From IMG/VR virus record IMGVR_UViG_3300011423_000006, positions 1-64,000 of that record: a stretch of 64,000 nt of DNA. One strand, written 5' to 3'. Below, one piece after another: positions 1 through 64,000 of the stretch. The notes under the pieces were generated by a model that made no database searches, had not been told where the DNA came from, and worked only from the letters and a program-made list of their open reading frames with translations. Position numbers and translations under genes: made by a program. This DNA comes from a virus (taxonomy: Duplodnaviria; Caudoviricetes). Numbering within the stretch: the stretch's first letter is position 1; each line of letters begins with the position of its first letter.

Positions 1-110
1 CCGTATCCATCTGGCCTTTTGTTCCCGGTCCATAACCAACACTCATCTTTTGAACGAACCTCTACTCGTTTCCAAAAACCATCTATATTTATTCCTTTAA
101 CAATGTACAT
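1..110 (-). CDS. HNH endonuclease, N-terminal part (runs off window)
   Basis: Manual translation MYIVKGINIDGFWKRVEVRSKDECWLWTGNKRPDGYG; FW..V....CW.WTG....GYG is typical of phage HNH_3 proteins. Confidence 0.65.
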   Translation of the reverse strand, partial: MYIVKGINIDGFWKRVEVRSKDECWLWTGNKRPDGY

Positions 111-117
111 TTTTACC

Positions 118-154
118 AAAAAAGCCCGTCTCGGCCCTCCCACCGAGACGGGTT
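118..154 (-). terminator. Rho-independent terminator after vWA gene
   Basis: Perfect inverted repeat cccgtctcgg/ccgagacggg followed by a U-run on the minus strand. Confidence 0.8.
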
Positions 155-168
155 ATTATATTTTATTT

Positions 169-1173
169 TTACAACGTAGTAATACTAGACCCGCCAGCTA
201 CAACCGGCAACGAGCCTTCGATTGTCACTCCCTTTTTCGCCACCTTATTAGATGCATAAGGAGTAATTGCCTGAGTAATTGAATCCGCCGCGTTACATCC
301 TTCGCTTTTCAAGTCTTCGGCTAATTCATCAAGATCAACCGCGCCCTCGTTTGTTCCAATGATTCCCGCAATTGTTTCAGATAAAACATTTACACTCTGA
401 ATTTCAATTACATGATTATCACCTAAAAGGTGCCGCCACCGATCACGAATATCTTTTGTAGTAAAATGACTTGTCCCATCGGGACGAATCATAAAGATTT
501 CATATCGTTCCTTCAATTCTGTAATAATATCTTCAATAGGAATATCTTCCTGAATTGTGTCTCCAATAAGTTGTTTGACTTTGTTCTTATCTACTTTTTT
601 ATAAGGGCGTTCGTCACCAACAAGAAAAATATAACCTTTCTTGCCTCGCTTATCCCAACAATCAATAGAAGTATGACGAGCCATAAAATAAAGGCCCAAA
701 TCATAACTTTCCTCGCTTGTCCCGCCGCCGCCGCCCTCAAGAACCAACTTTTCCAAAGAATCGTCCATCTCAATCCCTGATTCCCATTGACTTATTTGAA
801 GCGGAACTTGATCCGAATAGGCGTCACCTATTGCGTTGAACATTAATTGGGGGTCTTTTACATAGCCTTTTTTCACTAGTAAAGACATTAAAGTTTTTAG
901 ATTATCTACCATAATCTTGGGCGTATCTGCCATTGATCCGGTAACATCCATAAAAACCGTAATTGCCAATGAATTAGGATGAGCCGTACTATCCCGGCTT
1001 TCTCTTAACTTGGCATTAATAGGGTCTAACGCTTTATGCGGGGTCATTTTCGCCCCGGTCAATACTGCTGCGGTTTTAACCGTGTGATCGTAATCAAAGC
1101 CCTTTGTCGCACTCCTAGAGCGCATTGTGGACTTTGCCGAATAACTTAAATCTGACCATGCACTAGCTCCCAC
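169..1173 (-). CDS. von Willebrand factor A (vWA) domain protein
   Basis: MIDAS motif DVTGSM, GGGGG..EESY, IFLVGDE. Confidence 0.85.
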   Translation of the reverse strand: MGASAWSDLSYSAKSTMRSRSATKGFDYDHTVKTAAVLTGAKMTPHKALDPINAKLRESRDSTAHPNSLAITVFMDVTGSMADTPKIMVDNLKTLMSLLVKKGYVKDPQLMFNAIGDAYSDQVPLQISQWESGIEMDDSLEKLVLEGGGGGTSEESYDLGLYFMARHTSIDCWDKRGKKGYIFLVGDERPYKKVDKNKVKQLIGDTIQEDIPIEDIITELKERYEIFMIRPDGTSHFTTKDIRDRWRHLLGDNHVIEIQSVNVLSETIAGIIGTNEGAVDLDELAEDLKSEGCNAADSITQAITPYASNKVAKKGVTIEGSLPVVAGGSSITTL

Positions 1174-1212
1174 CTGATTTACCTTTCTCTTGTATATGTT
1201 TCATTTTCTTTT

Positions 1213-2247
1213 TTAAGACATTTTCAAATCAACCCACTTAGGTTTTCCGTAAACGTCTTTCAAAGTATCATCAAAATCCTCCAAAATGTCAAATGCGTTA
1301 TTTGGCCTTAAAGATGGAGTTTTAATTAATAAACTATTTATAAAATTATTAATAGAATTTGGAATATTTGTATTATTACCTAAAATATAAACCATCAATT
1401 TCGCTGCCATATAAACATCGGTCCCAAAACTCACTTTTTGTTTCAACCAAATTTCAGGCGCATAAAACTCTTGATATTTAGAAACTTGAAATCCAACCGT
1501 TTGACCATTTTCGACAGCCCCGCACCAATCAATTAATAATCCATTATGATCCTCAGGGCAAATTAAAAAATTACTTGGAATAATATGAGAATGAACTAGG
1601 CCAACTTCGTTGGCTATCGCAATCGCCGCGAGCAATCGCTTAAAAATCCAAGCCATATGCCGCCCATCAACACCACTTGGATATTGCTGTTTTACTTGTT
1701 CCAGCGAATAAGCTTTAAATTTCCAAGTTTTAATGACATTAGTTGCTTTGCCGTCAATTTGAAAAGATTCAATTAAATTAGGAACGTGCGAATCAGCAAG
1801 CACTTGAAATTGCCCATGTTTTTGTTTATGGATTTTCTTTAGATTCTCCGCCTCTTTATCCAAATATTTATTTAAACTAATTTCTTTCGCGATTTTTAAA
1901 ATCGCTCCTTGCTCCGTAAAATAAACATTAGATAAATCCCCCGAAATTCCTTTTTCTGCAACAGTATAAGTATTTTTCTTAGATTTAATCGAAGTTCTAA
2001 GAACTTCTCCATATCTATCATTTTTTACTTCCTCTTGCGCCCGATCATAGAAATTATTTAGTAATTTAAAGGCTTCTTCTGCCATTTTATCACCGGGAGC
2101 TTTATCAGGATGAACCAACTTAGCCATTTGATTAAAAATAGACTTAATCTCATCTAGTTTTTCATCTAAAGAACCTTTTAATTCCCCAAATACATCTTTG
2201 GTAATAGCAGCTTTCTGAAGCCTCGCTAGAATTAAATCTATCGTCAT
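1213..2247 (-). CDS. J-domain plus protein-kinase-like (probable pseudokinase) fusion
   Basis: LVHPDK J-domain motif; kinase fold with ILKIAK, VHSHIIPSNFLI, LLIDW, YAPE, TDVY. Confidence 0.8.
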   Translation of the reverse strand: MTIDLILARLQKAAITKDVFGELKGSLDEKLDEIKSIFNQMAKLVHPDKAPGDKMAEEAFKLLNNFYDRAQEEVKNDRYGEVLRTSIKSKKNTYTVAEKGISGDLSNVYFTEQGAILKIAKEISLNKYLDKEAENLKKIHKQKHGQFQVLADSHVPNLIESFQIDGKATNVIKTWKFKAYSLEQVKQQYPSGVDGRHMAWIFKRLLAAIAIANEVGLVHSHIIPSNFLICPEDHNGLLIDWCGAVENGQTVGFQVSKYQEFYAPEIWLKQKVSFGTDVYMAAKLMVYILGNNTNIPNSINNFINSLLIKTPSLRPNNAFDILEDFDDTLKDVYGKPKWVDLKMS

Positions 2248-2253
2248 ATTCCT

Positions 2254-2282
2254 ATTATCCTATGAATTATCGTGTTTGTCAA
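2254..2282 (-). promoter_or_regulatory. sigma70-like promoter, near-leaderless
   Basis: TTGACA-17 nt-GATAAT, then 6 nt to the ATG at 2247. Confidence 0.7.
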
Positions 2283-2286
2283 TACC

Positions 2287-2613
2287 TTACCATTCCATAT
2301 GAAATAAAATCTGCCGTTCGCCGCCCTTCTTTACGCCAAATTCATCTAAATAATATTTTAACACTTGTTTTTGCCAATCTTCCGCGCCCTCGCCCAAACT
2401 TTCGTACAATGTAAATAATGAATTGTTCCCCGAAAAGCCGTTATAAGTCAAAAAATGCCAAAAATCACAATAAGGAGGATTATTTTGGGGCTCAGGATAT
2501 TGATAACTATGTTTTAATACATTTCTTGTATCAATTTTATATTTTTTTTCAATATATTCGGTGCATTTACTAAAATCATAGCAAACAATTTTTTTCTTAG
2601 AGGGCTTTTTCAT
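2287..2613 (-). CDS. hypothetical protein
   Basis: ORF in co-oriented overlapping gene array. Confidence 0.6.
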   Translation of the reverse strand: MKKPSKKKIVCYDFSKCTEYIEKKYKIDTRNVLKHSYQYPEPQNNPPYCDFWHFLTYNGFSGNNSLFTLYESLGEGAEDWQKQVLKYYLDEFGVKKGGERQILFHMEW

Positions 2614-2990
2614 GATTTCACCAAAATAGACATATCTAGTTCTTTATATTCCATATCGTAAAGAGGGTTTAAATTAAACTCAGATAAAATAACATTATCG
2701 ACGGCATCGTTTTTATAAACCCAAATACCGTTTGGTTCCTCGGTCTTATAAGGAATTAAATGTTCTCTTGGAATTTTAAAATTAACTTTTTCTACTACAT
2801 CTTCAATGCAATAAGAACAGGGGGCAATTAATTTAGCCACACTTCGAATTACAACGTCTACCGAGTCAAAATGTACAATTAATTTCTTTTTGGGAATTTT
2901 CAGTCCTAATCCATGAGTTACAATTTGCGGTGTCGTTACGCAAAGCGTAACTCCTGTTAAAAAATCAGTTAAAAAATTTCTTCTATTCAT
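2610..2990 (-). CDS. hypothetical protein with Tat-like N-terminus
   Basis: MNRRNFL start. Confidence 0.55.
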   Translation of the reverse strand: MNRRNFLTDFLTGVTLCVTTPQIVTHGLGLKIPKKKLIVHFDSVDVVIRSVAKLIAPCSYCIEDVVEKVNFKIPREHLIPYKTEEPNGIWVYKNDAVDNVILSEFNLNPLYDMEYKELDMSILVKS

Positions 2991-3205
2991 ACTTCCTTCC
3001 CAAAATCCAATATTTCTTTGATTCCATTAATATTAACTACGCAGCCAAAATGATCTTCTATTTCACAAAAATGATGGAACACAACGGGAATTCCCGGCAA
3101 TCCATCAAAAAAATAAACCTGATAGGGTGTTAAGGTAGCCCCATGTTTTTTCTTCGATTTCCACAAATCCCTGAAAAAATCAATAATAGAAGTATCGTTT
3201 TTCAT
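2987..3205 (-). CDS. hypothetical protein
   Basis: ATGA-coupled ORF. Confidence 0.55.
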   Translation of the reverse strand: MKNDTSIIDFFRDLWKSKKKHGATLTPYQVYFFDGLPGIPVVFHHFCEIEDHFGCVVNINGIKEILDFGKEV

Positions 3206-3576
3206 TTTTTAATAGTTAGTTCGCCTAAATTCCAACTTTTTAATCCATCGACGGCTTTATCTAAAATAACCCCGCCCCTAATATCATTATAAATTCCAAT
3301 GACCGTCCGAATTTGACCGCCGCAACTTACTTTTTTCCCAATAATTGATTTATCACTCCACATTTGATATTTTTTTTGGGACGGCTCGATTACTTCATCT
3401 AAATCTAAAATTTGGTTTAAATTTTGAATAGCGCCTTCTAATAATTCAATTTGTTGCCCGCGTTTTTTCGTGTGCCGCCGATCCGATTCATGCTGCGCTA
3501 TATCTTCCAGCCAAGACGTTAACAATTCTAAAGTATATCCATGTGCATACGCCGTACTATTTTCTCCAAATTTCAT
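3202..3576 (-). CDS. hypothetical protein
   Basis: ATGA-coupled ORF. Confidence 0.6.
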   Translation of the reverse strand: MKFGENSTAYAHGYTLELLTSWLEDIAQHESDRRHTKKRGQQIELLEGAIQNLNQILDLDEVIEPSQKKYQMWSDKSIIGKKVSCGGQIRTVIGIYNDIRGGVILDKAVDGLKSWNLGELTIKK

Positions 3577-3580
3577 ATTT

Positions 3581-3934
3581 TTATAATCTGACTAATTCTT
3601 CGGCCCCCTCCATCCACCAGCTAAACGGCCAAGCCCCGGATTTAAATCTAATTAAATGAATATTATTTTTTTGTTCTTCTTTGGATTTGTTATTGTTACA
3701 TTTATAACAACTTAACACCCGTCTTTTTTCATGGTTCAAATTAGGCGTATATCGGAGCGGATTTATCCTGCTGTAAAGATGCTCGATTGTGGCTTCGTTG
3801 TCAAGAGCCTTGCCCCCGTTTCGATCCGTGACTAAGACCGTCAAACACCCACAATAATAACAATTAGGATTTTCATTCCATAATTTAATTCTTTGTTTAG
3901 CCAAACGACCGCGCTTGGATTTTCTTCTATTCAT
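3581..3934 (-). CDS. HNH endonuclease
   Basis: CYYCG...ATIEH...SCYKCNNNK. Confidence 0.8.
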   Translation of the reverse strand: MNRRKSKRGRLAKQRIKLWNENPNCYYCGCLTVLVTDRNGGKALDNEATIEHLYSRINPLRYTPNLNHEKRRVLSCYKCNNNKSKEEQKNNIHLIRFKSGAWPFSWWMEGAEELVRL

Positions 3935-3937
3935 TAT

Positions 3938-4279
3938 TTATAAATTTTTAACGTATTTAAGAACTGTATCAGCTATTTCTTTGAAAGATTTTCTTTCTGT
4001 ATCATTTAAACAAACTAAATCAGACCCCTTAAATTTCTTTTTAGTATAATACCCTGTCTTTGTTTTCAATCCAGACCATTCCCGAACCGGGAGCGGCACA
4101 CCATAAGCGTCACCATAAAACACGCCGTCATCCCATTTCTCATCGTGTTCTTTCGCGTATAAATCGCATAACACTCCTAAACAACAAAATTTATTCTCGT
4201 AGCGCAATTGATCGCGGCCCTGTTGATATTCGCCGCTCTTTAAAGCCTTGGCCCATTTTTTAGCTATTTTTGCTTTCAT
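3938..4279 (-). CDS. conserved phage protein (tandem paralog 1)
   Basis: W.KAL.SG.Y.QG..QL, CCLGVLCDL, LND motifs shared with the next ORF. Confidence 0.75.
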   Translation of the reverse strand: MKAKIAKKWAKALKSGEYQQGRDQLRYENKFCCLGVLCDLYAKEHDEKWDDGVFYGDAYGVPLPVREWSGLKTKTGYYTKKKFKGSDLVCLNDTERKSFKEIADTVLKYVKNL

Positions 4280-4614
4280 AAATGTTTAATATTTCTTTCA
4301 ATAGCCCGAGCTATTTGTTTAAAACTGTATTGTCTATTATCATTTAATTCAGTAAGACTAGCTCCACTTTTAATATATCCATCTGCGTTCTGTTCTTTCA
4401 TACCAGCCCATTTTGCAACCGTTATGGGAGCGGTGGCAAAACTGCCCAAATATAAATTACTATGCCATTTTTTCCCGGTTGATTTAGAATGTAAATCACA
4501 AAGAACCCCAAGACAACAATATTCATTATTAGCATTTTTTAATTGTTCGGTCCCCTGTTTATACAATCCACTCCTAAGAGCTTTGATCCAACGTTTAGCT
4601 ATATTAGATTTCAT
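4276..4614 (-). CDS. conserved phage protein (tandem paralog 2)
   Basis: Same motifs as 3938-4279. Confidence 0.75.
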   Translation of the reverse strand: MKSNIAKRWIKALRSGLYKQGTEQLKNANNEYCCLGVLCDLHSKSTGKKWHSNLYLGSFATAPITVAKWAGMKEQNADGYIKSGASLTELNDNRQYSFKQIARAIERNIKHL

Positions 4615-4635
4615 TATTTATTATAATTTATGATT

Positions 4636-4668
4636 AAAAGGGATGCCCCGGATTAACAGGGCACCTTA
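4636..4668 (-). terminator. Rho-independent terminator after beta-barrel gene
   Basis: aaggtgccc-loop-gggcatccc then tttt on the minus strand. Confidence 0.6.
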
Positions 4669-4681
4669 TTTTAACAATTAA

Positions 4682-5236
4682 TTAAAATGCGAGCCCAATC
4701 CCGAAACTATAGCGCCAACCATTCTCGCTATAGTCATCAAGAGCAATATCATAATTGACGCCGCTATAGATAAATGCGTTGCCAATGTAATATTGAAATG
4801 TCGCCTCAGGACCAGTGCGCCACGCGCCCCTAAAGGATACGTCAAACTCACCGTTGTCTGAATCCGCCTCAACGTCAGAGTATTGAATGCCCGCGCTCCA
4901 ACCGGTATTGAGATACAATTCGCCAAACAGATGCCAAGACCAATTAAGGTTTACGTCCGTCGATCCGGCAAAGTCCGGTTCCCAAAACGCACCCTGAACG
5001 AGTCCCACCCAAAGACTAGGGGCGAACTCGAAAGGGTTAGTTGAGAGCGATACGTCCACCCCGAACAAGCTTTCATTATTAACATGCGTGCCAGCCCCGC
5101 CAAGCGTAAGCTCCCAAGACCATGCTTCGCTGGCCTTGCCTGTATCAGCCGCTTGCGCGACTAGATTTGTTTCTCCTGAATAACCGAGACTCGTAAGAAC
5201 GAGTACCGCCGTTAGAATTACCATTAATTTTTTCAT
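4682..5236 (-). CDS. putative outer-membrane beta-barrel protein
   Basis: Signal peptide, alternating aromatic beta strands, C-terminal YSFGIGLAF beta-signal. Confidence 0.7.
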   Translation of the reverse strand: MKKLMVILTAVLVLTSLGYSGETNLVAQAADTGKASEAWSWELTLGGAGTHVNNESLFGVDVSLSTNPFEFAPSLWVGLVQGAFWEPDFAGSTDVNLNWSWHLFGELYLNTGWSAGIQYSDVEADSDNGEFDVSFRGAWRTGPEATFQYYIGNAFIYSGVNYDIALDDYSENGWRYSFGIGLAF

Positions 5237-5272
5237 TTTTATATTTCTCTCTTTTATATTCTTTTCGTTACA

Positions 5273-6319
5273 TTACTCGGCATTGACCGGCACAATACAA
5301 CTAAAGAAAATCAACTTATAAATATTCATACATTGTTGCTTGGACATTTTATTTCCAATTAAATCAATATCCACTTGAGACGCAATAACCGTTTCGTCGC
5401 GTATTGTGTCCTTGTATTTCATCGTTCCCGTCAAAGCAGAAAGCGCATTATCCACCGCAAAAAACGATTCCTCGTCAACCGCCGCCGTGTTAAAAACAGC
5501 CGACTCGTTTGCTGGCGGCTCATTAAGGCGTACGTCGAATTGATATTCGCCCAATCCATTAGACTTGCGTTGCGGAGACTCGACCCAACGAATATTGCCG
5601 GTCAAACGATCCGTCTTTTGTCCGCCCTGAAAATAATAAGTAATAGTTACATTATCAAAAAACCATACAAAACGATCATAATCATAAACCATCGAACCAT
5701 TTACAATACTATCAGGATAAAAAGGCACCGGCCCTGACGGAAGTTTATGACTTTGAAACAGCATCTTATCAGACTTTTTAACCTTGATTGTAACAGTTTT
5801 GCCGCCAATCATTCGACTAATCCCTAGAGAGTCCAACATACCCGCCGATTTCTTCACCAAAGATTTTCCGAGCACCGTTCCGCCAAACTTACTTTCAAAA
5901 CTGGCAATTTGTCCCTGTCCCACTACCCCAAGCTTCAAATCGCCCGCATCATAATTATATTGTCCATTAGGGTCAATTGGCACCGAACCATAAATGCGCC
6001 CCACATCAATAGCCTTCCCGATCCGAGAATTAAAAACCCCGCAAACAACTTCATAATTTAAAGAAGCGTTTTGCGCTACTCCATAAACTGTCCCCGCAAT
6101 ATATGGCTTAAACTTAATTGTTCCGACAAACGTTGAACTATTACTAATATTATTACTAATAGTATATTCATCGCTAATTCCAACCTTCCCCACCGCAAGA
6201 CGACTATTATACTTAATTCCCATATTTCCTTTAATAAAAATAGGAATGTTTGTATTCACTTGCCCCATAACGCTGATTGCAAAAACCAGCCCGATAATTG
6301 TGTTTCTAATCATTTTCAT
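5273..6319 (-). CDS. secreted beta-rich protein
   Basis: N-terminal signal peptide; G/V/Y-rich beta pattern. Confidence 0.65.
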   Translation of the reverse strand: MKMIRNTIIGLVFAISVMGQVNTNIPIFIKGNMGIKYNSRLAVGKVGISDEYTISNNISNSSTFVGTIKFKPYIAGTVYGVAQNASLNYEVVCGVFNSRIGKAIDVGRIYGSVPIDPNGQYNYDAGDLKLGVVGQGQIASFESKFGGTVLGKSLVKKSAGMLDSLGISRMIGGKTVTIKVKKSDKMLFQSHKLPSGPVPFYPDSIVNGSMVYDYDRFVWFFDNVTITYYFQGGQKTDRLTGNIRWVESPQRKSNGLGEYQFDVRLNEPPANESAVFNTAAVDEESFFAVDNALSALTGTMKYKDTIRDETVIASQVDIDLIGNKMSKQQCMNIYKLIFFSCIVPVNAE

Positions 6320-6341
6320 TTTTTACTAATTGTTAATTGTT

Positions 6342-6461
6342 TTACTGAACTTCTTCCACTACCGCTCCCTCATCATCATTTGTATTATTGCATGATCCAA
6401 GCATAACGAGCCCGATCAAAATTATCAAAACAAACAAACTTCCTAATATTCTAAATTTCAT
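6342..6461 (-). CDS. small lipoprotein (39 aa, not in ORF track)
   Basis: MKFRILGSLFVLIILIGLVMLGSC lipobox followed by an acidic tail. Confidence 0.6.
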   Translation of the reverse strand: MKFRILGSLFVLIILIGLVMLGSCNNTNDDEGAVVEEVQ

Positions 6462-6484
6462 ATTTTTTGTTTTTAATTATTAAA

Positions 6485-7210
6485 TTATTGACCAATCTTT
6501 TCTTTGACGACCGGCTCACTATGCGAATTCCCCAACTCTGGAATTTCGGCCCCATCAGCTTCATCTAACAAACTCGTTTCCAAGTCTGCCAAAGCCATAT
6601 TAAGGTTTTTCTGAACACTGTCAAATGCGGTTTCCTTCTGCAATTCTGCAAAGAAATCGTCTTCTGACATGCCTGCTGCTTCTCCTAGCTCGTTAGCCGC
6701 TTGCGCCATTTGCCAAATAGCATCAGCTTTCTTAATAACTAATTTAAAATCAGCTAAACCCTTTTCTGCTTCCTTATATTTCTTTTGACGCAAATTATAA
6801 AGAGCCACCATTTTACTCAAAACGTTTTTATATTTATCTGCTTCCTCGGGAAAATTCTTGATAAACCCCGCCAACTTATCTTTATAATCTTCGATTGCCG
6901 CGAAAAAAGTATTAATCTTTTGCCGCGCCGTAACTAACTTATCCGATTCCCTTGCATACTGATTTTGCAATGTTTCCACTGGATTTCGCATCGCTTCGGC
7001 TTTAAGAGCCTTCAGCCGCCAATTAGCCATCATCGAAGCAAACACCGGAGTAAACCAAATTGTCGCCCATCCTAACGCCGCCGCAACCGCCAAACCAACT
7101 AGCCCTTTAATTGCTATAAAAGCAAACGGAGCAACCAAAAACCCCGCGACTCCAAGCCCTACCAGTTTAACCAATAGTTCGATTTTCTTTCTTTTTTCTT
7201 CGTTATTCAT
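6485..7210 (-). CDS. membrane-anchored PspA/IM30-like coiled-coil protein
   Basis: Two N-terminal TM helices, NPVETL then a long coiled coil. Confidence 0.55.
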   Translation of the reverse strand: MNNEEKRKKIELLVKLVGLGVAGFLVAPFAFIAIKGLVGLAVAAALGWATIWFTPVFASMMANWRLKALKAEAMRNPVETLQNQYARESDKLVTARQKINTFFAAIEDYKDKLAGFIKNFPEEADKYKNVLSKMVALYNLRQKKYKEAEKGLADFKLVIKKADAIWQMAQAANELGEAAGMSEDDFFAELQKETAFDSVQKNLNMALADLETSLLDEADGAEIPELGNSHSEPVVKEKIGQ

Positions 7211-7222
7211 ATATTTAATATA

Positions 7223-7405
7223 TTAATTCCTTTTTTCTAAAATTTCCTTTACAATATTAAGTAAAATTGGAACAATTTCTTTGGGCTCCGAGCCGACAAA
7301 CTTCCGCGCCCTCAAATGCAACCGATCAAAACAAGGCTTGCAAAGCATCTTGTCGTCTACCGCAATTTCACCAGTATTACCGCAAAAACATTGGTTCTTT
7401 ATCAT
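7223..7405 (-). CDS. small Cys-motif protein
   Basis: CFCG...CKPC. Confidence 0.45.
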   Translation of the reverse strand: MIKNQCFCGNTGEIAVDDKMLCKPCFDRLHLRARKFVGSEPKEIVPILLNIVKEILEKRN

Positions 7406-7438
7406 GGGATTGGATACTAGCCGTTATGGTAAATTTTG

Positions 7439-7648
7439 TCAAATATGGATAAGCCCTCGGGGGTAAAACTCCATTTTGGGAAGACTCGTATAAAACATAC
7501 TAAAATCCTTTTTAAAAAGAGTTTGTACTAATCGCCGCGCCTCATTTTCATCTGGAGCGGTTATCACCGCCACGCAATCATTATCTAAAATAGTATTTTC
7601 AAATTTATGAACATGATTTTGCCCAAATGTTATATAATATTTATTCAT
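7439..7648 (-). CDS. hypothetical phage protein
   Basis: YYITFGQNH start; co-oriented. Confidence 0.6.
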   Translation of the reverse strand: MNKYYITFGQNHVHKFENTILDNDCVAVITAPDENEARRLVQTLFKKDFSMFYTSLPKMEFYPRGLIHI

Positions 7649-7789
7649 TTTTTATTCTATTTCCCATCGGTATAATATGTAACCATTTTTAAATAAAAGT
7701 TCTTTATAATCTTCCCAACTAATTAAATGTCTAAACCATCGCCAGTCTTTCCAAACTTCTATTTCGTTTAAAAATTTATTCATTTTAAA

Positions 7790-8806
7790 TTATTCTTTCC
7801 CACTAATAGGATCAATCCAAATCACTTCATGCGGGCGGTCTTGCGCCGGAATTAATTTACGCCCCACTTCATACATTTTTCCGTAAACCTGATTACGCAA
7901 ATGTCCGCGCCGTTTGAAGAAACGTCTTGTTCCCCCCGTCCCGGTGCCTTTAGTCCCGCCCTCATATACCCTTTGATACTTAAACCCGATCACATTTGCG
8001 CCCCAAAGAGCGTCATAACTCTTATTAGGACGATTAGGAACAACCTTTTCTTTTCTTAATTGTTGCCCCATTTCTATATAAGCGGGGCGGGCAATCATTC
8101 CCAAAATAATTAAAATAGCTAAAACAGTAACTTTTTTAGTTATTTCTTTATCTTGTTCGGGCGTTAAACTTACCAGTCCCGCCGCCTCTCTTTCCGCCAT
8201 CGTTAATAAAAAAGTATCATCTAAAAAAGGTTTTGAATCTATAAAAGTTTGCAATTCTCCCGAAACCGGCCACATACCGCCGTAATCCTGACACACTTTC
8301 ATATCAGAAAAAACAGGATAATGTAAAGCCACTCGATCCTCAGGAAAACTTACTTTAAAATCCCGCCCAAGATTTTGCTCCCCGGCAGGAATTCTTGCAA
8401 TGGCAATCCAAGGAATAGGGGCCGGGAAAATTTCCTTCATTACATCCAGCGGCAAACAAAAAAGCATTGCATCAAAAGGCCACTTCAAATATTTTAATTG
8501 AAAATCCGGGGATAAATCTGTTGCCAGCAAAGCCCGCATGAATTCCGAATGAATAAAAAAAGTTGGCACTTCTAATTCAACTAATCGTTTACAACATAAA
8601 TCAATTCCACCTACAATGGGATTTCGAGTGCAATAATTAGTTTCGGCCAAATGTAAAACCGCCGTTAATGGAATTCCATAAGTTTTTGGGTCCGCATAAT
8701 TTTGAGAAGGCAAAATAATTCTTCTCGGATAAGCCTTTTTAAATTTCTCGGGCCATCTATCCGTAATTAATTGACCGTATTCTAAAAACTCAGGATCGAA
8801 TTTCAT
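7790..8806 (-). CDS. conserved hypothetical phage protein
   Basis: C-terminal RRGHLRNQVYG...IWIDP motif. Confidence 0.7.
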   Translation of the reverse strand: MKFDPEFLEYGQLITDRWPEKFKKAYPRRIILPSQNYADPKTYGIPLTAVLHLAETNYCTRNPIVGGIDLCCKRLVELEVPTFFIHSEFMRALLATDLSPDFQLKYLKWPFDAMLFCLPLDVMKEIFPAPIPWIAIARIPAGEQNLGRDFKVSFPEDRVALHYPVFSDMKVCQDYGGMWPVSGELQTFIDSKPFLDDTFLLTMAEREAAGLVSLTPEQDKEITKKVTVLAILIILGMIARPAYIEMGQQLRKEKVVPNRPNKSYDALWGANVIGFKYQRVYEGGTKGTGTGGTRRFFKRRGHLRNQVYGKMYEVGRKLIPAQDRPHEVIWIDPISGKE

Positions 8807-9099
8807 TTGATTTGCTTCATCGGTTGCATTGTCTTCAAATTATTTTGTAAATAACCAACCGAAAAGTTTTTTGTTCGTTGAATTACTTCTGTTGAATATC
8901 TTGTCCGACCATTGCGATAATCGGTTGTTTTCACTCCCGCAACCCTGCTCCAATATTTTACCGCTCCGAGGGATAATTTAGACCTAGTTGCTACTAAAGT
9001 CAAGGCCATCCCTTGAGCTACCAGCATCACGGCGTAACGCCGTTGCGGACTCAAAAGGATTTTATTTAATGTTTGTCTTTGTAAATCTTTTCCGGTCAT
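8803..9099 (-). CDS. putative HTH DNA-binding protein
   Basis: GMALTLVATRSKLSLGAVKYW resembles an HTH; basic. Confidence 0.5.
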   Translation of the reverse strand: MTGKDLQRQTLNKILLSPQRRYAVMLVAQGMALTLVATRSKLSLGAVKYWSRVAGVKTTDYRNGRTRYSTEVIQRTKNFSVGYLQNNLKTMQPMKQIK

Positions 9100-9130
9100 A
9101 TTTTTATTTGTTAATTATTAAAAGAATTAA

Positions 9131-9487
9131 TTAAATTTCGTTTTGTTGTTCCAGAAGGATAGAATTAATCACATTAGTTAAATGTCGCTTGCAAGTAAGA
9201 CAATGAAAAGGCTCCTGCAAAGAAACAATTGATTTGGGCGTGTTATTTGAAGCCTTAGTTCTCGTAACGGAAGTTTTGCGCGAAACTTTATCTTGAATTT
9301 TTTGAACTTTCACAAAACGCTTCAAATGATAATATACATTATGATCTTTTACGTCCTTCAGGACTTGGCCCCATTCGGGGTGTTGACTAATCGCATATTT
9401 GTAAGAAGTGCCGTACTGATTGGCAATCTCTTGCAATAAGGCTTTTTGTTCCAGTGTCATTACGCTAGTTTCAATCTTTGTTTTCAT
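9131..9487 (-). CDS. hypothetical protein
   Basis: ORF directly behind a sigma70-like promoter. Confidence 0.6.
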   Translation of the reverse strand: MKTKIETSVMTLEQKALLQEIANQYGTSYKYAISQHPEWGQVLKDVKDHNVYYHLKRFVKVQKIQDKVSRKTSVTRTKASNNTPKSIVSLQEPFHCLTCKRHLTNVINSILLEQQNEI

Positions 9488-9499
9488 AGACTATCGTTA

Positions 9500-9528
9500 A
9501 CTATGATTGAATACCGATTCTTTGTCAA
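9500..9528 (-). promoter_or_regulatory. sigma70-like promoter
   Basis: TTGACA-17-CATAGT. Confidence 0.6.
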
Positions 9529-9627
9529 GGGGTCTTTTTAGGCGTATTTAATAACAAATAAGGGCTACGTAGGTTTCTTGATTTTCATAGGGACTTCCCC
9601 TAAGGATAATTTAGCAATTTTGCGGAC

Positions 9628-9656
9628 TTGCATATTTGCCAACAAAAGCCTACTTT
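9628..9656 (+). promoter_or_regulatory. divergent promoter for AIPR gene
   Basis: TTGCAT-17-TACTTT. Confidence 0.45.
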
Positions 9657-9712
9657 CCTCTCTTGAACGCTCAAAAAGAGCTAAGGGAAACAACAATAAA
9701 CAACGATAAAAT

Positions 9713-11134
9713 ATGATAGAAGTTACTGAATCACTGGCGGGTACCGAAATTCAAAAGCGCGGTCCCGGTAGACCAAGAAAAGAAACAAACATTGTGGTTC
9801 CTGTAGATGAACCGCAAAAAAAGCGTCGGCCTCGTTTTGAATTGCCGCCGCTACCAGTCATCGGGAAAAAAGAGAAAATCGAAATCTCTGTTCCTATTGA
9901 TAAGAATTCTTGGGGGCAAATTCCTCAAGGTTCCGAGCAAACCCTCAACGGATTAAAATTATATTATCTGTATGTGGATTTGGACAAATGGCCCGCCCGT
10001 CAAATCGGGGACTCGCCTAATCCTCGTTCGCATGATTCGACCGGCTGTTTAAAAACTCCGGTGGCTCACGCAATTCTGGAAACTCTTACGGAACGTCCCG
10101 AAAGTTTCTTCGCGGTTAATCGTGGAATCACGGTCTTAGCTGAAAAATTCGAAGTTAAGAACGGCACCGCCACGATTGTTATCAAAGGAGAAAATCAGGG
10201 AATTTGCGACGGCGCAACAACCGATAGTGTGATTAGCAAGGCTCAAATTTTGCTAAAGCAAAAAATCGAAAAAAATCAAGAACTTCCCGAAAATGAACGC
10301 GAAGAAATTCGCGATTATCTTAAAGAAGGAAAAGTTCGTGTCGAAATTATAATTGGCGCGACTGACCATGATTTTGTTGGTTGGGTCGTTGAAGGACGAA
10401 ACAGAAGCGTCTTGGTTAAATCTTTTTCTCTTGCGGATTTTCGCGGGGCATTTGATTGGATTAAAGATATTCTGGAAGACTCGGATTCAAAATATACAGG
10501 ACGGATCGCCTACGATGAAAACGCCGAAGGCTATCCTATTTTAAATATTTTAGCTCTTTTAAGTTTGTTCCATCGTGAATGGGATGATGAAAAGGGCGAA
10601 GTCCGAGCCCCAACGATTGCTTACGCTTCCAAGGGCAAATTAAGCGAACGGCTCATGAACGAAGAATTATTGCCGGGGTATAAATCCCTCGCCAAACTTC
10701 TTCCTGATATTTTAGAACTGCATGATTACGCATATTCTAATTTCAGTAAATACTACGACGAAGTTCATGAGAACAAAGCGACAAAACTTGGACGGCGCAA
10801 GGGCTTCCAGTCCCGAGCCAAGCCAACGGATGAAAAACTTACCCTGCCTTTAACGGGGGCTAAAAGCGACTACCAAATCGAAAATGGCATCCTGTTCCCA
10901 TATCTGGCAAGTCTACGCGCCTTAATTCGATATACACGCGAAGGCGAAGCCGTATGGCGCAAGTCTCCATTCAAATTCTTGGATGAGAATGGCCCTCGCT
11001 TGGTTAAGCATCTGATCGCTCAACTGGAATCAGTAGGCAACTCGCCCAATGAGCTAGGCAAGGAAAAGACCGCTTATGTCGCGTTACATCGCGAAGTTCT
11101 CTACGCTCTCCACAAGGAGAATGAAAAAGAATAA
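9713..11134 (+). CDS. AIPR family protein with N-terminal AT-hook
   Basis: PNPR, I.ETL.E.PE.FF..NRGIT, GICDGATT, RNRS..VK motifs of AIPR; KRGPGRPRK AT-hook. Confidence 0.8.
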   Translation: MIEVTESLAGTEIQKRGPGRPRKETNIVVPVDEPQKKRRPRFELPPLPVIGKKEKIEISVPIDKNSWGQIPQGSEQTLNGLKLYYLYVDLDKWPARQIGDSPNPRSHDSTGCLKTPVAHAILETLTERPESFFAVNRGITVLAEKFEVKNGTATIVIKGENQGICDGATTDSVISKAQILLKQKIEKNQELPENEREEIRDYLKEGKVRVEIIIGATDHDFVGWVVEGRNRSVLVKSFSLADFRGAFDWIKDILEDSDSKYTGRIAYDENAEGYPILNILALLSLFHREWDDEKGEVRAPTIAYASKGKLSERLMNEELLPGYKSLAKLLPDILELHDYAYSNFSKYYDEVHENKATKLGRRKGFQSRAKPTDEKLTLPLTGAKSDYQIENGILFPYLASLRALIRYTREGEAVWRKSPFKFLDENGPRLVKHLIAQLESVGNSPNELGKEKTAYVALHREVLYALHKENEKE

Positions 11135-11157
11135 ATTCTTACACCAACTAAACTAAC

Positions 11158-11183
11158 AAAGGGGCGAGGCGACTCGCCTTTTT
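11158..11183 (+). terminator. terminator of AIPR gene
   Basis: ggcgag-gcga-ctcgcc then ttttt. Confidence 0.75.
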
Positions 11184-11190
11184 GCTGTAC

Positions 11191-11216
11191 AAAAAAAGAC
11201 CGGTTTTATCCGGTCC
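11191..11216 (-). terminator. convergent minus-strand terminator
   Basis: gaccgg-ataaaa-ccggtc then T7. Confidence 0.75.
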
Positions 11217-11241
11217 TCTGTGCCTGATTTTTTATTTTAAC

Positions 11242-11463
11242 TTACCTAGAACGTAATTGCGGAATCACGCCCCAAGATTCGCTCCTGCTCCAGTCCACTT
11301 CTATTTTTGAGGGTTTTCGTCCCAACAGCAAGGCCAAAGCTTCTTTAGCCGCCGCCTGTTCCTCACGTTCCGTCTTATTTGTTGCGTGTTTCGTATTATC
11401 TGCTACTGCCGCGACGAGTCGGTTCAAAACTCGTATTGCCTCTAACGTTTCGCTGTTCTGCAT
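11242..11463 (-). CDS. hypothetical protein
   Basis: ORF preceded by TTGGAT-17-GATAAT (11472-11500). Confidence 0.6.
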   Translation of the reverse strand: MQNSETLEAIRVLNRLVAAVADNTKHATNKTEREEQAAAKEALALLLGRKPSKIEVDWSRSESWGVIPQLRSR

Positions 11464-11620
11464 AACTACTCATTATCCTTCTTTAGTTGGCTCGATCCAA
11501 GCCCTTTTCCACTAGGGTTTAAGCGGGTCAACGGGCTTGTCTCTGATATAATCCTAAGGGATTTCCCGAAAATAAGAAAGGACTAAATTTCATGAAATTA
11601 AAACTTTTCCTCTTGACAGA

Positions 11621-11824
11621 CTATTCCCCCCGTAATTTCTTGATGATATCGAAGTATTTACCATTCCCCACGATATTTAAAACATTAATGATAATATTAA
11701 TGTCTTCTTTAGAAAGTTGGACGGCTTTTGTATGATCTTCGGCGGCAACAACTTTAGGAGCTTCAATTTTTGGTTCTTGAACTTCTATATGCGCCCACAC
11801 ATGTTTTTCGGCTTTCTTTTCCAT
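11621..11824 (-). CDS. hypothetical protein
   Basis: ORF preceded by GTGTAA motif. Confidence 0.55.
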   Translation of the reverse strand: MEKKAEKHVWAHIEVQEPKIEAPKVVAAEDHTKAVQLSKEDINIIINVLNIVGNGKYFDIIKKLRGE

Positions 11825-11836
11825 AATTTATATATT

Positions 11837-12568
11837 TTACACTATTTTATGACTGTCCAGCAAAGGTTTATAGACTTCGTAACATAGTTCATTAGCTAAG
11901 TTTTCATCAAACTCAGTATTAAAATTTCTATTATCATACGCATTAACTAATAATTCTTCCCATCGGGCGGCAAACGCGTTTAATTCTTCTTTGGTATAAA
12001 ATTGAGGACGAGTTTTTATATCTAATAATTTTTCTCCAATAATAACATTTATCTCCATTACGTTTACAGGAAAAAAACCCTCGCCAAAATAAACCGTCCC
12101 GGCCCAAGCCAAACGAATTAATTGGATAAAATTTTTGGGGCTAAAACCATAGGTATCAACGGCTTCCTTGCGTTTGCCGCCCAATTTTCCGGTCCTTTCC
12201 CCATTAGCGAGCCTCAATTCGCTCTGCATATACCCCCTAAGCACGTTAAAAAGCTTCGTGGATGACACTAAACTTACCCGATGATGCCGCACCTTGGCCC
12301 AAATGGGGTCTAAAAGTTCCCACTTGTTATTATACAAAGCTTCGATCATTTGAGTATTCCCTGATCGTAGCAATCTTAAAGCATTTCTAAACTCAATATA
12401 AACTTTGTCTTCTTGAGTATTTTGATTTTGCTTCATTTCATTTTTATCTAAACCAATAATGGAAGCAATATCGGTATCAACATAAACCCCGCGCTCATCT
12501 CGATCACTAGCGGGAGTGTTCAAACCGTACGAATGACTACCGCCAAGGTAACTGCATATAATCTTCAT
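11837..12568 (-). CDS. DNA pol-beta superfamily nucleotidyltransferase (RlaP/YcgL-like)
   Basis: GSHSYGLNTPASDRDERGVY; GFSPKNFIQLIRL. Confidence 0.8.
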   Translation of the reverse strand: MKIICSYLGGSHSYGLNTPASDRDERGVYVDTDIASIIGLDKNEMKQNQNTQEDKVYIEFRNALRLLRSGNTQMIEALYNNKWELLDPIWAKVRHHRVSLVSSTKLFNVLRGYMQSELRLANGERTGKLGGKRKEAVDTYGFSPKNFIQLIRLAWAGTVYFGEGFFPVNVMEINVIIGEKLLDIKTRPQFYTKEELNAFAARWEELLVNAYDNRNFNTEFDENLANELCYEVYKPLLDSHKIV

Positions 12569-12571
12569 AAT

Positions 12572-12877
12572 TTATTTATACCAACGCACATAATCTACGC
12601 GTGCTCCGTCTTTTAATCGTACCCCATCTCCATATCCTATCTCAAAACCATCCGTCCTTAATTTAACCAAAACCTCAGAATATTCATTAGAAATAGGAAA
12701 AATATCGGGGTCCAATCCTATACCAAATAATCCTAATTTCGCCGCTTTTCTGCATTCAGCAATTATTTCATTATAAATCTTATAAATTAAAGCAGAATCA
12801 AGGTTTTCCTTCTTCTTTTTTTCTATTTCTGCTTTGCTTTTTTTAGAAATTTCTCGTAATTCTTCAATTAATTTCAT
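12572..12877 (-). CDS. hypothetical protein
   Basis: Co-oriented ORF. Confidence 0.55.
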   Translation of the reverse strand: MKLIEELREISKKSKAEIEKKKKENLDSALIYKIYNEIIAECRKAAKLGLFGIGLDPDIFPISNEYSEVLVKLRTDGFEIGYGDGVRLKDGARVDYVRWYK

Positions 12878-13030
12878 ATTTTTTCAAAACCGGGGCAACC
12901 GCCGAACCTATTTTTCGCACGCCAAACTTCTCCGTTACACCATTCGGTTTGTTTATTTAATTTGGAACACCAGCCAATTTTAATCTCGGGGCGGGTTTCT
13001 TTCCAATTTTTACAATTAATACAATAAATT

Positions 13031-13432
13031 TTATCTTTCACTTAACTTTTCATTATTTTCCCAATATTTATTCCGAGCCCGATTAATTTTTGCCTCTAAT
13101 TCCTGATAAGCTGAATCGTATTTTTGTTTTTGTCTAGTTAGAAAAACATCGATATCTTCCAAATTTTTAAATTTCTTAGCAAATTCAACCATTTCATCGA
13201 AACTACCCAAAACAGGATGATCTAATTTTAAATCAGATTTTTTACGCGGGGAAAAAGCAAAAAATTTTTCTAATATATGCCATACCCCATAACGTTTATA
13301 TTCTATGCAATAAAAAGGGTCTGACCTATCCTCAAGATAAGGACGCACCCGGATTCTAAATGGCTCCGGTTCCGAAGTAACTCCCGGTGTCCCGTCGAAC
13401 ATTCCCAAAAATCCTTTAATTAATTTAATCAT
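13031..13432 (-). CDS. hypothetical protein
   Basis: Co-oriented ORF. Confidence 0.55.
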   Translation of the reverse strand: MIKLIKGFLGMFDGTPGVTSEPEPFRIRVRPYLEDRSDPFYCIEYKRYGVWHILEKFFAFSPRKKSDLKLDHPVLGSFDEMVEFAKKFKNLEDIDVFLTRQKQKYDSAYQELEAKINRARNKYWENNEKLSER

Positions 13433-13751
13433 TTAATTTCACTTTCTCAATTTCCTTCCGACAAACTTCCAAAGCGTTCTCTATCTTAGTATTTCGATCA
13501 TGAACGATTGCCGCTTCTTTTAAAGAATCTAAAGCGGGCGTTCCATAAGCCGTACATTCAGCGTAATAATATTTAGAGCCGCCGTTATCTCCCGGCTGAC
13601 TAGTAATAATTGGGTCATCAATATGAATTTGATAAGTTTTGCCGACTTCTAAATGATAAATTAACAAACGCACCGCATTATTAACTGCTTCTCGTTTAGC
13701 GTATGCTTCTTCTGAATTATTACTTTGGCCGGTAAATGTTTGGTATGGCAT
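13425..13751 (-). CDS. hypothetical protein
   Basis: Co-oriented ORF. Confidence 0.55.
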   Translation of the reverse strand: MPYQTFTGQSNNSEEAYAKREAVNNAVRLLIYHLEVGKTYQIHIDDPIITSQPGDNGGSKYYYAECTAYGTPALDSLKEAAIVHDRNTKIENALEVCRKEIEKVKLND

Positions 13752-13753
13752 AA

Positions 13754-13984
13754 TTATTCTTTATTATCTAAATATTTTAGGTATCCAGAATCATAATAAG
13801 CTGGAAAATAAGTTCCGTCTGTATGGGATTGCGGCCCAATAGGTATAAAAATAGGAGTCGCTTCGGCGGGAGATTTGGAAAGCGGCGGCAAATTCGCATA
13901 TTTAACATTATTTTTCCAATAAACATGATAATCATTATGTTCGTCAACAATAGAAAACAATCTACAAAATAATTTTTTATTCAT
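13754..13984 (-). CDS. hypothetical protein
   Basis: Co-oriented ORF. Confidence 0.5.
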   Translation of the reverse strand: MNKKLFCRLFSIVDEHNDYHVYWKNNVKYANLPPLSKSPAEATPIFIPIGPQSHTDGTYFPAYYDSGYLKYLDNKE

Positions 13985-13986
13985 AA

Positions 13987-14499
13987 TTATAATTTAAAAA
14001 ATGTTTCCGGCGTCACGATCCAATCTTCGGTTGGTTCGTATTGCCAGTATTTAATATTAAACGATTCTTTGTAAATTTTATTACCGTCCCGAATAACAGC
14101 GCGATTTGAAAACCTATCTTTGTGCAACATAATTGTCCTTTCTAAATCATGAATAGCTAAAACAAAAATCTCATAATTATGAGGGCATCCACGATCTGCC
14201 CAAGGATGATCTTTAGCCCATGTATTAGCATAAAAATCTATAAAAACAGCCCCGCGCCCAAGGGTTTTAAATCTCCACAAAGACTCAAAACTCAAATCAA
14301 CCAACAAAGCTTTTAAAGGGTCTGTTAAATGAGGATTATATAAATAAACATAAGCCTTATCTAAATGTTTTTTAGGAACTCTTTCCCCCTTATAAGCAAA
14401 TCCGCAACAGGACATTGTAACAGAAAATCCTAATAAGGATAATCCTACTACTACTTTTTTAATTGGTTCGTCTATATGGTCTTCTAATAAGTTAGTCAT
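13987..14499 (-). CDS. hypothetical protein, weak TYW3-like N-terminus
   Basis: IDEPIKKVV..L...GF..TMSCCG. Confidence 0.45.
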   Translation of the reverse strand: MTNLLEDHIDEPIKKVVVGLSLLGFSVTMSCCGFAYKGERVPKKHLDKAYVYLYNPHLTDPLKALLVDLSFESLWRFKTLGRGAVFIDFYANTWAKDHPWADRGCPHNYEIFVLAIHDLERTIMLHKDRFSNRAVIRDGNKIYKESFNIKYWQYEPTEDWIVTPETFFKL

Positions 14500-14583
14500 A
14501 TTTTCTCGTTTTCAAATACATTAAACTCACACCCACACTTCGGACACTTTACATGATAGTGTTTGCTTTCGCAAACGAAACAT

Positions 14584-15063
14584 TCAAATAGCAATAGGAA
14601 TTCGGTATTTTGGTATAAACATTTCTTCGATGGATTTGGACAATGAAACTTGATTTTTATCATACTCTAAATCATAAACTATTTGGTCTAAATCTAACCC
14701 GCTCACATAATGATGCGGGGCGGCTTTCTCGGAGGGAAGAAAATGTTCGTATCGAATCGCCTCGCTCCGTTGTGTAATTAAATTCCGAATTGCTTTCTTG
14801 GCCTGCCAGAATTTCTTGATACAAGGAACGGAATTCCCGTAAATCCTTGCTGATGAATCCTTTAGCCATTTATTAAATAAAGTTTGGGTTGACCAGCAAA
14901 ACGCAAAATAAGGGGCCGAATCTCCATTCATCCAAATCAAACGGCCATTTGTTGCTTTTAAATTCCACAAACTATAATATTGACATAAAACTTCATTTCT
15001 ATCTTGCGAACTGAAGCCGACTGCAATAGTTTCTCCGATTGAGTGTAAAATTATATCTACCAT
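14584..15063 (-). CDS. hypothetical protein
   Basis: Co-oriented ORF. Confidence 0.55.
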   Translation of the reverse strand: MVDIILHSIGETIAVGFSSQDRNEVLCQYYSLWNLKATNGRLIWMNGDSAPYFAFCWSTQTLFNKWLKDSSARIYGNSVPCIKKFWQAKKAIRNLITQRSEAIRYEHFLPSEKAAPHHYVSGLDLDQIVYDLEYDKNQVSLSKSIEEMFIPKYRIPIAI

Positions 15064-15231
15064 ATGAAAAAATCTAAAATTAAAACAAGAATTTTATTAC
15101 CTAGTTATTCTGTTGTATCCAGAATACATAAAAAATTAAAAGGGCGGGGGAGTTATCAACGAAAACCAAAGTTTAGGGACTCACATAACCCTCTTGATAC
15201 CACCGGGAATAGGCAAGAACCGGCTTCTTGA
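15064..15231 (+). CDS. ArfA-like (alternative ribosome rescue factor) peptide, 55 aa, not in ORF track
   Basis: MKKSKIKTRILLPSYSVVSRIHKKLKGRGSYQRKPKF...; compare ArfA motif KKGKGSYxRK; preceded by GTGTAA motif. Confidence 0.6.
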   Translation: MKKSKIKTRILLPSYSVVSRIHKKLKGRGSYQRKPKFRDSHNPLDTTGNRQEPAS

Positions 15232-15421
15232 CGGCCTTTGGGCGTTCCTCCACAAGCCCCCGACAATGCGCCCGATCATGCTCATGACACGAAATCGAAT
15301 ATCCGCGCCGGTCGAAACAATTTATATTATCAAATTTAGTAGGCAAACACCCGTAATTTTGAATTTGATCTGCTTCTTCGGTAATTCCTTCGTTAAATGG
15401 ACAAGTAATACATTTATTCAT
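15173..15421 (-). CDS. small Cys-rich protein
   Basis: CITCPF, YGCLP, SCH, CRG. Confidence 0.55.
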   Translation of the reverse strand: MNKCITCPFNEGITEEADQIQNYGCLPTKFDNINCFDRRGYSISCHEHDRAHCRGLVEERPKAVKKPVLAYSRWYQEGYVSP

Positions 15422-15423
15422 AA

Positions 15424-15720
15424 TTAATCACGTTCTATATCAGGATGCTCTAACAATCTTTCGTTTTCCTCTCTCAAAGCAGCGTTCTCTTTAGTTAATC
15501 TTTCTATTTCTCTTTGGGGACTAACATATTCTGTCTTGGGATTATGGCGGCAACTAATAAATTTCTTGCACAACTCAAGCTCTACCGCCGAATCCCGTTT
15601 GGGCGGCTCATACCCCTCAGGAAGCGTTTTATACAATTCCTCGTCATCCAGCCAGCACCGATCATCGCCCCGTTGATCCCGATGTTTCCGAATGGCTTGT
15701 TCATAAATTTCTTTATTCAC
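15424..15720 (-). CDS. hypothetical protein
   Basis: HRDQRGDDRCWLDD motif, coiled-coil tail. Confidence 0.6.
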   Translation of the reverse strand: MNKEIYEQAIRKHRDQRGDDRCWLDDEELYKTLPEGYEPPKRDSAVELELCKKFISCRHNPKTEYVSPQREIERLTKENAALREENERLLEHPDIERD

Positions 15721-15981
15721 AATATGTTATCCAATAATTGAATAGTTTGATTTAACGTATAAAGAATATTAGTAAGGTCTGCATGTACGATTTTTAACAC
15801 ATTTCTCAATTTTGCTACTTCTCTTAGAGATTTATCTGTTTTCTTAACATGTTTTTTCATGATTCTAAAAATTCCTCCAATTCTTCTAAAATCGCATCCT
15901 TATCTTCTTCTTCAATATTATCCCACCAATCATCAAATCCTTTATAACCAGTTAAAAAATTAATAATTTCCAAAGGAGTTT

Positions 15982-16332
15982 TCATAATTTATATAATTTT
16001 AACACCGGAGGGCCAGCATGTTCCGCCACCACTTCTAAAAATAAATCTCTCTCCGAAGCTATCTCAACTGCTTCACTATATTTCATAATCCCCAACTGAT
16101 CATTATTTTCATCGACCAGCCTAATATCCGCATTATTTGTAAGTAAATCAATCGCTTTTTCTGTTTTTGTGATATTTTTTTGAATTGTTGGATTCAGAGC
16201 CGCTTGACACATAAGTAAAACCGTTTCATCATGGGGTCTAAACTTTACTCCTAAACTTGTTAGATTATTATAAAATTCTATAATATCTTTTAAAGTTTGT
16301 TCTAACCTTTTACGTTTTTTATGATTAGGCAT
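15982..16332 (-). CDS. protein carrying only the IF-3 N-terminal domain
   Basis: IRLVDENNDQLGIMKYSEAVEIASERDLFLEVVAEHAGPPVLKL matches the IF3_N consensus. Confidence 0.75.
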   Translation of the reverse strand: MPNHKKRKRLEQTLKDIIEFYNNLTSLGVKFRPHDETVLLMCQAALNPTIQKNITKTEKAIDLLTNNADIRLVDENNDQLGIMKYSEAVEIASERDLFLEVVAEHAGPPVLKLYKL

Positions 16333-16334
16333 AT

Positions 16335-16739
16335 TTACCGAATAAATTCCAAATCTATTCCATGTTTTATATTTTTACAAATTTGACATTGAAAATCCGC
16401 CACGCCCCATGTTCCTAATTCCTGATCACTAATGCAACTCATTTCATTATTACAACATAATAATAAAGGATGAATTTCATCTTTTAAAATTTCTTCTTCC
16501 AAAGAGGGCGCGTGTCCCCACTTGTCTACGTTCTCGTTCTCAAAGTCTTCCCAACTGAAATGAGCCTTGCACTTGAGACAGTCCACGCCCGTTTTCTCAT
16601 GATGGGCGCGATTATCAACCCCAATACTGATCACTTGCCCGCAGTCAGGACAAGCCCAATGCCGACGCATCCAGAAAGGCTTCATTTGCAATATGCGGCT
16701 GTAGTTATAATTAAAAGAATTAAAAACACACCCCACCAA
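16335..16739 (-). CDS. zinc-finger protein (start probably about 16685)
   Basis: CPDC, CLKC, CQIC pairs. Confidence 0.55.
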   Translation of the reverse strand: MVGCVFNSFNYNYSRILQMKPFWMRRHWACPDCGQVISIGVDNRAHHEKTGVDCLKCKAHFSWEDFENENVDKWGHAPSLEEEILKDEIHPLLLCCNNEMSCISDQELGTWGVADFQCQICKNIKHGIDLEFIR

Positions 16740-16892
16740 AAAATATCCATTTTACTTATTTTGGATTGCGGAAAACAAGAGTCTACATCCTGTGACCAAC
16801 AATCATAACAAACCGGCGAATCATTTGTTGATTCATACTCTTTGTTACAATCAATACAAATTTTCATGAATCCTTTTTAGTCCTAATATCTG

Positions 16893-17132
16893 TTATTTAC
16901 TAAATTCAAGTTTTCTAATCGCTACATGTTCTTCTTTACGTTGAGGCGAACTGAGCTTACGAATCACCGAGGGCGTAAGTTCGGACAAGTCCGAGGGCTC
17001 ACCTTTGGCAATGATCACCCCGTAAGCGGCATCCACTCTTAACGTTACATCGGGCTCAAAAACTTCATTTAATTGTTTTAAAGTAACATTAATGAATTTT
17101 GATTTATTTCTACTTCCTTTTCGGCGCGGCAT
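16893..17132 (-). CDS. small basic DNA-binding-like protein
   Basis: MPRRKGSRNK N-terminus; coupled to the RuvB-like gene. Confidence 0.5.
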   Translation of the reverse strand: MPRRKGSRNKSKFINVTLKQLNEVFEPDVTLRVDAAYGVIIAKGEPSDLSELTPSVIRKLSSPQRKEEHVAIRKLEFSK

Positions 17133-17137
17133 AATAT

Positions 17138-18055
17138 TTATTTAGTTAAATTCTTACTTAGATAATTCATCCCCTCATCCGTAATCCTTCGCCCGTTCTC
17201 AACGTCGATCAAATCATGAGCTAAAAGCGTGCGCTCAAAGTCTCGTTGCGCCGACGCTGTAAATCCAGATTTCGCGGCCAGCCTCGTTAGGCTCGCGTTC
17301 CGTGATTTAGCAATAGAATGCAAAATTTGCACTTCCAATTCCGTTAATCCATATTGATAGACGTTTAATATGTTAATCAATTCCTTTGCGCCTGTCAAAT
17401 CCAAGGTAGTTTTTCCTACATTTCCACAGTAATCAGCCGCTTCCTGTCCTAAGGTAATAGCTGAACGGGCATTCGATCTAACGTGCTGAACCAGATAATT
17501 CAGGACTTCGGACGGCAACCTAATCCCGGTCGCGCCCCGTTCAACAATCGCCGCCAACTCTGGCAATGTATAATCCACCAAAGTAATTTCCTTTAAACGG
17601 TTTCGCAAAGGAGTTAATACTTTTTGACTCTCGGTTGTCGCCGCCAAAAAAGTAAATTGTCGAAAATCAATATCAAAAGTAGACCCACCGTAACGAATTG
17701 TGTTTCGATGATTAACATTATTAGCCAAAATAGGAAGAAGAAATTCCGCCACCGATTTCTTCAGCGTGTGAATCTCATCCAAAATTAAAGTAACATCTTT
17801 ATTAATAGCGTATCTTAATAAAATGCAATCGAAAAAATAATCAATAGATTCTATAGTTTCAGCGTGAATTTCATACGCGGGTTTTTTTAATTTCTCCGCA
17901 ATCGCCGCGCATAACATACTCTTGCCCTGTCCTCTAGGGGCTAAGAATAAAATATTACGATGAATGCTTGTTCTTTTAAAAGTCGTATAGTAATGAGACA
18001 AAAGCTTGCGGGCTTTCGCCTGTCCAATACAACTTGCCGAATAATGGTCTTTCAT
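17138..18055 (-). CDS. ruvB: RuvB-like AAA+ ATPase
   Basis: IGQ, APRGQGKS Walker A, LILDEIH Walker B, FTFLAATT, PLRNR, C-terminal GL...E..L....GRRIT. Confidence 0.75.
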   Translation of the reverse strand: MKDHYSASCIGQAKARKLLSHYYTTFKRTSIHRNILFLAPRGQGKSMLCAAIAEKLKKPAYEIHAETIESIDYFFDCILLRYAINKDVTLILDEIHTLKKSVAEFLLPILANNVNHRNTIRYGGSTFDIDFRQFTFLAATTESQKVLTPLRNRLKEITLVDYTLPELAAIVERGATGIRLPSEVLNYLVQHVRSNARSAITLGQEAADYCGNVGKTTLDLTGAKELINILNVYQYGLTELEVQILHSIAKSRNASLTRLAAKSGFTASAQRDFERTLLAHDLIDVENGRRITDEGMNYLSKNLTK

Positions 18056-18130
18056 GTGACTCCCTACACGCTAACAGCTTTGCGCCGGATCGTCAAGCCC
18101 TTCTCTACGATATTCTATGACAAAATATGT

Positions 18131-18514
18131 TTACTTGGATTTACGGCGCTTTTTGACCGGTTTCTGAAGTTGAGCCAAAAATTCCTGCCTATTTTTTACA
18201 CCCATTACTTTATATAGTTTTTTTTCTAATGCAATAATGGCGGCTTCTTCAAAATCAGCTTTTTTAATTAAATATTCTAATTTTTGAATTAATTCCTCGG
18301 ATTTTTTTTCGTAATTGGCTTTAATCGGCCCTTCATCCAATTTATCCATTTCCGCCAACACTTTATCTACTTGGTCTTTCCAAAAATCGACACTTTTACT
18401 AATTAAATTCGCTTCCTCATCTAATTGTTTACATAGTTTGTTTTTTTCTTTTTCTGTCATAAAATTTTTGTTTTCCGTCCAACCGAAGCAGAAAATTTGT
18501 CTTCTAAATCCCAA
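18131..18514 (-). CDS. coiled-coil hypothetical protein (start probably 18460)
   Basis: K/E-rich helix. Confidence 0.55.
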   Translation of the reverse strand: MGFRRQIFCFGWTENKNFMTEKEKNKLCKQLDEEANLISKSVDFWKDQVDKVLAEMDKLDEGPIKANYEKKSEELIQKLEYLIKKADFEEAAIIALEKKLYKVMGVKNRQEFLAQLQKPVKKRRKSK

Positions 18515-18657
18515 GTTTCTTGTAATTCTTTAGAATATTTTGGTTTTAAATCATTCCAATCAATCGCATCGTAATTTTCATTAAACTTCTTAATATTTAC
18601 GGGTCGATACTTATCCCCCTTCCCGGCTCCATGCTTATTTGGCAGTTTTTCACTCAT
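18457..18657 (-). CDS. small conserved phage protein
   Basis: GAGKGDKYRPV..KKFNENYDAIDW. Confidence 0.6.
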   Translation of the reverse strand: MSEKLPNKHGAGKGDKYRPVNIKKFNENYDAIDWNDLKPKYSKELQETWDLEDKFSASVGRKTKIL

Positions 18658-18666
18658 AATTGGGCC

Positions 18667-19086
18667 TTAGTCCATTGATGGGCTAATACGAATTACATCG
18701 TTGGGATTATCATGCGTTGAAGCTTCGAAAATTTGAGATTCGTCTTCTAATGCAACTAATTGATGCGGAACGCCCCGAGACAAATGAACTATATCTCCCT
18801 TTTTAATAATTTGATGGACGACATTCCCCTTGTTATCATAATAAAAAAATTCGAAAGACCCCGCAAAACAAAACCATGTCTCATGTTTATTTCTATGAAA
18901 ATGATCACTGGAATAATTTCCTCTTTGGGAATAATAAAGAATTTTCGCGCAATACCTATCATTAGAAATGATAATTCGTTCTTCTCCCCATGTTTTTACA
19001 ATTATTGATAAATAAGCAAACATCGGGGCGAAAAAATCACCTAAAGTAGTTATATCTATACTACGAATTTTATCACATTCTTTCAT
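18667..19086 (-). CDS. cupin protein (sugar isomerase-like)
   Basis: KTWGEE, SDHFH..KHETW, GVPHQL, EASTHD. Confidence 0.75.
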   Translation of the reverse strand: MKECDKIRSIDITTLGDFFAPMFAYLSIIVKTWGEERIIISNDRYCAKILYYSQRGNYSSDHFHRNKHETWFCFAGSFEFFYYDNKGNVVHQIIKKGDIVHLSRGVPHQLVALEDESQIFEASTHDNPNDVIRISPSMD

Positions 19087-19490
19087 GCTATTAAATTATT
19101 AATTATTCTTAGTTGTTCTAAAGTTAAATTCTTTTTGTTGTGGCCGTATTCAAAAGAATGCCAAATTTTCTCACAAATTTTCCCGCATTCTAGTTTGTCT
19201 TGATATTCTTGCTCATTTAAATATAAAGCGTGACGCGGACTATATTCATTCTGTTCACGCCAGTTTTCCAAATAAAAAGACATAGTGGGCCACCAAGTTT
19301 CATGTTTTTGATATTTTACTTTAAATAATTTTCTTCCCACCGATTCTACCACAACATCATAATATTTTAATGGGTCTGTATTACGATATCCGCATTCTAC
19401 TAAAAACAAAACATCGCCAACTTTAGGTTTGGGCCTCATGGACAAATCATCTCCTTTAAAGCTGTATCTAAAATATAACGCGGCACCCAC
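19083..19490 (-). CDS. hypothetical beta-barrel-type phage protein (start probably 19439)
   Basis: PKVGDVLF...VESVGRK. Confidence 0.55.
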   Translation of the reverse strand: MGAALYFRYSFKGDDLSMRPKPKVGDVLFLVECGYRNTDPLKYYDVVVESVGRKLFKVKYQKHETWWPTMSFYLENWREQNEYSPRHALYLNEQEYQDKLECGKICEKIWHSFEYGHNKKNLTLEQLRIINNLIA

Positions 19491-20347
19491 TTTAATTCAT
19501 GCCGCACTTTCTCCATACAAGTTTGCGTAAATTCTTGATATGCGCCCTGATAAGGATTCTCTAAATAACAAATTTCGGGTTTCTTTTTTAAATAAAAGGC
19601 TATTTTCCCAGACAACTCATTAAAAGAATAAGAAACTCCAGACCCGGCATTATAAATTCCATTCGCCTGCGTCTCCATACAATTTAAAATCAAAGAAATC
19701 AAATCCCCTATATAAAACCAATCTCGTTTTTGGTTCCCATCCTTAAATAAATGACAACGTTCATATCGAGTATATTGTTCAATTATTTGATAAATCATAG
19801 ACGCCGATTTAAATTTACCCCCCTCATTCAAACCATAAATATTAGAAAATCGAAGCCCACAAACCGGCAATCCAGTCATTTTATGGAAATTCGCTGCCAA
19901 ATTCTCTAATTGTACTTTAGAAAATCCATAGACGTTGACCGGGGCTAATTTATCTTCTTCCTCTAAAATAGTATCTCTTTTCCCGTAAACAGCGCACGAA
20001 GAAGCAAAAAGCACCGGAGCTTTAGCATGTTCCGCAAGAATTAAAGCATTCCTAAAGCCTTCCACGTTAGTATAAATCATTTCTTTTTGATTCGTAACCG
20101 TAGTATCAGTAATAGAAGCTAAATGAATAACATAATCCCATTTTATCCCAGAAAAATAAGTCAAAACAATAGGATTTGACATATCAAACGCCGCGATTTC
20201 GCCCTTAAAGCCCTGTAAATTTTTATAATCACCAGAAGAAAAATCATCTATTCCAACAATGTAAGCATCAGGATATTTAACTTGCAAAGCGAGCGCGAGA
20301 TTACTTCCTATAAACCCCGCCGCCCCCGTAATTAATATATTCTTCAT
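19436..20347 (-). CDS. rfaD: ADP-L-glycero-D-manno-heptose 6-epimerase-like NAD-dependent epimerase
   Basis: ITGAAGFIGSNL, ASITDTT, ASSCAVYG, PVNVYGFSK, GLRFSNIYG, YQEFTQ. Confidence 0.75.
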   Translation of the reverse strand: MKNILITGAAGFIGSNLALALQVKYPDAYIVGIDDFSSGDYKNLQGFKGEIAAFDMSNPIVLTYFSGIKWDYVIHLASITDTTVTNQKEMIYTNVEGFRNALILAEHAKAPVLFASSCAVYGKRDTILEEEDKLAPVNVYGFSKVQLENLAANFHKMTGLPVCGLRFSNIYGLNEGGKFKSASMIYQIIEQYTRYERCHLFKDGNQKRDWFYIGDLISLILNCMETQANGIYNAGSGVSYSFNELSGKIAFYLKKKPEICYLENPYQGAYQEFTQTCMEKVRHELKWVPRYILDTALKEMICP

Positions 20348-20605
20348 CTATTTATTTAATATATTATTTAAAGCCTCTTGAAGCAAGTAATAAACGTTTT
20401 TATTTTTACGCGGAAAGTTTTCCACGCGCCCTTCCTTCCAAGTTTTTGCGTTATTTCGCCCCGTACCGCTCATAATTACGTTATAGGAACCTTTTTTACT
20501 TTGGGTTTCGCGGGACGTAATTCCATCATTAACAATTTTGATTTTGGCTAAAGTGGACTTTTTGCCGGTTCGGGCGGAATGTAAATCAATATTAATAATT
20601 AACAT
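20348..20605 (-). CDS. hypothetical phage protein
   Basis: I.NDG...G.Y...GRVENFPR motif. Confidence 0.6.
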   Translation of the reverse strand: MLIINIDLHSARTGKKSTLAKIKIVNDGITSRETQSKKGSYNVIMSGTGRNNAKTWKEGRVENFPRKNKNVYYLLQEALNNILNK

Positions 20606-20607
20606 GG

Positions 20608-21210
20608 TTATTTATATTGAGCGGTATATGTAAAACCTCCATTAAAATTAATAATAAAACTCAATAATCTATCTGGAGTATAATATTTTAGAACCTCCAA
20701 ATATTCTTCTTTCATTCTGTAAAAAACTGATCCATCTATGTAGAAATTCGGCATATTTTTATGTGGATTTTTCCTATGATCAACATCCATGCCCCAAATT
20801 AAATGTTCTCTAGTAGTAGTATTATCATAATAATGCCGAATAAAAAAATCATAAACCAAAGACTGAAATTGCTCAATGATTTCGCAAACATATATATCTT
20901 TGACCGCAATTTTCAAATCTTTTTTTGATTCTTCTTCGCTATAAAAAGATACATGATAAAAACCACCCTGATTATAAGTTTCTATAATTTTATCCCAAAA
21001 AGATTTATTAAATTTTGTATTACCAAATATTTCTTCTGTCGTTTCAATTTTTCTCATAGGAATCCCATATCTCTCCGAAATCAAATTGCCCCCAATATTT
21101 CCATCATTAACTTCGGGAGCCGAAACATTACCGCCTGAACTACCGTCATAAACGTACATATTTAGAACGTCTTTTTCATCATATTCGTAAAAAGGTTTTA
21201 ATTGTGGCAT
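20608..21210 (-). CDS. hypothetical protein
   Basis: Co-oriented ORF. Confidence 0.55.
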   Translation of the reverse strand: MPQLKPFYEYDEKDVLNMYVYDGSSGGNVSAPEVNDGNIGGNLISERYGIPMRKIETTEEIFGNTKFNKSFWDKIIETYNQGGFYHVSFYSEEESKKDLKIAVKDIYVCEIIEQFQSLVYDFFIRHYYDNTTTREHLIWGMDVDHRKNPHKNMPNFYIDGSVFYRMKEEYLEVLKYYTPDRLLSFIINFNGGFTYTAQYK

Positions 21211-21222
21211 AATTTTATATTT

Positions 21223-21900
21223 TTAAAATGAACTAGTTGTATGCTTATCATGATGATCTAATTGAATTAAAGCTTTATTATCCATAATCACCATTAAATC
21301 TTCGAACGCAACCGGCGCGAAATCAAAATTATCCACTCCTACATCACACCTTTTATGCCGGGGCCAATCAGGATTAGATTTTTTATCGCTGCCATGACTA
21401 TGACCACTAAAGCAAACCGCGTTTTTTTGCATAAAGTCCCAAACACGAAATGCAAAATGCGAAGCCACAAAAGGAGTAGAATTAATCCAACCTTTAATAT
21501 AATCGCCCACAAAAGTTACTTTTTCTTTGCCGTTTTGATCATAATAAATTGTTGGATAAACTTCAACATCATCCCGACCAAATAAATCGCTAACCAATCT
21601 TCGATATGCCTGTTTTGTCCCCGAATTATGATTGCCCCAAAGCAAATAAATATGACCATTTAATTGATTTACATATTTATAAAATAATTCTTCATTCGCC
21701 TCAAAAAGAAAATCGCCGCAATGAATGACTTTATCTTGGGGGCGTACTTTATTATTATGACGTTTAATTAGTTCAGGGTCATGCTCCGTTAAAGAAGTGA
21801 ATCCTCGTTTTTCCGGGGCCTTGGAATGATTATAATGAGTGTCGCTGGTTAGAAAAACCCGACTCGCCTCAGAAGATTTAAATTTAAATTCTTTTAACAT
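21223..21900 (-). CDS. calcineurin-like metallophosphoesterase
   Basis: TSDTH, HCGD, GNH, GHSHG, DVGVD. Confidence 0.85.
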   Translation of the reverse strand: MLKEFKFKSSEASRVFLTSDTHYNHSKAPEKRGFTSLTEHDPELIKRHNNKVRPQDKVIHCGDFLFEANEELFYKYVNQLNGHIYLLWGNHNSGTKQAYRRLVSDLFGRDDVEVYPTIYYDQNGKEKVTFVGDYIKGWINSTPFVASHFAFRVWDFMQKNAVCFSGHSHGSDKKSNPDWPRHKRCDVGVDNFDFAPVAFEDLMVIMDNKALIQLDHHDKHTTSSF

Positions 21901-22047
21901 TTTTTTATTTAAATAATTCAGGAAATGTATTTTTAAAAGCCTCAGGATGATTTTTTATAAATTTACGAGCATCTTCTCTCAAACAATCAGAACAAAAAAG
22001 CCATCCTCCACATAATCTTTCGTTTTTGCACTTACGAGTCTTACATT

Positions 22048-22626
22048 TCATACTACTTTTCTTCCATGCGTCAACACAATTTCCTTACCACCAACATTTT
22101 CCTTCCAATTCTTACTCCAAGGGCCGCGAAACGTCAAGACCCAAGTTTGTCCATGAGAAAATACCTGATGAAATGTATCTCGTCTAGTAATAATTGGGCG
22201 CAAACTCGATACATGATATTGAATTCGCCAATCCAAATGTCTTTCCTCTAGTTTTCCCTTTAACACCCAACTTATACTATTAAAAGCGTGACTATGATAT
22301 ACTTCGCGGGTTCCATGCTCAAATCTCAATAAAGCTATTGAAAACAACCATTTCGCTTCAATCAACCAATATCCCCAAACATGCGACTGTTCCCCGCCAT
22401 CCTTGCTTTTATAAAATAATCTAACATTAGTTAACATTTTAAAATAACAAAGCCCATACCACAGGGACAATAGAAAAATTCCCCACTGATCATTAAACCA
22501 AGAAGAATACATCCAAAAAGGCTGTCCTAACAGCCCTATCGCGCTCCCAATTTTAAATCTTTTTTCAGAAATAAAATGAATTGCTAAAACACTACAAAAA
22601 AATATTATTAATTGATCAAATTTCAT
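22048..22626 (-). CDS. membrane domain fused to cupin-like domain
   Basis: Three hydrophobic helices (GLLGQPFW..QWG) then HSHAF..WVLKG.LEE..FHQV..TWVLTFRGP. Confidence 0.55.
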   Translation of the reverse strand: MKFDQLIIFFCSVLAIHFISEKRFKIGSAIGLLGQPFWMYSSWFNDQWGIFLLSLWYGLCYFKMLTNVRLFYKSKDGGEQSHVWGYWLIEAKWLFSIALLRFEHGTREVYHSHAFNSISWVLKGKLEERHLDWRIQYHVSSLRPIITRRDTFHQVFSHGQTWVLTFRGPWSKNWKENVGGKEIVLTHGRKVV

Positions 22627-23134
22627 TTATCGTTGAATAAATTGCTCCGTCCACATTTACAAAATTAATTTCATCAAATCCTTCGCCCAACATAGGAGCG
22701 ACTAATTCTCGCTGAAACCTTTCGATAATTTCATTTGGCACAACCCGCTCTCGTTTAGCATTTCGTTCCTTACAAATTTCCATCGGCACGTTAAAATAAT
22801 ATCCAACAATTTTTGCCTCATATCGTTTACCAATATCAATAAATATTTTGCGAGCCTTGGGCGTTTTCGAAATAGCATCAATTATAATATCCTGATGACC
22901 ATGCTTCAAGAAATATTCCACATTCCATTCTAAAACTTGGAAAACCTGTCTCGAAACAGTTTGGTCTGTCTCTCCTTCTCCAATCACACCCCGAAACGCA
23001 TCAGAAGATAAATAAATAATATCTTTTTCACCGCCCTGATATTCCTGTAAATTATAAGCAAACGTACTTTTACCGCTGGATACGTTACCGATTAATATAT
23101 GTAAAACAGGACGAAATAATTCCGGCAAACTCAT
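22616..23134 (-). CDS. polynucleotide kinase-like P-loop kinase (AAA_33)
   Basis: GNVSSGKST, SSDAFR, IIDA, C.ERN..R.RVVP, EGFD. Confidence 0.8.
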   Translation of the reverse strand: MSLPELFRPVLHILIGNVSSGKSTFAYNLQEYQGGEKDIIYLSSDAFRGVIGEGETDQTVSRQVFQVLEWNVEYFLKHGHQDIIIDAISKTPKARKIFIDIGKRYEAKIVGYYFNVPMEICKERNAKRERVVPNEIIERFQRELVAPMLGEGFDEINFVNVDGAIYSTINEI

Positions 23135-23136
23135 AT

Positions 23137-23538
23137 TTACTTTAAAACTTCAGAATCCGCTGAAATTGCAATCGAACACTCGCTATCATCACATTCCGGC
23201 CCAAACATTTGTTCATAAAAATCATCATTATCAAATTCTTTAAAAAAATCATACATTTTATTATGTATTGACTTATATTGATCTTTCTTTTCTCCATAAC
23301 CATCGAACTCATCGCCGTTACAAAAAGTTAAAGTCATACTGTCATAATATAAAGACCAATATTCCGGCTCACCATCATTAAAAGCATAATTATTAATTCG
23401 AATCTCAATAGAAGCTATTCCCTGTTCCTGCATCAATTTCTTAACTTCTTGCTTAAAAAGAGTTTTTGCCTCATCCTGAATTACTTGAATTTGAGCATTT
23501 AACTCACTAATCTTAATTTTGATTTCACTAATTTCCAT
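23137..23538 (-). CDS. acidic hypothetical protein
   Basis: YAFNDGEP motif. Confidence 0.6.
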   Translation of the reverse strand: MEISEIKIKISELNAQIQVIQDEAKTLFKQEVKKLMQEQGIASIEIRINNYAFNDGEPEYWSLYYDSMTLTFCNGDEFDGYGEKKDQYKSIHNKMYDFFKEFDNDDFYEQMFGPECDDSECSIAISADSEVLK

Positions 23539-23541
23539 ATT

Positions 23542-23928
23542 TTACTCCTTAATATACAATTCGGGCAACCCCGCCTCATTTAATAAATAAACCTTATCTT
23601 CAACGGGGTCGCGAAAACCGCACCCATCATTGCTTTCGGTAAAAAATACTTCCGCCCATTTATCTCGGGCTTCCCGCGCCTTATCTTTTAAAGGCAATAA
23701 TTCCTGCTGCTCCCTATCATAAACCGCCACATATTGAACACTTACATCATAACCTTCGTCGTTATATTCTGAATTATATTGCACCAAAACCGTAGTAGCG
23801 GTCGATGGATAATAATTCTTAATATATTCGCGAATTTCAGCTAAATCGCTTTTGCTCTTATTAATCGACGCGCCGAAACGCCCCAATAACTCTTTTACTT
23901 CTTCTGCTTTTAATTTTCGATATGACAT
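23542..23928 (-). CDS. acidic hypothetical protein
   Basis: SEYNDEGY motif. Confidence 0.6.
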   Translation of the reverse strand: MSYRKLKAEEVKELLGRFGASINKSKSDLAEIREYIKNYYPSTATTVLVQYNSEYNDEGYDVSVQYVAVYDREQQELLPLKDKAREARDKWAEVFFTESNDGCGFRDPVEDKVYLLNEAGLPELYIKE

Positions 23929-23931
23929 AAA

Positions 23932-24438
23932 TTAATCTAAAGTTTGTGGAGGCCAACGAAATTTTGGCGCATCTGCCGGTTCAGGAATTATCACAGGCTC
24001 TACAGGATGATCAATCCATTTTCGACTTCCATCCACCGTAACATCTTCTATTTTTTTAGGCAATTTATTTATTCGTCTTTCTTCAATTTTCTTAAAACTC
24101 GGAGGATGCCCATGCCCGTTCTGCATCCAATCTTCGTAAGTCATACTTTCAGCATAATCTTGAGGCGTAGGAATATATTTTCCGCCGAAATCTTCTAGAA
24201 TATGTTGCTCTCCAATATCCCGCACCGAATATGTTCTCCCGGCGCTATTTTGCCTAACCGTCCCGAATATTTTTTCCAAAATAAATAAAAACCAAGAATT
24301 ATGAGTCAAAAATCTGTGCCGATTATCCGACACAACACTTTTAGAACTATCAAGTAAATTATGAATGTCGATATAATCCTCTGGTTTTCCACCGAATTTC
24401 CGCGCCGAACTCTCTGCATGTATCCAAGGTTTAGCCAT
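23932..24438 (-). CDS. DUF6915-like His-rich protein
   Basis: P..HA.SSA.KFGG..EDY..IH...D.SK, HR...H, VRDIGEQH..ED.G..IPT. Confidence 0.7.
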   Translation of the reverse strand: MAKPWIHAESSARKFGGKPEDYIDIHNLLDSSKSVVSDNRHRFLTHNSWFLFILEKIFGTVRQNSAGRTYSVRDIGEQHILEDFGGKYIPTPQDYAESMTYEDWMQNGHGHPPSFKKIEERRINKLPKKIEDVTVDGSRKWIDHPVEPVIIPEPADAPKFRWPPQTLD

Positions 24439-24627
24439 ATTTATTTTTGATTAACAAACTTTACTACTCTTTCTTTCAAATCCTGCAAACCGCAAGTGCA
24501 AATTTCACAATTTTCTATTTCACAATCTCTCTTATGAGTTTTGAATTGATACAACTCTTTTAACAAACTTTTAGCTTTTATAAGAGCGTCTTCTAAATCA
24601 GAAACTCTTTCATAATAAAGACCCATT

Positions 24628-24891
24628 TTATTCTTGAGTTAAAATTACTTGAGCCCCAACCGAAAGAATTTCCCAACGACCCGAAAGCCTGTTGTTTTTT
24701 CGTCTCGTTTCTTCAGAATCCCACGATACACAATGCTTACCTAAATCATGATGCGTACTTTTAGCAACTTGGACTACTGTGCCAACTGTATTAGCAGTAA
24801 AAAGAACAATAAAATCATGATCGCTCTCATCCTGATATCTTTCTAAAACAGGATATTTGGTTTTTGGTTGTATTTGTAATTCACTTTTCAT
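24628..24891 (-). CDS. hypothetical protein
   Basis: IVLFT...GTVV motif. Confidence 0.55.
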   Translation of the reverse strand: MKSELQIQPKTKYPVLERYQDESDHDFIVLFTANTVGTVVQVAKSTHHDLGKHCVSWDSEETRRKNNRLSGRWEILSVGAQVILTQE

Positions 24892-25433
24892 AGATAATTT
24901 TTATTCACTAATCTCCAATACTTACTATTAATCACAATCTCGCCACTGTCAATTTTTCTTAAAACCGCAATCACTTCTTCCAAACTATTATAAACCCATT
25001 CCTTTTTAAAATATGAACAGAGCCAAAGAGGGAGATTTTTATACCCGCCCTCGACAACCAGAAAAACCGGCTTATTTGCGCGTTTACTGGTTATAATTTC
25101 ATCAATCGTCCCGAATGTCGGAAGCTTGGGATTTAAAACCCCCACTAAAAAATCAGAAATATCACACAAATATAAATCTCGACTCCGAATTTTTTTCATT
25201 TGTTCGTGCGCGAAATCATAATCCCCGTTCTGAAGGGCGGCTTTAATTTGATCCTGAAAATTCTTATCTTCTACTTCATAATTTAAAAAAACATGATCTA
25301 AGGGAGAAAAAGTAATAATTCCCATATCTTGGACCTTTTCAGAAAAATCCTCTCTCCATTGCCTCGCGTTATTAAAGCAACCATATTCTAGCTGCCCGAT
25401 CATATAACAACGAGTTTTATACAATAGATTCAT
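24888..25433 (-). CDS. nucleoside 2-deoxyribosyltransferase-like protein
   Basis: YMIG, WRE, SP, RDL...D.SD, GTIDEI, KPV. Confidence 0.75.
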   Translation of the reverse strand: MNLLYKTRCYMIGQLEYGCFNNARQWREDFSEKVQDMGIITFSPLDHVFLNYEVEDKNFQDQIKAALQNGDYDFAHEQMKKIRSRDLYLCDISDFLVGVLNPKLPTFGTIDEIITSKRANKPVFLVVEGGYKNLPLWLCSYFKKEWVYNSLEEVIAVLRKIDSGEIVINSKYWRLVNKNYL

Positions 25434-25669
25434 TTCGCCTTTAATAATTCCACCGGATGAACAGCCACTTTTTGACTTCCCGCCCCACCCGCATAATCAA
25501 CAAAATAAATCGTTCCATTAGTCTCACGAATAATAAAATAATATACTTCACCGGGAATATTAACAATTTCCCCTTGAGGAAAAGCATCACGAACTGCCTG
25601 ATGCGCCGTATTCGCGTTACACCCCACAAATAAAATCAAAGCAATAATTAATAATAAACTATTCTTCAT
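25430..25669 (-). CDS. small lipoprotein
   Basis: LFVGC lipobox. Confidence 0.6.
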   Translation of the reverse strand: MKNSLLLIIALILFVGCNANTAHQAVRDAFPQGEIVNIPGEVYYFIIRETNGTIYFVDYAGGAGSQKVAVHPVELLKAK

Positions 25670-26443
25670 TAACTAATTCCTCCAGTCTTTCCACGAAATC
25701 CTGAATTCGTCCCAATTTTTTTCGATATTCCTCTTTGTTAATAACGTGTGTGTTCATGTCCATCCAGAACACCGTATCCCGAATGTTTTTGATTTGGGAT
25801 TTAACTTCGGCCAAATCAATTTCTTTAGTTTGCATTTTAAGAAGGGGCTCGCGCCCCATTTTTTACTTATTCACCAACACCGGAACCTTCCAATTGCGCC
25901 AGAAATCACAGAACTGATTATAACTATCTGGGCTAATACCCAAAAGCTCCCAAGAATCCGCCCCATCCCATCGAACTAACAAATCACCCTCCTTCACAAC
26001 AACACCCACAATAGCGTCTAGGTCAATAATTCTCACAACGCCGCCGTCCTTATTTTCGTAATATCTTTTCATAATTTTGTCTTTTAGCAAATAGTTAACA
26101 ATCCTAAATTTAATTTCAGTTAAGGTTATCACAAATCCGTATCATTCTCAAAATCTCGCGAGCGTTCTTTTTTTGATTTAGCTGTAATACGTTCGTCAAT
26201 TGGAATAACTTCAAACCGATACAATTCACAATCTCCATCATTATTTGCATAATAACGAATACTCAATTGTTTTTCAGCGTGCCCCAACTCTCTCTCGGTT
26301 AAAAAAGAACCATCTGATCCACAATCACAACCCCACTCCCAAATAACCCCATAAACACGGCCCTTTCTCACTCGTCGCCCGGATTTTAGATTCTCAATTT
26401 GATATAACACTGTCATTCCTTTAATATTAACTCTATCCCAAAA

Positions 26444-27781
26444 CTAAGTCAATGAATTTTCCGCGTCTTCCACGCTGATTTCTTCACTATCCAGTTGTTC
26501 TGATTCGGCTAATAAGAATTTCTGGCTCTTGAGTTTTAAGCCAACAAAACCACCAATACGCTTAGATAAAACAACGCCTTCATCTGGTAATCGGCCCTGA
26601 CAATAAATACAATCCTTTTCTAAATAGTTTTCAATTAATTTATTTAAAAAGTTTTCGTGCCAATCACTTCCAACAGCAACATCCAATTCAGGATATAAAT
26701 CCTTGGCGCGACCAATATAATATACCGGCACATGCTTCAATCCAAATTTATTACAATAATCCAAAACCTGTTGCAAAGAAAATTCATAAACTTGTCCATC
26801 GACGCTAGTATATGTAATTCTAAATACATAAAAATCACATTGATTTTCCGCACACCCATAATCATAAGCGCCCTTTTTGCACTTCTGTATAGCTCCACCC
26901 GTAGGGGTAAAACCCACAACTTCACCATAACAAGAAATACCGTTTTGCAAACATTCTTGATATTTTTTGCCAACCAATTCCCAAACGTTCGCATCATAAA
27001 AATCATTGGTTTTTTGATCTGCAAATTCATTTTTAATAACTCGCCTGCTAGAAACAACTAGGCCATATTCGCTTTCGATAATTTTAGCACCAAAAAACTT
27101 CGCGATTTTATCAGTCATTGATAATTTGCGTTTTACGCCCACTTTAGCAATAACCCCGTTTGCGCCATGCCACTTGCTGGTAATTTCAATCCAATCTTCA
27201 GGATGAATTGTATTAATCTCGCGCTTAAGATGGCGATAATCAGGGCTCAACCTGAATTGGTTGTCCACCAATCGGCTTTCCCGTTTAACCCGGCTTTTAG
27301 GGCCATTAGGAGCGCCCGCCACCTTTTGATTACCCGGAACATACTTCTCAACAAATAATAAATCACCAATAGAATCAAATTCTTTATTTAAATCTGCTTC
27401 TGTTACTTGGTATTTAATTTTTTGAGTCTTAAGCCAATCGTTGAACTCAAAAACAGGATGCAAATATCCTTCACTCAAAATAGAGCGCAAGCGTGTTGCC
27501 TTAACTCGGCACTTGACGCTAAAGAATCCCTTTTTGGTCTTATCTTGGTTTAATTCCGGGTCGGAATAACCATTAATATAAGATAGAAAATCTTTGTTTA
27601 TCTTACATTCAAGAGGAAAATAGATATAAAGGCCCCCAACAACAGCATCCTTGCCCGTTATAATTACTTGGCCCTCAACAGTAACTAAAGAAAGCCGGTC
27701 TGCGCTCGGATGAGCGCGTAATTCCGGCATTTTAACAATTTTACTTAAATAATTTAAATTTGTAGATTTTACCTGTAGCAT
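26444..27781 (-). CDS. RNA ligase, DRB0094/Rnl2-like with N-terminal OB domain
   Basis: HPSADRL, RVKATRLR...SEG, ITSKWHGAN (motif I), YGEVVG, FYVF, EGVV, LKLKS. Confidence 0.85.
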   Translation of the reverse strand: MLQVKSTNLNYLSKIVKMPELRAHPSADRLSLVTVEGQVIITGKDAVVGGLYIYFPLECKINKDFLSYINGYSDPELNQDKTKKGFFSVKCRVKATRLRSILSEGYLHPVFEFNDWLKTQKIKYQVTEADLNKEFDSIGDLLFVEKYVPGNQKVAGAPNGPKSRVKRESRLVDNQFRLSPDYRHLKREINTIHPEDWIEITSKWHGANGVIAKVGVKRKLSMTDKIAKFFGAKIIESEYGLVVSSRRVIKNEFADQKTNDFYDANVWELVGKKYQECLQNGISCYGEVVGFTPTGGAIQKCKKGAYDYGCAENQCDFYVFRITYTSVDGQVYEFSLQQVLDYCNKFGLKHVPVYYIGRAKDLYPELDVAVGSDWHENFLNKLIENYLEKDCIYCQGRLPDEGVVLSKRIGGFVGLKLKSQKFLLAESEQLDSEEISVEDAENSLT

Positions 27782-27787
27782 GAATTA

Positions 27788-27816
27788 ATCATACTACAGA
27801 TTTATTTTTAATACAA
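27788..27816 (-). promoter_or_regulatory. sigma70-like promoter, leaderless
   Basis: TTGTAT-17-TATGAT, 6 nt to ATG. Confidence 0.65.
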
Positions 27817-27824
27817 GAAAATTA

Positions 27825-28151
27825 TTACTCCCTGCTTTTGTGGTATTTTTCTATCTTATTTTTTTCTTCTAAAAGCTTTTTCCGCGCCCGATCCAAACTC
27901 ATGCATGACCATCCATACATACCCCACAATGACTGTCCGGGGTAATATTCCCCCGCCTCATACTTATATCCATTCGTTTCAAACGCCTTTTTAATCAAAG
28001 GAATCACTACTTCATATTCAGTTAAAAGAAAACTTTTTGTTTTGGTAATTTTAATTGGCTTGGTTCTTTTATAGATATAAAATTTACCTTTTTTCTCAAT
28101 TTGTTCGTAAGTGTAGCCGGATTCTTCGAACTGCTTTTCTAAAACTTTCAT
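27825..28151 (-). CDS. hypothetical phage protein
   Basis: YEV...E.YP....WG.YGWS. Confidence 0.6.
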   Translation of the reverse strand: MKVLEKQFEESGYTYEQIEKKGKFYIYKRTKPIKITKTKSFLLTEYEVVIPLIKKAFETNGYKYEAGEYYPGQSLWGMYGWSCMSLDRARKKLLEEKNKIEKYHKSRE

Positions 28152-28157
28152 ATAAAT

Positions 28158-28181
28158 AAAGAAGGGGTCTTTCGACCCCCG
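28158..28181 (-). terminator. terminator
   Basis: ggggtc-gaaa-gacccc then ttcttt. Confidence 0.7.
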
Positions 28182-28203
28182 TTACTGATTCGCTTCTTTG
28201 CCT

Positions 28204-28827
28204 TTATGGAAGCTCAACCAAAATATTCTTGACTTGTCCGGGTTGATTCAACGTCAAAACCGGTGTTTCCGAAGACAAACCAATCATGTTGGTTGCCTGA
28301 AGATAAACTCTAGTATTATTTTTACGATTTATAGTAAAACTAGCCGAAAGACTAGTCGTAAAATGATTCGTAAGAGTGTTTTGTCCCTGAGTAATAGATA
28401 CGTAGTATCCCTTTACCCCGTCAGTCGCCGGATTCGCCGCCCAATTTAAACTAATCAACCATTGATTATTATTAACTAAAGTTAAACTAGAAGCAAGCAA
28501 AATCGGTCCAGCAGGAGGGCCGCTTAAAAATTGATACGGCAAAGTGGCAGAAGGAATTGACTCCAAACCGTTCGTACTAAACGCAGTTACAAACAAAGTA
28601 TAATCTCTGCCCGCAACAAGATTTGTTAAACTATGTTGCAAATTCGTGCCAACATTTATCATATTAGTTGTTGTCCCGTTGACAAAAAACACATGATATT
28701 CCTTAACCCCTTCATCGGCGGGATTCGCGTCCCATTTTAATGTTGCCGCCTGAGTTGATAACGATAAAGCGACCGCCGCCGCAAATACCCCAATAATTTT
28801 TCCAATATTTTTAATGATTTGTTCCAT
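28204..28827 (-). CDS. secreted protein with two fibronectin type III-like domains
   Basis: Signal peptide; repeats LKWDANPADEGVKEYHV / LNWAANPATDGVKGYYV. Confidence 0.75.
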   Translation of the reverse strand: MEQIIKNIGKIIGVFAAAVALSLSTQAATLKWDANPADEGVKEYHVFFVNGTTTNMINVGTNLQHSLTNLVAGRDYTLFVTAFSTNGLESIPSATLPYQFLSGPPAGPILLASSLTLVNNNQWLISLNWAANPATDGVKGYYVSITQGQNTLTNHFTTSLSASFTINRKNNTRVYLQATNMIGLSSETPVLTLNQPGQVKNILVELP

Positions 28828-28828
28828 A

Positions 28829-29683
28829 TTATACTATTCTATTTACACTATTTCTCGCAACCCATTCATATTCCGCTATTTCGGAAACTCTGTCAACTAT
28901 CTTTTTTTTGTCCGCCGCATACAACCCCGCCGAAGAAAACGAAGTCAACTCCAACAGCCAATAATCCCCATCGGCATCCTGACATATATCTACACAAAAA
29001 ACCGAGTCTGGAAAATATTTAACATTCAAAACTTCCTCGCATAACGCTATAGCCCCAAACGGGGCGCTAGGAATTAATGTTTTTTGACCCTGAAACATAT
29101 ACGTTGAAGAAGCTATAATTTCACCCCGATTATATTTTGAGCACACAAACCGCCATTCTCCCGTAACAATTTTAGGAGTTGATACAATAACTATGTCCTC
29201 GTCCTTGGCGCTACAAGCAACTGCATTATTCCAAAAACGATCAAAATCCTGTAAATCTAATAATTGCCCCGAGAATGGTTTGTCTCCTGAATCCGGCCTG
29301 ATAAAAATCAAGGCTTCTTTACCAAATTCGCAATAAATTTCAAATTTATTTTCTTGTAACTCTTTAACTCTAAAAAACTTACGCCTATCATTAAATAAAA
29401 ATTTATCTAAATCAGAATAATAAGCAGAACAATAATATTTCTCCCATGAATTATAAGCGATAGGAAAACAATTTTGGGGCAATCTATTTCTAATGTTTTT
29501 AGTCATTTGAATAGAACCTTGGACAATTACGCAATCCCCTTCATTATATCCACTAGGATCAAAATCGAAATGATTATGACGGCCAATAACAAAACATTCT
29601 CGTCCGCTATCGCGAACATTTTTAATTAAATCGCGATAATCCTCGGAATCTGTAAAATTCTCAATGATCCATTTACATTTCAT
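28829..29683 (-). CDS. ATP-grasp protein (R2K/DUF4343-like)
   Basis: FIRPDSGDKPFSG, EWRF, VDI, LLEL.SFSSAGLY. Confidence 0.8.
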   Translation of the reverse strand: MKCKWIIENFTDSEDYRDLIKNVRDSGRECFVIGRHNHFDFDPSGYNEGDCVIVQGSIQMTKNIRNRLPQNCFPIAYNSWEKYYCSAYYSDLDKFLFNDRRKFFRVKELQENKFEIYCEFGKEALIFIRPDSGDKPFSGQLLDLQDFDRFWNNAVACSAKDEDIVIVSTPKIVTGEWRFVCSKYNRGEIIASSTYMFQGQKTLIPSAPFGAIALCEEVLNVKYFPDSVFCVDICQDADGDYWLLELTSFSSAGLYAADKKKIVDRVSEIAEYEWVARNSVNRIV

Positions 29684-30192
29684 TTCAACAAACTCCTAAC
29701 CCTCATTAATATTTTCCCTAAATTATTTTCTCCCGCGTTAGTCTTAACATCATACCCCCAAATTTTATCGCCCCAATGATTTGTTTCCTCTAAATACCTA
29801 TCACCCGTTGCCAACAATTTTTCTTTTAAACCAGAGTTTTCATTAAATTTCTGTAAATTAAACCAAAACATAAAATCAAATTTTACTGTTTCCCAATCGT
29901 CTCGTAATTTTATGGTTCGACCTAACTTCTTGGCTTCGGCGGGTTTTAAATCAATAAATTTTTTCTGATCGTCTTCATCCAAAGACTTCGCCGCCATGAA
30001 AGCATTTTCTACATAATGAAACTCAAATCCATTATAACTAATCGGATAAAAACAAGGCCAAAAATTACTCAAAAACCGATAATCACCAAAAAATCCCTTG
30101 ATCCATTTATCATTATGTTCGGCGTAATTCTTCCAGTCGCCAAATTTATAAGGAGGATCGTTCCACATTATATCACTCATTTGTATTTCCAA
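29680..30192 (-). CDS. NADAR family protein
   Basis: FLSNFW, E..F.A.K, AKKLGR, KF, LL.TG...LEE...WGD..WG, G.N.LG..LM.VR. Confidence 0.9.
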   Translation of the reverse strand: MEIQMSDIMWNDPPYKFGDWKNYAEHNDKWIKGFFGDYRFLSNFWPCFYPISYNGFEFHYVENAFMAAKSLDEDDQKKFIDLKPAEAKKLGRTIKLRDDWETVKFDFMFWFNLQKFNENSGLKEKLLATGDRYLEETNHWGDKIWGYDVKTNAGENNLGKILMRVRSLLK

Positions 30193-30453
30193 ATATTTTC
30201 AAACGTTATTCTAATAAAAATTTTATTATTATCGTAAATTAAATAATAACCAGCATGATAAAATCCAGTGGGGCGCGATTGTATATCGCTCATATTTTAG
30301 TGCGCGTAATATTAGAAATTATTGTATAATTAGTTATAATTGGATCGTTTGTACCTATTTGCTCAAACTTATAAACCCTCGTATATGATCTTTCATGGGA
30401 AACCATACATCCAATACCAATAATCACCCCAAAAAATAATAAAATTAACTTTT

Positions 30454-30657
30454 TCATTCTTCGGAACTTCTCGCATCCGACTCATTCCAAGCTTGTTTAA
30501 AGCCGTCAAAAAAATAACCGGCCCGTTCTTCCCAAACTCCATTACTGGATTTTTTATAAGGATTTAACTTATAAATATCAGCCCCCGGCACAAAAGCTCG
30601 CGCCCCTTCTTGTTTAAATGCTTCAATTTCTTCAATAGTATAATTATTCATAAACAA
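30454..30657 (-). CDS. hypothetical protein
   Basis: G..AF...NPY motif. Confidence 0.5.
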   Translation of the reverse strand: MFMNNYTIEEIEAFKQEGARAFVPGADIYKLNPYKKSSNGVWEERAGYFFDGFKQAWNESDARSSEE

Positions 30658-30931
30658 TCACTTTCTTTTCAACGGGAAAAACTTCTGTAAAATCAGGATC
30701 ACTATATTCATACGGCTTCTCCTCTTGGACTTCTGTTGCCGCCCGAGAATAATTATCTCTAAAAAATTTCCCGTCGCTCTTTCTTTTAACTACAATTTCA
30801 CAATCAATAGACCAACGCCGCTTGTCAATAATATTATCTGAAATCGTCTCATAATCTTCATGATCGCCCCAAACAATATTTCGCGCTTCCTCAACGGTCA
30901 AATCTAATTTTAATCTTTCTTTTACGTCCAT
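30644..30931 (-). CDS. conserved phage protein
   Basis: RWS...VK..DGKFF...ATE.QE. Confidence 0.65.
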   Translation of the reverse strand: MDVKERLKLDLTVEEARNIVWGDHEDYETISDNIIDKRRWSIDCEIVVKRKSDGKFFRDNYSRAATEVQEEKPYEYSDPDFTEVFPVEKKVIVYE

Positions 30932-31659
30932 AAATAATCCCTGTATTTTATTAAATCAATTAAAATATTTGTTTCTTCGTCCTCTAACAAAGTTTCTAAT
31001 AAAGAAAGTCTCGCTCGTTTTTCTATCCGCTCAGGAGTGTCTTCGCGATTAAAACAAGATAAAATATCTCCACCTTCTTCGCACCCATATAATTCATGCA
31101 ATAAATCACTAATTACTTTTTCCTTAGCCTTCTTGTCTTGCTTAAACCAATTATAAGCACGTTCAATAACCTTTTTAGCCGCCTGATCCCTCTCGTCACT
31201 ATTCCAATAAGGGTCTTCTTGATAAAAACGTTCTAATATTTTCTCAAAAGCTTGAAGCAATTCGGCACTTGGATTATTATACCGAGGATCGTCTCTTAAT
31301 TTCAAAACATGATAACGCCGCCAAAAAAGACATTTCCAATAATAAACAAATTCCCGCCAGCGGACTCTCAAAAATCTTAGTTCCCCGCCAATCGTTTCTC
31401 TAAAAAAATATTGAACGGGAAAATTAGTTTTTAAATAATCCCGCCACTTTCTCCATTCCCCCATCTCTAAAGCATAAGGCTCGCGATAAAACACTCCCCA
31501 TTTAAATCGTCGCGCTTCAGGAAGCTTTAAAAACTTCTCCACTGTGTCCATATCCTCAATATCCCTGTTTTTCTCGCTCCGCGCAAGTATTTTTTCAAGT
31601 TTTGTCATGCTCGCAAATCGTATGACCACATTTTTGACATAACGGCTCAGTTTCCGCAA
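30922..31659 (-). CDS. hypothetical protein (start probably 31608)
   Basis: Trp-rich, ends YLWT. Confidence 0.6.
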   Translation of the reverse strand: MRKLSRYVKNVVIRFASMTKLEKILARSEKNRDIEDMDTVEKFLKLPEARRFKWGVFYREPYALEMGEWRKWRDYLKTNFPVQYFFRETIGGELRFLRVRWREFVYYWKCLFWRRYHVLKLRDDPRYNNPSAELLQAFEKILERFYQEDPYWNSDERDQAAKKVIERAYNWFKQDKKAKEKVISDLLHELYGCEEGGDILSCFNREDTPERIEKRARLSLLETLLEDEETNILIDLIKYRDYLWT

Positions 31660-31999
31660 AAGTCAAGGACTTCCAGTATGTATGTCCATGCCGCCTCGCC
31701 GCCCGAAATTCCATCAACCACAAAACACACCGCAAACAAAAAATAACAAATACATTTTCTAAAGACCAAATTTGATTTTGTAAATACCTTAAGCGCTCTA
31801 AAAGAGCGCGGACTACACTTTGAACTGTTGTCCCCGGATACGCGTTTTCGTTCCCCGGAAAACGCTCCGGGTTTTGTAAATCACATCGTTTAACAAAGGT
31901 AAGAGTTTGATAAAACCGCCCGGTAAAATTACCAATTTGTTCATCATCATCCAAAGATAATAATTCATATCTATGGCCTTTATCTAAAACTTCGTTCAT
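31595..31999 (-). CDS. Acb2/Tad1-like helical-hairpin protein (candidate nucleotide sponge)
   Basis: GHRYEL, LTFVK, GTT...V...L.ERL..LQ.....EN...I..L...LWLM..R..RR pattern. Confidence 0.45.
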   Translation of the reverse strand: MNEVLDKGHRYELLSLDDDEQIGNFTGRFYQTLTFVKRCDLQNPERFPGNENAYPGTTVQSVVRALLERLRYLQNQIWSLENVFVIFCLRCVLWLMEFRAARRHGHTYWKSLTFAETEPLCQKCGHTICEHDKT

Positions 32000-32274
32000 A
32001 AATTAAAACAAGTTTCTACAATAGTAATTGTACTGGGATTTATATGTTCTCTTTTATCCGTAAACAAAATACATTCCTGATCATTACAATAAGTAATATA
32101 TTTATCTGTAACCGCTTTTCTCCACCAAGTATTATTATTTTCAACCAACCATTGGTCGAATTTTTCACTTACATCTTGGTAATGATCCGAAATAAAAGCA
32201 ACATCTCCGTCTCCACCTTCAGCTAAACAAGCCGTTTCTAAAAAATTAAATAAACTTTCATCATAAGTTCTCAT
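31996..32274 (-). CDS. hypothetical protein
   Basis: GGDGD motif. Confidence 0.55.
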   Translation of the reverse strand: MRTYDESLFNFLETACLAEGGDGDVAFISDHYQDVSEKFDQWLVENNNTWWRKAVTDKYITYCNDQECILFTDKREHINPSTITIVETCFNL

Positions 32275-32275
32275 A

Positions 32276-32746
32276 TTAATCCTTCTTGCAAATTAAAACT
32301 TTAATATCATTATTAAAAACACTTCTGATCATTGTTTCGCAAATATTCCAATCTCCGCCCGCTAAATTACATCCCATTTTATAAGGAATTCCAACCGTCA
32401 TTTTCTCCTTACCAGAACGCATGATATAATCTTTAATATATTCTAAACCATTATAATATGCTTCATAATCAGTATATCGTCTGTCCCGCCCGTAATAATA
32501 CTGACCATACATATTATAAACAACTTTAATTCTGGTATCCGGTCTACGAATACAACAAAAACTGGCGGTACCTAATTTGTTTCTATCTCCTTTGATTGTT
32601 TTGCAATCAGCTTCATAAACTTCAGGAAACCGCGCCCGAATATCCTTGGCAATACCCGAGCCCATTGTATTCTGGCAATTTGCCTGATGGATCAAAATGT
32701 CAATCGGGGCCTCGAAAATATCTCCATTATAATATTCAACACTCAT
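32276..32746 (-). CDS. macro domain protein (ADP-ribose hydrolase)
   Basis: GDIF, HQANCQNTMGSGIA, NMYGQ, PYKMGCNLAGGDW; true start 32746 lies after a terminator. Confidence 0.88.
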   Translation of the reverse strand: MSVEYYNGDIFEAPIDILIHQANCQNTMGSGIAKDIRARFPEVYEADCKTIKGDRNKLGTASFCCIRRPDTRIKVVYNMYGQYYYGRDRRYTDYEAYYNGLEYIKDYIMRSGKEKMTVGIPYKMGCNLAGGDWNICETMIRSVFNNDIKVLICKKD

Positions 32747-32752
32747 AAATTT

Positions 32753-32788
32753 AAAAAGAGGACGGCTTACTAGCACGTAAGCCGCCCC
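32753..32788 (-). terminator. terminator closing the ncRNA transcript
   Basis: ggggcggcttac-gtgcta-gtaagccgtcct then ctttt. Confidence 0.8.
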
Positions 32789-33079
32789 GGTAATATATTT
32801 AATTATATTCGAATTGTGGCATTTTATACTATAAATTAAAAAATACAATTAGAAACTAAAATTAACCTCAAGGTCTTACTGTTAAACGACCCGTTCATTT
32901 AAATTTAATGGCGAACAGGAAGGGAATTGCACCCTCATCACAGAGCATAATTCTAATTATTTTTTAACTTTCACAACTCTAGTTTTAAGCCTTCGGGTAA
33001 TAACCTGAACTTGAATGAGTTAACTTAACCCTTAGCTTGAGCTTGGATCGTTAGGGCATCGCCCCAAACATACCCGAAA
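32755..33079 (-). ncRNA. structured RNA with circularly permuted tRNA-like domain and hexamer-repeat domain
   Basis: T-arm GAGGG/TGCAATT/CCCTT, acceptor CCTGTTC-G-CCA, 12-nt linker, GAACGGG, D-arm GTTT/AACAGTA/AGAC, long closing stem. Confidence 0.75.
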
Positions 33080-33823
33080 TTATTCCTTAAATACAAAATC
33101 CAATAACTTTTTACCAATTTGAGCGGTTGAGTCCACTACAACTTCATTGGCGCGAGAACGGGCCGAACGAATTGCCCGCACTAAAATATCAATACGAGAC
33201 AAAATATTGGCCTTCTCCAAAGGCGTAATCATTCCAGACCATTCTTGCTCGGTAATCTTACCTACCGGCACATCCTCAGAAACAATCTCCGTTTGGGCCG
33301 GATGTTCTTTAGTCGCCTCATACTTAACTAAAACTCTATTAGTTTTCTTGGTCCGAATCTTGTTAATATCGCGAGCAACATACACCCCCTGATTTGCGTC
33401 CATCGTAAACCCTTTAGTTGGGTCCAAAGTTGGAATATGATGGGCTAATTGCTGAACTTCATTTACCCTCTTTTCCAATTCAAGCAAAGAAGTAGCCGGA
33501 ACATCCTTCGCTAAAATATCTCCACCTTCCAAAATAATATCAGCTTTAGCAACAGTGTTTGCTTTAGCTACTTGAAAACCCGCGTCAATAGCTTTGGCAA
33601 TATGGTCCGAAATCCATTTTAATTCCTTGACAACAGTAGTTTGAATGTCTAATTGTTGTTCGATAACCGGCGCAATTTTTTCGTCAGTAGGAAAAAAGGT
33701 AGTAATCTTCTTTTCCATTAAATGGCGCTTTTTCTCGAAAGTGTTTTGTAACTCGGCGCGGCATTTATTTGCCTGAGTCTCCAAATTTCCTTCGACCGCT
33801 AATAGTTCATGTAGTTTTCCCAT
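33080..33823 (-). CDS. conserved hypothetical protein (DUF7873-like; family name from memory)
   Basis: KLHELLAVE, AN..AKADI, VPAT.LL.LEK, IPTLDP, RTKK...LV.YEATKEHPAQ...EDV.VG.....WSG, AR..AN. Confidence 0.7.
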   Translation of the reverse strand: MGKLHELLAVEGNLETQANKCRAELQNTFEKKRHLMEKKITTFFPTDEKIAPVIEQQLDIQTTVVKELKWISDHIAKAIDAGFQVAKANTVAKADIILEGGDILAKDVPATSLLELEKRVNEVQQLAHHIPTLDPTKGFTMDANQGVYVARDINKIRTKKTNRVLVKYEATKEHPAQTEIVSEDVPVGKITEQEWSGMITPLEKANILSRIDILVRAIRSARSRANEVVVDSTAQIGKKLLDFVFKE

Positions 33824-33831
33824 ATATTTTA

Positions 33832-33859
33832 ATATTAAACCGAATCTCAATTAAATCAA
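33832..33859 (-). promoter_or_regulatory. sigma70-like promoter for the protein plus ncRNA unit
   Basis: TTGATT-16-TAATAT, 8 nt to ATG. Confidence 0.55.
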
Positions 33860-33874
33860 GAGTTATTTTCGTCT

Positions 33875-34396
33875 TTATTTCTTAATCATCGCCTCAATCA
33901 ATGGCTTCAATTTAGGAATTAACTTTAATTGTATAGCCTGATCGAAAGGATAAAGTATCCAATCTGTATGCTTGTGCGGCTCGGTATTTCTAGGCACTTC
34001 TCCCGGTCTCAACCAAACTTTGTAAATATATTCAATTTTTGCCGTAGGCTCTTTGTCGCTTACTTCCGCTAATTCATAACGATTATCTTGAAAAATATCA
34101 AGCCCCGTTTCCTCTAAAAGTTCACGCTTTGCGCCCTCCAATGGATTTTTCAATTCATCGCCCTCTAATTTACCACCGGGAACGCAATAATAATCCTTAT
34201 ACGTGCGGCACGTTTCCAACCGCTTGGATAAAAATACCTTATTTAAATCTTTAATTGCTATAATACAAACCGTCGCCTCATAAAGCTTAACATTATCTTC
34301 GTTAACTACGGCGGGCTCTACTTTAAATGGATTGGCCGTTTTAAAATTTAACAAATCAATTAATTCTTGGGCCGCGCCCTCAAAAAATAATTTCAT
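33875..34396 (-). CDS. NUDIX hydrolase
   Basis: PGGKLE....AKRELLEETGL Nudix box; EPHKHTDW. Confidence 0.88.
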   Translation of the reverse strand: MKLFFEGAAQELIDLLNFKTANPFKVEPAVVNEDNVKLYEATVCIIAIKDLNKVFLSKRLETCRTYKDYYCVPGGKLEGDELKNPLEGAKRELLEETGLDIFQDNRYELAEVSDKEPTAKIEYIYKVWLRPGEVPRNTEPHKHTDWILYPFDQAIQLKLIPKLKPLIEAMIKK

Positions 34397-34644
34397 ATTT
34401 TACTATTTTCTTGAATATAATTCGCTAATTTTAAAGCATCTTCCTTGGTCAACATAATATCGTCCCCCCAAGGATTACCGGTTTTAATAATTTCCCATAT
34501 CCAACGAATACGATTCTGCCAACTTAAAACCCCGTTACGTCCCCTTTGCCAAATAGTGATATTACAATCCTTAAATTCTTCATCATATTGACACTCCAAC
34601 ATTGACCCATAACATTGGCATTTTAAATAAATAGGCTCTTTCAT
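34393..34644 (-). CDS. hypothetical protein
   Basis: Co-oriented ORF. Confidence 0.55.
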   Translation of the reverse strand: MKEPIYLKCQCYGSMLECQYDEEFKDCNITIWQRGRNGVLSWQNRIRWIWEIIKTGNPWGDDIMLTKEDALKLANYIQENSKI

Positions 34645-34829
34645 TTCGGATTCCTAATATCGAATATATCTACTCTAACCAACATCGTTCCTTTACGCAA
34701 TAAAAAAGTATCGGGGTCAATTACTTCTAAAACTTCTCCAAACCATTCCTCATCGTTTTTAACCACCATTACGGTTTTACCAAGCAAACGCGCATTTACT
34801 TCCATTCTTTCTTGCTCTTTTTCTGTCAT
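34641..34829 (-). CDS. small SH3/Sm-like protein
   Basis: LLGKTV.V....W.GEV..VID...VDIFDIR. Confidence 0.45.
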   Translation of the reverse strand: MTEKEQERMEVNARLLGKTVMVVKNDEEWFGEVLEVIDPDTFLLRKGTMLVRVDIFDIRNPK

Positions 34830-35125
34830 ACTGGCACTACATCATTAATTTTAAGATTTTTAATTAATTCCAACTCTTTTGTAAAATATTTTGTTTTTTC
34901 TTCTATTACTAATTTAAAAATTTTTTCCGCGTCTTTCTCGGAAATAGATTCATGTCCACCTACAGAATTGCAAGTCATACACCAATTTTGTTCTGCTTCA
35001 TCAAAACAAATCATCGGATCGTAAGGATCAATGCCCCCGCAATGTTCGCACCAAGAATCTTTACAAATTTTAATATAAATTTTAGGTAATATTTTGGGCA
35101 ACGTTTTCTCAGTGAATATTTTCAT
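34826..35125 (-). CDS. zinc-binding hypothetical protein
   Basis: CEHC...CMTC. Confidence 0.5.
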   Translation of the reverse strand: MKIFTEKTLPKILPKIYIKICKDSWCEHCGGIDPYDPMICFDEAEQNWCMTCNSVGGHESISEKDAEKIFKLVIEEKTKYFTKELELIKNLKINDVVPV

Positions 35126-35127
35126 AA

Positions 35128-35586
35128 TTAGAAGTATCGATTAACAGTGTTTTCTAAAATTGCTACTAAATCTTCGCTCATATTAAACCGAGTTTTATTA
35201 TGCTCAATGGATTTATGAATATTACCATTCTTGTTCCGCTTTGTCGCCGCGCTCCAATCGGCTAACATTTCAACAACATCTAAAATATCCATTCCCCGGA
35301 TTCCTGAACTGAAATGTTCAGGATGGTGACGGTTCTTGGAATAATGATGATCAATCGCGGGCTTTACTTTTTCTAATAATTTCTTATATTCCTCGGACCC
35401 ATATTCTACTTTCCCTAATTCGCCCCCATATTCGCCAAATATTTCCTGTTCGGGACTTTGTAATTTACTCGCATCATGGTCTTTGGCTCGTTGAATCAAA
35501 TCCGTAATAAAAATATAAAGATTCGCCCGAACATCATCTATATGTTTTATTGTCTCTAGATTGTTATTTAAGATTTTCTCGTTCAT
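35128..35586 (-). CDS. DUF5662 (HD-like) protein
   Basis: HI..V, HDASK, HHY..NRHHPEH, EM.ADW. Confidence 0.8.
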   Translation of the reverse strand: MNEKILNNNLETIKHIDDVRANLYIFITDLIQRAKDHDASKLQSPEQEIFGEYGGELGKVEYGSEEYKKLLEKVKPAIDHHYSKNRHHPEHFSSGIRGMDILDVVEMLADWSAATKRNKNGNIHKSIEHNKTRFNMSEDLVAILENTVNRYF

Positions 35587-35600
35587 ATTTAAAGTATAAT

Positions 35601-36164
35601 CTATTTCTCCGCCAAACTCAAGTCATTATTTAAAACCAATTCTACGTTCTTTTCCTCGATAAACACTCCGCATCCCTCTATTTTTAAACAGTTGTCATCA
35701 GGATAAACTTCTAATAAAACATGAGATTTGACGTTTTCTAAATAGGCAGGGCAATAATCATATTCACCCCAATAATCATAACCGCCGCTTCCTGATTGAT
35801 AAACACCGGTACGAACCACCTTTTTAGTAAAAACCCTAAAAATTTGATTTAAACATTCCTCTTTCCTCTCGACAAAAATTTTCCGTTCCGACCCTCCAAA
35901 ACCACGCTTCTTTACCGTCCGATATGCTAATCTATAAATAATATCATCATACCAATCCGCCTCATTCGTATTTAATAAAAATTCACTAGGTCCAGCCCCC
36001 AAACCAAAAGTATTTAAAAAATCTCTAATTAATTTAATTTGGTCTGGATTATTTCTAATTTCATCTACAACTATTTGCGGCGTAAGTGAATAACCCACCC
36101 TCGTCATAAACTCAGGATTAATAATTCTTACTTTATCTCCCGCTTTAAATACATGTTTTTTCAT
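35601..36164 (-). CDS. hypothetical protein
   Basis: Co-oriented ORF. Confidence 0.6.
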   Translation of the reverse strand: MKKHVFKAGDKVRIINPEFMTRVGYSLTPQIVVDEIRNNPDQIKLIRDFLNTFGLGAGPSEFLLNTNEADWYDDIIYRLAYRTVKKRGFGGSERKIFVERKEECLNQIFRVFTKKVVRTGVYQSGSGGYDYWGEYDYCPAYLENVKSHVLLEVYPDDNCLKIEGCGVFIEEKNVELVLNNDLSLAEK

Positions 36165-36760
36165 AACACTCTCGCGGGACTATAAATTTCCATTGTATTT
36201 AAATCAATATGAAAACTATTTTTATCACCTTTTTGTTTAATAAATTTTCTCATTGTATCCATTGTGCCGCCGTCTTTTAACAGGTCTTTTTCTCCAAAAG
36301 TCAAAGCAATTAAATAATCAGAATCCCGCGCCACCAAACTATTTCGCTCAAAAAATCCATTGCTCACTGTAATTTCCGCCCCTTTTCTAATCACTTCTCC
36401 AATTTGTCTCAACGACTTCCATTCATAAGCAGAAACCTTTTCACTAAATTTTAAATGATAATAATTGGCTGTTTTCGCTGTTTGGTCGCCTTCAAAATAT
36501 CCCAATTCTAAACTAAACTTACATGGTAAATGTAAAAGCAAATTATTAGCATATTGTCTGTAATATAAAGAAACTGCAATATGATCTGCCCAACCCGCGC
36601 CCCCCGAAACCAACGTTAAATTACCATCAAAACCCGAAATATTAAAAATCAAAGAATCAATGACTGATTGTGTCGCCGCCCTCATTTGCTCCCATTTTTC
36701 TTGATCCAGTTTGGCCGAGTCCGAGCCTCGACCAGCGCTCCCTATGATTCCTATATTCAT
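36161..36760 (-). CDS. SLOG family protein
   Basis: IGIIGSAGR, LVSGGAGWADH, FFERN..VA..SD..IA, GGT. Confidence 0.75.
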   Translation of the reverse strand: MNIGIIGSAGRGSDSAKLDQEKWEQMRAATQSVIDSLIFNISGFDGNLTLVSGGAGWADHIAVSLYYRQYANNLLLHLPCKFSLELGYFEGDQTAKTANYYHLKFSEKVSAYEWKSLRQIGEVIRKGAEITVSNGFFERNSLVARDSDYLIALTFGEKDLLKDGGTMDTMRKFIKQKGDKNSFHIDLNTMEIYSPARVL

Positions 36761-37350
36761 TAATATTTAAAACGAAAAATATTCTTATAAATCCAAACTG
36801 CTTTACTATGTCCCAAAAACCAAAAAAGTAAACACAAAACCCCTCGTTTGATTAAAAATATACCCTCTTGCTTATAATTTAAAGCTAACTGATTAGCCAG
36901 AACATGACACCGCCGCACAAATTGATTTTCAAGCCCCTTTCCCTTCTGAATATGATCTTTATATTTATGAAAAAGCAAAGCTATATTCGTGGACTTAGAA
37001 TAAGTTTTGTAACCAAATTCCCGTTCTTGCTCAGAATTACAATACCAATCGCAAATTGCCCCATTATCAGGAGTAGAAAATTTAAAAGTTTCAATATTTT
37101 TAGCTTGAAGTAGTCGAATAATTTCAGGGCGAATAAAATCAAATAATCCACCATCATCTATCCAAGTAATTTCTACATAAGGCTCAAAAAAATACCATTT
37201 TTCCTCTACCGCATATTTCTTTAAAATACCAAAAACATCTTGAATCAACTCAATATATTGCGTGCAACTCTTAAAATTATCATGATAATCAATCCCCTCA
37301 CCCCCAAAAGTAACTCTATAATTATTGATTCTCATAAAAGACATTTCCAA
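36760..37350 (-). CDS. hypothetical protein
   Basis: Co-oriented ORF. Confidence 0.55.
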   Translation of the reverse strand: MEMSFMRINNYRVTFGGEGIDYHDNFKSCTQYIELIQDVFGILKKYAVEEKWYFFEPYVEITWIDDGGLFDFIRPEIIRLLQAKNIETFKFSTPDNGAICDWYCNSEQEREFGYKTYSKSTNIALLFHKYKDHIQKGKGLENQFVRRCHVLANQLALNYKQEGIFLIKRGVLCLLFWFLGHSKAVWIYKNIFRFKY

Positions 37351-37784
37351 ACTTTTTTCGCCACCGGATTAATCCAAATAAATCCTCGCTTCTTTTCAAC
37401 TAATTGTTGCAAAACATTATGCGTGCCGCCTTTATTCCCGTCCCAAACAATAATAGCCATATCCGCCCGCTCGACCATCCAACTATTTTTAACATCTTTA
37501 TGTTCAGCCGCCGCCTCAATCATTTGCTGCCGATTCCACTTATCAGCGTCCAACATGTATTCATCTTGCCCCTCGAAAGGCACGCACGCAATATAAGGAA
37601 TATCTAAAAAATTACAAGCTTCGCAAAACCATAAATCTACCCCATCGGCCATCCCTGAATAACACAATAATTGACCAACAGAATCATTAATATTTTTTAA
37701 AGCAATTTCGATTTGCTCTTTAATCCAACGATAATCGTAATTCTCTAATTTAGACCGGCGATGCCCCGAAATCATTAATCTCAT
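37332..37784 (-). CDS. SLOG family protein (YspA/DUF1273-like)
   Basis: ISGHR, SGMADGVD, PFEGQ, N.WMV..AD....WDG..GGT. Confidence 0.85.
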   Translation of the reverse strand: MRLMISGHRRSKLENYDYRWIKEQIEIALKNINDSVGQLLCYSGMADGVDLWFCEACNFLDIPYIACVPFEGQDEYMLDADKWNRQQMIEAAAEHKDVKNSWMVERADMAIIVWDGNKGGTHNVLQQLVEKKRGFIWINPVAKKVWKCLL

Positions 37785-38239
37785 TTTATATACCCTGTAA
37801 TTTCGCCTGCGTTCCGTAATTGACCATTCTCGTCATAAAAATATCCAATAGTTCCCAAAGACCCCGGAAATTTCTTATGCTGAATAATCGCATCTTCTAA
37901 ATTCGGCGGAATGCCGGTCGTATAAAAATATTGATAATTAAGAGACGGCTTAACAATTCCATTAGTGCGATTACCTTGAAATGATCCAACAAACGGATTT
38001 TGAAAAGATACAGACTCAAATTTTAAATCATAATTTATTTCTTTTTCTTTGGTATAATAATAACGATATTCATTCTCAACTAAAGTTTTAAACTTCGCGT
38101 CTCTTTCCTCGGCGGTTGTGTAAATAAATAATTCTCCAATACAATTCTCGGGGTGCCCGGTTTCGTTCAACAATTCTTGAATTAAATATAGTTTAATTTT
38201 CATTCTTTTACCAGCCCAACATGCAAACCCAACCCCCAA
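37781..38239 (-). CDS. hypothetical protein
   Basis: Co-oriented ORF. Confidence 0.5.
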   Translation of the reverse strand: MGVGFACWAGKRMKIKLYLIQELLNETGHPENCIGELFIYTTAEERDAKFKTLVENEYRYYYTKEKEINYDLKFESVSFQNPFVGSFQGNRTNGIVKPSLNYQYFYTTGIPPNLEDAIIQHKKFPGSLGTIGYFYDENGQLRNAGEITGYIK

Positions 38240-38629
38240 CTTTCCGATCCGGTAAATCTTGCATCGTAAGTATGATGCTTTAATTTAAGTTTTTTAGTTT
38301 GCTCCAACAAAGCTTTGTATTGATACATTTCCGCTTCCGTTTCTGGAGTAATCGTGATAACTCCAAAATCTTTTGACATAGTTGTGTCACTTAATGAAAT
38401 TTTCATTGGTCTACCCCCGCGTCCACTTCACTTATCCATAACTTCATATATTCCTCGGCCTCCATCCTCATTCTTTGACCATAGGAATTAATTAAATCTT
38501 CTTTTTTCACATTTATAAGTAACATTTTATTCTCAGTCGTGCAAAAAAGATTATAAAAATTTTTCCCCTTATCTGAGCTTTGTGATATTTTCCAAGGCAT
38601 ATTTTTCCGTATGTGTTTAACTGATTTTA

Positions 38630-39925
38630 CTACTTATTTTTCCAAAGTTTCTTTAAAGCAACCTGTGAACACCGCTCGGTAAACTGAGCATTCGATAAAT
38701 TTACTGCTCCGTCCATAACTTCTTCAATATTTTCAGGAAATTCTTCTAAAATTTTCTCGGCTAACTCTCGTTTCTTAACTAAAGATAAATTCACAACTTC
38801 AACAATTCTATCTATCCGCCCCGGTCTAGATGCACCCACATCTTCAATATTAGCTAATGCACTATCCAAAGTTTCAATCTTGTTCGTGGTAACAAACAAC
38901 AAAACTCCCTCTACTGGCATCGCCCCCGAAATCACATTCAACAAACAATCGAAACTCAATCCATTTTTCAATTTAGATACATTTTCCCTTTTATTAAAAA
39001 CAGCATCAATATCTTCTAATAAAGCAATACAAGGCGACTCCGCAACAATCTTATTCCAACTCTCAATTAAATCATTATTAGTCATACTTGATAAGTCAAA
39101 TCGAAAAATTGGTAAATTAAATTTCGTCCCAATAACACGCACACAACTAGTTTTACCGGTCCCCGCTTTTCCATACAACAAATAACCACGTCGCCAAATT
39201 AAACCCTTGCTCTGATACCAATCTTTTAATCGAATCCAAGCTTCCACTTCATTATAAACGCTTTCTAGGTTTTCGTCTAGCACATAAGATTTCAAAAATG
39301 ATTGATAATCTTTACCTAAATCATCATAAGTATATTTCAGCATTCGCCCCGTCAACCAATGTAATGTATCAAGACTGAGAACATTTCCTCCCCCACCCAC
39401 TGATACCGGCGCGGCATTATCAGATTTATTAATTTGTAAAGATAAATTACGATCCCGTCCGGTAAAAGTCTCGACTCGGAAACGATTTTTATTATTTGAA
39501 ACTAAATAATTCCAATTTTCAATAGCTTGTAAAAACAATTTATCAAAATCAAGAGTTTTTCTTACAAAAAGAACTGTAACAAATCTTTCTTCATTATCAT
39601 GGTATTTTGCCAACAAAGGAACCCAACCATAAAAAAATAACTGATATTTATCACTTAATCGTTTGCTGCCAATTAAAATAGAATTGGGATGATACTTGGT
39701 TAGCCAAGCGTTTGCATGATAATTATACGTGCCTGTGTCAATCCCCTTACAATTCTGCCAAATAAAAGTAGATACCGCGCCAGCCGCAAAATCTTTTAAT
39801 TTAATCGTATTAATTATAAAACTAAAAATTCTACTAAGAGCGCCTTTAATTTGATTCCAAGCCAAACCAATCGCGCCCAATCCCGCTAAAAAGGGAAAAG
39901 CCGTTTTAAGATAAGAAAAATCCAT
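38630..39925 (-). CDS. BCS1-like membrane-anchored AAA ATPase
   Basis: N-terminal TM; WY...G..WRRGYLLYG.AGTGKTS, LLEDIDA, LLN.I.G, TTN...LD.AL, RPGRID. Confidence 0.85.
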   Translation of the reverse strand: MDFSYLKTAFPFLAGLGAIGLAWNQIKGALSRIFSFIINTIKLKDFAAGAVSTFIWQNCKGIDTGTYNYHANAWLTKYHPNSILIGSKRLSDKYQLFFYGWVPLLAKYHDNEERFVTVLFVRKTLDFDKLFLQAIENWNYLVSNNKNRFRVETFTGRDRNLSLQINKSDNAAPVSVGGGGNVLSLDTLHWLTGRMLKYTYDDLGKDYQSFLKSYVLDENLESVYNEVEAWIRLKDWYQSKGLIWRRGYLLYGKAGTGKTSCVRVIGTKFNLPIFRFDLSSMTNNDLIESWNKIVAESPCIALLEDIDAVFNKRENVSKLKNGLSFDCLLNVISGAMPVEGVLLFVTTNKIETLDSALANIEDVGASRPGRIDRIVEVVNLSLVKKRELAEKILEEFPENIEEVMDGAVNLSNAQFTERCSQVALKKLWKNK

Positions 39926-40110
39926 TTTAAGACTTTAAATCAGTTCGTATATACCATTCCCCCCAAATAATCGCATTAAACATTGTAATCGGGGGGCCGC
40001 AACACCAAAGAAGCTTCGGCCCGAAAACTAAATAATCTAAATATCCAGCCACAATAGCCGAACCGCCGCCGAAAACCCAAAATAATAATTTAAGATAATT
40101 ATTCATAAAA

Positions 40111-40356
40111 TTAAGGAAACAAAACTATTGCTGGTTTTGCTTTTTTATAATCTTTCTCGTATGCCTCAACATCCTCGTCTACGTCATCTTGAGACAATAA
40201 ACTGATTTCATAGTCTTGTTTAAGATAACGCAACTTATTCCCAACACAAACTGTTTGAAGTTGACTATAATTATTTCCCTCGCTATCAGAGGCAACAATT
40301 ACTTCTGCATTCGGGTCGCACTCCGCTAATTCTTTTATTAAAGCTTTAACTTTCAT
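40111..40356 (-). CDS. hypothetical phage protein
   Basis: MKVK.LI..L...DP.AEV...SD.EGN.Y. Confidence 0.6.
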   Translation of the reverse strand: MKVKALIKELAECDPNAEVIVASDSEGNNYSQLQTVCVGNKLRYLKQDYEISLLSQDDVDEDVEAYEKDYKKAKPAIVLFP

Positions 40357-40698
40357 GAATTTGTTAATACCCTAAGCATTTCTTTTTGAAGTTGATCTAA
40401 ATTGCGTCTCAAATTAGAAGCTAAAATAGACAATTCGGTTTGCTGATGCGAAGACGGAAACTTTTCTATTTCATAACAAACTTCCGCCGCATCATTTACT
40501 AATTCTTCTAGAGTTTTCATATTTATTTACAAAGTTCCTTGTATTTCCATTCGATTTCTTCTAATTCTTTAATTCGTTTTTTATAAAACTTCTCGGCGGC
40601 TTCCCACCCCGCGAACCAAGATGATTCATAATCAGGTTCTTCCTCACCGCAAGATTTAATAAATTGACTAAATTTAACTTGGGCCTTGTTCCTCATAA

Positions 40699-41829
40699 TT
40701 ATCCTACCGAAACTTCTCCCTTAATCGCTGGATGGCTCTCATAACCGTCAATTCGAATATCTTCAAATCTAAAATCAAAAATATTATTCACCTTGGGATT
40801 TAACCAAAGCTTCGGGAGTTGCATCGGCTCGCGAGTTAATTGTTCTTTTACTTGATCTAAATGATTCTGATAAATATGCAAATCGCCATAGGTATGAACA
40901 AATTCGCCCGGAATCATCCCTACCGCATGGGCAACCATGCTTGTGAGTAGACCGTAACTAGCGATATTAAATGGCACGCCTAAAAAAGTATCGCATGATC
41001 TTTGATATAACAAGCAATTAAGACGCCGTTTAGGAATACCAAGCTTATCACATTCTATTTCCCAAATTTCTGAATCAACTCCATTTAAAAGACCAATCTT
41101 AATATATTCATGTTTATTAGCCGCGATAATAATTCTTTCTTCTGCGGTTAATTCCTCCGTATTAAAATGAAATAAACAATGACACGGCGGCAAGGCGCAA
41201 TGATCTACCCAATAGGGATGCCACGCACTAACAATCATGCGACGATCATCTGGATTGGTTTTAAGCTTGTCGATAACTTTTTGAAGTTGGTCAACAGTTT
41301 TGACAAATTCAATCTTACCCCGTTGAATATTGTCTCCTATATAATTATTATCAATAATAGGGTTTGGGTTTCCATAAGGAAACGCCCTCCACATTTGACC
41401 ATAAGTGCCTTGTCCTAAGTTACCATGTTCTTTTACAAAATCTTGGTCGCTAGAAAGAGTTTTAAGGTAATGGATGAATTTATCTTTTGATAATGGCACT
41501 CCACTAATATCAGTCCAATCATCACGAACCAATCCCTGTTTAACTTTTTCGGTATATCGCCTATAGCAATCCCCATTCCAAATATTACACCCGTTATCGA
41601 CCAAATATTTAATATTAGTGTCGCCCTTAATAAACCACAATAATTCATGAATAATAGCTTTAACTGCCATTTTCTTGGTTGTTAATAAAGGAAAGCCCTC
41701 CTGCAAATTAAATCGCGCTTGTGCCCCGAATACTCCTATAGTATTCATCCCGGTCCTATTTTTCTTGACGCGCCCCTTTTCTAAAATAAGACGCAACAAT
41801 CTTTGATATTCTAGGTCTGTGTTATTCAT
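40699..41829 (-). CDS. thyA: thymidylate synthase
   Basis: FPLLTTKK, ELLWF, YGQMWR, RRMIVSAW, ALPPCH, YQRSCD.FLGVPFNIASY, GDLHIY.NH. Confidence 0.95.
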   Translation of the reverse strand: MNNTDLEYQRLLRLILEKGRVKKNRTGMNTIGVFGAQARFNLQEGFPLLTTKKMAVKAIIHELLWFIKGDTNIKYLVDNGCNIWNGDCYRRYTEKVKQGLVRDDWTDISGVPLSKDKFIHYLKTLSSDQDFVKEHGNLGQGTYGQMWRAFPYGNPNPIIDNNYIGDNIQRGKIEFVKTVDQLQKVIDKLKTNPDDRRMIVSAWHPYWVDHCALPPCHCLFHFNTEELTAEERIIIAANKHEYIKIGLLNGVDSEIWEIECDKLGIPKRRLNCLLYQRSCDTFLGVPFNIASYGLLTSMVAHAVGMIPGEFVHTYGDLHIYQNHLDQVKEQLTREPMQLPKLWLNPKVNNIFDFRFEDIRIDGYESHPAIKGEVSVG

Positions 41830-42128
41830 TTTACTTCGACCCTATTATATAAATGCTTTAAACGTTCACTATAATCTACTTCGGGCGGCGTAGTCGCTTT
41901 AGCATAAACCGCAAGCGCGTTTTTAATAACTTTTAGTAGCATTTCCTTTTCAATTATATCATCTAATTGGTCTTCAAATCCGTCTTTTACCTTCGCCGCC
42001 GCGCTTAATGTAAAAAAAGAAACATTTGGAAAAAAATCTTGATAATCTTTTTTCGCACATTCAAATCCATATCCCGTAGAAGTTCCTACGATAATTGCCA
42101 TATCGACACTAACATATTTTTCTTTCAT
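41826..42128 (-). CDS. hypothetical protein
   Basis: Co-oriented ORF. Confidence 0.5.
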   Translation of the reverse strand: MKEKYVSVDMAIIVGTSTGYGFECAKKDYQDFFPNVSFFTLSAAAKVKDGFEDQLDDIIEKEMLLKVIKNALAVYAKATTPPEVDYSERLKHLYNRVEVK

Positions 42129-42132
42129 AATT

Positions 42133-42372
42133 TTAAGGCTCTACCCTCACAAAAATTTTATCTCCATTATAAAGCGTTCGCTTCATATAAACGTATTTAT
42201 TTGTCGGCACTCCATCTTTGCTCCATAATTCAATATCTATTACGCCGCTGGCATCTTTTGATTCGCGGCGGATTAAACGATAAACACCCGTTTCATCTTT
42301 AACTACTTTTTTCGATGCAGAACAACTAAAACCCAAAAACAACCAACAAGTAAAAAATATAAAAAATCTCAT
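42133..42372 (-). CDS. small lipoprotein
   Basis: LGFSC lipobox. Confidence 0.5.
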   Translation of the reverse strand: MRFFIFFTCWLFLGFSCSASKKVVKDETGVYRLIRRESKDASGVIDIELWSKDGVPTNKYVYMKRTLYNGDKIFVRVEP

Positions 42373-42580
42373 TCTATTTTATATCCAAGTTGATATAACC
42401 CCGCCAAAATTACTTCATCCTTTAAATCCGCGCTAAATCCAAAAAAATCCCAAACCCAATCTTCGGCTTCCGCGTTAATCTTGTATTTTTTCTGGAATTT
42501 CTCATAAACCTTGTTGCGTTTTTTTTCTAATTGTTGAAATTCCTTGACGGCTTTTTTCAAAGCTTTTTTCGAAATAATTT

Positions 42581-43105
42581 TCATACTTCAATTAGCTTCC
42601 CATTCATTAAAGTTTTAATGCCCAAAGCTTTTTCTATTGGGCGCACATTTACTTCGGCCTCGGCAAACATACTTAGTGAACGCTGTAAGCTTTCCGTCCA
42701 TCTACCCAAATATTCTTCGTGTTGTTTTGCTTGCCAGTCTGAATGAAAAGCTATTTCTTTAACCCCGGATTGAATAATAGCGCGAGCACAATCCGAACAA
42801 GCAATACCGTTTGTAAATAAATATGCGTCTTTAGTTGAAATTCCTTCTTTTGCACAAGAATAAATAGCGTTACGTTCAGCGTGTTCGTAATAATTATATT
42901 TTTCTGGTCTTTCGTTCCTAGCAGACGGCCAATAATTTACTCCCTGTGGCAAGCCATTATAACCCGACGAAATAATACGATTGTTTTTAACAATGACCGC
43001 GCCAATTTTAGTAGATTTATCTCGCGACTTTGACCCAATCAAATATACATGCCTAAGAAACAATTCGTCCCAAGACATTGTATTATCATCATAATTTAGC
43101 TCCAT
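42581..43105 (-). CDS. dCMP deaminase
   Basis: S.D..TKIGAVIV, GYNG, HAERNAI, CSDCARAIIQSG. Confidence 0.9.
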   Translation of the reverse strand: MELNYDDNTMSWDELFLRHVYLIGSKSRDKSTKIGAVIVKNNRIISSGYNGLPQGVNYWPSARNERPEKYNYYEHAERNAIYSCAKEGISTKDAYLFTNGIACSDCARAIIQSGVKEIAFHSDWQAKQHEEYLGRWTESLQRSLSMFAEAEVNVRPIEKALGIKTLMNGKLIEV

Positions 43106-43106
43106 A

Positions 43107-43313
43107 TTAATTTAACCACCTAATTAAAAATGTTACCGGCATGGTAATTGGCCAAAATAAACAATTTGCAACAAAAACCAAAGCCATCATCCACCATTTC
43201 ATAGCGCCGGTAATTGTTGCGTAAATAAAAGAACTAAACCCCCAAACCGCACCAATTACCAAATAAACTCCTAGTAATAAATAAATCATAAAATTATTTC
43301 TTTGAACTGCCAA
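43107..43313 (-). CDS. small two-TM membrane protein
   Basis: Two hydrophobic helices, LFWP. Confidence 0.5.
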   Translation of the reverse strand: MAVQRNNFMIYLLLGVYLVIGAVWGFSSFIYATITGAMKWWMMALVFVANCLFWPITMPVTFLIRWLN

Positions 43314-43824
43314 AACCCCCGTCCGCTCGCTTTGTCTCCCCTAACTCGTTAACAAATTCAAACTCCAAACTAACATTGTCCCGGCCCTTCATTTGAGCAA
43401 TCGCATCTCCATTTTTATAAATTTTTTCAATATTAATCCATCCCATAATTCCTTGAAACGGAACAACACGTAAATCTTCTGGTTGCCAGATATAACGGAA
43501 ACGACACAAAATCTCTCCTGTATAACCCGTATCAATCGTTCCCACACTATTACAAAGTAATAAATTATATTTAGAAAGCGAGGACCGAGGGAAAATCTCA
43601 ATATGCTTTTCTGCTTCAGGGGTCCAAAACAAATTAGTTCTATATTCAATAAAATCTACTCGTCTCCAAAGCCCTTTTGCTTCCCCGTTTTTTATTAATT
43701 TTCCTTCTTCATTTACTCCTGTTACCAACGGGTCTAAAACAGTAAAAATATCATACCCCGCATCATCATCATGCGCCCGCTCGGGAATTCTGATTCCATC
43801 AATATTCTTTAATAATAATTTCAT
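43294..43824 (-). CDS. dut: dUTPase
   Basis: AGYD, PRSS, NSVGTIDTGYTGE, IAQ, RADGGFGSS. Confidence 0.92.
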   Translation of the reverse strand: MKLLLKNIDGIRIPERAHDDDAGYDIFTVLDPLVTGVNEEGKLIKNGEAKGLWRRVDFIEYRTNLFWTPEAEKHIEIFPRSSLSKYNLLLCNSVGTIDTGYTGEILCRFRYIWQPEDLRVVPFQGIMGWINIEKIYKNGDAIAQMKGRDNVSLEFEFVNELGETKRADGGFGSSKK

Positions 43825-44171
43825 TTGTTATGTAAAAATACTCTTGCTATTAATTCGCCTCTACGAATTTCACATTTATCTCTCGGTCCAAAAAACCCAT
43901 TAAACGCGTTCGCCGGTTCAAGCGGACTATTGTTTTGCAATAAAATCCATTTACTATCTTCATCCTCATTAAAATTATGATTTAAAAGAAAAATGTTCTT
44001 TTTTAAGGATAAATCATAATCCGGTAATATGCAAACAATTTTTTCGGGTTTAAAAACAGACTTTAAAAAAATCTGAATTGTCTTGCCCGGATAAATTAAA
44101 AATGAATTTAAAGACGTAATATATCCTTTGCTTTTGTCAGGAGTCAGAGCAAACACGCCAAATTCATTCAC
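43821..44171 (-). CDS. degenerate dUTPase-like protein
   Basis: LIYPGKT..I, ILLQNNS, EIRRGELIAR resemble dUTPase strands; catalytic motifs absent. Confidence 0.4.
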   Translation of the reverse strand: MNEFGVFALTPDKSKGYITSLNSFLIYPGKTIQIFLKSVFKPEKIVCILPDYDLSLKKNIFLLNHNFNEDEDSKWILLQNNSPLEPANAFNGFFGPRDKCEIRRGELIARVFLHNK

Positions 44172-44222
44172 TACACCAACTTTAAATCAATTTACAAAAA
44201 AACACAAGAAAAAACTTTTAAC

Positions 44223-44251
44223 TTGATTTTTAAAGAAAAACTAAATAAGAT
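44223..44251 (+). promoter_or_regulatory. sigma70-like promoter driving a non-coding element
   Basis: TTGATT-17-TAAGAT. Confidence 0.65.
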
Positions 44252-44257
44252 GTTTAA

Positions 44258-44807
44258 TGAATGCGAAAGGTCCGACCCCTTAGCATCAAATTGATCTTTG
44301 ATACAGAAAGTAGCTGAAACGCAATCTGCAAATAAATTCTGGGCTGGTTTAAAACCTTTTAAAGTTTTAAGTTACAGGGAATGAGTAGAGGAAACGGCAA
44401 AAAGTGAAAGCATTTATGCAAGTAGCGAGCCTTGATTATCTTGGTTTAAAACCCAATTTAATGAACGTTAAGACACTAAAGCCCGTAAAAAGAACTCCAA
44501 CAATGCGAAAGCAAGGTTACTTCGGGAGCATGGCGACCTCTGAGTTGGATGCCGTTGAATAACTAATCAAACGGTTTTTACCCCGTAAGGGGCCTGTACT
44601 CGAAAAAACTCTTAAAAATCCCACTTTCTAAAGACAAAGATTAATACATAACTTATTGACACTCAAGCGAGCGTAACCCTTAAAACGGTGAAGCGAATGG
44701 GAGAAGCGGGTTCAATAAGCCGTGAGATATTTAGTCTTAAAGAGGCTTCTTAATAGGATTTTTCTATTCCTCCCTCGAAATAGTATTCACTATGGAGTTA
44801 AGAGTTT
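44258..44807 (+). ncRNA. large structured ncRNA candidate, class unassigned
   Basis: No ORF of 60 aa or more; 5'/3' closing helix, GNRA hairpins and several long-range helices. Confidence 0.6.
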
Positions 44808-44900
44808 AATCATTTTTAATTCCAAACCATTGTACTTGAATATTTTAATAATTTGAATTTAATAATGAGCCAAATTGTGTGTACTAATTCAAAATAAGTG

Positions 44901-44929
44901 TTGATTTAAAATTATAAATCGTTTAATAT
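44901..44929 (+). promoter_or_regulatory. sigma70-like promoter
   Basis: TTGATT-17-TAATAT, 9 nt to ATG. Confidence 0.65.
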
Positions 44930-44938
44930 TATTCAATA

Positions 44939-45361
44939 ATGAAAGTCGTAGATATCTATACCGATGGGTCTAGAAATTATAACGCTACAATTACATCTTG
45001 GGGGTTTGTTGTATTGGACTCAGGGGCAATTATTGAAGAAAGAAATGGAATTCTAACTGGTCCAATTACTATTATGTATCAAATCGGAGGCGAATGCCAA
45101 GCTGTAATAGAAGCTTTAAAATATTGTAAACAAAATAATTTTAAATGCGATATTTATTTTGATTATATTGGCCTTAAATGTTGGGTAAACGATTTGTTCG
45201 GAGAGAAGCCTTGGCAAACCAAAAACCAATGGACCAAAGCATATCGCGAGGAACTTTTATCTCTAAAAGAATTTTTGAATAATATGATAAAAGTGAAGGG
45301 ACATAGTAATAACGAATTTAATGAGTATGCTGATTTATTAGCGAAAAAAGCTCTTGAATGA
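44939..45361 (+). CDS. rnhA: ribonuclease H
   Basis: IYTDGS, GEC.A...A, DY.G, KVKGHS....NEYAD.LAK. Confidence 0.85.
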   Translation: MKVVDIYTDGSRNYNATITSWGFVVLDSGAIIEERNGILTGPITIMYQIGGECQAVIEALKYCKQNNFKCDIYFDYIGLKCWVNDLFGEKPWQTKNQWTKAYREELLSLKEFLNNMIKVKGHSNNEFNEYADLLAKKALE

Positions 45362-45759
45362 ATAGAAAATATAGATTACGAAAGCTTGATTATAGTTATT
45401 TGGATACTTGGATAACTAGAAGCAAAGAATTGAAAAAATTAAAAATAACAACTTACACCGAGTATTTAAAATCTAGTATTTGGAAGGAAATTAAAGACAA
45501 GGCACAAACTAGGCCCCATTATCAAAAATGCTTTCTCTGCGGTTCTTTTGAAAATATTGAATTGCACCATAGAAGATATAAATTTTTACATTTATCAATT
45601 TTAAGAAATATTATTCCGTTATGTGAGAACCATCATGAACAAGTCCATAGTTTGGCTAAAACCAAACAAATGAGCGTTGGAAGGGCAACCGGAAAAATTA
45701 TCAAACGATGGAAAAAAGAAGGAAACAAACTTTCTTGGACTAATAAGGAGAATTTATGA
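45358..45759 (+). CDS. HNH endonuclease
   Basis: YLKS..W, CFLCG...LHH..Y, LC..HH. Confidence 0.8.
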   Translation: MNRKYRLRKLDYSYLDTWITRSKELKKLKITTYTEYLKSSIWKEIKDKAQTRPHYQKCFLCGSFENIELHHRRYKFLHLSILRNIIPLCENHHEQVHSLAKTKQMSVGRATGKIIKRWKKEGNKLSWTNKENL

Positions 45760-46352
45760 TTATAGGAATAGCCGGGGTCGCGACATGTGGAAAAAACTTG
45801 TTCGCCACAAAATTAAAAGAAAAACTAACTAAAAAAGGACTAATTTGTAACGAATATTCTTTTGCACGACAACTAAGGGTGGAATTAGCTCCTGTTTTAA
45901 AGACAAATTTTGATTTAGATGTTTGGTCCCAAGATATTAAAGAAAAACAAAAATTCCGGGCGCTTATGACGGTTTGGGCGGATATTCATCGGAAGGAAAC
46001 TAGGGGCGCGTATTTTTGGAAGAAAACTCAAGAATTAATTAAATCCGAAGGTAATGAAAAAAATATAAATATCATTACAGATTTGCGTTTTGCTGAATAT
46101 GAAGGAACTGATGAAATAGATTTTGTTCGAAAAAATGGAGTGGCGATTCATCTTCGTAAATATGAAATTGTGCGTGGGAAAAAGATTTTTGTAAAACCCG
46201 CTAATGATTTTGAAAAATTTAACGATCCTTTAGTTAAGAAGGGCGCGAATATTAGAATAGATTGGCCAGATGCGCGAAAAGTTCCTTATTCCGTTGATTT
46301 GGATAGTTATGTAGACCAATTCATTCACAAATATGAACGAAGCTTTAAATGA
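45756..46352 (+). CDS. deoxynucleoside monophosphate kinase
   Basis: IIGIAG....GK, SFA..L, K...R, IITDLRF.E. Confidence 0.8.
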   Translation: MIIGIAGVATCGKNLFATKLKEKLTKKGLICNEYSFARQLRVELAPVLKTNFDLDVWSQDIKEKQKFRALMTVWADIHRKETRGAYFWKKTQELIKSEGNEKNINIITDLRFAEYEGTDEIDFVRKNGVAIHLRKYEIVRGKKIFVKPANDFEKFNDPLVKKGANIRIDWPDARKVPYSVDLDSYVDQFIHKYERSFK

Positions 46353-46728
46353 TGTAAAATTTACTCCTTTGTACGCAGTTACAACTTTGATTCCGGTCAC
46401 AATTAAAAAAAGTTTTTTAACTGCTCATACGTTCGATCCTAGTTTGGGCGAAGGATTTGAATATATGTTTTGTTCTATTTTTAGTAAAATGGATGGGAAA
46501 TATGGAGTAAGTCATGCGTGGGAAAATGTGACCGTTGAGAACGCGCCTCCAATTCTGATAGAAGAATTTTACGAACCAAAAGATGTTCGACAAGCGGTTT
46601 ATGCTTTTAGTGCGCCCGGAAGAATTTTTGATATTATCGATTTTCAAGTCTTGGAATTTGAAAGAAAAGAAGTCAATTTTGATGGGTTAAATAATTTGTT
46701 ATATGAGTGGTCTAAAATTATCCGATGA
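46333..46728 (+). CDS. hypothetical protein
   Basis: Overlap-coupled ORF. Confidence 0.55.
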   Translation: MNEALNDVKFTPLYAVTTLIPVTIKKSFLTAHTFDPSLGEGFEYMFCSIFSKMDGKYGVSHAWENVTVENAPPILIEEFYEPKDVRQAVYAFSAPGRIFDIIDFQVLEFERKEVNFDGLNNLLYEWSKIIR

Positions 46729-47290
46729 AAAATTAGTTGAATTAATTCAAACAGAAAAATCCGACGAAGCGTTGCAAATTTTAATACAACGACATGGAGC
46801 GTTGTGCATTAACATTTTACAAAGATATTCTCTAGCTTTAACCGAGCGGGGACTTAATATGCAAGATGTTTATAGTGATAAAAACTATCTTATTTATAAA
46901 GCCGCTTTAGGTTTTAAAAGTGGAAAGAAAAATAGAATTTCGACTTGGATTGGTAGTTATACTCGTTATTACTGTCTAACTTTGTTAAGTAAGAAGGAGC
47001 CGTTTTTAGAAAAGGGTTTGTATTCTGTTTATTTTGAGACGTTTAAAGCATCTTCACCGGATGATGAATCTATAGATCGTATTTTTAATATTTTATCATT
47101 AATAAAAGACGAACGGATTAATAAGATTTTTCGCTTGCGCTATTCCAGCCCCGGAAAAAGAAAGGTTTCATGGAAGGAAATTGGGAAAACTCTCGGATTA
47201 TCTTCACAAACTATTATTAATTTACATAAACGAGGGGTTAAGTTATTACAAAAGAGATTAAAAAACGAAGAAATATTTGACAAGATTTAA
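46703..47290 (+). CDS. phage sigma-70 family factor
   Basis: SDE.L..LI....AL..LI.RH; region 2 (YKAA..F....STW); region 4 HTH (SWKEIGK.LGLS.QT..N). Confidence 0.8.
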   Translation: MSGLKLSDEKLVELIQTEKSDEALQILIQRHGALCINILQRYSLALTERGLNMQDVYSDKNYLIYKAALGFKSGKKNRISTWIGSYTRYYCLTLLSKKEPFLEKGLYSVYFETFKASSPDDESIDRIFNILSLIKDERINKIFRLRYSSPGKRKVSWKEIGKTLGLSSQTIINLHKRGVKLLQKRLKNEEIFDKI

Positions 47291-47324
47291 AAAAGGAATT
47301 AATATAATAACATAGGTAAATTTT

Positions 47325-47618
47325 ATGGCAGAAAAAAAGCAAAGCATTGGGGCTCTATGGAGCCGAAACGGACAAAACGGTGAATTTCTCTCAGGGGACG
47401 TTACTATTAATGGACAAAAGACGGAAATCGTTGTTTTTCAAAATACATACAAGCAAGAGGGCGAAAAGACCCCAGATTGGCGTATTTATGTTTCGGAACC
47501 GCGAGCGAATAGTAATCCCGCTCCGAAGACTGTTGCAAAAGGCAAGGCCCCGGCAAAGAAGCCTTCTCGTCCGGTTGCTGAAGAACCCGATTTGAGCAAC
47601 GAAAATGTTGATGTTTAA
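47325..47618 (+). CDS. DUF736-like small putative ssDNA-binding protein
   Basis: IGALW.....FLSG.....IVVF.N..K....PDWR with an acidic tail. Confidence 0.6.
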   Translation: MAEKKQSIGALWSRNGQNGEFLSGDVTINGQKTEIVVFQNTYKQEGEKTPDWRIYVSEPRANSNPAPKTVAKGKAPAKKPSRPVAEEPDLSNENVDV

Positions 47619-47620
47619 TT

Positions 47621-47854
47621 GTGAAAAGACACAATAACCCTAATTATTTAGCGTCGATTGACCCAAGGCATCCGAAACTTTCTATTGGTCAATTTAGTGC
47701 CCGTTCTAAACGAAAAAACGCCCGCAATAGACTGCCTATTGAAACAGCTAAAAATATATTTAAGTTTAGTGACGGACAAGAATATATGCGAATGCCTGAC
47801 GGTCAATTAGTTAGGGTGACTCAAGTAGAAAATCCAGAAAAAAATGCAATTTAA
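47621..47854 (+). CDS. basic hypothetical protein
   Basis: Co-oriented ORF. Confidence 0.5.
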   Translation: MKRHNNPNYLASIDPRHPKLSIGQFSARSKRKNARNRLPIETAKNIFKFSDGQEYMRMPDGQLVRVTQVENPEKNAI

Positions 47855-48926
47855 CTTAGAACTACCCATAAATAGTACTTCGTTCGGACAAGTTTCTACT
47901 TGTATCCTACGGGAAATTTATGCAAGAGGGCTTCAGCCAAATTTGTTCCCCATCGGTCAAGTTGATCTTCAATCTCAACAAGTTCCAGAAGATTTTGGAC
48001 GATGGCTACAAAGCTGTATTAATAAGGGGGCGCGTTTATACAAACGTTCCCAACCTACTTTTCGGCTTTGGCATTTAAATGGCTCGCATTCAAGGCTAAG
48101 TGACAAAACGGTTTTATTAACTTTTTACGAAACTGATAATCCCACCGAAACAGAATTAAACATTATTAAAAATACTGATAAAGTATTATTCACTTCTAAT
48201 TATACAGCGGAAGTTTTTCGCGATTACGGGGCTGATAATGTTGGTTTTTTGCCGTTAGCTTTTGATAAATGGAATTTTGGAAGAAAGGCAACGCCTTATC
48301 TAAAAGATAAAATTGTTTTTAATATTGTTGGGAAATTTGAGCATCGCAAACGGCATGAGAAGGTGGTTAAAACTATTGTTAAAAAATGGGGAAATGATGG
48401 TAATTATCATTTTCAATTAGCAATTTATAATCCTTTTTTCAAGCCCGAAGATAATCAAAAATTATTTGCTCAACTAGTGGAAGGAAAAAATTATTGGAAC
48501 GTTCAGTTTCTTGGTTTTATGCCTCAAAATCAACTTTATAATGATTATTTAAACTCAGCTAATGTAATTCTTGGCATGTCTGGAGGCGAAAATTGGGGAT
48601 TGCCTGAGTTCCATTCGGTCGCAATGGGAAAACACGCGGTTATTCATAATTGTGGCGGATACAAAGAATGGGCTAATAATGAAAACAGTGTTTTAGTTAA
48701 TTCGAATTCTAAAATTCCTGCTTATGATGGAGCTTTTTTTCAGCAAGGGGCTCCTTTTAATCAAGGAAACTTTTTCGAATTTGACGAAGATGCTTTTATT
48801 GCAGGGGTGGAAAAAGCTATCGAGCGAGTTAAAATCAATCCTGTTAATACTGAAGGACTCAAGCTCCAAGATAAATTTACATGGGAAAAAATTGTTGATC
48901 AAATTATAATTTATTTACATGAATAA
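47844..48926 (+). CDS. glycosyltransferase family 4-like
   Basis: VGKFEHRK, SGGENWGLP. Confidence 0.8.
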   Translation: MQFNLELPINSTSFGQVSTCILREIYARGLQPNLFPIGQVDLQSQQVPEDFGRWLQSCINKGARLYKRSQPTFRLWHLNGSHSRLSDKTVLLTFYETDNPTETELNIIKNTDKVLFTSNYTAEVFRDYGADNVGFLPLAFDKWNFGRKATPYLKDKIVFNIVGKFEHRKRHEKVVKTIVKKWGNDGNYHFQLAIYNPFFKPEDNQKLFAQLVEGKNYWNVQFLGFMPQNQLYNDYLNSANVILGMSGGENWGLPEFHSVAMGKHAVIHNCGGYKEWANNENSVLVNSNSKIPAYDGAFFQQGAPFNQGNFFEFDEDAFIAGVEKAIERVKINPVNTEGLKLQDKFTWEKIVDQIIIYLHE

Positions 48927-49137
48927 TATTGAATTTATTGATCAATCTCAGGGAACTTCACCGGCTGTAGTTATCCAGTATAAAAATGGACAGATAAATA
49001 TCTCTCCTATTACTCCTGAAGCTGTAAATTGGAATGATAAACAATTTCAGGATTTTATAATTGATTTGTTTAAACAACAAAACTACTTTCCTGAAAAGGT
49101 AGCATTTAGTTTTGCAATTCTAGCGAAAGAATTATAA
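48919..49137 (+). CDS. hypothetical protein
   Basis: Co-oriented ORF. Confidence 0.45.
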   Translation: MNNIEFIDQSQGTSPAVVIQYKNGQINISPITPEAVNWNDKQFQDFIIDLFKQQNYFPEKVAFSFAILAKEL

Positions 49138-49530
49138 ATGCCTCTTTACGAATTTATTAACGATAAAACAGGCGAGCGAAAACAAATCATCATGGGAATG
49201 AATGATGAACACGTTTATAAAGATGACTCAGGTTATCAATGGACGCGTGTTTTCTTTGCCCCGAACGCGGCGGTTGATACTAAAATTGATCCTTTTAGCG
49301 CCCGAGATTTTTCCGAAAAGACGGGCCGGAAGAAAGGAAGCATCGGAAATATTTGGGACGAAGCTCAAGAAGCCAGCCACAAAAGAGAGAAAATCATTGG
49401 GATTGATCCAGTTAAAGAAAATTATTATAAAAACTATAGTAAAAAGCGCAAAAATAAAGAGCACCAAGACGTAAGAAAGAAAAAAGTCAAAGACGATTTA
49501 TCCAAATCCGGTGTTCAAATCGAATGGTAA
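49138..49530 (+). CDS. FmdB-like (Cys-less) phage protein
   Basis: MPLYEF start, W.RVF..PNA..D..IDPFS. Confidence 0.55.
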   Translation: MPLYEFINDKTGERKQIIMGMNDEHVYKDDSGYQWTRVFFAPNAAVDTKIDPFSARDFSEKTGRKKGSIGNIWDEAQEASHKREKIIGIDPVKENYYKNYSKKRKNKEHQDVRKKKVKDDLSKSGVQIEW

Positions 49531-49627
49531 GCTACACATTCGGTTCTTCTAAAATCCAAAAAATATAAAAATTGGTTTTATCATTTACTTAAAGCCAAAA
49601 AGAATGTAATATTAGTATATTGAAATT

Positions 49628-51768
49628 ATGATTAGTCAAGAAGCGGAGAGGGAAGTAACAACAGACTATTTAACAGAAATCTCAAACTACATTTTCACCA
49701 ACAAATACGCACGATACAACGAAGACGCAGAACGACGAGAAACATGGACTGAGACGGTTGCTAGATTAGAAGCGATGCATTTAAAAAGGTTCAGGCAACT
49801 TCCTAAGGAAGATTTGAGAAAAATTGCTTGGGCCTTTGATATGGTGCGGGAAAAGAATGTTGTTCCGTCCATGCGCTCTTTGCAATTCGGTGGGAAAGCC
49901 ATTGAGTCTCATAATGCTAGGATTTTTAATTGCGCGGTGCGTCATATTGATTCTCTTAGATCGTTTGCAGAAGTTTTCTATTTACTGTTGTGCGGTTGCG
50001 GAGTGGGTTTTGGGCTTTCGCGTTTTTTCTTAAATCGTTTGCCGAATTTAGTTACCGCCGAAGATAAAACCGGCACAATTATTACTTATGTTGTTGAAGA
50101 TACAATCGAAGGATGGGCGGATTCAGTAGAGGCCCTTCTTAATTGTTACTTTAAAAATACCCCTTATACTGGACGGAAAATTGTTTTTGATTATTCTCGT
50201 ATTCGCAAAAAAGGGGCTCCGTTAAAAACAGGCGGCGGCAAAGCTCCCGGCTACAAAGGGTTAAAAGCTTGTCATTCCAAGATTAAGAATCACTTGGATC
50301 ATATCATTGAATATCATAATTTAAATAGGTTACGTTCGGTAGATGCTTATGATATTTTAATGCATACGGCGGACGCTGTTCTTTCAGGCGGCATTCGACG
50401 TTCAGCGACTTCCGTAATTTTTGATAAAGACGACGAAGACATGTTGAATGCAAAAACTGTTTTCAAAGTAGATCGTACGTTTGCCTTCCATCCAGCCGGT
50501 GAAAAAACTATCGGAGGGAAATTGAAAAAATATTTTGAAGGCAAGGTTCTTTTTGAAGGAATTAAATATGAAATTACCATTGAAGATTGGGAATTAGAGA
50601 ACTTAAAAAAGGATGGAACCGTAGGTTGGAATCCCCTGTTTCCTCATCGCGCCCGATCAAATAATAGCGTGCTATTGCTTAGAAATGAAACTTCTGCGGA
50701 GGAATTTGCTAGGGTTGTAGAACGTACGAAAATGTGGGGGGAACCGGGTTTTGTTTTTGGCAATCATCCTTGGCAATTATTTAACCCTTGCTTTGAAATT
50801 GGCTTTATTCCGGTAACGAAAGACGGCGTATGCGGAGTACAATTTTGTAATTTAACATCGCAAAATGGGCGTAAGATAACCAGCCGGGAAAAGTTCAAAG
50901 AATCTGTGGAAGCCGCAACAATTATCGGAACTTGCCAAGCCGCTTATACTCACTTCCCTTATTTATCACTGACCGCCGAAACCCTCACGAAAGAAGAATC
51001 GCTATTAGGGGTATCAATTACGGGTATTATGGACAATCCCGATATTCTTTTAGACCCTGTTCTTCAAGCAGAAATGGCGGAATTTGCGAAACAAATTAAT
51101 CTAGATTGGGCAATTAAATTAGGCATTAATCCGGCGTCTCGTATTACTTGTGTGAAGCCCGAAGGGACAAGCTCATTATTTTTGGGAACGGCTTCGGGAA
51201 TTCACCCCCATCATTCACGCCGGTATTTTCGCAGAGTCCAAAATAATACAATGGATAATGTATATAAGTTCTTTAAGAAGCATAATCCTCATATGTGCGA
51301 ACCTTCTGTTTGGAGCGCTAATCAAACAGACGATATTATTGCCTTTCCTATTGTCGCCCGGAAAACGCATTAATAAAATCTGATTTAACAGCCTTAGAGC
51401 ATTTGGAATATATTAAATCAACTCAACAAAATTGGGTATTAAAAGGGGCGCGGGAAAATACTAAACCAGTTGATCATAATGTAAGTTGCACAGTTATAGT
51501 GCAATTAGATGAATGGGAAAAAGTTATTGAATTTCTTTACTTGAATCGAGATTTTTTCGCGGCGGTATCGTTGTTACCGGCAAGTGGCGATAAAGATTAT
51601 CCGCAAGCCCCGATGGAAAATGTTGTAACTGAAGAAGACGAACAACATTGGACGGATACCATTCAAAACTTCCAGCATGTTGATTATAAAAAACTTAAAG
51701 AAGATGATGACAATACATCGGCAACTCAAGAAGTGGCGTGCGGCGGGGGTGCGTGTAATATCTTTTAA
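49628..51768 (+). CDS. nrdJ: class II (B12-dependent) ribonucleotide reductase, split by a single -1 frameshift near 51358
   Basis: PSMR..QFGG, FNC, GCGVGF, GGIRRSA, GEPG, NPCFEI, FCNL, TCVKPEGT; C-terminal ACGGGAC in the second ORF. Confidence 0.85.
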
Positions 51769-51771
51769 TTT

Positions 51772-52155
51772 TTGGTAAATAAATATAAACAATCCAGACA
51801 TAAACACCCACATTGGAAAGGTTACGGAAAAATAAGCGGTAGTTTTTTCTCTAATATCAAGAGAAAGGCTAAAAGCCGGGGCATTAAGTTTAATATTTCA
51901 ATTAAATATATTTGGGGGTTGTATGAAAGACAGGAGGGGAAATGCGCCCTTTCTGGTCTTTCCTTGTCTTTGCCCAAAAATTCAAGAAGCGATAGAAATC
52001 ATACGGCAAGTTTAGACCGTATTAATAGCAAAAAAGGTTATATCAAAGGAAATGTTCAATGGCTTTTTAAAGATATCAACCTAATTAAGTGGCATTTCCC
52101 TCAAAAACATTTTCTTTTTCTGTGTAATAAGATAACGAAGAACATGCGAAAATAA
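51772..52155 (+). CDS. HNH-type homing endonuclease-like protein
   Basis: WKGYG.ISG, Q.GKCALSG, ASLDRINS.KGY..GNVQW. Confidence 0.75.
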   Translation: MVNKYKQSRHKHPHWKGYGKISGSFFSNIKRKAKSRGIKFNISIKYIWGLYERQEGKCALSGLSLSLPKNSRSDRNHTASLDRINSKKGYIKGNVQWLFKDINLIKWHFPQKHFLFLCNKITKNMRK

Positions 52156-52244
52156 TACATGGTATTTCGAGGAAAAACGCATTTTTTCAAAGTTTATAAA
52201 TAATTCGGGTAAAACGGGTTAACTAAATGTGTAAAATATTATAT

Positions 52245-52661
52245 ATGTCATTAACAACGGATTCTAACAAGTCTTTTTGGGATAAGCTCAACCCCAACGT
52301 AATTGTAACTCTTTGCGTCACTTTGATTACATGGATGGCTTTAGGATTTTTCTATGTAGGGACTTACAAAGCAGAAATGATGGAGTTTAAATCTGCCATT
52401 ATTAAAATGGAGTCTCAAAACATTAAAATTAACGAACAGCTTAATAGTATTAATTTAGTAGAACAACGAGGCTCTAATACGGATAAAGCCGTGAACGGGC
52501 TAGATGTTCGGGTGACGCGACTAGAAGAATTTGTTCCTACTATTAAAGTTTTAAGTGAACAAGTTGAATCCATGAAGGAAACACAAAAAGAAATGAGGAC
52601 TGACACTCGCGACCAACTGAAGGAACTAAAAGACTTAATACAAAAAGCTTTACAGAAATAA
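52245..52661 (+). CDS. single-TM coiled-coil protein (holin/spanin-like candidate)
   Basis: One TM helix then a heptad coiled coil; GTGTAA motif upstream. Confidence 0.5.
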   Translation: MSLTTDSNKSFWDKLNPNVIVTLCVTLITWMALGFFYVGTYKAEMMEFKSAIIKMESQNIKINEQLNSINLVEQRGSNTDKAVNGLDVRVTRLEEFVPTIKVLSEQVESMKETQKEMRTDTRDQLKELKDLIQKALQK

Positions 52662-52694
52662 ATTTAAATGTTATGATATTTTTTGTGGTGTGTT

Positions 52695-53192
52695 ATGTTA
52701 ACAAAAGCAGATTTAACATTTTTAGGTAAATATACAAAGTTATCTCAGAAAAAAATTAAACTATTGACCGAAGAACCGCAGGATTTGGCTTTAATTCTAG
52801 ATGTTCTAACTACGGCCAAAATTACCAAAGAAGAACTTCTCTCTCTCTCTTTCGAAGTTATTATCAAATATATAGTTTTTCGATTAAGCCATAATTTAAA
52901 TTATCCTATTACAGAGAAAATTTATGTCTGCGATATGATTAGCAGACATTTTCCCTATATCTCCCGAAGTAAAAAACTCAAACCCCTTCCCAAAGATTAT
53001 AATAAAGATTTCGCTGAATATACGTTTGTTTTACTTGGGTTATTCGATCATCGTTTAGACCAGAAGGAAAAATTTAAATATAGTCATCATTTGAAATATT
53101 TTAGAGATTGCACCGAGTCGGGGGTTTATACTCATTTGAAAGAATGGTTTCAAATTTGCACTCAAATTAAAACTCAAGAAATTTTTGTTTAA
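52695..53192 (+). CDS. hypothetical protein
   Basis: Co-oriented ORF. Confidence 0.55.
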   Translation: MLTKADLTFLGKYTKLSQKKIKLLTEEPQDLALILDVLTTAKITKEELLSLSFEVIIKYIVFRLSHNLNYPITEKIYVCDMISRHFPYISRSKKLKPLPKDYNKDFAEYTFVLLGLFDHRLDQKEKFKYSHHLKYFRDCTESGVYTHLKEWFQICTQIKTQEIFV

Positions 53193-53236
53193 TTCATAAA
53201 AAAAAGTGTAATATATAGTAACTAGAATTAGTTTGC

Positions 53237-53355
53237 GGTCGGAAGTATCAAAATTGATACCTAACAACAAAGTAGGTTTTAAATAACCGAAAATAACTCC
53301 TGCCAATCGATAGCGAACTTCCAATGACCTAAATATCCTGAATGGCAGGATTTTC
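53237..53355 (+). promoter_or_regulatory. structured 5' leader (pseudoknot / alternative terminator)
   Basis: ggtc-ggaagt/acttcc-gacc helix; tcctgcca/tggcagga; atcctg/caggat hairpin plus U-tract. Confidence 0.45.
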
Positions 53356-53394
53356 TTCTTGATTCTTTCTTTAAAATCAATTATTATATTAATA

Positions 53395-54294
53395 ATGGAT
53401 ATTCTTTTTCTTGTTTCCGGGGGTATTGGCGACCAAATTCTTGGCCTCCAATGCGCTATCGCAGTCAAAGAAAAGCATCCTGATTTAAATGTAGATGTTA
53501 TTTCTATTTCCCGAGACGATGTTTTCAAACCGTTGCATCATTTGTTCAGAGACGGTGGGATTTTATTATATCAACATCCCGAGCGAGAAAAATGGGGCGA
53601 AAATCATTGGATTTTACAGAACCAAAAAGAATTAAATGTTTTTCCTCATAAATTGAAATATTACATTGTGCCGGATTTGTTGCATCGTAATCCGCTGGCC
53701 TTCGATTTTCAGAAATTCGGGCAGCATATGAGTGTCATTCGGGAGAAACGCTGTTTGACTAAAAAATGGAAGCCGGGTAAAAAACGGATTTATATGGCGT
53801 TAAATACTTCTACGCCTGAATATAAGTATCCTGATATCAAGGGTTTAATTAGTAAAACCGCCGAATTACTTCCTGATTACGAAGTTTATTTTAATGATTT
53901 AACCGCATGGGCGGGGCATTCATTAGATAATAACGCCCAAGGTGATTACCCGCCGAATGTGGCTTACGTTCGGAATGAACCATTTATTAGTAGCCTAAAC
54001 AAGCTAATGGAGAGTGATTATGTAGTGTGTTTAGACAATGGGATTTCTCATATCGCCTATCAATTAGGAATTCCGAGAAGCTTAATCAGTCATCGGTTGG
54101 ATCATAAAGGGGTAATGTGGGTTGCTCGTTGGTATCCTCAGTTAGCCGATTGTATTACTTATGATTATGCGCCGAGATTACCAACAGTAATAAAACAAAA
54201 TTTAGAATGTCCGCAAACATTATTAATTCCTCGGTTGTATCACGCGATGTATCCGGGGTTTGATTGTGCGCGAACATTAGGTTTTAAATATTAA
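53395..54294 (+). CDS. glycosyltransferase family 9 (heptosyltransferase-like)
   Basis: GGIGD, VCLDNGISHIAY.LG.P. Confidence 0.7.
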   Translation: MDILFLVSGGIGDQILGLQCAIAVKEKHPDLNVDVISISRDDVFKPLHHLFRDGGILLYQHPEREKWGENHWILQNQKELNVFPHKLKYYIVPDLLHRNPLAFDFQKFGQHMSVIREKRCLTKKWKPGKKRIYMALNTSTPEYKYPDIKGLISKTAELLPDYEVYFNDLTAWAGHSLDNNAQGDYPPNVAYVRNEPFISSLNKLMESDYVVCLDNGISHIAYQLGIPRSLISHRLDHKGVMWVARWYPQLADCITYDYAPRLPTVIKQNLECPQTLLIPRLYHAMYPGFDCARTLGFKY

Positions 54295-54297
54295 TTT

Positions 54298-54645
54298 ATG
54301 TTAATTAAAATTTCAGTAGAGCCGGGGGCGGCATTTGATATTTTGTCTATTTTAGAAATTAAAATAACAAATTGTGAGAATTTTCGGCAGCGAGACGCTT
54401 TACACGAACAGAAAGAAAGACTGCAAGCAGAAATAAATCAAACCATTGGATATGATTTCGCTCGTAAAATTTATTTTTCTGATTTTTATACTAATTTGTA
54501 TAATGCTAATTTGGCTGTTTTTGATCAGATTGATAAAGAAAAATCAAACGCCGATTTATTAAATTATGAAAGATTCGTCGCGAAAAAGAACTTACAGGAA
54601 GAATTCTTTCACGAAGAAATTGCGGAAGTAAAATTAGGATTTTAA
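54298..54645 (+). CDS. DUF6165-like protein
   Basis: G..FD.LSILEIK, L..AN..VFD, N..RF..K. Confidence 0.6.
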   Translation: MLIKISVEPGAAFDILSILEIKITNCENFRQRDALHEQKERLQAEINQTIGYDFARKIYFSDFYTNLYNANLAVFDQIDKEKSNADLLNYERFVAKKNLQEEFFHEEIAEVKLGF

Positions 54646-54646
54646 A

Positions 54647-55909
54647 ATGCATTTAAAATATATTCAAAAATGCCGGGGGTGTGATAATACCCATTTAGCC
54701 CAAGTAATTAATCTGGGGCTCATGCACAATCAAGGTTCTTTTATTAAAAAAGGCGTTCCAGCCCCGCCCAAGCGGAAAACTCCTAATTTGATTATTCGAT
54801 GCGATGTTTCTAAAGACGAAAATGCTTGTGGGTTGGTTCAAACGGCTCATTCGGTGCCGCCTGCAATTCTTTATCGTAATTACTGGTATCAAAGTGGTAT
54901 TTCCGCTACGATGAAAAATCATTTAGCAAGTATTACAGAGTTGGGATTAAAAATTAAAACTCCCGGTGCCACCGAACCTTTGACAGTTTTAGATATTGCT
55001 TCAAATGATAATACCTTGTTAAACACCTATCCAAAATGTTTTGAGAAATTTGGAATTGATCCCTCTGATATTGCCGCTAAAGCCCCAAAGGATGAAAACA
55101 CTACAATTATTAATGATTTATTTCCTCAGGGGGCGATATCATTACCACATTTTAGCTTTGATATTATTACATCGATTGCATGTTATTATGATGTTGATGA
55201 TCCAGTAGAGTTTGCTCATAAGGTTAGCGATTTATTAACAGAAAATGGGATTTGGATTTTTGAAGTGGCTTATTGGAAAACGATGGTTGAAAAATTATCT
55301 TATGATTCTATTGTTAATGAACATGTTATTCATTATCATTTGGCTCCGCTGGAAACAATTTTAAAACGAGCAGATTTAAAAATAGGTTATGCTAAAAAAA
55401 CAAATACTAATGGTGGAAGTATTTTAGTTGTTGCTCATTGTGGTGATGCTAAAATTGATTTATCCATGATCGAAGGCAATGAATTAAATGATTTACGATT
55501 AGAAGAATTTGACGCTGAACTTGATGTTTTTAAGACATATATAAATTTTTCAGAGAGAGTCTTTAATCATAAAAATAATTTAAGAAAACTCATTACCGAA
55601 CTTCGTAATGATGGCAAGACGGTTCATTTATACGGGGCCTCGACCAAACTAAATACATTACTGGAATTTGCAGAAATTGGCCCTGATTTGATTCCTTTTG
55701 CGGCGGAACGAAGCCCGGAAAAATGGGGGGCGTCAACCTTATCAGGAATTTCAATTATTTCCGAGCAAGAATCACGCAAAATGAACCCTGATTATTACTT
55801 AGTGGGGCCATATCATTTTAAAGAAGAAATCTTGACTCGGGAAACCGAAACGATCAAGATGGGCACGAAGTTTATCTTTCCTTTGCCTGAGATTGAAATT
55901 ATTGGGTAA
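54647..55909 (+). CDS. NDP-hexose C-methyltransferase
   Basis: CRGC zinc site, GLVQ, YWYQSG, VLDIASND, EH, NGGSI, YGASTK, P.HF..EI. Confidence 0.85.
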   Translation: MHLKYIQKCRGCDNTHLAQVINLGLMHNQGSFIKKGVPAPPKRKTPNLIIRCDVSKDENACGLVQTAHSVPPAILYRNYWYQSGISATMKNHLASITELGLKIKTPGATEPLTVLDIASNDNTLLNTYPKCFEKFGIDPSDIAAKAPKDENTTIINDLFPQGAISLPHFSFDIITSIACYYDVDDPVEFAHKVSDLLTENGIWIFEVAYWKTMVEKLSYDSIVNEHVIHYHLAPLETILKRADLKIGYAKKTNTNGGSILVVAHCGDAKIDLSMIEGNELNDLRLEEFDAELDVFKTYINFSERVFNHKNNLRKLITELRNDGKTVHLYGASTKLNTLLEFAEIGPDLIPFAAERSPEKWGASTLSGISIISEQESRKMNPDYYLVGPYHFKEEILTRETETIKMGTKFIFPLPEIEIIG

Positions 55910-56874
55910 TGAGAATTTTGTATATAGATTTTAGCGAGGGGTCAGAAGACCTATCTATTTATCCGAACCGTTATGGCGGGGCGCAAATTGTTCCGTCTTG
56001 GTGCCGAGAGCTAATGGGCGATTTTTGTTGCGTCGGCACTCAAGAATCTTTCGGAAGTCTCAGAAGCGAAGAAAAACAAAATCAATGCATAGTTATTGAT
56101 AAACAATTTTTAAGATGTATTAGAGAAGGACAGCCATTAGAATATCATCTTAGAGATAGAAATTTATATTATGATTTAGTTTTTCATAATGCGCCCGATG
56201 TTTTTGTTAATACCCATGCCAAACAAACTGTGTGGGCTCCGGGTTATGCTGAAAGAGTCCATCCTAATCATAAATGGGTTTTGTTACATAGTCCCGGCTA
56301 CCAAAGAACTCAATATCAGAACGCGACAATGATCCCGGTGCAAATCGGGAAACCGGTGCCCGATTTTCAAATTTATAAAAAAGAAGATTTTGTTTTTCAA
56401 TGCACTAATCATGCACCATGTTTTCAGTCTATAGAATTAGTTACAATTTGTAACAAAAATAGAATTAGGTGTTATTTGGGCGGACCTATCTCAGAAGGCT
56501 ACCCGCTTCTTGACTTTATCGATAATGAAAATTCATTTTACCTTGGCGTAATGTCCTACAAGGATAAAATCGAAATGTCAAAACGAGCTAGAATACATAC
56601 TTTGCTACATAATATTCCAATTAATTTTACTTTATCCGGGTTGGAGGCTTTAGCTTATGGGTGTGGATTAATTACAACCCCTCTAGGTTTTTGGCCCTCT
56701 TTTATTAATGATAAAATTGGCCGAATGGTTAGGTCTGAGGGTGAATTTTTAAAAGCTTTTCACGATACAAAATATATTGACCAAAAAGATTGTTGGAATA
56801 AAGCCAAAGAATACGATAATATTAAAATGGTTGAATCATTTAAAAAGGCGTTCGAAATAATATTACAAAGCTAA
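55909..56874 (+). CDS. glycosyltransferase family 4-like
   Basis: RYGG, F.LSGLEALAYG. Confidence 0.7.
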   Translation: MRILYIDFSEGSEDLSIYPNRYGGAQIVPSWCRELMGDFCCVGTQESFGSLRSEEKQNQCIVIDKQFLRCIREGQPLEYHLRDRNLYYDLVFHNAPDVFVNTHAKQTVWAPGYAERVHPNHKWVLLHSPGYQRTQYQNATMIPVQIGKPVPDFQIYKKEDFVFQCTNHAPCFQSIELVTICNKNRIRCYLGGPISEGYPLLDFIDNENSFYLGVMSYKDKIEMSKRARIHTLLHNIPINFTLSGLEALAYGCGLITTPLGFWPSFINDKIGRMVRSEGEFLKAFHDTKYIDQKDCWNKAKEYDNIKMVESFKKAFEIILQS

Positions 56875-57587
56875 TGAAAAAATATCTTGCTATTTATCGA
56901 GCGTGCGGGTCAGAAACGGAAAGTATCAAACCGTTTCGTCCGGGGTGGTTTAATAAATTAAGTTGTTGGAATAATTTTTTCGCTATTTTTAAAGAATGGT
57001 TTGATATTGCTGTCATTTGGGATGGGGACAAAGATAATCAACTTTACAGCGAAATAGCTAAAGCTAGTTTACGGGGTGAAATTTCTTTAAGAAGAATCAA
57101 CTATAAAAACAACCAACAATCTTTGCTAGAGTGTTATAAATTAGCTGACGAACTAAGTAATGAATATAAGGGATTCTACTTTATCGAGGACGACTATTTA
57201 CATAAATTTAATGCGGCTAAAGTTTTAATCGAGGGTTTGGCAAGGTTTAATTTTGTGACTCTTTATGATCATATGGATCGTTATCTTTATCCTCAAAATG
57301 ATACTACGTTCGGGCAAGAATATCTTTCTTTAACGAATAGCAGCCATTGGCGCACCGTAGAATCTACAACGTGTTCGGTAGCAATGATTTCTCCAATATT
57401 TAAAATTGTTAAATCTTTATTAATTGAATATTGCAATAAAGGTATAGGCGCACCTGAAGATAGATCGTTTTATCGATTTTTAGTTACAAATGGTCTTCGT
57501 TTATTTTCTCCAATACCGGGGTATTCTACTCATTGTGTTCAAGGATTATTATCTCCCTTGGTAGATTGGGAAAGCCTTGCTAATTAA
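56874..57587 (+). CDS. glycosyltransferase (GT-A fold)
   Basis: YFIEDDYLH, TLYDH.DRY, HWRT..STT, SPIPG.STH. Confidence 0.7.
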   Translation: MKKYLAIYRACGSETESIKPFRPGWFNKLSCWNNFFAIFKEWFDIAVIWDGDKDNQLYSEIAKASLRGEISLRRINYKNNQQSLLECYKLADELSNEYKGFYFIEDDYLHKFNAAKVLIEGLARFNFVTLYDHMDRYLYPQNDTTFGQEYLSLTNSSHWRTVESTTCSVAMISPIFKIVKSLLIEYCNKGIGAPEDRSFYRFLVTNGLRLFSPIPGYSTHCVQGLLSPLVDWESLAN

Positions 57588-57610
57588 AGTGTAAAGTATC
57601 ATATAATTTT

Positions 57611-58210
57611 ATGAATTTTGATAAAGTTTTAAAAGCCCTTCTTGAAGGAACTCCTGTTATTATTACCGATAATCATGATCGAGAAAATGAGGGTGATGTA
57701 GTTATTGCCGCCGAAAAAGCATCTAATAAAAATATTAATTTTTTTATTCAAGAGGCTCATGGGTTAATGTGTGTTCCCGCGCATGGTCAAATCTTAGATA
57801 ATTTGAAAATTCCTATGATGGTTCAGGATTCTACTGATAAATTTAGAACTCCTTTTACTGTTTCGGTGGATGCGGCTCATGGAATTGCTTCCGGTATGTC
57901 TGTATCCGACCGATTGAAAACTTTGGCGGTTATGACAAATTTCGGTAGTGACCCCGAAGATTTATCTCGTCCCGGCCATTTATTTCCGTTACGTGCCAAC
58001 GATAAACTTTTGTTAGGAAGACAGGGACATACCGAAAGCTCTATTGAATTAATGAGGCTCGCAGATTTAAAGGAAATTGCTGTGATTGCGGAAATTTTAA
58101 CCGTTGATGGAACAATGGCACGCGGGCAGGAATTAACTGATTTTGCTATGTCGCATAATTTACCAACAATTACTGTTGATGAAATTTATAAATTGGTTTA
58201 TCTTAAATAA
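57611..58210 (+). CDS. ribB: 3,4-dihydroxy-2-butanone 4-phosphate synthase
   Basis: DRENEGD, GLMC, FTVSVDA, G.S..DR, RPGHLFPL, R.GHTE. Confidence 0.92.
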   Translation: MNFDKVLKALLEGTPVIITDNHDRENEGDVVIAAEKASNKNINFFIQEAHGLMCVPAHGQILDNLKIPMMVQDSTDKFRTPFTVSVDAAHGIASGMSVSDRLKTLAVMTNFGSDPEDLSRPGHLFPLRANDKLLLGRQGHTESSIELMRLADLKEIAVIAEILTVDGTMARGQELTDFAMSHNLPTITVDEIYKLVYLK

Positions 58211-58212
58211 GA

Positions 58213-59121
58213 GTGAATACAAGAGCTTATAATAGAATTGAAGTTGATTATAATAAAGGCATTGTAACCAAAACCAGTTCGACTTCTCGTTTAAAAGACG
58301 AAATAAACTATTATATAGTATTACCCGATAAATTAAAAATCTATTTTCCTAGATTAGTTGGATATCAAGATAATATTGCCCCTTATCAATTACAAATAGA
58401 ATATCTGGATGTTTTAGACCTTGGAAAAAATAATGCCTTGTTTCCCGCGCTTTTTGAAAAAATTCTTTTTATTCTTCGCGATTTTCAGAAATATGAATGT
58501 CCTTTATTGACATACCCCGCAAATGAATATCGCGAGGATATGTTCGTAAAAAAAACCGAAACAGAATATACTAATTTACTTCAAAATAAATTTTTTGCCG
58601 ATATCTCTAAAATAGAAGATTTAAAAATTAATGGCAAGCATTATAAAAATTTTTTACAAATCTGGGATAATGTTAAAACTTTAATTCGACAAAGATTGAT
58701 TAATAACAATCCATTCACAGTGATACATGGGGATTTTTGTTTTTCAAATTTGCTATGGTCAAATCACGGAATTTTACGATTGATTGACCCCCGAGGAAGC
58801 TTTGGAATGAGGGGTGCGTGGGGCGACTCTGTTTATGATATTGCAAAACTCCGTCATTCTTTAATTGGGGGGTATGAATTATTAATTAATGATCGGTTTT
58901 GGGTCGCGAGAGGCGATTCTTTAGATTACGCTCAACAATTTGAATATAAAGATGATGTATTAGGAATATTTACTGATTGTTTCGGAGCGGATTTAAATTA
59001 TAAATTAGTGGAGGGATTAATTTTCATGGGCATGATTGCGCGGCATTATGATAGTTTTGACCGGCAAAAAGCGATGTATGCCATTGGAATTAAATATTTA
59101 AATGAAGTTTTATGCGAATAG
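58213..59121 (+). CDS. capsule-cluster phosphotransferase (APH/choline kinase-like)
   Basis: RAYN.I, FPR, IHGDFCFSN, LIDPRG.FG, GD..YD.AKL.HS. Confidence 0.8.
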   Translation: MNTRAYNRIEVDYNKGIVTKTSSTSRLKDEINYYIVLPDKLKIYFPRLVGYQDNIAPYQLQIEYLDVLDLGKNNALFPALFEKILFILRDFQKYECPLLTYPANEYREDMFVKKTETEYTNLLQNKFFADISKIEDLKINGKHYKNFLQIWDNVKTLIRQRLINNNPFTVIHGDFCFSNLLWSNHGILRLIDPRGSFGMRGAWGDSVYDIAKLRHSLIGGYELLINDRFWVARGDSLDYAQQFEYKDDVLGIFTDCFGADLNYKLVEGLIFMGMIARHYDSFDRQKAMYAIGIKYLNEVLCE

Positions 59122-59813
59122 CTCTTTGTTTTTCCGCGCATTTAAGACAATACGAACGTTATTTTCCTAATATTAAGGAAAAATTTCTTCAGCTTTCAAC
59201 GGGCGGGCAGATTGATGTTTTTATTCATACGTGGCGTAAAAGAGGCCCAACTCATTCTTGGCATGTAAGTCATAACGGAACCGAGGGAATGGATTTAATG
59301 GATATAGATATAGAGCATGTCAAACAATTATATAATCCGACTATAATAGCTGTAGAAAATTACGAAGATATCAAACCCATTCTTTTATTGAAAAATTTTA
59401 CTGACAAAACCCCCGGCAACGAGCATATTTATAAAGAAGGGATTTGCACCACTACCCCCGCATTTTATAAAATTTGGCGATGTAATGAACTAAAAAAGGA
59501 ATACGAGCAAACTCACAATTTTGTTTACGATATGGTGATTCGTTTGCGCCCCGATATGAATTATTCATATCGAACAATGACTTTAGACATACGTAATCAT
59601 GTACATGTTCCTCATATCATGGAAGACCAATGTTATGATCATTTAGCTATTTCTAATTCAAAATTCATGGATCAATATTCCTCTTGCTTTTTGAATTTAC
59701 ATAAAATTTACCAGCAAGATTTTGATTTGGGCGGCGAGAAAACATTATATCGTCATTTACAATTACAAGGTTTGTCTTTTACGTCTATTCCTCATTGTTC
59801 AATCACTAAATAA
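59112..59813 (+). CDS. putative glycosyltransferase
   Basis: IALCFS..LR, DVFIHTW, YD.VIR.RPD. Confidence 0.65.
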   Translation: MRIALCFSAHLRQYERYFPNIKEKFLQLSTGGQIDVFIHTWRKRGPTHSWHVSHNGTEGMDLMDIDIEHVKQLYNPTIIAVENYEDIKPILLLKNFTDKTPGNEHIYKEGICTTTPAFYKIWRCNELKKEYEQTHNFVYDMVIRLRPDMNYSYRTMTLDIRNHVHVPHIMEDQCYDHLAISNSKFMDQYSSCFLNLHKIYQQDFDLGGEKTLYRHLQLQGLSFTSIPHCSITK

Positions 59814-59814
59814 A

Positions 59815-60552
59815 ATGGAAATCATTATACCAATGGCGGGGCAGGGCAAACGGTTTACTGAAAAATACGGTAATGTTTTTAAGCCGCTGATTAAAGTGCG
59901 AGGGCGCACCATTATAGAACACACTCTATCCTCTTTGAATGAAGAAGACTTATCTAAACATAATATTCATTTTGTGATTTTAGAAAAGCACGAAACAGAT
60001 TTTAAAGTAACCAGTCAGTTAGAATCTATTTTCAATTTTACATTTACGATGCATTATTTAGAATATGCTACTCGGGGTAATTTGGAGACAGCTTATCTAG
60101 TCAATAAAAAAATTAAACCGGCAAAAGATGTTTTGTTTTTAGACTCGGATAATTATTATGAGGGGGCGGGGTTGTTTAATTTAATTTCTTCCAAGCAAGA
60201 ACTTGAATTTGCGGTAACGTGTTGTTTTGAGCCTTTAGATGATAGCTGCAAATGGTGTTTCACTACATTAAACGGCGACCGAGTAACCGGAATTTACGAA
60301 AAAGATAAAAAAGCCTTAGAGTTGGGCGGGAAACCAATGATGGGCGTTTTCTACTTTTCGCAAGCAGAAATGTTTAATGAGTTAGCTGATAAAGTATTCG
60401 AACGACAAATAACAACAAACAATGAATATTATCTATCTAGCGCCCTATCTCAAATGTTAATCGAAAACAAGCCGGTTTTTGCATTTAAAGCTAATAAAAT
60501 TATTCCTTTGGGGACTCCCGAGGATATAATAAAGTATGCGGGTTTGTCTTGA
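59815..60552 (+). CDS. sugar-phosphate nucleotidyltransferase
   Basis: IIPMAGQGKRF, KPLI, DSDN, GVFYF, NEYY, LGTPED. Confidence 0.85.
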   Translation: MEIIIPMAGQGKRFTEKYGNVFKPLIKVRGRTIIEHTLSSLNEEDLSKHNIHFVILEKHETDFKVTSQLESIFNFTFTMHYLEYATRGNLETAYLVNKKIKPAKDVLFLDSDNYYEGAGLFNLISSKQELEFAVTCCFEPLDDSCKWCFTTLNGDRVTGIYEKDKKALELGGKPMMGVFYFSQAEMFNELADKVFERQITTNNEYYLSSALSQMLIENKPVFAFKANKIIPLGTPEDIIKYAGLS

Positions 60553-60865
60553 TTTAGATGGAACAATTTGTTATAATAAACAAATAAATCAAAAATATGA
60601 AGATGTTTTGCCCATTGAAGGCGCGGTAGAGAAAATTAGACAATGGAAAAAGGACGGGCATGAGATAATTATTTATACGGCTCGTAACATGGCGACATGT
60701 AATAATAGTTTAGGCAAAATTATTAAGAATCAATCTTCGATAATTACCGATTGGTTGAATTATTACGGGATTCCATTTGATGAGTTATGGTTCGGGAAGC
60801 CGTTAGCAGATATTTATATTGACGATAAAGCTTTAAAATTTGAAAATTGGAATATTAATTTATGA
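60536..60865 (+). CDS. HAD-family capsule biosynthesis phosphatase
   Basis: DLDGTIC, IYTAR, GKP..D.YIDDKA. Confidence 0.85.
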   Translation: MRVCLDLDGTICYNKQINQKYEDVLPIEGAVEKIRQWKKDGHEIIIYTARNMATCNNSLGKIIKNQSSIITDWLNYYGIPFDELWFGKPLADIYIDDKALKFENWNINL

Positions 60866-61626
60866 ATACGTTTTTTATTGATTCAGCAAATGTTAATTTT
60901 ATTAATCGAATTTGTGATAATGTTAAAACCCACCTTCCTTTAAACAAGGTTTTGGCTGGATTTACCACTAATCCTAAAATTTTGGATCGAGAGGGTGTGA
61001 CGGGTATATTTTTAAAAGACAAAATACGTGAGCTTTTAGATTTGTTAGAAAGCTTGCGCGGCGACAAAGAAGGCAAGGTTTATGTCCAAATTCCTTATAG
61101 TTATATGCCTTTAGATGAAATGACAAATTGGATATTAGATTTATTCGGGTCTATGGGAGCTAATCCCCAACTAGGAATTAAATTGCCGCCAGATACAGAT
61201 ATTATTAATGCGGCAGGGTCATTACACGGTAAAATATCTTTGAACATTACTGGAGTTACTTCTTGGGAACAAGTTGAATTAGTAGAAAACAATTATATTT
61301 TAGTTGATTATATTAGTTTTCTTTTCGGTCGAATGGAAGCTTTGGGAATTAACGCGGAAAAACAAATTTTAAAAAGTCAAAAATATCTTGCTGCGGCTAA
61401 ATTATTAGCAGGAAGTTTGCGTGATTTAAATGGGCTGGAACGTTCTTTTGATTTAAATATGGTTCCGACAATAGGAACAACAGCTTGGGATTCGGTAGAA
61501 AAAGAGGGATTAGATAAATTTATTAGTTTGTTAGACGATGTACCACAAATTGCCAAGGATTTGTCAAATTCGTTTTTCGAAGAAATGGATGGGCTTGCTG
61601 GAAAAAACGGGTTAGCGAAAATATGA
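60862..61626 (+). CDS. transaldolase/FSA-like protein
   Basis: FIDSAN, GFTTNP, IKLP (Schiff-base Lys), NIT, YIS...GR, L.GS.R. Confidence 0.7.
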   Translation: MNTFFIDSANVNFINRICDNVKTHLPLNKVLAGFTTNPKILDREGVTGIFLKDKIRELLDLLESLRGDKEGKVYVQIPYSYMPLDEMTNWILDLFGSMGANPQLGIKLPPDTDIINAAGSLHGKISLNITGVTSWEQVELVENNYILVDYISFLFGRMEALGINAEKQILKSQKYLAAAKLLAGSLRDLNGLERSFDLNMVPTIGTTAWDSVEKEGLDKFISLLDDVPQIAKDLSNSFFEEMDGLAGKNGLAKI

Positions 61627-62480
61627 AATTTAAGATAATTGGTAGCCATGATCATGCTATGTCCGGGGTGCCTCAAATCATTGAGGCCCTAAAAAAATTA
61701 GGGCATGAAATTGTGGATTCGGACGCTGACGTTCTTTATCATCCTACAGGATTTTTCGAGGATTTGTTTGAAGCAGTCCCGGCAAATCCCAGAGCTTTAA
61801 AAGTTGGATGTTTATTAGATGCCAATCCTCTGAACCCCGATTGGCCCGAAGAAAAAGTTGCATTACAATTATCAAACTTGGATATAGCTTTAACTATTTC
61901 GGAAACGGCTCGTCAACAAATTTTAAAAAGAACGGGACAAGATACTAAAGTTGTTTATTATCCTATTAAACCGATTGTTTCAAAAAATTATATGCGCGGG
62001 GTAGATTTTCTAACAGTAGGTAGAATTTATTCTGAAAACAAGAGATTTAATTTAGTCGATGCATTTTTAAAAGCAGTTTCCTTTAATAGAGATTTACTTA
62101 TTGTGGCTGGCCCAGAAAAACCTCCTTTTGGGTATTATACAGGATTATTACCAACTGAAACTTTAAATGAACTATATAATAGCGCAAAATATTTGTTATT
62201 TTTTAGTTCCCATGAGGGGTTAGGTTTAAGCGCGATTGAAGCTATTGTTGCCGGATGTACACCAATTTTATGCTCTGATAATGAATGCGTCAAAGAATTA
62301 GGACTAGAAGATTTTTCTGCCGATCCTAATCCAATTAGTTTAGCCAGCAAATTAAAAGAAATGGAAGAAAATCGTTCTGTATTTTTAGAAAAAATAAATA
62401 TATTACGGGGGAAATTTTTAGCTCAATTTAGCGCGGAAGCTGTTGCTAAAAACATTTTAGATGCTATTTTAAATAAATGA
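61623..62480 (+). CDS. glycosyltransferase family 4
   Basis: VGR....KR, LYN.A.....S.HEGLGL..IEA...G. Confidence 0.8.
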   Translation: MKFKIIGSHDHAMSGVPQIIEALKKLGHEIVDSDADVLYHPTGFFEDLFEAVPANPRALKVGCLLDANPLNPDWPEEKVALQLSNLDIALTISETARQQILKRTGQDTKVVYYPIKPIVSKNYMRGVDFLTVGRIYSENKRFNLVDAFLKAVSFNRDLLIVAGPEKPPFGYYTGLLPTETLNELYNSAKYLLFFSSHEGLGLSAIEAIVAGCTPILCSDNECVKELGLEDFSADPNPISLASKLKEMEENRSVFLEKINILRGKFLAQFSAEAVAKNILDAILNK

Positions 62481-63433
62481 ACCATGTTGCATTAATTGGT
62501 TTCGGGTATTTTGGGCCTAATATTTTTCGAGTCTTGACTCAATTCGAAGAAATTAAAACCATTACTGTTTGCGATATATCGGCGGACAATTTAAAGAAAA
62601 TCCCCAAGGTTCATGATAATATTACATTAGTTATCACTCAAGATTATAATATTGTTCTTGGCGACTCAGAAATTAAAACTGTTTTTATTGCAACTCCGGG
62701 GAACACTCATTTTGATTTAACAAAAAAAGCTCTAGAGAAAGGAAAAAATGTTTTTGTAGAAAAGCCCATTGCTTTTACGGTAAATGAAGTAGAAGAATTG
62801 ATTCAAATAGCTGGCCAGCAGGGGTTATTATTACATGTAGATCATACTTTTGTTTATTCTTCAGAAATAAATTTTTTAAAACAATGTTTACAATTTGATG
62901 TATTGGGCGAACCGATATCATATCGTTCGATAAGGGCGAATTTAGGGCCTTTTTTAAATAATATTGATGTTATTTATGATTTAGCGGTTCATGATTTAGC
63001 GGTAATTCGATACTTATTTCCCACTAAAACTATCCAAAAAGTATCAGCGGTCGCCCATCGTAATATATGTTCTAAATATGATGACGCGGATATTAATTTG
63101 TTTGGGGTAAATTTTAGTGCCCATATCCATGTTAGCTGGTTTTACCCCAAAAAAGTCCGTGAAATTATAACGGGAGGAACAAAGGCGATGTTTCATCATG
63201 ATAGTGCGACAGTTTTACCGCCGCGCATTGTGGATTTAAAAGGCAAAATTTTAACTTACGAACATATAACAAATTTAGGCGAACCTTTGTATGTAGAGAT
63301 TAATCATTTTTTTGAATGTCTAAAAAACGATAAAAAAACTTTATCTACGGGCACAGATGCTTCTTATGTTGTAGAAATTTTAGAAGCTATACATAAAAGT
63401 ATTGAAAAATCAGGAGAAACCGTTTATATTTAA
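62477..63433 (+). CDS. Gfo/Idh/MocA oxidoreductase
   Basis: IGFGYFG, IATP..TH, VFVEKP, DLAVHD, HVSW. Confidence 0.88.
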   Translation: MNHVALIGFGYFGPNIFRVLTQFEEIKTITVCDISADNLKKIPKVHDNITLVITQDYNIVLGDSEIKTVFIATPGNTHFDLTKKALEKGKNVFVEKPIAFTVNEVEELIQIAGQQGLLLHVDHTFVYSSEINFLKQCLQFDVLGEPISYRSIRANLGPFLNNIDVIYDLAVHDLAVIRYLFPTKTIQKVSAVAHRNICSKYDDADINLFGVNFSAHIHVSWFYPKKVREIITGGTKAMFHHDSATVLPPRIVDLKGKILTYEHITNLGEPLYVEINHFFECLKNDKKTLSTGTDASYVVEILEAIHKSIEKSGETVYI

Positions 63434-63436
63434 ATT

Positions 63437-64000
63437 ATGAAAATTGGTTTAGTGCTTGCCGTTTATAACGCGATGGATTATTTGCAAGAATGTCTTGATC
63501 CTTGGATTGAATTTCCATGTGTCGAAATTGCATGTGTTCATTGTTGTTTTAAAGAAAATCATGAAAACCAAGAACCGATTGAGTCTGCGGATAAAACTCA
63601 CGAATTTCTTCAAATTTACCAAAAGAAAAATTTTATTCAATATTTTGAATTTTTAGAAAAATCGGCTTTTGAACACGAAGCTCGTAATTATGCCGTTAAA
63701 CATCTTTTAGAACAAAGCGTGGATTTTATTTGGACTATTGGAGCAGATGAAATTTATACTATCGAGCAAATTCATTCTATTATAAAATATCTTGAAAAAG
63801 ATGAATTTACTTCTTGGTTTTCAATTTATCATAAAAATTTTACTTTCGATAATAAAATATGGATAGATGGATTTTGCCCTCCCAGAATTTTTCGAGTAAA
63901 TACCCCTAGTTTTAAATTAAAAGAGTTTTTTTGGGACGATGATATTCATTATACATGTAAAACTACTAATGCTTTATCTAGTTACCGGCATTTCCCGACA
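63437..64000 (+). CDS. glycosyltransferase family 2, partial (runs off window)
   Basis: MKIGLVLAVYN...ARN...WTIGADE...PRIF by manual translation. Confidence 0.7.
   Translation, partial: MKIGLVLAVYNAMDYLQECLDPWIEFPCVEIACVHCCFKENHENQEPIESADKTHEFLQIYQKKNFIQYFEFLEKSAFEHEARNYAVKHLLEQSVDFIWTIGADEIYTIEQIHSIIKYLEKDEFTSWFSIYHKNFTFDNKIWIDGFCPPRIFRVNTPSFKLKEFFWDDDIHYTCKTTNALSSYRHFPT

Follow-up and report, generated by a model that had tools for sequence, protein, structure and literature searches.

The DNA analysed here, referred to as the window, is a 64,000-nucleotide stretch of the Caudoviricetes record IMGVR_UViG_3300011423_000006, a source record of 124 kb that is 64% complete. On the minus strand of the window lies a gene encoding a 247-amino-acid protein (33080–33823, with its TAA stop codon at 33082–33080), which a profile search matched over its full length to PF25283 (DUF7873; E 5.1e-68). 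It is followed on the same strand by a structured non-coding RNA of about 330 nt (32750–33079), which fills the gap between the DUF7873 gene and a strong terminator. No open reading frame was found in this gap except for a TTG extension of the next gene. Ahead of the protein-coding gene, a candidate promoter-like site can be read from the sequence (TTGATT, 16 nt, TAATAT; 33832–33859, minus strand). An initial annotation of the window had listed this site as the promoter, but its agreement with the consensus is limited to 8 of 12 positions, and it falls below the threshold of the scanning tool. With a −10 element ending 8 nt ahead of the ATG, and in the absence of a Shine-Dalgarno sequence, the DUF7873 mRNA may be leaderless. 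The same annotation placed the gene among RNA-repair and ADP-ribose genes. This neighbourhood is real here but is not conserved, as no neighbour from the window is found again within 1.5 kb of DUF7873 at other loci.

The RNA consists of a 5′ domain that carries a hexamer track, a long helix capped by a three-way junction, and a terminator hairpin at its end. In the 5′ domain (32988–33079, minus strand), a closing stem formed by TTTCGGGT (33079–33072) and ACCCGAA (32998–32992) is accompanied by a hairpin (33065–33053) and by hexamers of the type YAAGYT/CAGGTT (33045–33022, 33013–33002 and 32993–32988). These reach a density of 10 per 80 nt, the highest in the whole window on either strand (background, 1.2), and the same layout is present in relatives of the locus. 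When counted by hand in 22 relatives, the closing stem was 87.7% paired, with weak covariation; RNAalifold returned no consensus for the 5′-domain alignment, because the domain boundaries had been guessed.

Where a tRNA would have its anticodon arm, the minus-strand RNA has a long interrupted A/U-rich helix, with a 5′ strand at 32951–32979, seen in the duplex fold, and a 3′ strand at 32811–32854, seen in both the MFE and the duplex fold and interrupted by bulges of 2 nt and 14 nt. The two helices of which it is composed (32951–32970 with 32833–32854, and 32972–32979 with 32811–32818) had been proposed in the initial annotation and were recovered by duplex folding. In a short anticodon-stem-like helix, the 3′ strand (32941–32945) pairs with a 5′ strand (32867–32871) that is followed by GGTTA, the window’s version of the conserved GAUYA-RGCU internal-loop motif of the family. 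The three-way junction itself copies the top half of a tRNA, comprising T-arm, 7-bp acceptor stem and D-arm, in the permuted order known from YrlA. Reading along the minus strand, the T-arm (GAGGG, loop TGCAATT, CCCTT; 32936–32920) runs into the acceptor 3′ strand CCTGTTC, a discriminator G and an encoded CCA (32919–32909). A 12-nt A/T linker whose last base is the U at −1 (32908–32897), and which may well represent an RNase P leader, then separates these from the acceptor 5′ strand GAACGGG (32896–32890), which forms seven pairs with 32913–32919, one of them G-U. After TC, the D-arm (GTTT, loop AACAGTA, AGAC; 32887–32873) completes the module. When the sequence was re-read, the arms, acceptor strands, CCA and linker all lay exactly where they had first been annotated, and the YrlA topology attributed to them was borne out. 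The MFE fold of the gap includes all three arms (z = −2.97). At the 3′ end of the RNA, the terminator hairpin and T run (32750–32788, minus strand) likewise agree with the earlier description: the hairpin (32788–32759) has a 12-bp stem with seven G-C pairs and a GTGCTA hexaloop. In many members of the clade to which the window belongs, the RNA ends in a similar hairpin with a GNGNWA loop.

Membership in a wider family was assessed using a covariance model, R1, trained on 77 permuted tRNA-like units, all taken from loci outside the window. In the 124-kb record this model gave a sole significant match, at 32863–32950 (44.9 bits, E 3.6e-11, model positions 1–89), which recovers both the T-arm and the D-arm. 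The module begins 144 nt after the DUF7873 stop codon and on the same strand. A weak match at 59408–59467 (6.6 bits), antisense within an open reading frame, was dismissed as chance. The window carries one module, as is the case in its clade (L004–L042), and R1 finds two in L002, L003, L060–L062 and L079, so that module number is variable and is no bar to membership. Blastn searches of phage records using the window RNA gave no match. The window RNA is read here as a single-module, sequence-divergent member of a DUF7873-linked family of tRNA-mimic RNAs.

Several structural features are conserved in this family. The short stem, which was no requirement of the pattern scanner that collected the units, is 85% paired in the 77 units and 95% paired in 29 clade members, with changes on both sides in all four pairs, as compared with 33–47% in slid controls; the window has three of the four pairs. 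The flanking helix keeps its position but not its sequence: 25 of the 29 clade members have 5–11 bp there, built from unrelated sequences. Its counterpart in the window is a contiguous helix of 10 bp (32960–32951 with 32854–32845), with a register that is off by one nucleotide on each side. The two acceptor strands of the family units pair with each other and co-vary. The elbow formed by the T-loop and D-loop also co-varies: a U at T-loop position 55 goes with a GG in the D-loop in 72 of 72 units, and a G at this position goes with the absence of GG in five of five units and in the window (table 72/0/0/5; Fisher p 5e-8). With its G55 in place of U, and a D-loop that has no GG dinucleotide beside a full 4-bp D-stem, the window is off-consensus for the family in both loops. 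We count this against the interpretation developed below, as we do its score of 44.9 bits, since R1 gives junctions of tandem tRNAs values in this range too, even though no tRNA gene was found in the record.

The core of the initial annotation, a conserved gene with a downstream non-coding RNA containing a circularly permuted tRNA-like domain, holds well beyond this locus. A strict pattern scan placed the unit 75–660 nt past the stop codon, on the DUF7873 strand, at 82 of 87 loci, as against about eight matches on the opposite strand and seven upstream. With R1, 80 of 81 viral loci and 58 of 76 bacterial ones proved to have the unit downstream of DUF7873. About a quarter of bacterial DUF7873 genes therefore lack an adjacent module, another point against our interpretation; the conserved residues of these module-less proteins are those of the module-linked ones. 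In a sample of 61 genomes, drawn from one bacterial order only and with incomplete assemblies, the module was present in 10 of 10 genomes with DUF7873, being unlinked in four. It lies beside TROVE (Ro60) genes in four other genomes of this sample, and also occurs in two of the 42 genomes with neither DUF7873 nor Ro60, which again tells against the interpretation. Across the 61 genomes, the co-occurrence of DUF7873, TROVE and the module has a p value of 4e-9, and the DUF7873 gene and the RNA occur together in genomes even where they are not adjacent. An open reading frame beside the modules of Bernardetia was considered as a DUF7873 paralogue and was rejected on testing.

The protein itself belongs to a family of more than 2085 homologues, carried by phages of Vibrio, Rhizobium, Klebsiella, Ralstonia, Gordonia, Arthrobacter and cyanobacteria and by bacteria of several phyla. 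Its two closest relatives share 77% (P0002) and 70% (P0003) identity with it, and a metagenome scan revealed nothing above about 60% identity. PHROGs, NCBIfam and PADLOC assign DUF7873 to no family, and a search for fusions or longer forms yielded none, which is weak evidence. The AF2 model (pLDDT 90.4) shows a helical bundle with long beta hairpins. Foldseek searches of this model against PDB and BFVD gave no match at E <= 0.001, and the best VIA Z, 9.4, was to designed helical bundles, leaving no convincing fold match. A profile search of PDB sequences found none below E 0.35, and the ESM Atlas returned nothing beyond DUF7873 itself and a weak resemblance to DUF6847. The fold searches thus revealed no recognisable RNA-binding fold, and the pI is neutral (7.0; family median 6.9), both of which count against a role in an RNA-protein particle. 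Complex prediction, on the other hand, favours a homodimer, with a score of 0.72 against 0.00 for the best control. Of 30 proteins whose solved structures are pairs of one chain, 20 attained this mark, as did 1 of 23 whose structures show a single chain; these counts are only approximate, because a custom alignment was used for DUF7873. At least 96% of contacts were common to the runs, and the partner chain had a pLDDT of at least 88. The score supports the formation of a homodimer and is no demonstration of binding.

Rfam places the window RNA in no family, tmRNA and tRNA (RF00005) included, and literature searches on DUF7873, b7a-tRNA, phage permuted tRNA and phage tRNA-like Y RNA returned no description of the DUF7873-RNA pair. 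The novelty suggested at the outset therefore stands against Rfam and the literature searched, and the RNAs linked to DUF7873 probably constitute an undescribed family. In light of these data, RNA-protein particles of the Ro60/Y-RNA type probably have an undescribed relative in this gene and its RNA. Taken as a whole, the reading of the window as a member of a large undescribed family of non-coding RNAs that travels with DUF7873 and forms a tRNA-mimic particle is the one towards which we lean, with moderate confidence.

How such a particle might be made and used can be outlined from the features of the RNA. The transcript would be produced together with the DUF7873 mRNA or just after it. Of 77 family units, 59 have an NCCA after the acceptor strand and 46 have a U at −1. 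In M. smegmatis, RNase P cleaves a YrlA RNA with a 7-bp acceptor stem, and this RNA bears a CCA (PMC4201824); by analogy, both features of the window RNA, its encoded NCCA and its U(−1), are plausibly compatible with cleavage into a two-piece RNA. Whether RNase P cuts before the G at +1 of the acceptor stem, with trimming then exposing the encoded CCA and helices holding the two pieces together, seems to us evenly balanced; as 18 of the 77 units have no CCA, many of them with a hairpin-closed acceptor stem, cleavage in every member of the family is ruled out. With slightly less assurance, we suggest that a DUF7873 homodimer may bind the body of the RNA, perhaps at the hexamer track, and so take the place that Ro60 has with Y RNAs. 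The tRNA-like head could then recruit or soak up a factor that reads the acceptor, T-arm or CCA end of tRNAs, candidates being a host toxin directed at tRNA 3′ ends and an enzyme of tRNA processing or repair. The decoy function towards anticodon nucleases that was first envisaged finds no support, because the module has no anticodon loop. The most specific version of the proposal is that DUF7873 is a second, Ro60-independent scaffold for tRNA mimics resembling Y RNAs, its homodimer occupying the hexamer track of an RNA in two pieces with a CCA end, so that the phage particle captures or redirects an acceptor-end factor, such as an enzyme that repairs or processes tRNA or a host defence toxin modifying tRNA 3′ ends. 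In this full form we regard it as conceivable but doubtful.

Other explanations have to be set against the particle. The module might act only in cis, either as an RNase P punctuation signal or by protecting the 3′ end of the DUF7873 mRNA and of neighbouring tRNA transcripts, with no particle and no action in trans. Its RNA starts 3 nt past the stop codon, too close for a separate promoter; 42 of 88 viral loci have standard tRNA genes no more than 1.5 kb away, often within the same terminator-bounded unit; and NCCA and U(−1) are features of RNase P substrates. A cis element would nevertheless leave unexplained the conserved hexamer track, internal-loop motif, long helix and terminator loop, and in four genomes the module lies 20–150 kb away from the DUF7873 gene with co-occurrence preserved; we consider this account unlikely. 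Appreciably less probable is that the RNA is a true YrlA, a Y RNA of the Ro60 type, served by a Ro60 from the host or from the missing third of this phage genome, the record being only 64% complete. The module order is identical, R1 scores genuine TROVE-adjacent YrlA at 55–64 bits, and phage YrlA RNAs are known (PMC4201824). Furthermore, the YrlA model (RF02553) aligns full-length to relatives of the window RNA, at 29–39 bits (gathering score, 69 bits). The same model, however, gives no match up to E 10 in either the window or the record, and no TROVE/Ro60 gene (PF05731) was detected in the whole 124-kb record, which extends the absence initially described for the window. The Ro60-binding motif GNCGAAN0-1G is also absent from the window RNA, over a length of 333 nt; it occurs in one of 29 clade sequences, where it falls inside the D-arm. 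Finally, five genomes with DUF7873 and the module have no TROVE gene, and at nearly every viral locus the RNA accompanies DUF7873.

The permuted order, the encoded CCA and the 7-bp acceptor stem, together with a weak tmRNA-model match in one relative (18.8 bits), would also suit a two-piece tmRNA or some other aminoacylated RNA that enters the ribosome. Yet ARAGORN, which detects permuted tmRNA, reports no genes in the window, and Rfam no tmRNA. The 3:70 pair is A-U in the window, in agreement with the annotated lack of a G3-U70 alanine determinant, and is G-U in only two of 77 family units; discriminator bases are mixed (T 27, C 26, A 13, G 11), implying no single amino-acid identity; and the D-arm has a full stem, unlike that of tmRNA. 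We give this possibility very little weight, and no more to a working circularly permuted tRNA gene that matures to a decoding tRNA, or to the decayed remnant of tandem tRNAs. The same arm order is known in permuted tRNA genes of algae and archaea, and R1 scores junctions of tandem identical tRNAs at 46–60 bits, the range of the window’s own 44.9. Against this, no tRNA gene was found in the window or the record, and a 7-nt anticodon loop is impossible here, since the 4-bp stem runs into the conserved internal loop and the long helix. Moreover, the mutual pairing and co-variation of the acceptor strands and the fixed position after DUF7873 argue against a tRNA gene of either kind.

To our knowledge, Y RNAs and their tRNA-like modules have so far been tied to one protein, Ro60. 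Here the same kind of module is attached to a different and widespread protein, DUF7873, and a second independent system would allow the purpose of tRNA mimicry to be tested by comparison. Since several cultured phages carry the pair, among them Klebsiella phage vB_KpM_FBKp24, Ralstonia phage RSL1 and Rhizobium phage RHph_TM30, experiments should be straightforward. A CCA-ended two-piece form, if the RNA does mature to one, would in addition represent a new class of natural RNase P substrate.

Compared with known systems, the window RNA resembles two-piece tmRNA (permuted ssrA) in that the T-arm and a CCA-ended acceptor strand precede the 5′ acceptor strand, and in that maturation is probably carried out by tRNA-processing enzymes; it differs in having a complete D-arm, and neither an alanine identity pair nor a series of pseudoknots. 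The idea of a Ro60-independent protein scaffold joined to a tRNA-like RNA is shared with the b7a-tRNA associated with Band-7/SPFH proteins (Burroughs and Aravind 2016), which bioRxiv 10.1101/312249 describes as predicted by comparative genomics and never validated, as close to authentic tRNA, and as lying beside RtcB. The window RNA differs in its permuted module without an anticodon, and neither Band_7 (PF01145) nor RtcB (PF01139) was matched in the record. The structures that Foldseek and VIA matched to the DUF7873 model included no SPFH chain, an absence that leaves an SPFH fold possible. The closest parallel is YrlA (Rfam RF02553; Chen et al. 2014, PMC4201824; Wang et al. 2018, bioRxiv 10.1101/312249), above all that of M. 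smegmatis, whose order of stem, T-arm, loop-closed acceptor-like stem, D-arm and stem is that of the window RNA. In both RNAs the T and D loops are tRNA-like and the RNA is encoded beside its presumed protein partner, and R1, as described above, recognises genuine YrlA beside TROVE genes. The partner gene in the window is, however, DUF7873, with no detectable relation to TROVE, and the RNA linked to it is two to three times longer, has a hexamer-repeat domain and a terminator hairpin of its own, and encodes the CCA that in YrlA is added.

In the window, the 247-aa ORF on the minus strand (33080-33823) gives a full-length match to PF25283 (DUF7873; E 5e-68), which identifies the conserved gene of the initial annotation. 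It lies downstream of a NUDIX gene (33875-34396, minus strand) and is followed on the same strand by a 333-nt non-coding gap with no credible ORF inside. The gap ends in the strong intrinsic terminator that had also been proposed (stem 32788-32759, 12 bp with 7 G-C, then a T run), after which a DarG-like Macro-domain gene (32276-32746, minus strand) starts at 32746. The T-arm (32936-32920), acceptor strands (32919-32909 and 32896-32890) and D-arm (32887-32873) of the permuted tRNA-like domain all lie at the positions given in the initial annotation. Folded without constraints, the gap has an MFE structure (-85.6 kcal/mol, z = -2.97) with the T-arm, an acceptor helix of 7-8 bp and the D-arm atop a long A/U-rich helix. 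ARAGORN found 0 tRNA and 0 tmRNA in the window, and Rfam gave no match for the gap RNA at gathering scores and only terminator-driven noise in E-value mode.

When the window was searched with R1, a four-helix covariance model built from 77 aligned units of other loci (alignment A2), a single significant match was obtained at 32863-32950 (44.9 bits, E 3.6e-11, full model length), the sole one in both the 64-kb window and the 124-kb record. Junctions of tandem tRNA genes, identical tRNAs above all, also score 20-60 bits with R1; since neither the window nor the record contains a tRNA gene, this source of the match is excluded. Tandem copies of one tRNA gene in G041, G009, G020 and other genomes reached 46-60 bits with the permuted-module model, since adjoining copies can pair with each other, 3' acceptor strand to 5' strand, and surveys of this RNA must filter such junctions.

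By tblastn, DUF7873 is present in 75 phage records (Vibrio, Rhizobium, Gordonia, Klebsiella/Serratia, Arthrobacter, Ralstonia and cyanophages); all three records inspected have 450-485 nt of unannotated DNA after the gene, and tRNA clusters surround it in two of them. The gaps of phage records and IMG/VR relatives contain a permuted unit of near-canonical tRNA sequence, in the order T-arm (GTTCRAAT loop), 7-nt acceptor 3' strand, usually NCCA, A/T-rich linker, complementary 5' strand, TA, and a D-arm of the form GCTC-AGYGGTA-GAGC. In 82 of 87 loci (a few of which are one contig counted twice), a strict pattern scan placed this unit on the same strand, 75-660 nt past the stop codon, with about 8 opposite-strand and about 7 upstream matches over all loci. 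With R1, the unit was found downstream of the gene in 80/81 viral loci, the lone exception ending 98 nt past the stop codon. The DUF7873-linked RNA is a family and no one-off, and the pairing of conserved gene and permuted RNA first noticed in the window is borne out across it. In the window's clade the module is single; other clades carry two. Gene-to-module spacing is 370-575 nt in several other loci, and in one relative a small Cys-X2-Cys-rich ORF lies between DUF7873 and the RNA (L004 3263-3460, the same as L012).

Near-100% pairing of the T, acceptor and D helices in A2 is expected, because the pattern scan required these helices to pair. Outside its requirements, however, the bases just before the variable loop pair with those just after the D-arm in a 4-bp helix, which is 85% paired in the 77 units and 95% in 29 clade members, as against 33-47% in slid controls, with many double changes at every pair. 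Beyond it lies an internal loop whose two sides, CAAA and GAUYARGCU, are conserved, and past this a flanking helix of 5-11 contiguous pairs in 25/29 clade members, different in sequence in each. The window has the same-position helix on the minus strand (ATAATTAGAA at 32960-32951 with TTCTAATTGT at 32854-32845), so that at least the proximal part of the long helix in the initial annotation stands. The T-loop and D-loop also change together: T-loop U55 occurs with a D-loop GG in 72/72 units and G55 without GG in 5/5 (Fisher p 5e-8, uncorrected for relatedness), a tertiary co-change of 18:55. The window combines G55 with no GG (TGCAATT T-loop, AACAGTA D-loop), so that its loops, though off consensus, obey the rule seen across the family.

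The 5' domain of the RNA is bounded by a closing stem, TTTCGGGT with ACCCGAA, directly past the stop codon on the minus strand; inside this stem lie a hairpin and a series of hexamers (CAAGCT, CAAGCT, AAGGGT, TAAGTT, then CAAGTT, CAGGTT, then AAGGCT). With 10 matches in 80 nt against a background of 1.2, this is the densest spot for the motif in the window, both strands counted. Relatives share the layout, with repeats of the CAGGCT/CAGACT type; their closing stem pairs to 88%, but its sequence is for the most part conserved and covaries little. At the other end, the terminator hairpin (32765-32782 in the window) carries a conserved GNGNWA hexaloop, GTGCTA in the window, as it does in loci L007, L008, L009, L013, L022, L023, L025, L026, L028, L029, L037, L038 and L040, and the hairpin may thus contribute to the function of the RNA. 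Short tandem repeats directly follow the DUF7873 stop in some Bacteroidota loci with no adjacent module (GTTACGA five times at L112 2241-2310; TACGAA-like at L136 2244-2280), and a repeat track may be the gene's more constant companion.

An AlphaFold model of DUF7873 (pLDDT 90.4) has four long helices and beta hairpins, one with about 20 residues per strand. A structure search with it found no convincing match among solved and viral predicted structures, and the family libraries searched besides Pfam (PHROGs, NCBIfam and PADLOC) give it no name. Two-copy prediction passed with a score of 0.72 (best control 0.00), a mark reached by 20/30 proteins solved as one-chain pairs and 1/23 solved single, counts made rough by the use of own alignments; the runs had at least 96% of contacts in common, with partner pLDDT of at least 88. 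The prediction supports a putative symmetric homodimer. The protein is neutral (pI 7.0), which gives no support for RNA binding.

In bacteria (Bacteroidota, Planctomycetota, Myxococcota, Actinomycetota and others), the R1 module adjoins DUF7873 in 58 of 76 loci not cut short. Every residue conserved in module-linked DUF7873 proteins is also retained in those that lack an adjacent module, and five genomes of the latter kind have strong modules elsewhere. A complete Bernardetia chromosome, from a genome with no TROVE (Ro60) gene, carries three module-plus-tRNA units 135 kb from its only DUF7873 gene; these are tandem repeats of about 527 nt with a different tRNA gene in each (L175 250-1920, minus strand, G001:C1:2738393-2740063). 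We scored 61 genomes of the same order for DUF7873, TROVE and R1, with tandem-tRNA junctions removed by ARAGORN. The module was present in 10/10 DUF7873 genomes (adjacent in six, unlinked in four), adjoined the TROVE gene in four DUF7873-less genomes, and occurred in 2/42 genomes with neither protein. For 10/10 against 2/42, Fisher p is 4e-9, or 1.4e-5 with only the five TROVE-less DUF7873 genomes counted, in a test covering one order, incomplete assemblies and related genomes. Since the module is present with either protein and rare with neither, it accompanies one of the two, Ro60 or DUF7873, in the order sampled. The modules of the two genomes with neither protein are compact, with a very short closing loop (G020:C2:281802-281876, 50.5 bits; G046:C1:962987-963066, 48.7 bits). 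A third partner may exist there, or the assemblies may be incomplete.

The RNA-repair and ADP-ribose genes that had been noticed around the locus are present in the window, and are absent within 1.5 kb of DUF7873 in 160 other loci. They comprise an RNA ligase (26444-27781, minus strand; PF09414, PHA02142-type OB fold), an R2K-clade ATP-grasp protein (28829-29683, minus strand), a NADAR protein (29680-30192, minus strand) and a YpsA SLOG protein (37332-37784), in a record with no RtcB or tRNA genes. The Macro protein is closest to the DarG antitoxin macro domain (NCBIfam E 2e-10, PADLOC DarG E 3e-11), and the Macro, NADAR and NUDIX genes, all within 5 kb, look like a phage set reversing ADP-ribosylation. 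A nucleotide-metabolism cluster (40699-43824, minus strand) holds thymidylate synthase, dCMP deaminase and dUTPase, the first with about 100 extra residues (376 aa against a 266-position profile). None of the window's neighbours recurs in the 160 loci, and the recurrent neighbour there is a standard tRNA gene; the DUF7873-RNA cassette moves independently. In L019, L022, L025, L029, L032, L035 and L037, a standard tRNA gene, with an anticodon that varies by locus (RF00005, 50-64 bits), lies about 50-120 nt past the module, before the shared terminator hairpin, which probably puts mimic and real tRNA on one transcript.

In the acceptor loop, 77% of units have N73-CCA and 60% have U at -1, both hallmarks of bacterial RNase P substrates. 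RNase P cleaves the YrlA of M. smegmatis, the only Y RNA whose acceptor stem has 7 bp, both in vitro and in vivo, and CCA forms the end of its 5' half (PMC4201824). By analogy, RNase P would be expected to cut the window RNA between 32897 and 32896, and 3' trimming back to 32909 would leave a CCA end, giving two strands that the acceptor and short stems and the long helix would keep together. Units lacking CCA tend to have the acceptor stem closed by a hairpin, so in some lineages the uncut RNA must function too. The initial annotation saw in such a product a possible decoy for anticodon nucleases; this is unlikely, as the module has no anticodon loop, and factors reading the acceptor, T-arm or CCA end are better candidate ligands of the tRNA-like head.

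Rfam 15 has no family for the DUF7873-linked RNA, and we found no description of the RNA-gene pair in the literature searched. The nearest published idea is that of Burroughs and Aravind, a Band-7 protein with b7a-tRNA (as described in 10.1101/312249), from which the window differs in that its record has neither a Band-7 nor an RtcB gene. With respect to YrlA, the window's RNA lacks the Ro60-binding motif, and the 124-kb record has no YrlA match and no TROVE gene, the latter extending what the initial annotation gave for the window. The window RNA is a single-module, off-consensus form of the DUF7873-linked family. R1 also recognises true YrlA RNAs (55-64 bits), and the YrlA and DUF7873-linked modules are therefore of the same kind.

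Follow-up and report, generated by a model that had tools for sequence, protein, structure and literature searches.

The DNA analysed here (the window) comprises the first 64 kb (64,000 nt) of a 124,302-bp IMG/VR virus record with an estimated completeness of 64%; the phage is uncultured, stems from a freshwater-sediment metagenome run, and is also present on a contig of 213 kb. Its genome has a GC content of 36% and makes no use of Shine-Dalgarno sequences. Two divergent gene blocks, with ca. 65 minus-strand genes to the left and ca. 50 plus-strand genes to the right, meet at the main strand switch and are separated there by a gap of 767 bp (44172–44938), at which the global minimum of the cumulative GC skew falls as well. 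The minus-strand genes on the left encode a thymidylate synthase, a dCMP deaminase, a dUTPase, and a 116-aa product (43821–44171; GTG start, without a single Met) whose ORF overlaps the dUTPase start by 4 nt and for which no relative but itself was found among 5.8 billion proteins. The thymidylate synthase gene (40699–41829, minus strand) specifies 376 aa, and the match to its Pfam model of 266 positions spans residues 7–375, which implies an insertion of roughly 100 residues. The plus-strand genes on the right encode an RNase H (44939–45361; Pfam PF00075 over residues 3–139; PHROG 531), an HNH endonuclease (420 bp downstream of the gap), a dNMP kinase, a sigma-like factor, a glycosyltransferase, and a ribonucleotide reductase (RNR).

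An earlier reading of the letters alone (referred to as the sequence-only reading) had described this gap as the only large one in a tightly packed genome, and this description held: the gap is non-coding and is the largest gene-free stretch of the entire record. One other stretch of at least 600 bp was left uncovered by a crude ORF map, but it is filled by overlapping frames in the ORF list, and the remaining uncovered stretches measure at most 350 bp. Within the gap, all six frames carry between 14 and 30 stops. Since TAA is frequent in every one of them, no stop-codon recoding opens a frame, and an alternative genetic code (i.e., TAG or TGA reassignment) was rejected on that ground. Comparison of the stop-to-stop frame fragments of the gap with Pfam yielded zero family matches. 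The longest small frame (44404–44562, plus strand; 52 aa from a GTG or 48 aa from the ATG at 44416) has a marginal coding score (–0.1 to +0.13 bits per codon vs. a genome-window median of 0.28), received no gene call in the public assembly, and lacks relatives in a set of 1.84 billion representative proteins.

Most of the gap is taken up by a core island of 550 nt (44258–44807, plus strand), i.e., the stretch that the sequence-only reading had proposed to be an RNA, with a GC content of 38.9% and a purine content of 55%, set between flanks of 86 and 131 nt with 18–19% GC. The rightward genes have a similar composition on their sense strand (34% GC, 55.5% purine). In 100-nt windows, the purine fraction is at least 0.56 from position 44150 onward and the GC skew is above zero from the window beginning at 44250, while the GC content of the gap centre lies at the unexceptional 81st percentile of genome windows.

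The transcript envisaged by the sequence-only reading was to start from a promoter just left of this island. The elements in question, TTGATT (44223–44228) and TAAGAT (44246–44251), are indeed present with a 17-nt spacer (44223–44251, plus strand), but they match the sigma-70 consensus (TTGACA/TATAAT) at only 8 of 12 positions, which placed the site under the scan threshold so that it was not picked. It is credible solely because its layout matches that of the phage's own promoter class. More specifically, the genome contains the pattern TTGAnn-N16–18-TAnnnT-N5–10-ATG 21 times, with 10 of these occurrences situated exactly at the starts of ORFs of at least 50 aa, i.e., at 44939, 53395, 63437, 35586, 33823, 26416, and 7405 in the window and at 73527, 76716, and 120979 elsewhere in the record (the starts checked against the ORF list, i.e., 44939, 63437, and 35586, are all listed there). 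The site at 44223 shares its hexamer, its 17-nt spacer, and its distance to the ATG with the promoters at 44901, 53359, and 33859, which precede the starts at 44939 (RNase H), 53395, and 33823, respectively. The first of these is a second rightward promoter within the gap (TTGATT-17-TAATAT; 44901–44929, plus strand), located 9 nt ahead of the RNase H ATG. This recurrent layout and the absence of Shine-Dalgarno sequences suggest that the phage may use leaderless-type promoters and make many leaderless mRNAs, and such starts would be useful for annotating this phage and its relatives. The Bacteroidota-type promoter motif TAnnTTTG showed no enrichment in intergenic DNA.

A candidate leftward partner promoter of the same layout (TTGTGT-17-TAAAGT, followed after 7 nt by the GTG start 44171; 44179–44207, minus strand) was discerned by eye. 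If this site is functional, the divergent promoter junction would be confined to ca. 44179–44251, and everything else in the gap (680 nt) would be downstream of the rightward promoter. A leader of 680 nt would not obviously aid translation of the RNase H gene, which has a promoter of its own in a genome without ribosome-binding sites. While the site at 44223 reproduces the class layout exactly (TTGATT-17-TAAGAT-9-ATG), the ATG at 44261, 9 nt past the –10 element, opens a frame of only 18 codons (MRKVRPLSIKLIFDTESS; 44261–44317, plus strand).

Part of the gap could be compared with that of a related strain from a second freshwater-sediment study (run X2), which is represented by tiny low-depth contigs covering the gap up to position 44387 and whose coding pieces are 89–100% identical to the window. 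Between 44127 and 44290, a segment spanning the two promoters as well as the initial 30 nt of the presumed transcript, 3 of 164 positions are changed (i.e., 98% conserved). Directly after 44290, 36 nt are replaced by about 58 nt (a ca. 22-nt indel, as reconstructed from two 30-letter loose ends). At the beginning of this replacement segment, the unit that precedes it (AAGGTCC.ACCCCTT.AGC) recurs in diverged form. Since this insertion alters the C-terminal half of the 18-codon frame, the latter probably does not specify a conserved peptide. From 44327 to 44387, 7 substitutions and two one-base deletions were found in 61 nt. The deletions remove one T at 44348 and one A at 44369 and would keep an AU-rich hairpin (44346–44373) in register, although this pairing of deletions was seen in a single contig at 2.4x depth, with both deletions in homopolymer runs. 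Conservation of the promoters but not of the 5′ part of the island suggests that the latter may be under weak constraint.

The ATG located 9 nt past the –10 element could be a sign of a decayed gene rather than of an RNA gene, in which case the promoter and ATG 44261 would be left over from a leaderless protein gene and the island would be a functionless pseudogene. Such decay is in line with the exact leaderless promoter-ATG arrangement, the normal GC content and sense-strand-like purine bias of the island, the absence of a structure signal (see below), the marginal coding score between 44380 and 44560, and the fast divergence of the related strain through indels that are not multiples of three. 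Nevertheless, stops are as dense in all frames as in random sequence, no residual likeness to protein families or (by tblastx) to the corresponding loci of related phages was detected, and the island has been kept in two strains even though tight phage genomes usually shed dead DNA. A decayed gene appears unlikely. In the promoter region, BLAST did produce matches to related phages (90–95% identity over about 20 nt), which fall within the opening codons of a 58-aa gene (MIFKEKLEEC...). However, because the phage carries an intact copy of this gene (80766–80933), these matches reflect chance similarity of AT-rich sequence and not the trace of a pseudogene.

The fold proposed for the island, with a closing helix between 44258–64 and 44783–89, a set of internal helices, and a pseudoknot, was examined by counting and by energy. 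All of the complementary segments quoted in its favour are present where they had been placed, but pairings of this kind are no more numerous than chance provides. The 550-nt core contains 72 perfect 6-bp pairings (vs. 56 ± 9 in shuffles), 57 pairings of 7 bp with at most one G-U (vs. 58 ± 11), and 14 pairings of 8 bp (vs. 17 ± 6). With helix counts at the level of shuffled sequence, a closing helix and a pseudoknot can always be assembled from sequence of this kind. Thermodynamic signal was absent as well: compared with dinucleotide shuffles, the fold of the whole region had a z of +0.48 on the plus strand and –0.34 on the minus strand, and none of the 120-nt sliding windows (z from –2.4 to +1.4) stood out. 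The closing helix, the internal helices, and the pseudoknot are at chance level.

Locally, a hairpin cluster (44496–44592, plus strand), composed of TCCAAC/GTTGGA around TGC-GAAA-GCA, of CCGTTGA/TCAAACGG, and of CCCC-GTAA-GGGG, is present in both the minimum-energy and the centroid fold, with a z of only –0.49 (44490–44600). GNRA loops had been taken as a sign of folding; the gap contains one GNRA hairpin with a 4-bp stem, which is not considered significant because ca. 0.1 are expected by chance (a rough estimate and not the output of a tool). At the 3′ edge of the island lies an AU-rich hairpin (44794–44823, plus strand) that is not followed by a U-tract and was not called as a terminator; the surrounding segment (44735–44830) has a z of –2.57, which is non-significant once the multiple windows are considered. 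No intrinsic terminator or other defined 3′ end was found in the gap.

These results bear on the proposal that the island encodes a compact, highly structured RNA of ca. 530 nt and of a new class, closed by the helix 44258–64/44783–89 and containing a pseudoknot. The island is non-coding and lies behind a promoter, it can form the tetraloop hairpins CCCC-GUAA-GGGG and UGC-GAAA-GCA, the paired deletions at 44348 and 44369 would hold the AU-rich hairpin in register, and one of the confirmed RNAs of related phages (described below) has a z as weak as –1.0. Weighed against this are helix counts at chance, a z of +0.48 overall without a significant local window, the single 4-bp GNRA hairpin vs. ca. 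0.1 expected, the hypervariable 5′ part in the related strain, and the absence of a defined 3′ end, of an Rfam match, and of any homologue in our searches. An RNA of this compact kind is regarded as improbable.

The sequence-only reading had further pointed to known families, and a search of the window with the 4227 models of Rfam 15 gave 0 matches at the gathering score. Across 44100–44950, lowering the stringency to E ≤ 10 produced four trivial matches only, all of at most 21 bits. Large RNAs such as ROOL and GOLLD occur in phages, and the ROOL, GOLLD, HEARO, and OLE classes (about 500–800 nt) are comparable to the island in size; unlike them, the island lacks a signal of fold stability and matches none of the models. 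The suggested ROOL/GOLLD/HEARO-like identity had to be rejected, as there was no covariance-model match even at E ≤ 10. For ROOL (RF03087; threshold of 99.1 bits), the whole 124-kb record was searched at E ≤ 10 without a match, with controls that were equally silent, so that the sensitivity of this particular search was not demonstrated. The GOLLD, HEARO, OLE, RNase P, and tmRNA models, which we presume to be part of the library used, had no match at the gathering score over the window, and the same library did detect tmRNA in related phages. ARAGORN found no tRNA or tmRNA.

A weak likeness to P7 of group I introns had also been noted, and the island indeed resembles such introns in its size, its GNRA hairpin, and the HNH gene 420 bp downstream. 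However, the group I model (RF00028, which covers the P3–P9 core including the P7 guanosine site) matched nowhere in the record at E ≤ 10, with its controls being positive in 8 genomes, and the island is not inserted in a gene. In fact, the flanks of the gap are the ends of two divergent operons with no interrupted host gene, and the RNase H is complete from its N-terminus (its Pfam match begins at residue 3), so the gap interrupts no gene. A group I intron was accordingly dismissed, and the group II intron domain model (RF01998) had no match either.

Homologues of the island at the nucleotide level, which could have revealed covariation, were absent from every collection searched. There was no DNA match to the gap in the phage collection and no second copy within the phage's own genome, an exact scan of viral and metagenome contigs with the conserved 5′ 21-mer returned nothing, and a literature search on phage early non-coding RNAs yielded nothing specific to this island. 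No relative of the RNase H exceeds 46% identity, and on the contigs of these relatives the RNase H gene directly follows another gene with no gap upstream. In one such contig (L015:2064–3632), which carries a 43%-identical RNase H, the neighbours adjoining the RNase H are a Gad1 homologue and a DUF2828 (TROVE-like) protein.

The position of the gap raised the possibility of a bidirectional replication origin, at which the transcript from the promoter would form an R-loop and be processed to a primer near the AT-rich 44808–44938 segment, in the manner of ColE1 RNA II or phage T4/T7. Those are promoter-dependent origins, and the present locus is like them in having a promoter ca. 550 nt upstream of an AT-rich segment (here 131 nt of 18% GC), an RNase H gene as an immediate neighbour, and the global low point of the cumulative GC skew, here coinciding with the main strand switch; the gap has no sequence relation to them, however, and the likeness is circumstantial. 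Moreover, the skew minimum does not single out an origin, because skew tracks gene orientation throughout the genome.

Repeats were scrutinized in the same context. The sequence-only reading had reported a motif occurring twice, and GGTTTAAAACC is indeed found at 44346 and 44443. It belongs to a near-palindrome, TGGTTTAAAACC, whose two copies (44345–44356 and 44442–44453, both plus strand) are 97 bp apart, with the first copy also forming part of the AU-rich hairpin 44346–44373. While this pair could be accommodated in an origin, the repeat content is not above that of shuffles: direct repeats are not enriched in the gap (P of about 0.12) and iterons are not above chance. DnaA-box-like sites are absent from the gap, and no initiator gene was recognised beside it. 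All in all, an origin at this place is considered quite unlikely. The occurrence of TTTAATGAA with an equal 204-bp spacing at 68.7 kb was dismissed as coincidence, and the AT-rich stretch 44837–44868 has no motif in common with similar places elsewhere.

Related phages were retrieved by an RNR search (59–71% identity) and share a block of dNMP kinase, sigma factor, glycosyltransferase, and RNR genes with the window. In three of them, an unannotated RNA of 385–440 nt is predicted on the minus strand (L030:8613–8996, L031:8590–8975, and L033:8533–8974), running from a good sigma-70 promoter to a strong intrinsic terminator. It is located at a back-to-back promoter junction, upstream of and co-oriented with the dNMP-kinase/sigma operon. 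The L030 and L031 versions are ca. 60% identical by eye (77% in the alignment summary), compared with 89% for the RNR proteins of the same two phages, and 16 of 83 predicted pairs still pair through changes on both sides. Without the terminator, the fold z values of the three RNAs are –3.2, –1.0, and –2.3. Rfam does not contain this RNA, and scans with its motifs only returned already known records. Judging from its sequence, it is a real, fast-evolving structured RNA at the equivalent place in these phages, and it makes a stronger case for a new phage RNA family than the gap of the window does. In L033, the 3′ body is the same but is preceded by a different 5′ module.

Like this RNA, the island is non-coding, fast-evolving, several hundred nt in length, and absent from Rfam, and it lies behind a sigma-70-like promoter at a back-to-back junction, upstream of the block with the dNMP kinase and sigma-like factor genes and in the same orientation; unlike the island, the RNA of the relatives ends in a strong terminator, has z values of –1.0 to –3.2, and displays compensatory changes. 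The gap agrees with the layout in the relatives in promoter and position, but a terminator was not found in it. Similarity between the gap and the RNA of the relatives could not be detected by BLAST, an nhmmer profile, or a covariance model. An unfiltered cmsearch of the window with model R1, built on the conserved 160-nt core, gave a best hit of 12.4 bits (E of 0.18) that falls outside the gap, and this model had no match in other relatives. Furthermore, a unit of this kind is missing in front of the dNMP-kinase operon of L023, the relative with the most similar RNR (71%), and the large gap of that genome lies in the opposite block.

Since relatives carry a promoter-to-terminator RNA upstream of the equivalent operon, a non-coding transcript at the present locus is plausible, and the positional parallel raises the prior for an RNA gene in the gap while leaving such a gene short of established. 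A stronger version would hold that the island is a fast-evolving, lineage-specific RNA that does the job of the relatives' RNA, having either diverged beyond recognition or replaced it non-homologously, in which case an RNA at the junction ahead of the dNMP-kinase/sigma operon would be a recurring and hitherto undescribed feature of this group of large environmental phages; one concrete form of this version would be an RNA II-like primer or regulator at an origin, working with the adjacent RNase H. We rate this stronger version as a rather unlikely one.

Some further features of the relatives were observed in passing. The same three phages carry a tmRNA gene just downstream of the RNR gene and its neighbour (L030:12015–12387, L031:12059–12433, and L033:12989–13363, plus strand), with scores of 85–128 bits to RF00023 and an ARAGORN tag of ANALKSLAFVPVVGREVAAVA, and the part at hand of the phage of the window has none. 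In two relatives, a break of about 0.9 kb divides the RNR match (L033:10264–11189 and L034:7740–8602), which could be due to an intein, an intron, or an inserted endonuclease gene; the group I model had no match at these splits. Yet another relative has a tRNA gene inside a 300-nt gap upstream of the RNR gene (L029:8665–8745, plus strand).

With nothing in support of a large folded RNA, we favour, if tentatively, the reading of the gap as an ordinary non-coding transcript or leader that lacks a global fold. According to it, the gap would harbour a rightward non-coding transcription unit at the main divergent promoter junction of the phage, where two back-to-back promoters lie within ca. 44179–44251, the rightward one belonging to the phage's sigma-70-like class. 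This promoter would open onto ca. 550 nt of gene-like composition that contain no reading frame, and the unit would end in the second AT-rich segment, which holds the RNase H gene's own promoter. Its product would most likely be a non-coding RNA of several hundred nt or an untranslated leader with a few small local hairpins, and neither a compact conserved pseudoknotted fold nor a member of a described large RNA class. We counted in favour of such a unit that its promoter is of a class with ten real gene starts, that the gene-like core lies between AT-rich promoter segments, that no frame of the gap is coding, that the promoters are conserved in the related strain, and that three relatives have their promoter-to-terminator RNA, and against it the 8/12 promoter match, the ATG past the –10 element, the lack of a terminator and of a fold signal, the divergence past 44290, the lack of likeness to the relatives' RNA, and the L023 genome without the unit. 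The sequence itself shows a non-coding region with this promoter layout and a gene-like composition, whereas its transcription, the rightward direction, and any role of the RNA are inferred; as to the role, our preferred guess, by analogy with the position of the relatives' RNA, would be that of an early regulatory or decoy RNA.

A gap that holds no more than a leader, an origin, or a gene in decay would be ordinary phage genome architecture. If its RNA proves stable and functional, however, long non-coding RNAs that evolve rapidly would be present at the early promoter junction of large environmental phages. The RNA of the relatives, with its compensatory changes and its absence from Rfam, would then be the better-supported first member.
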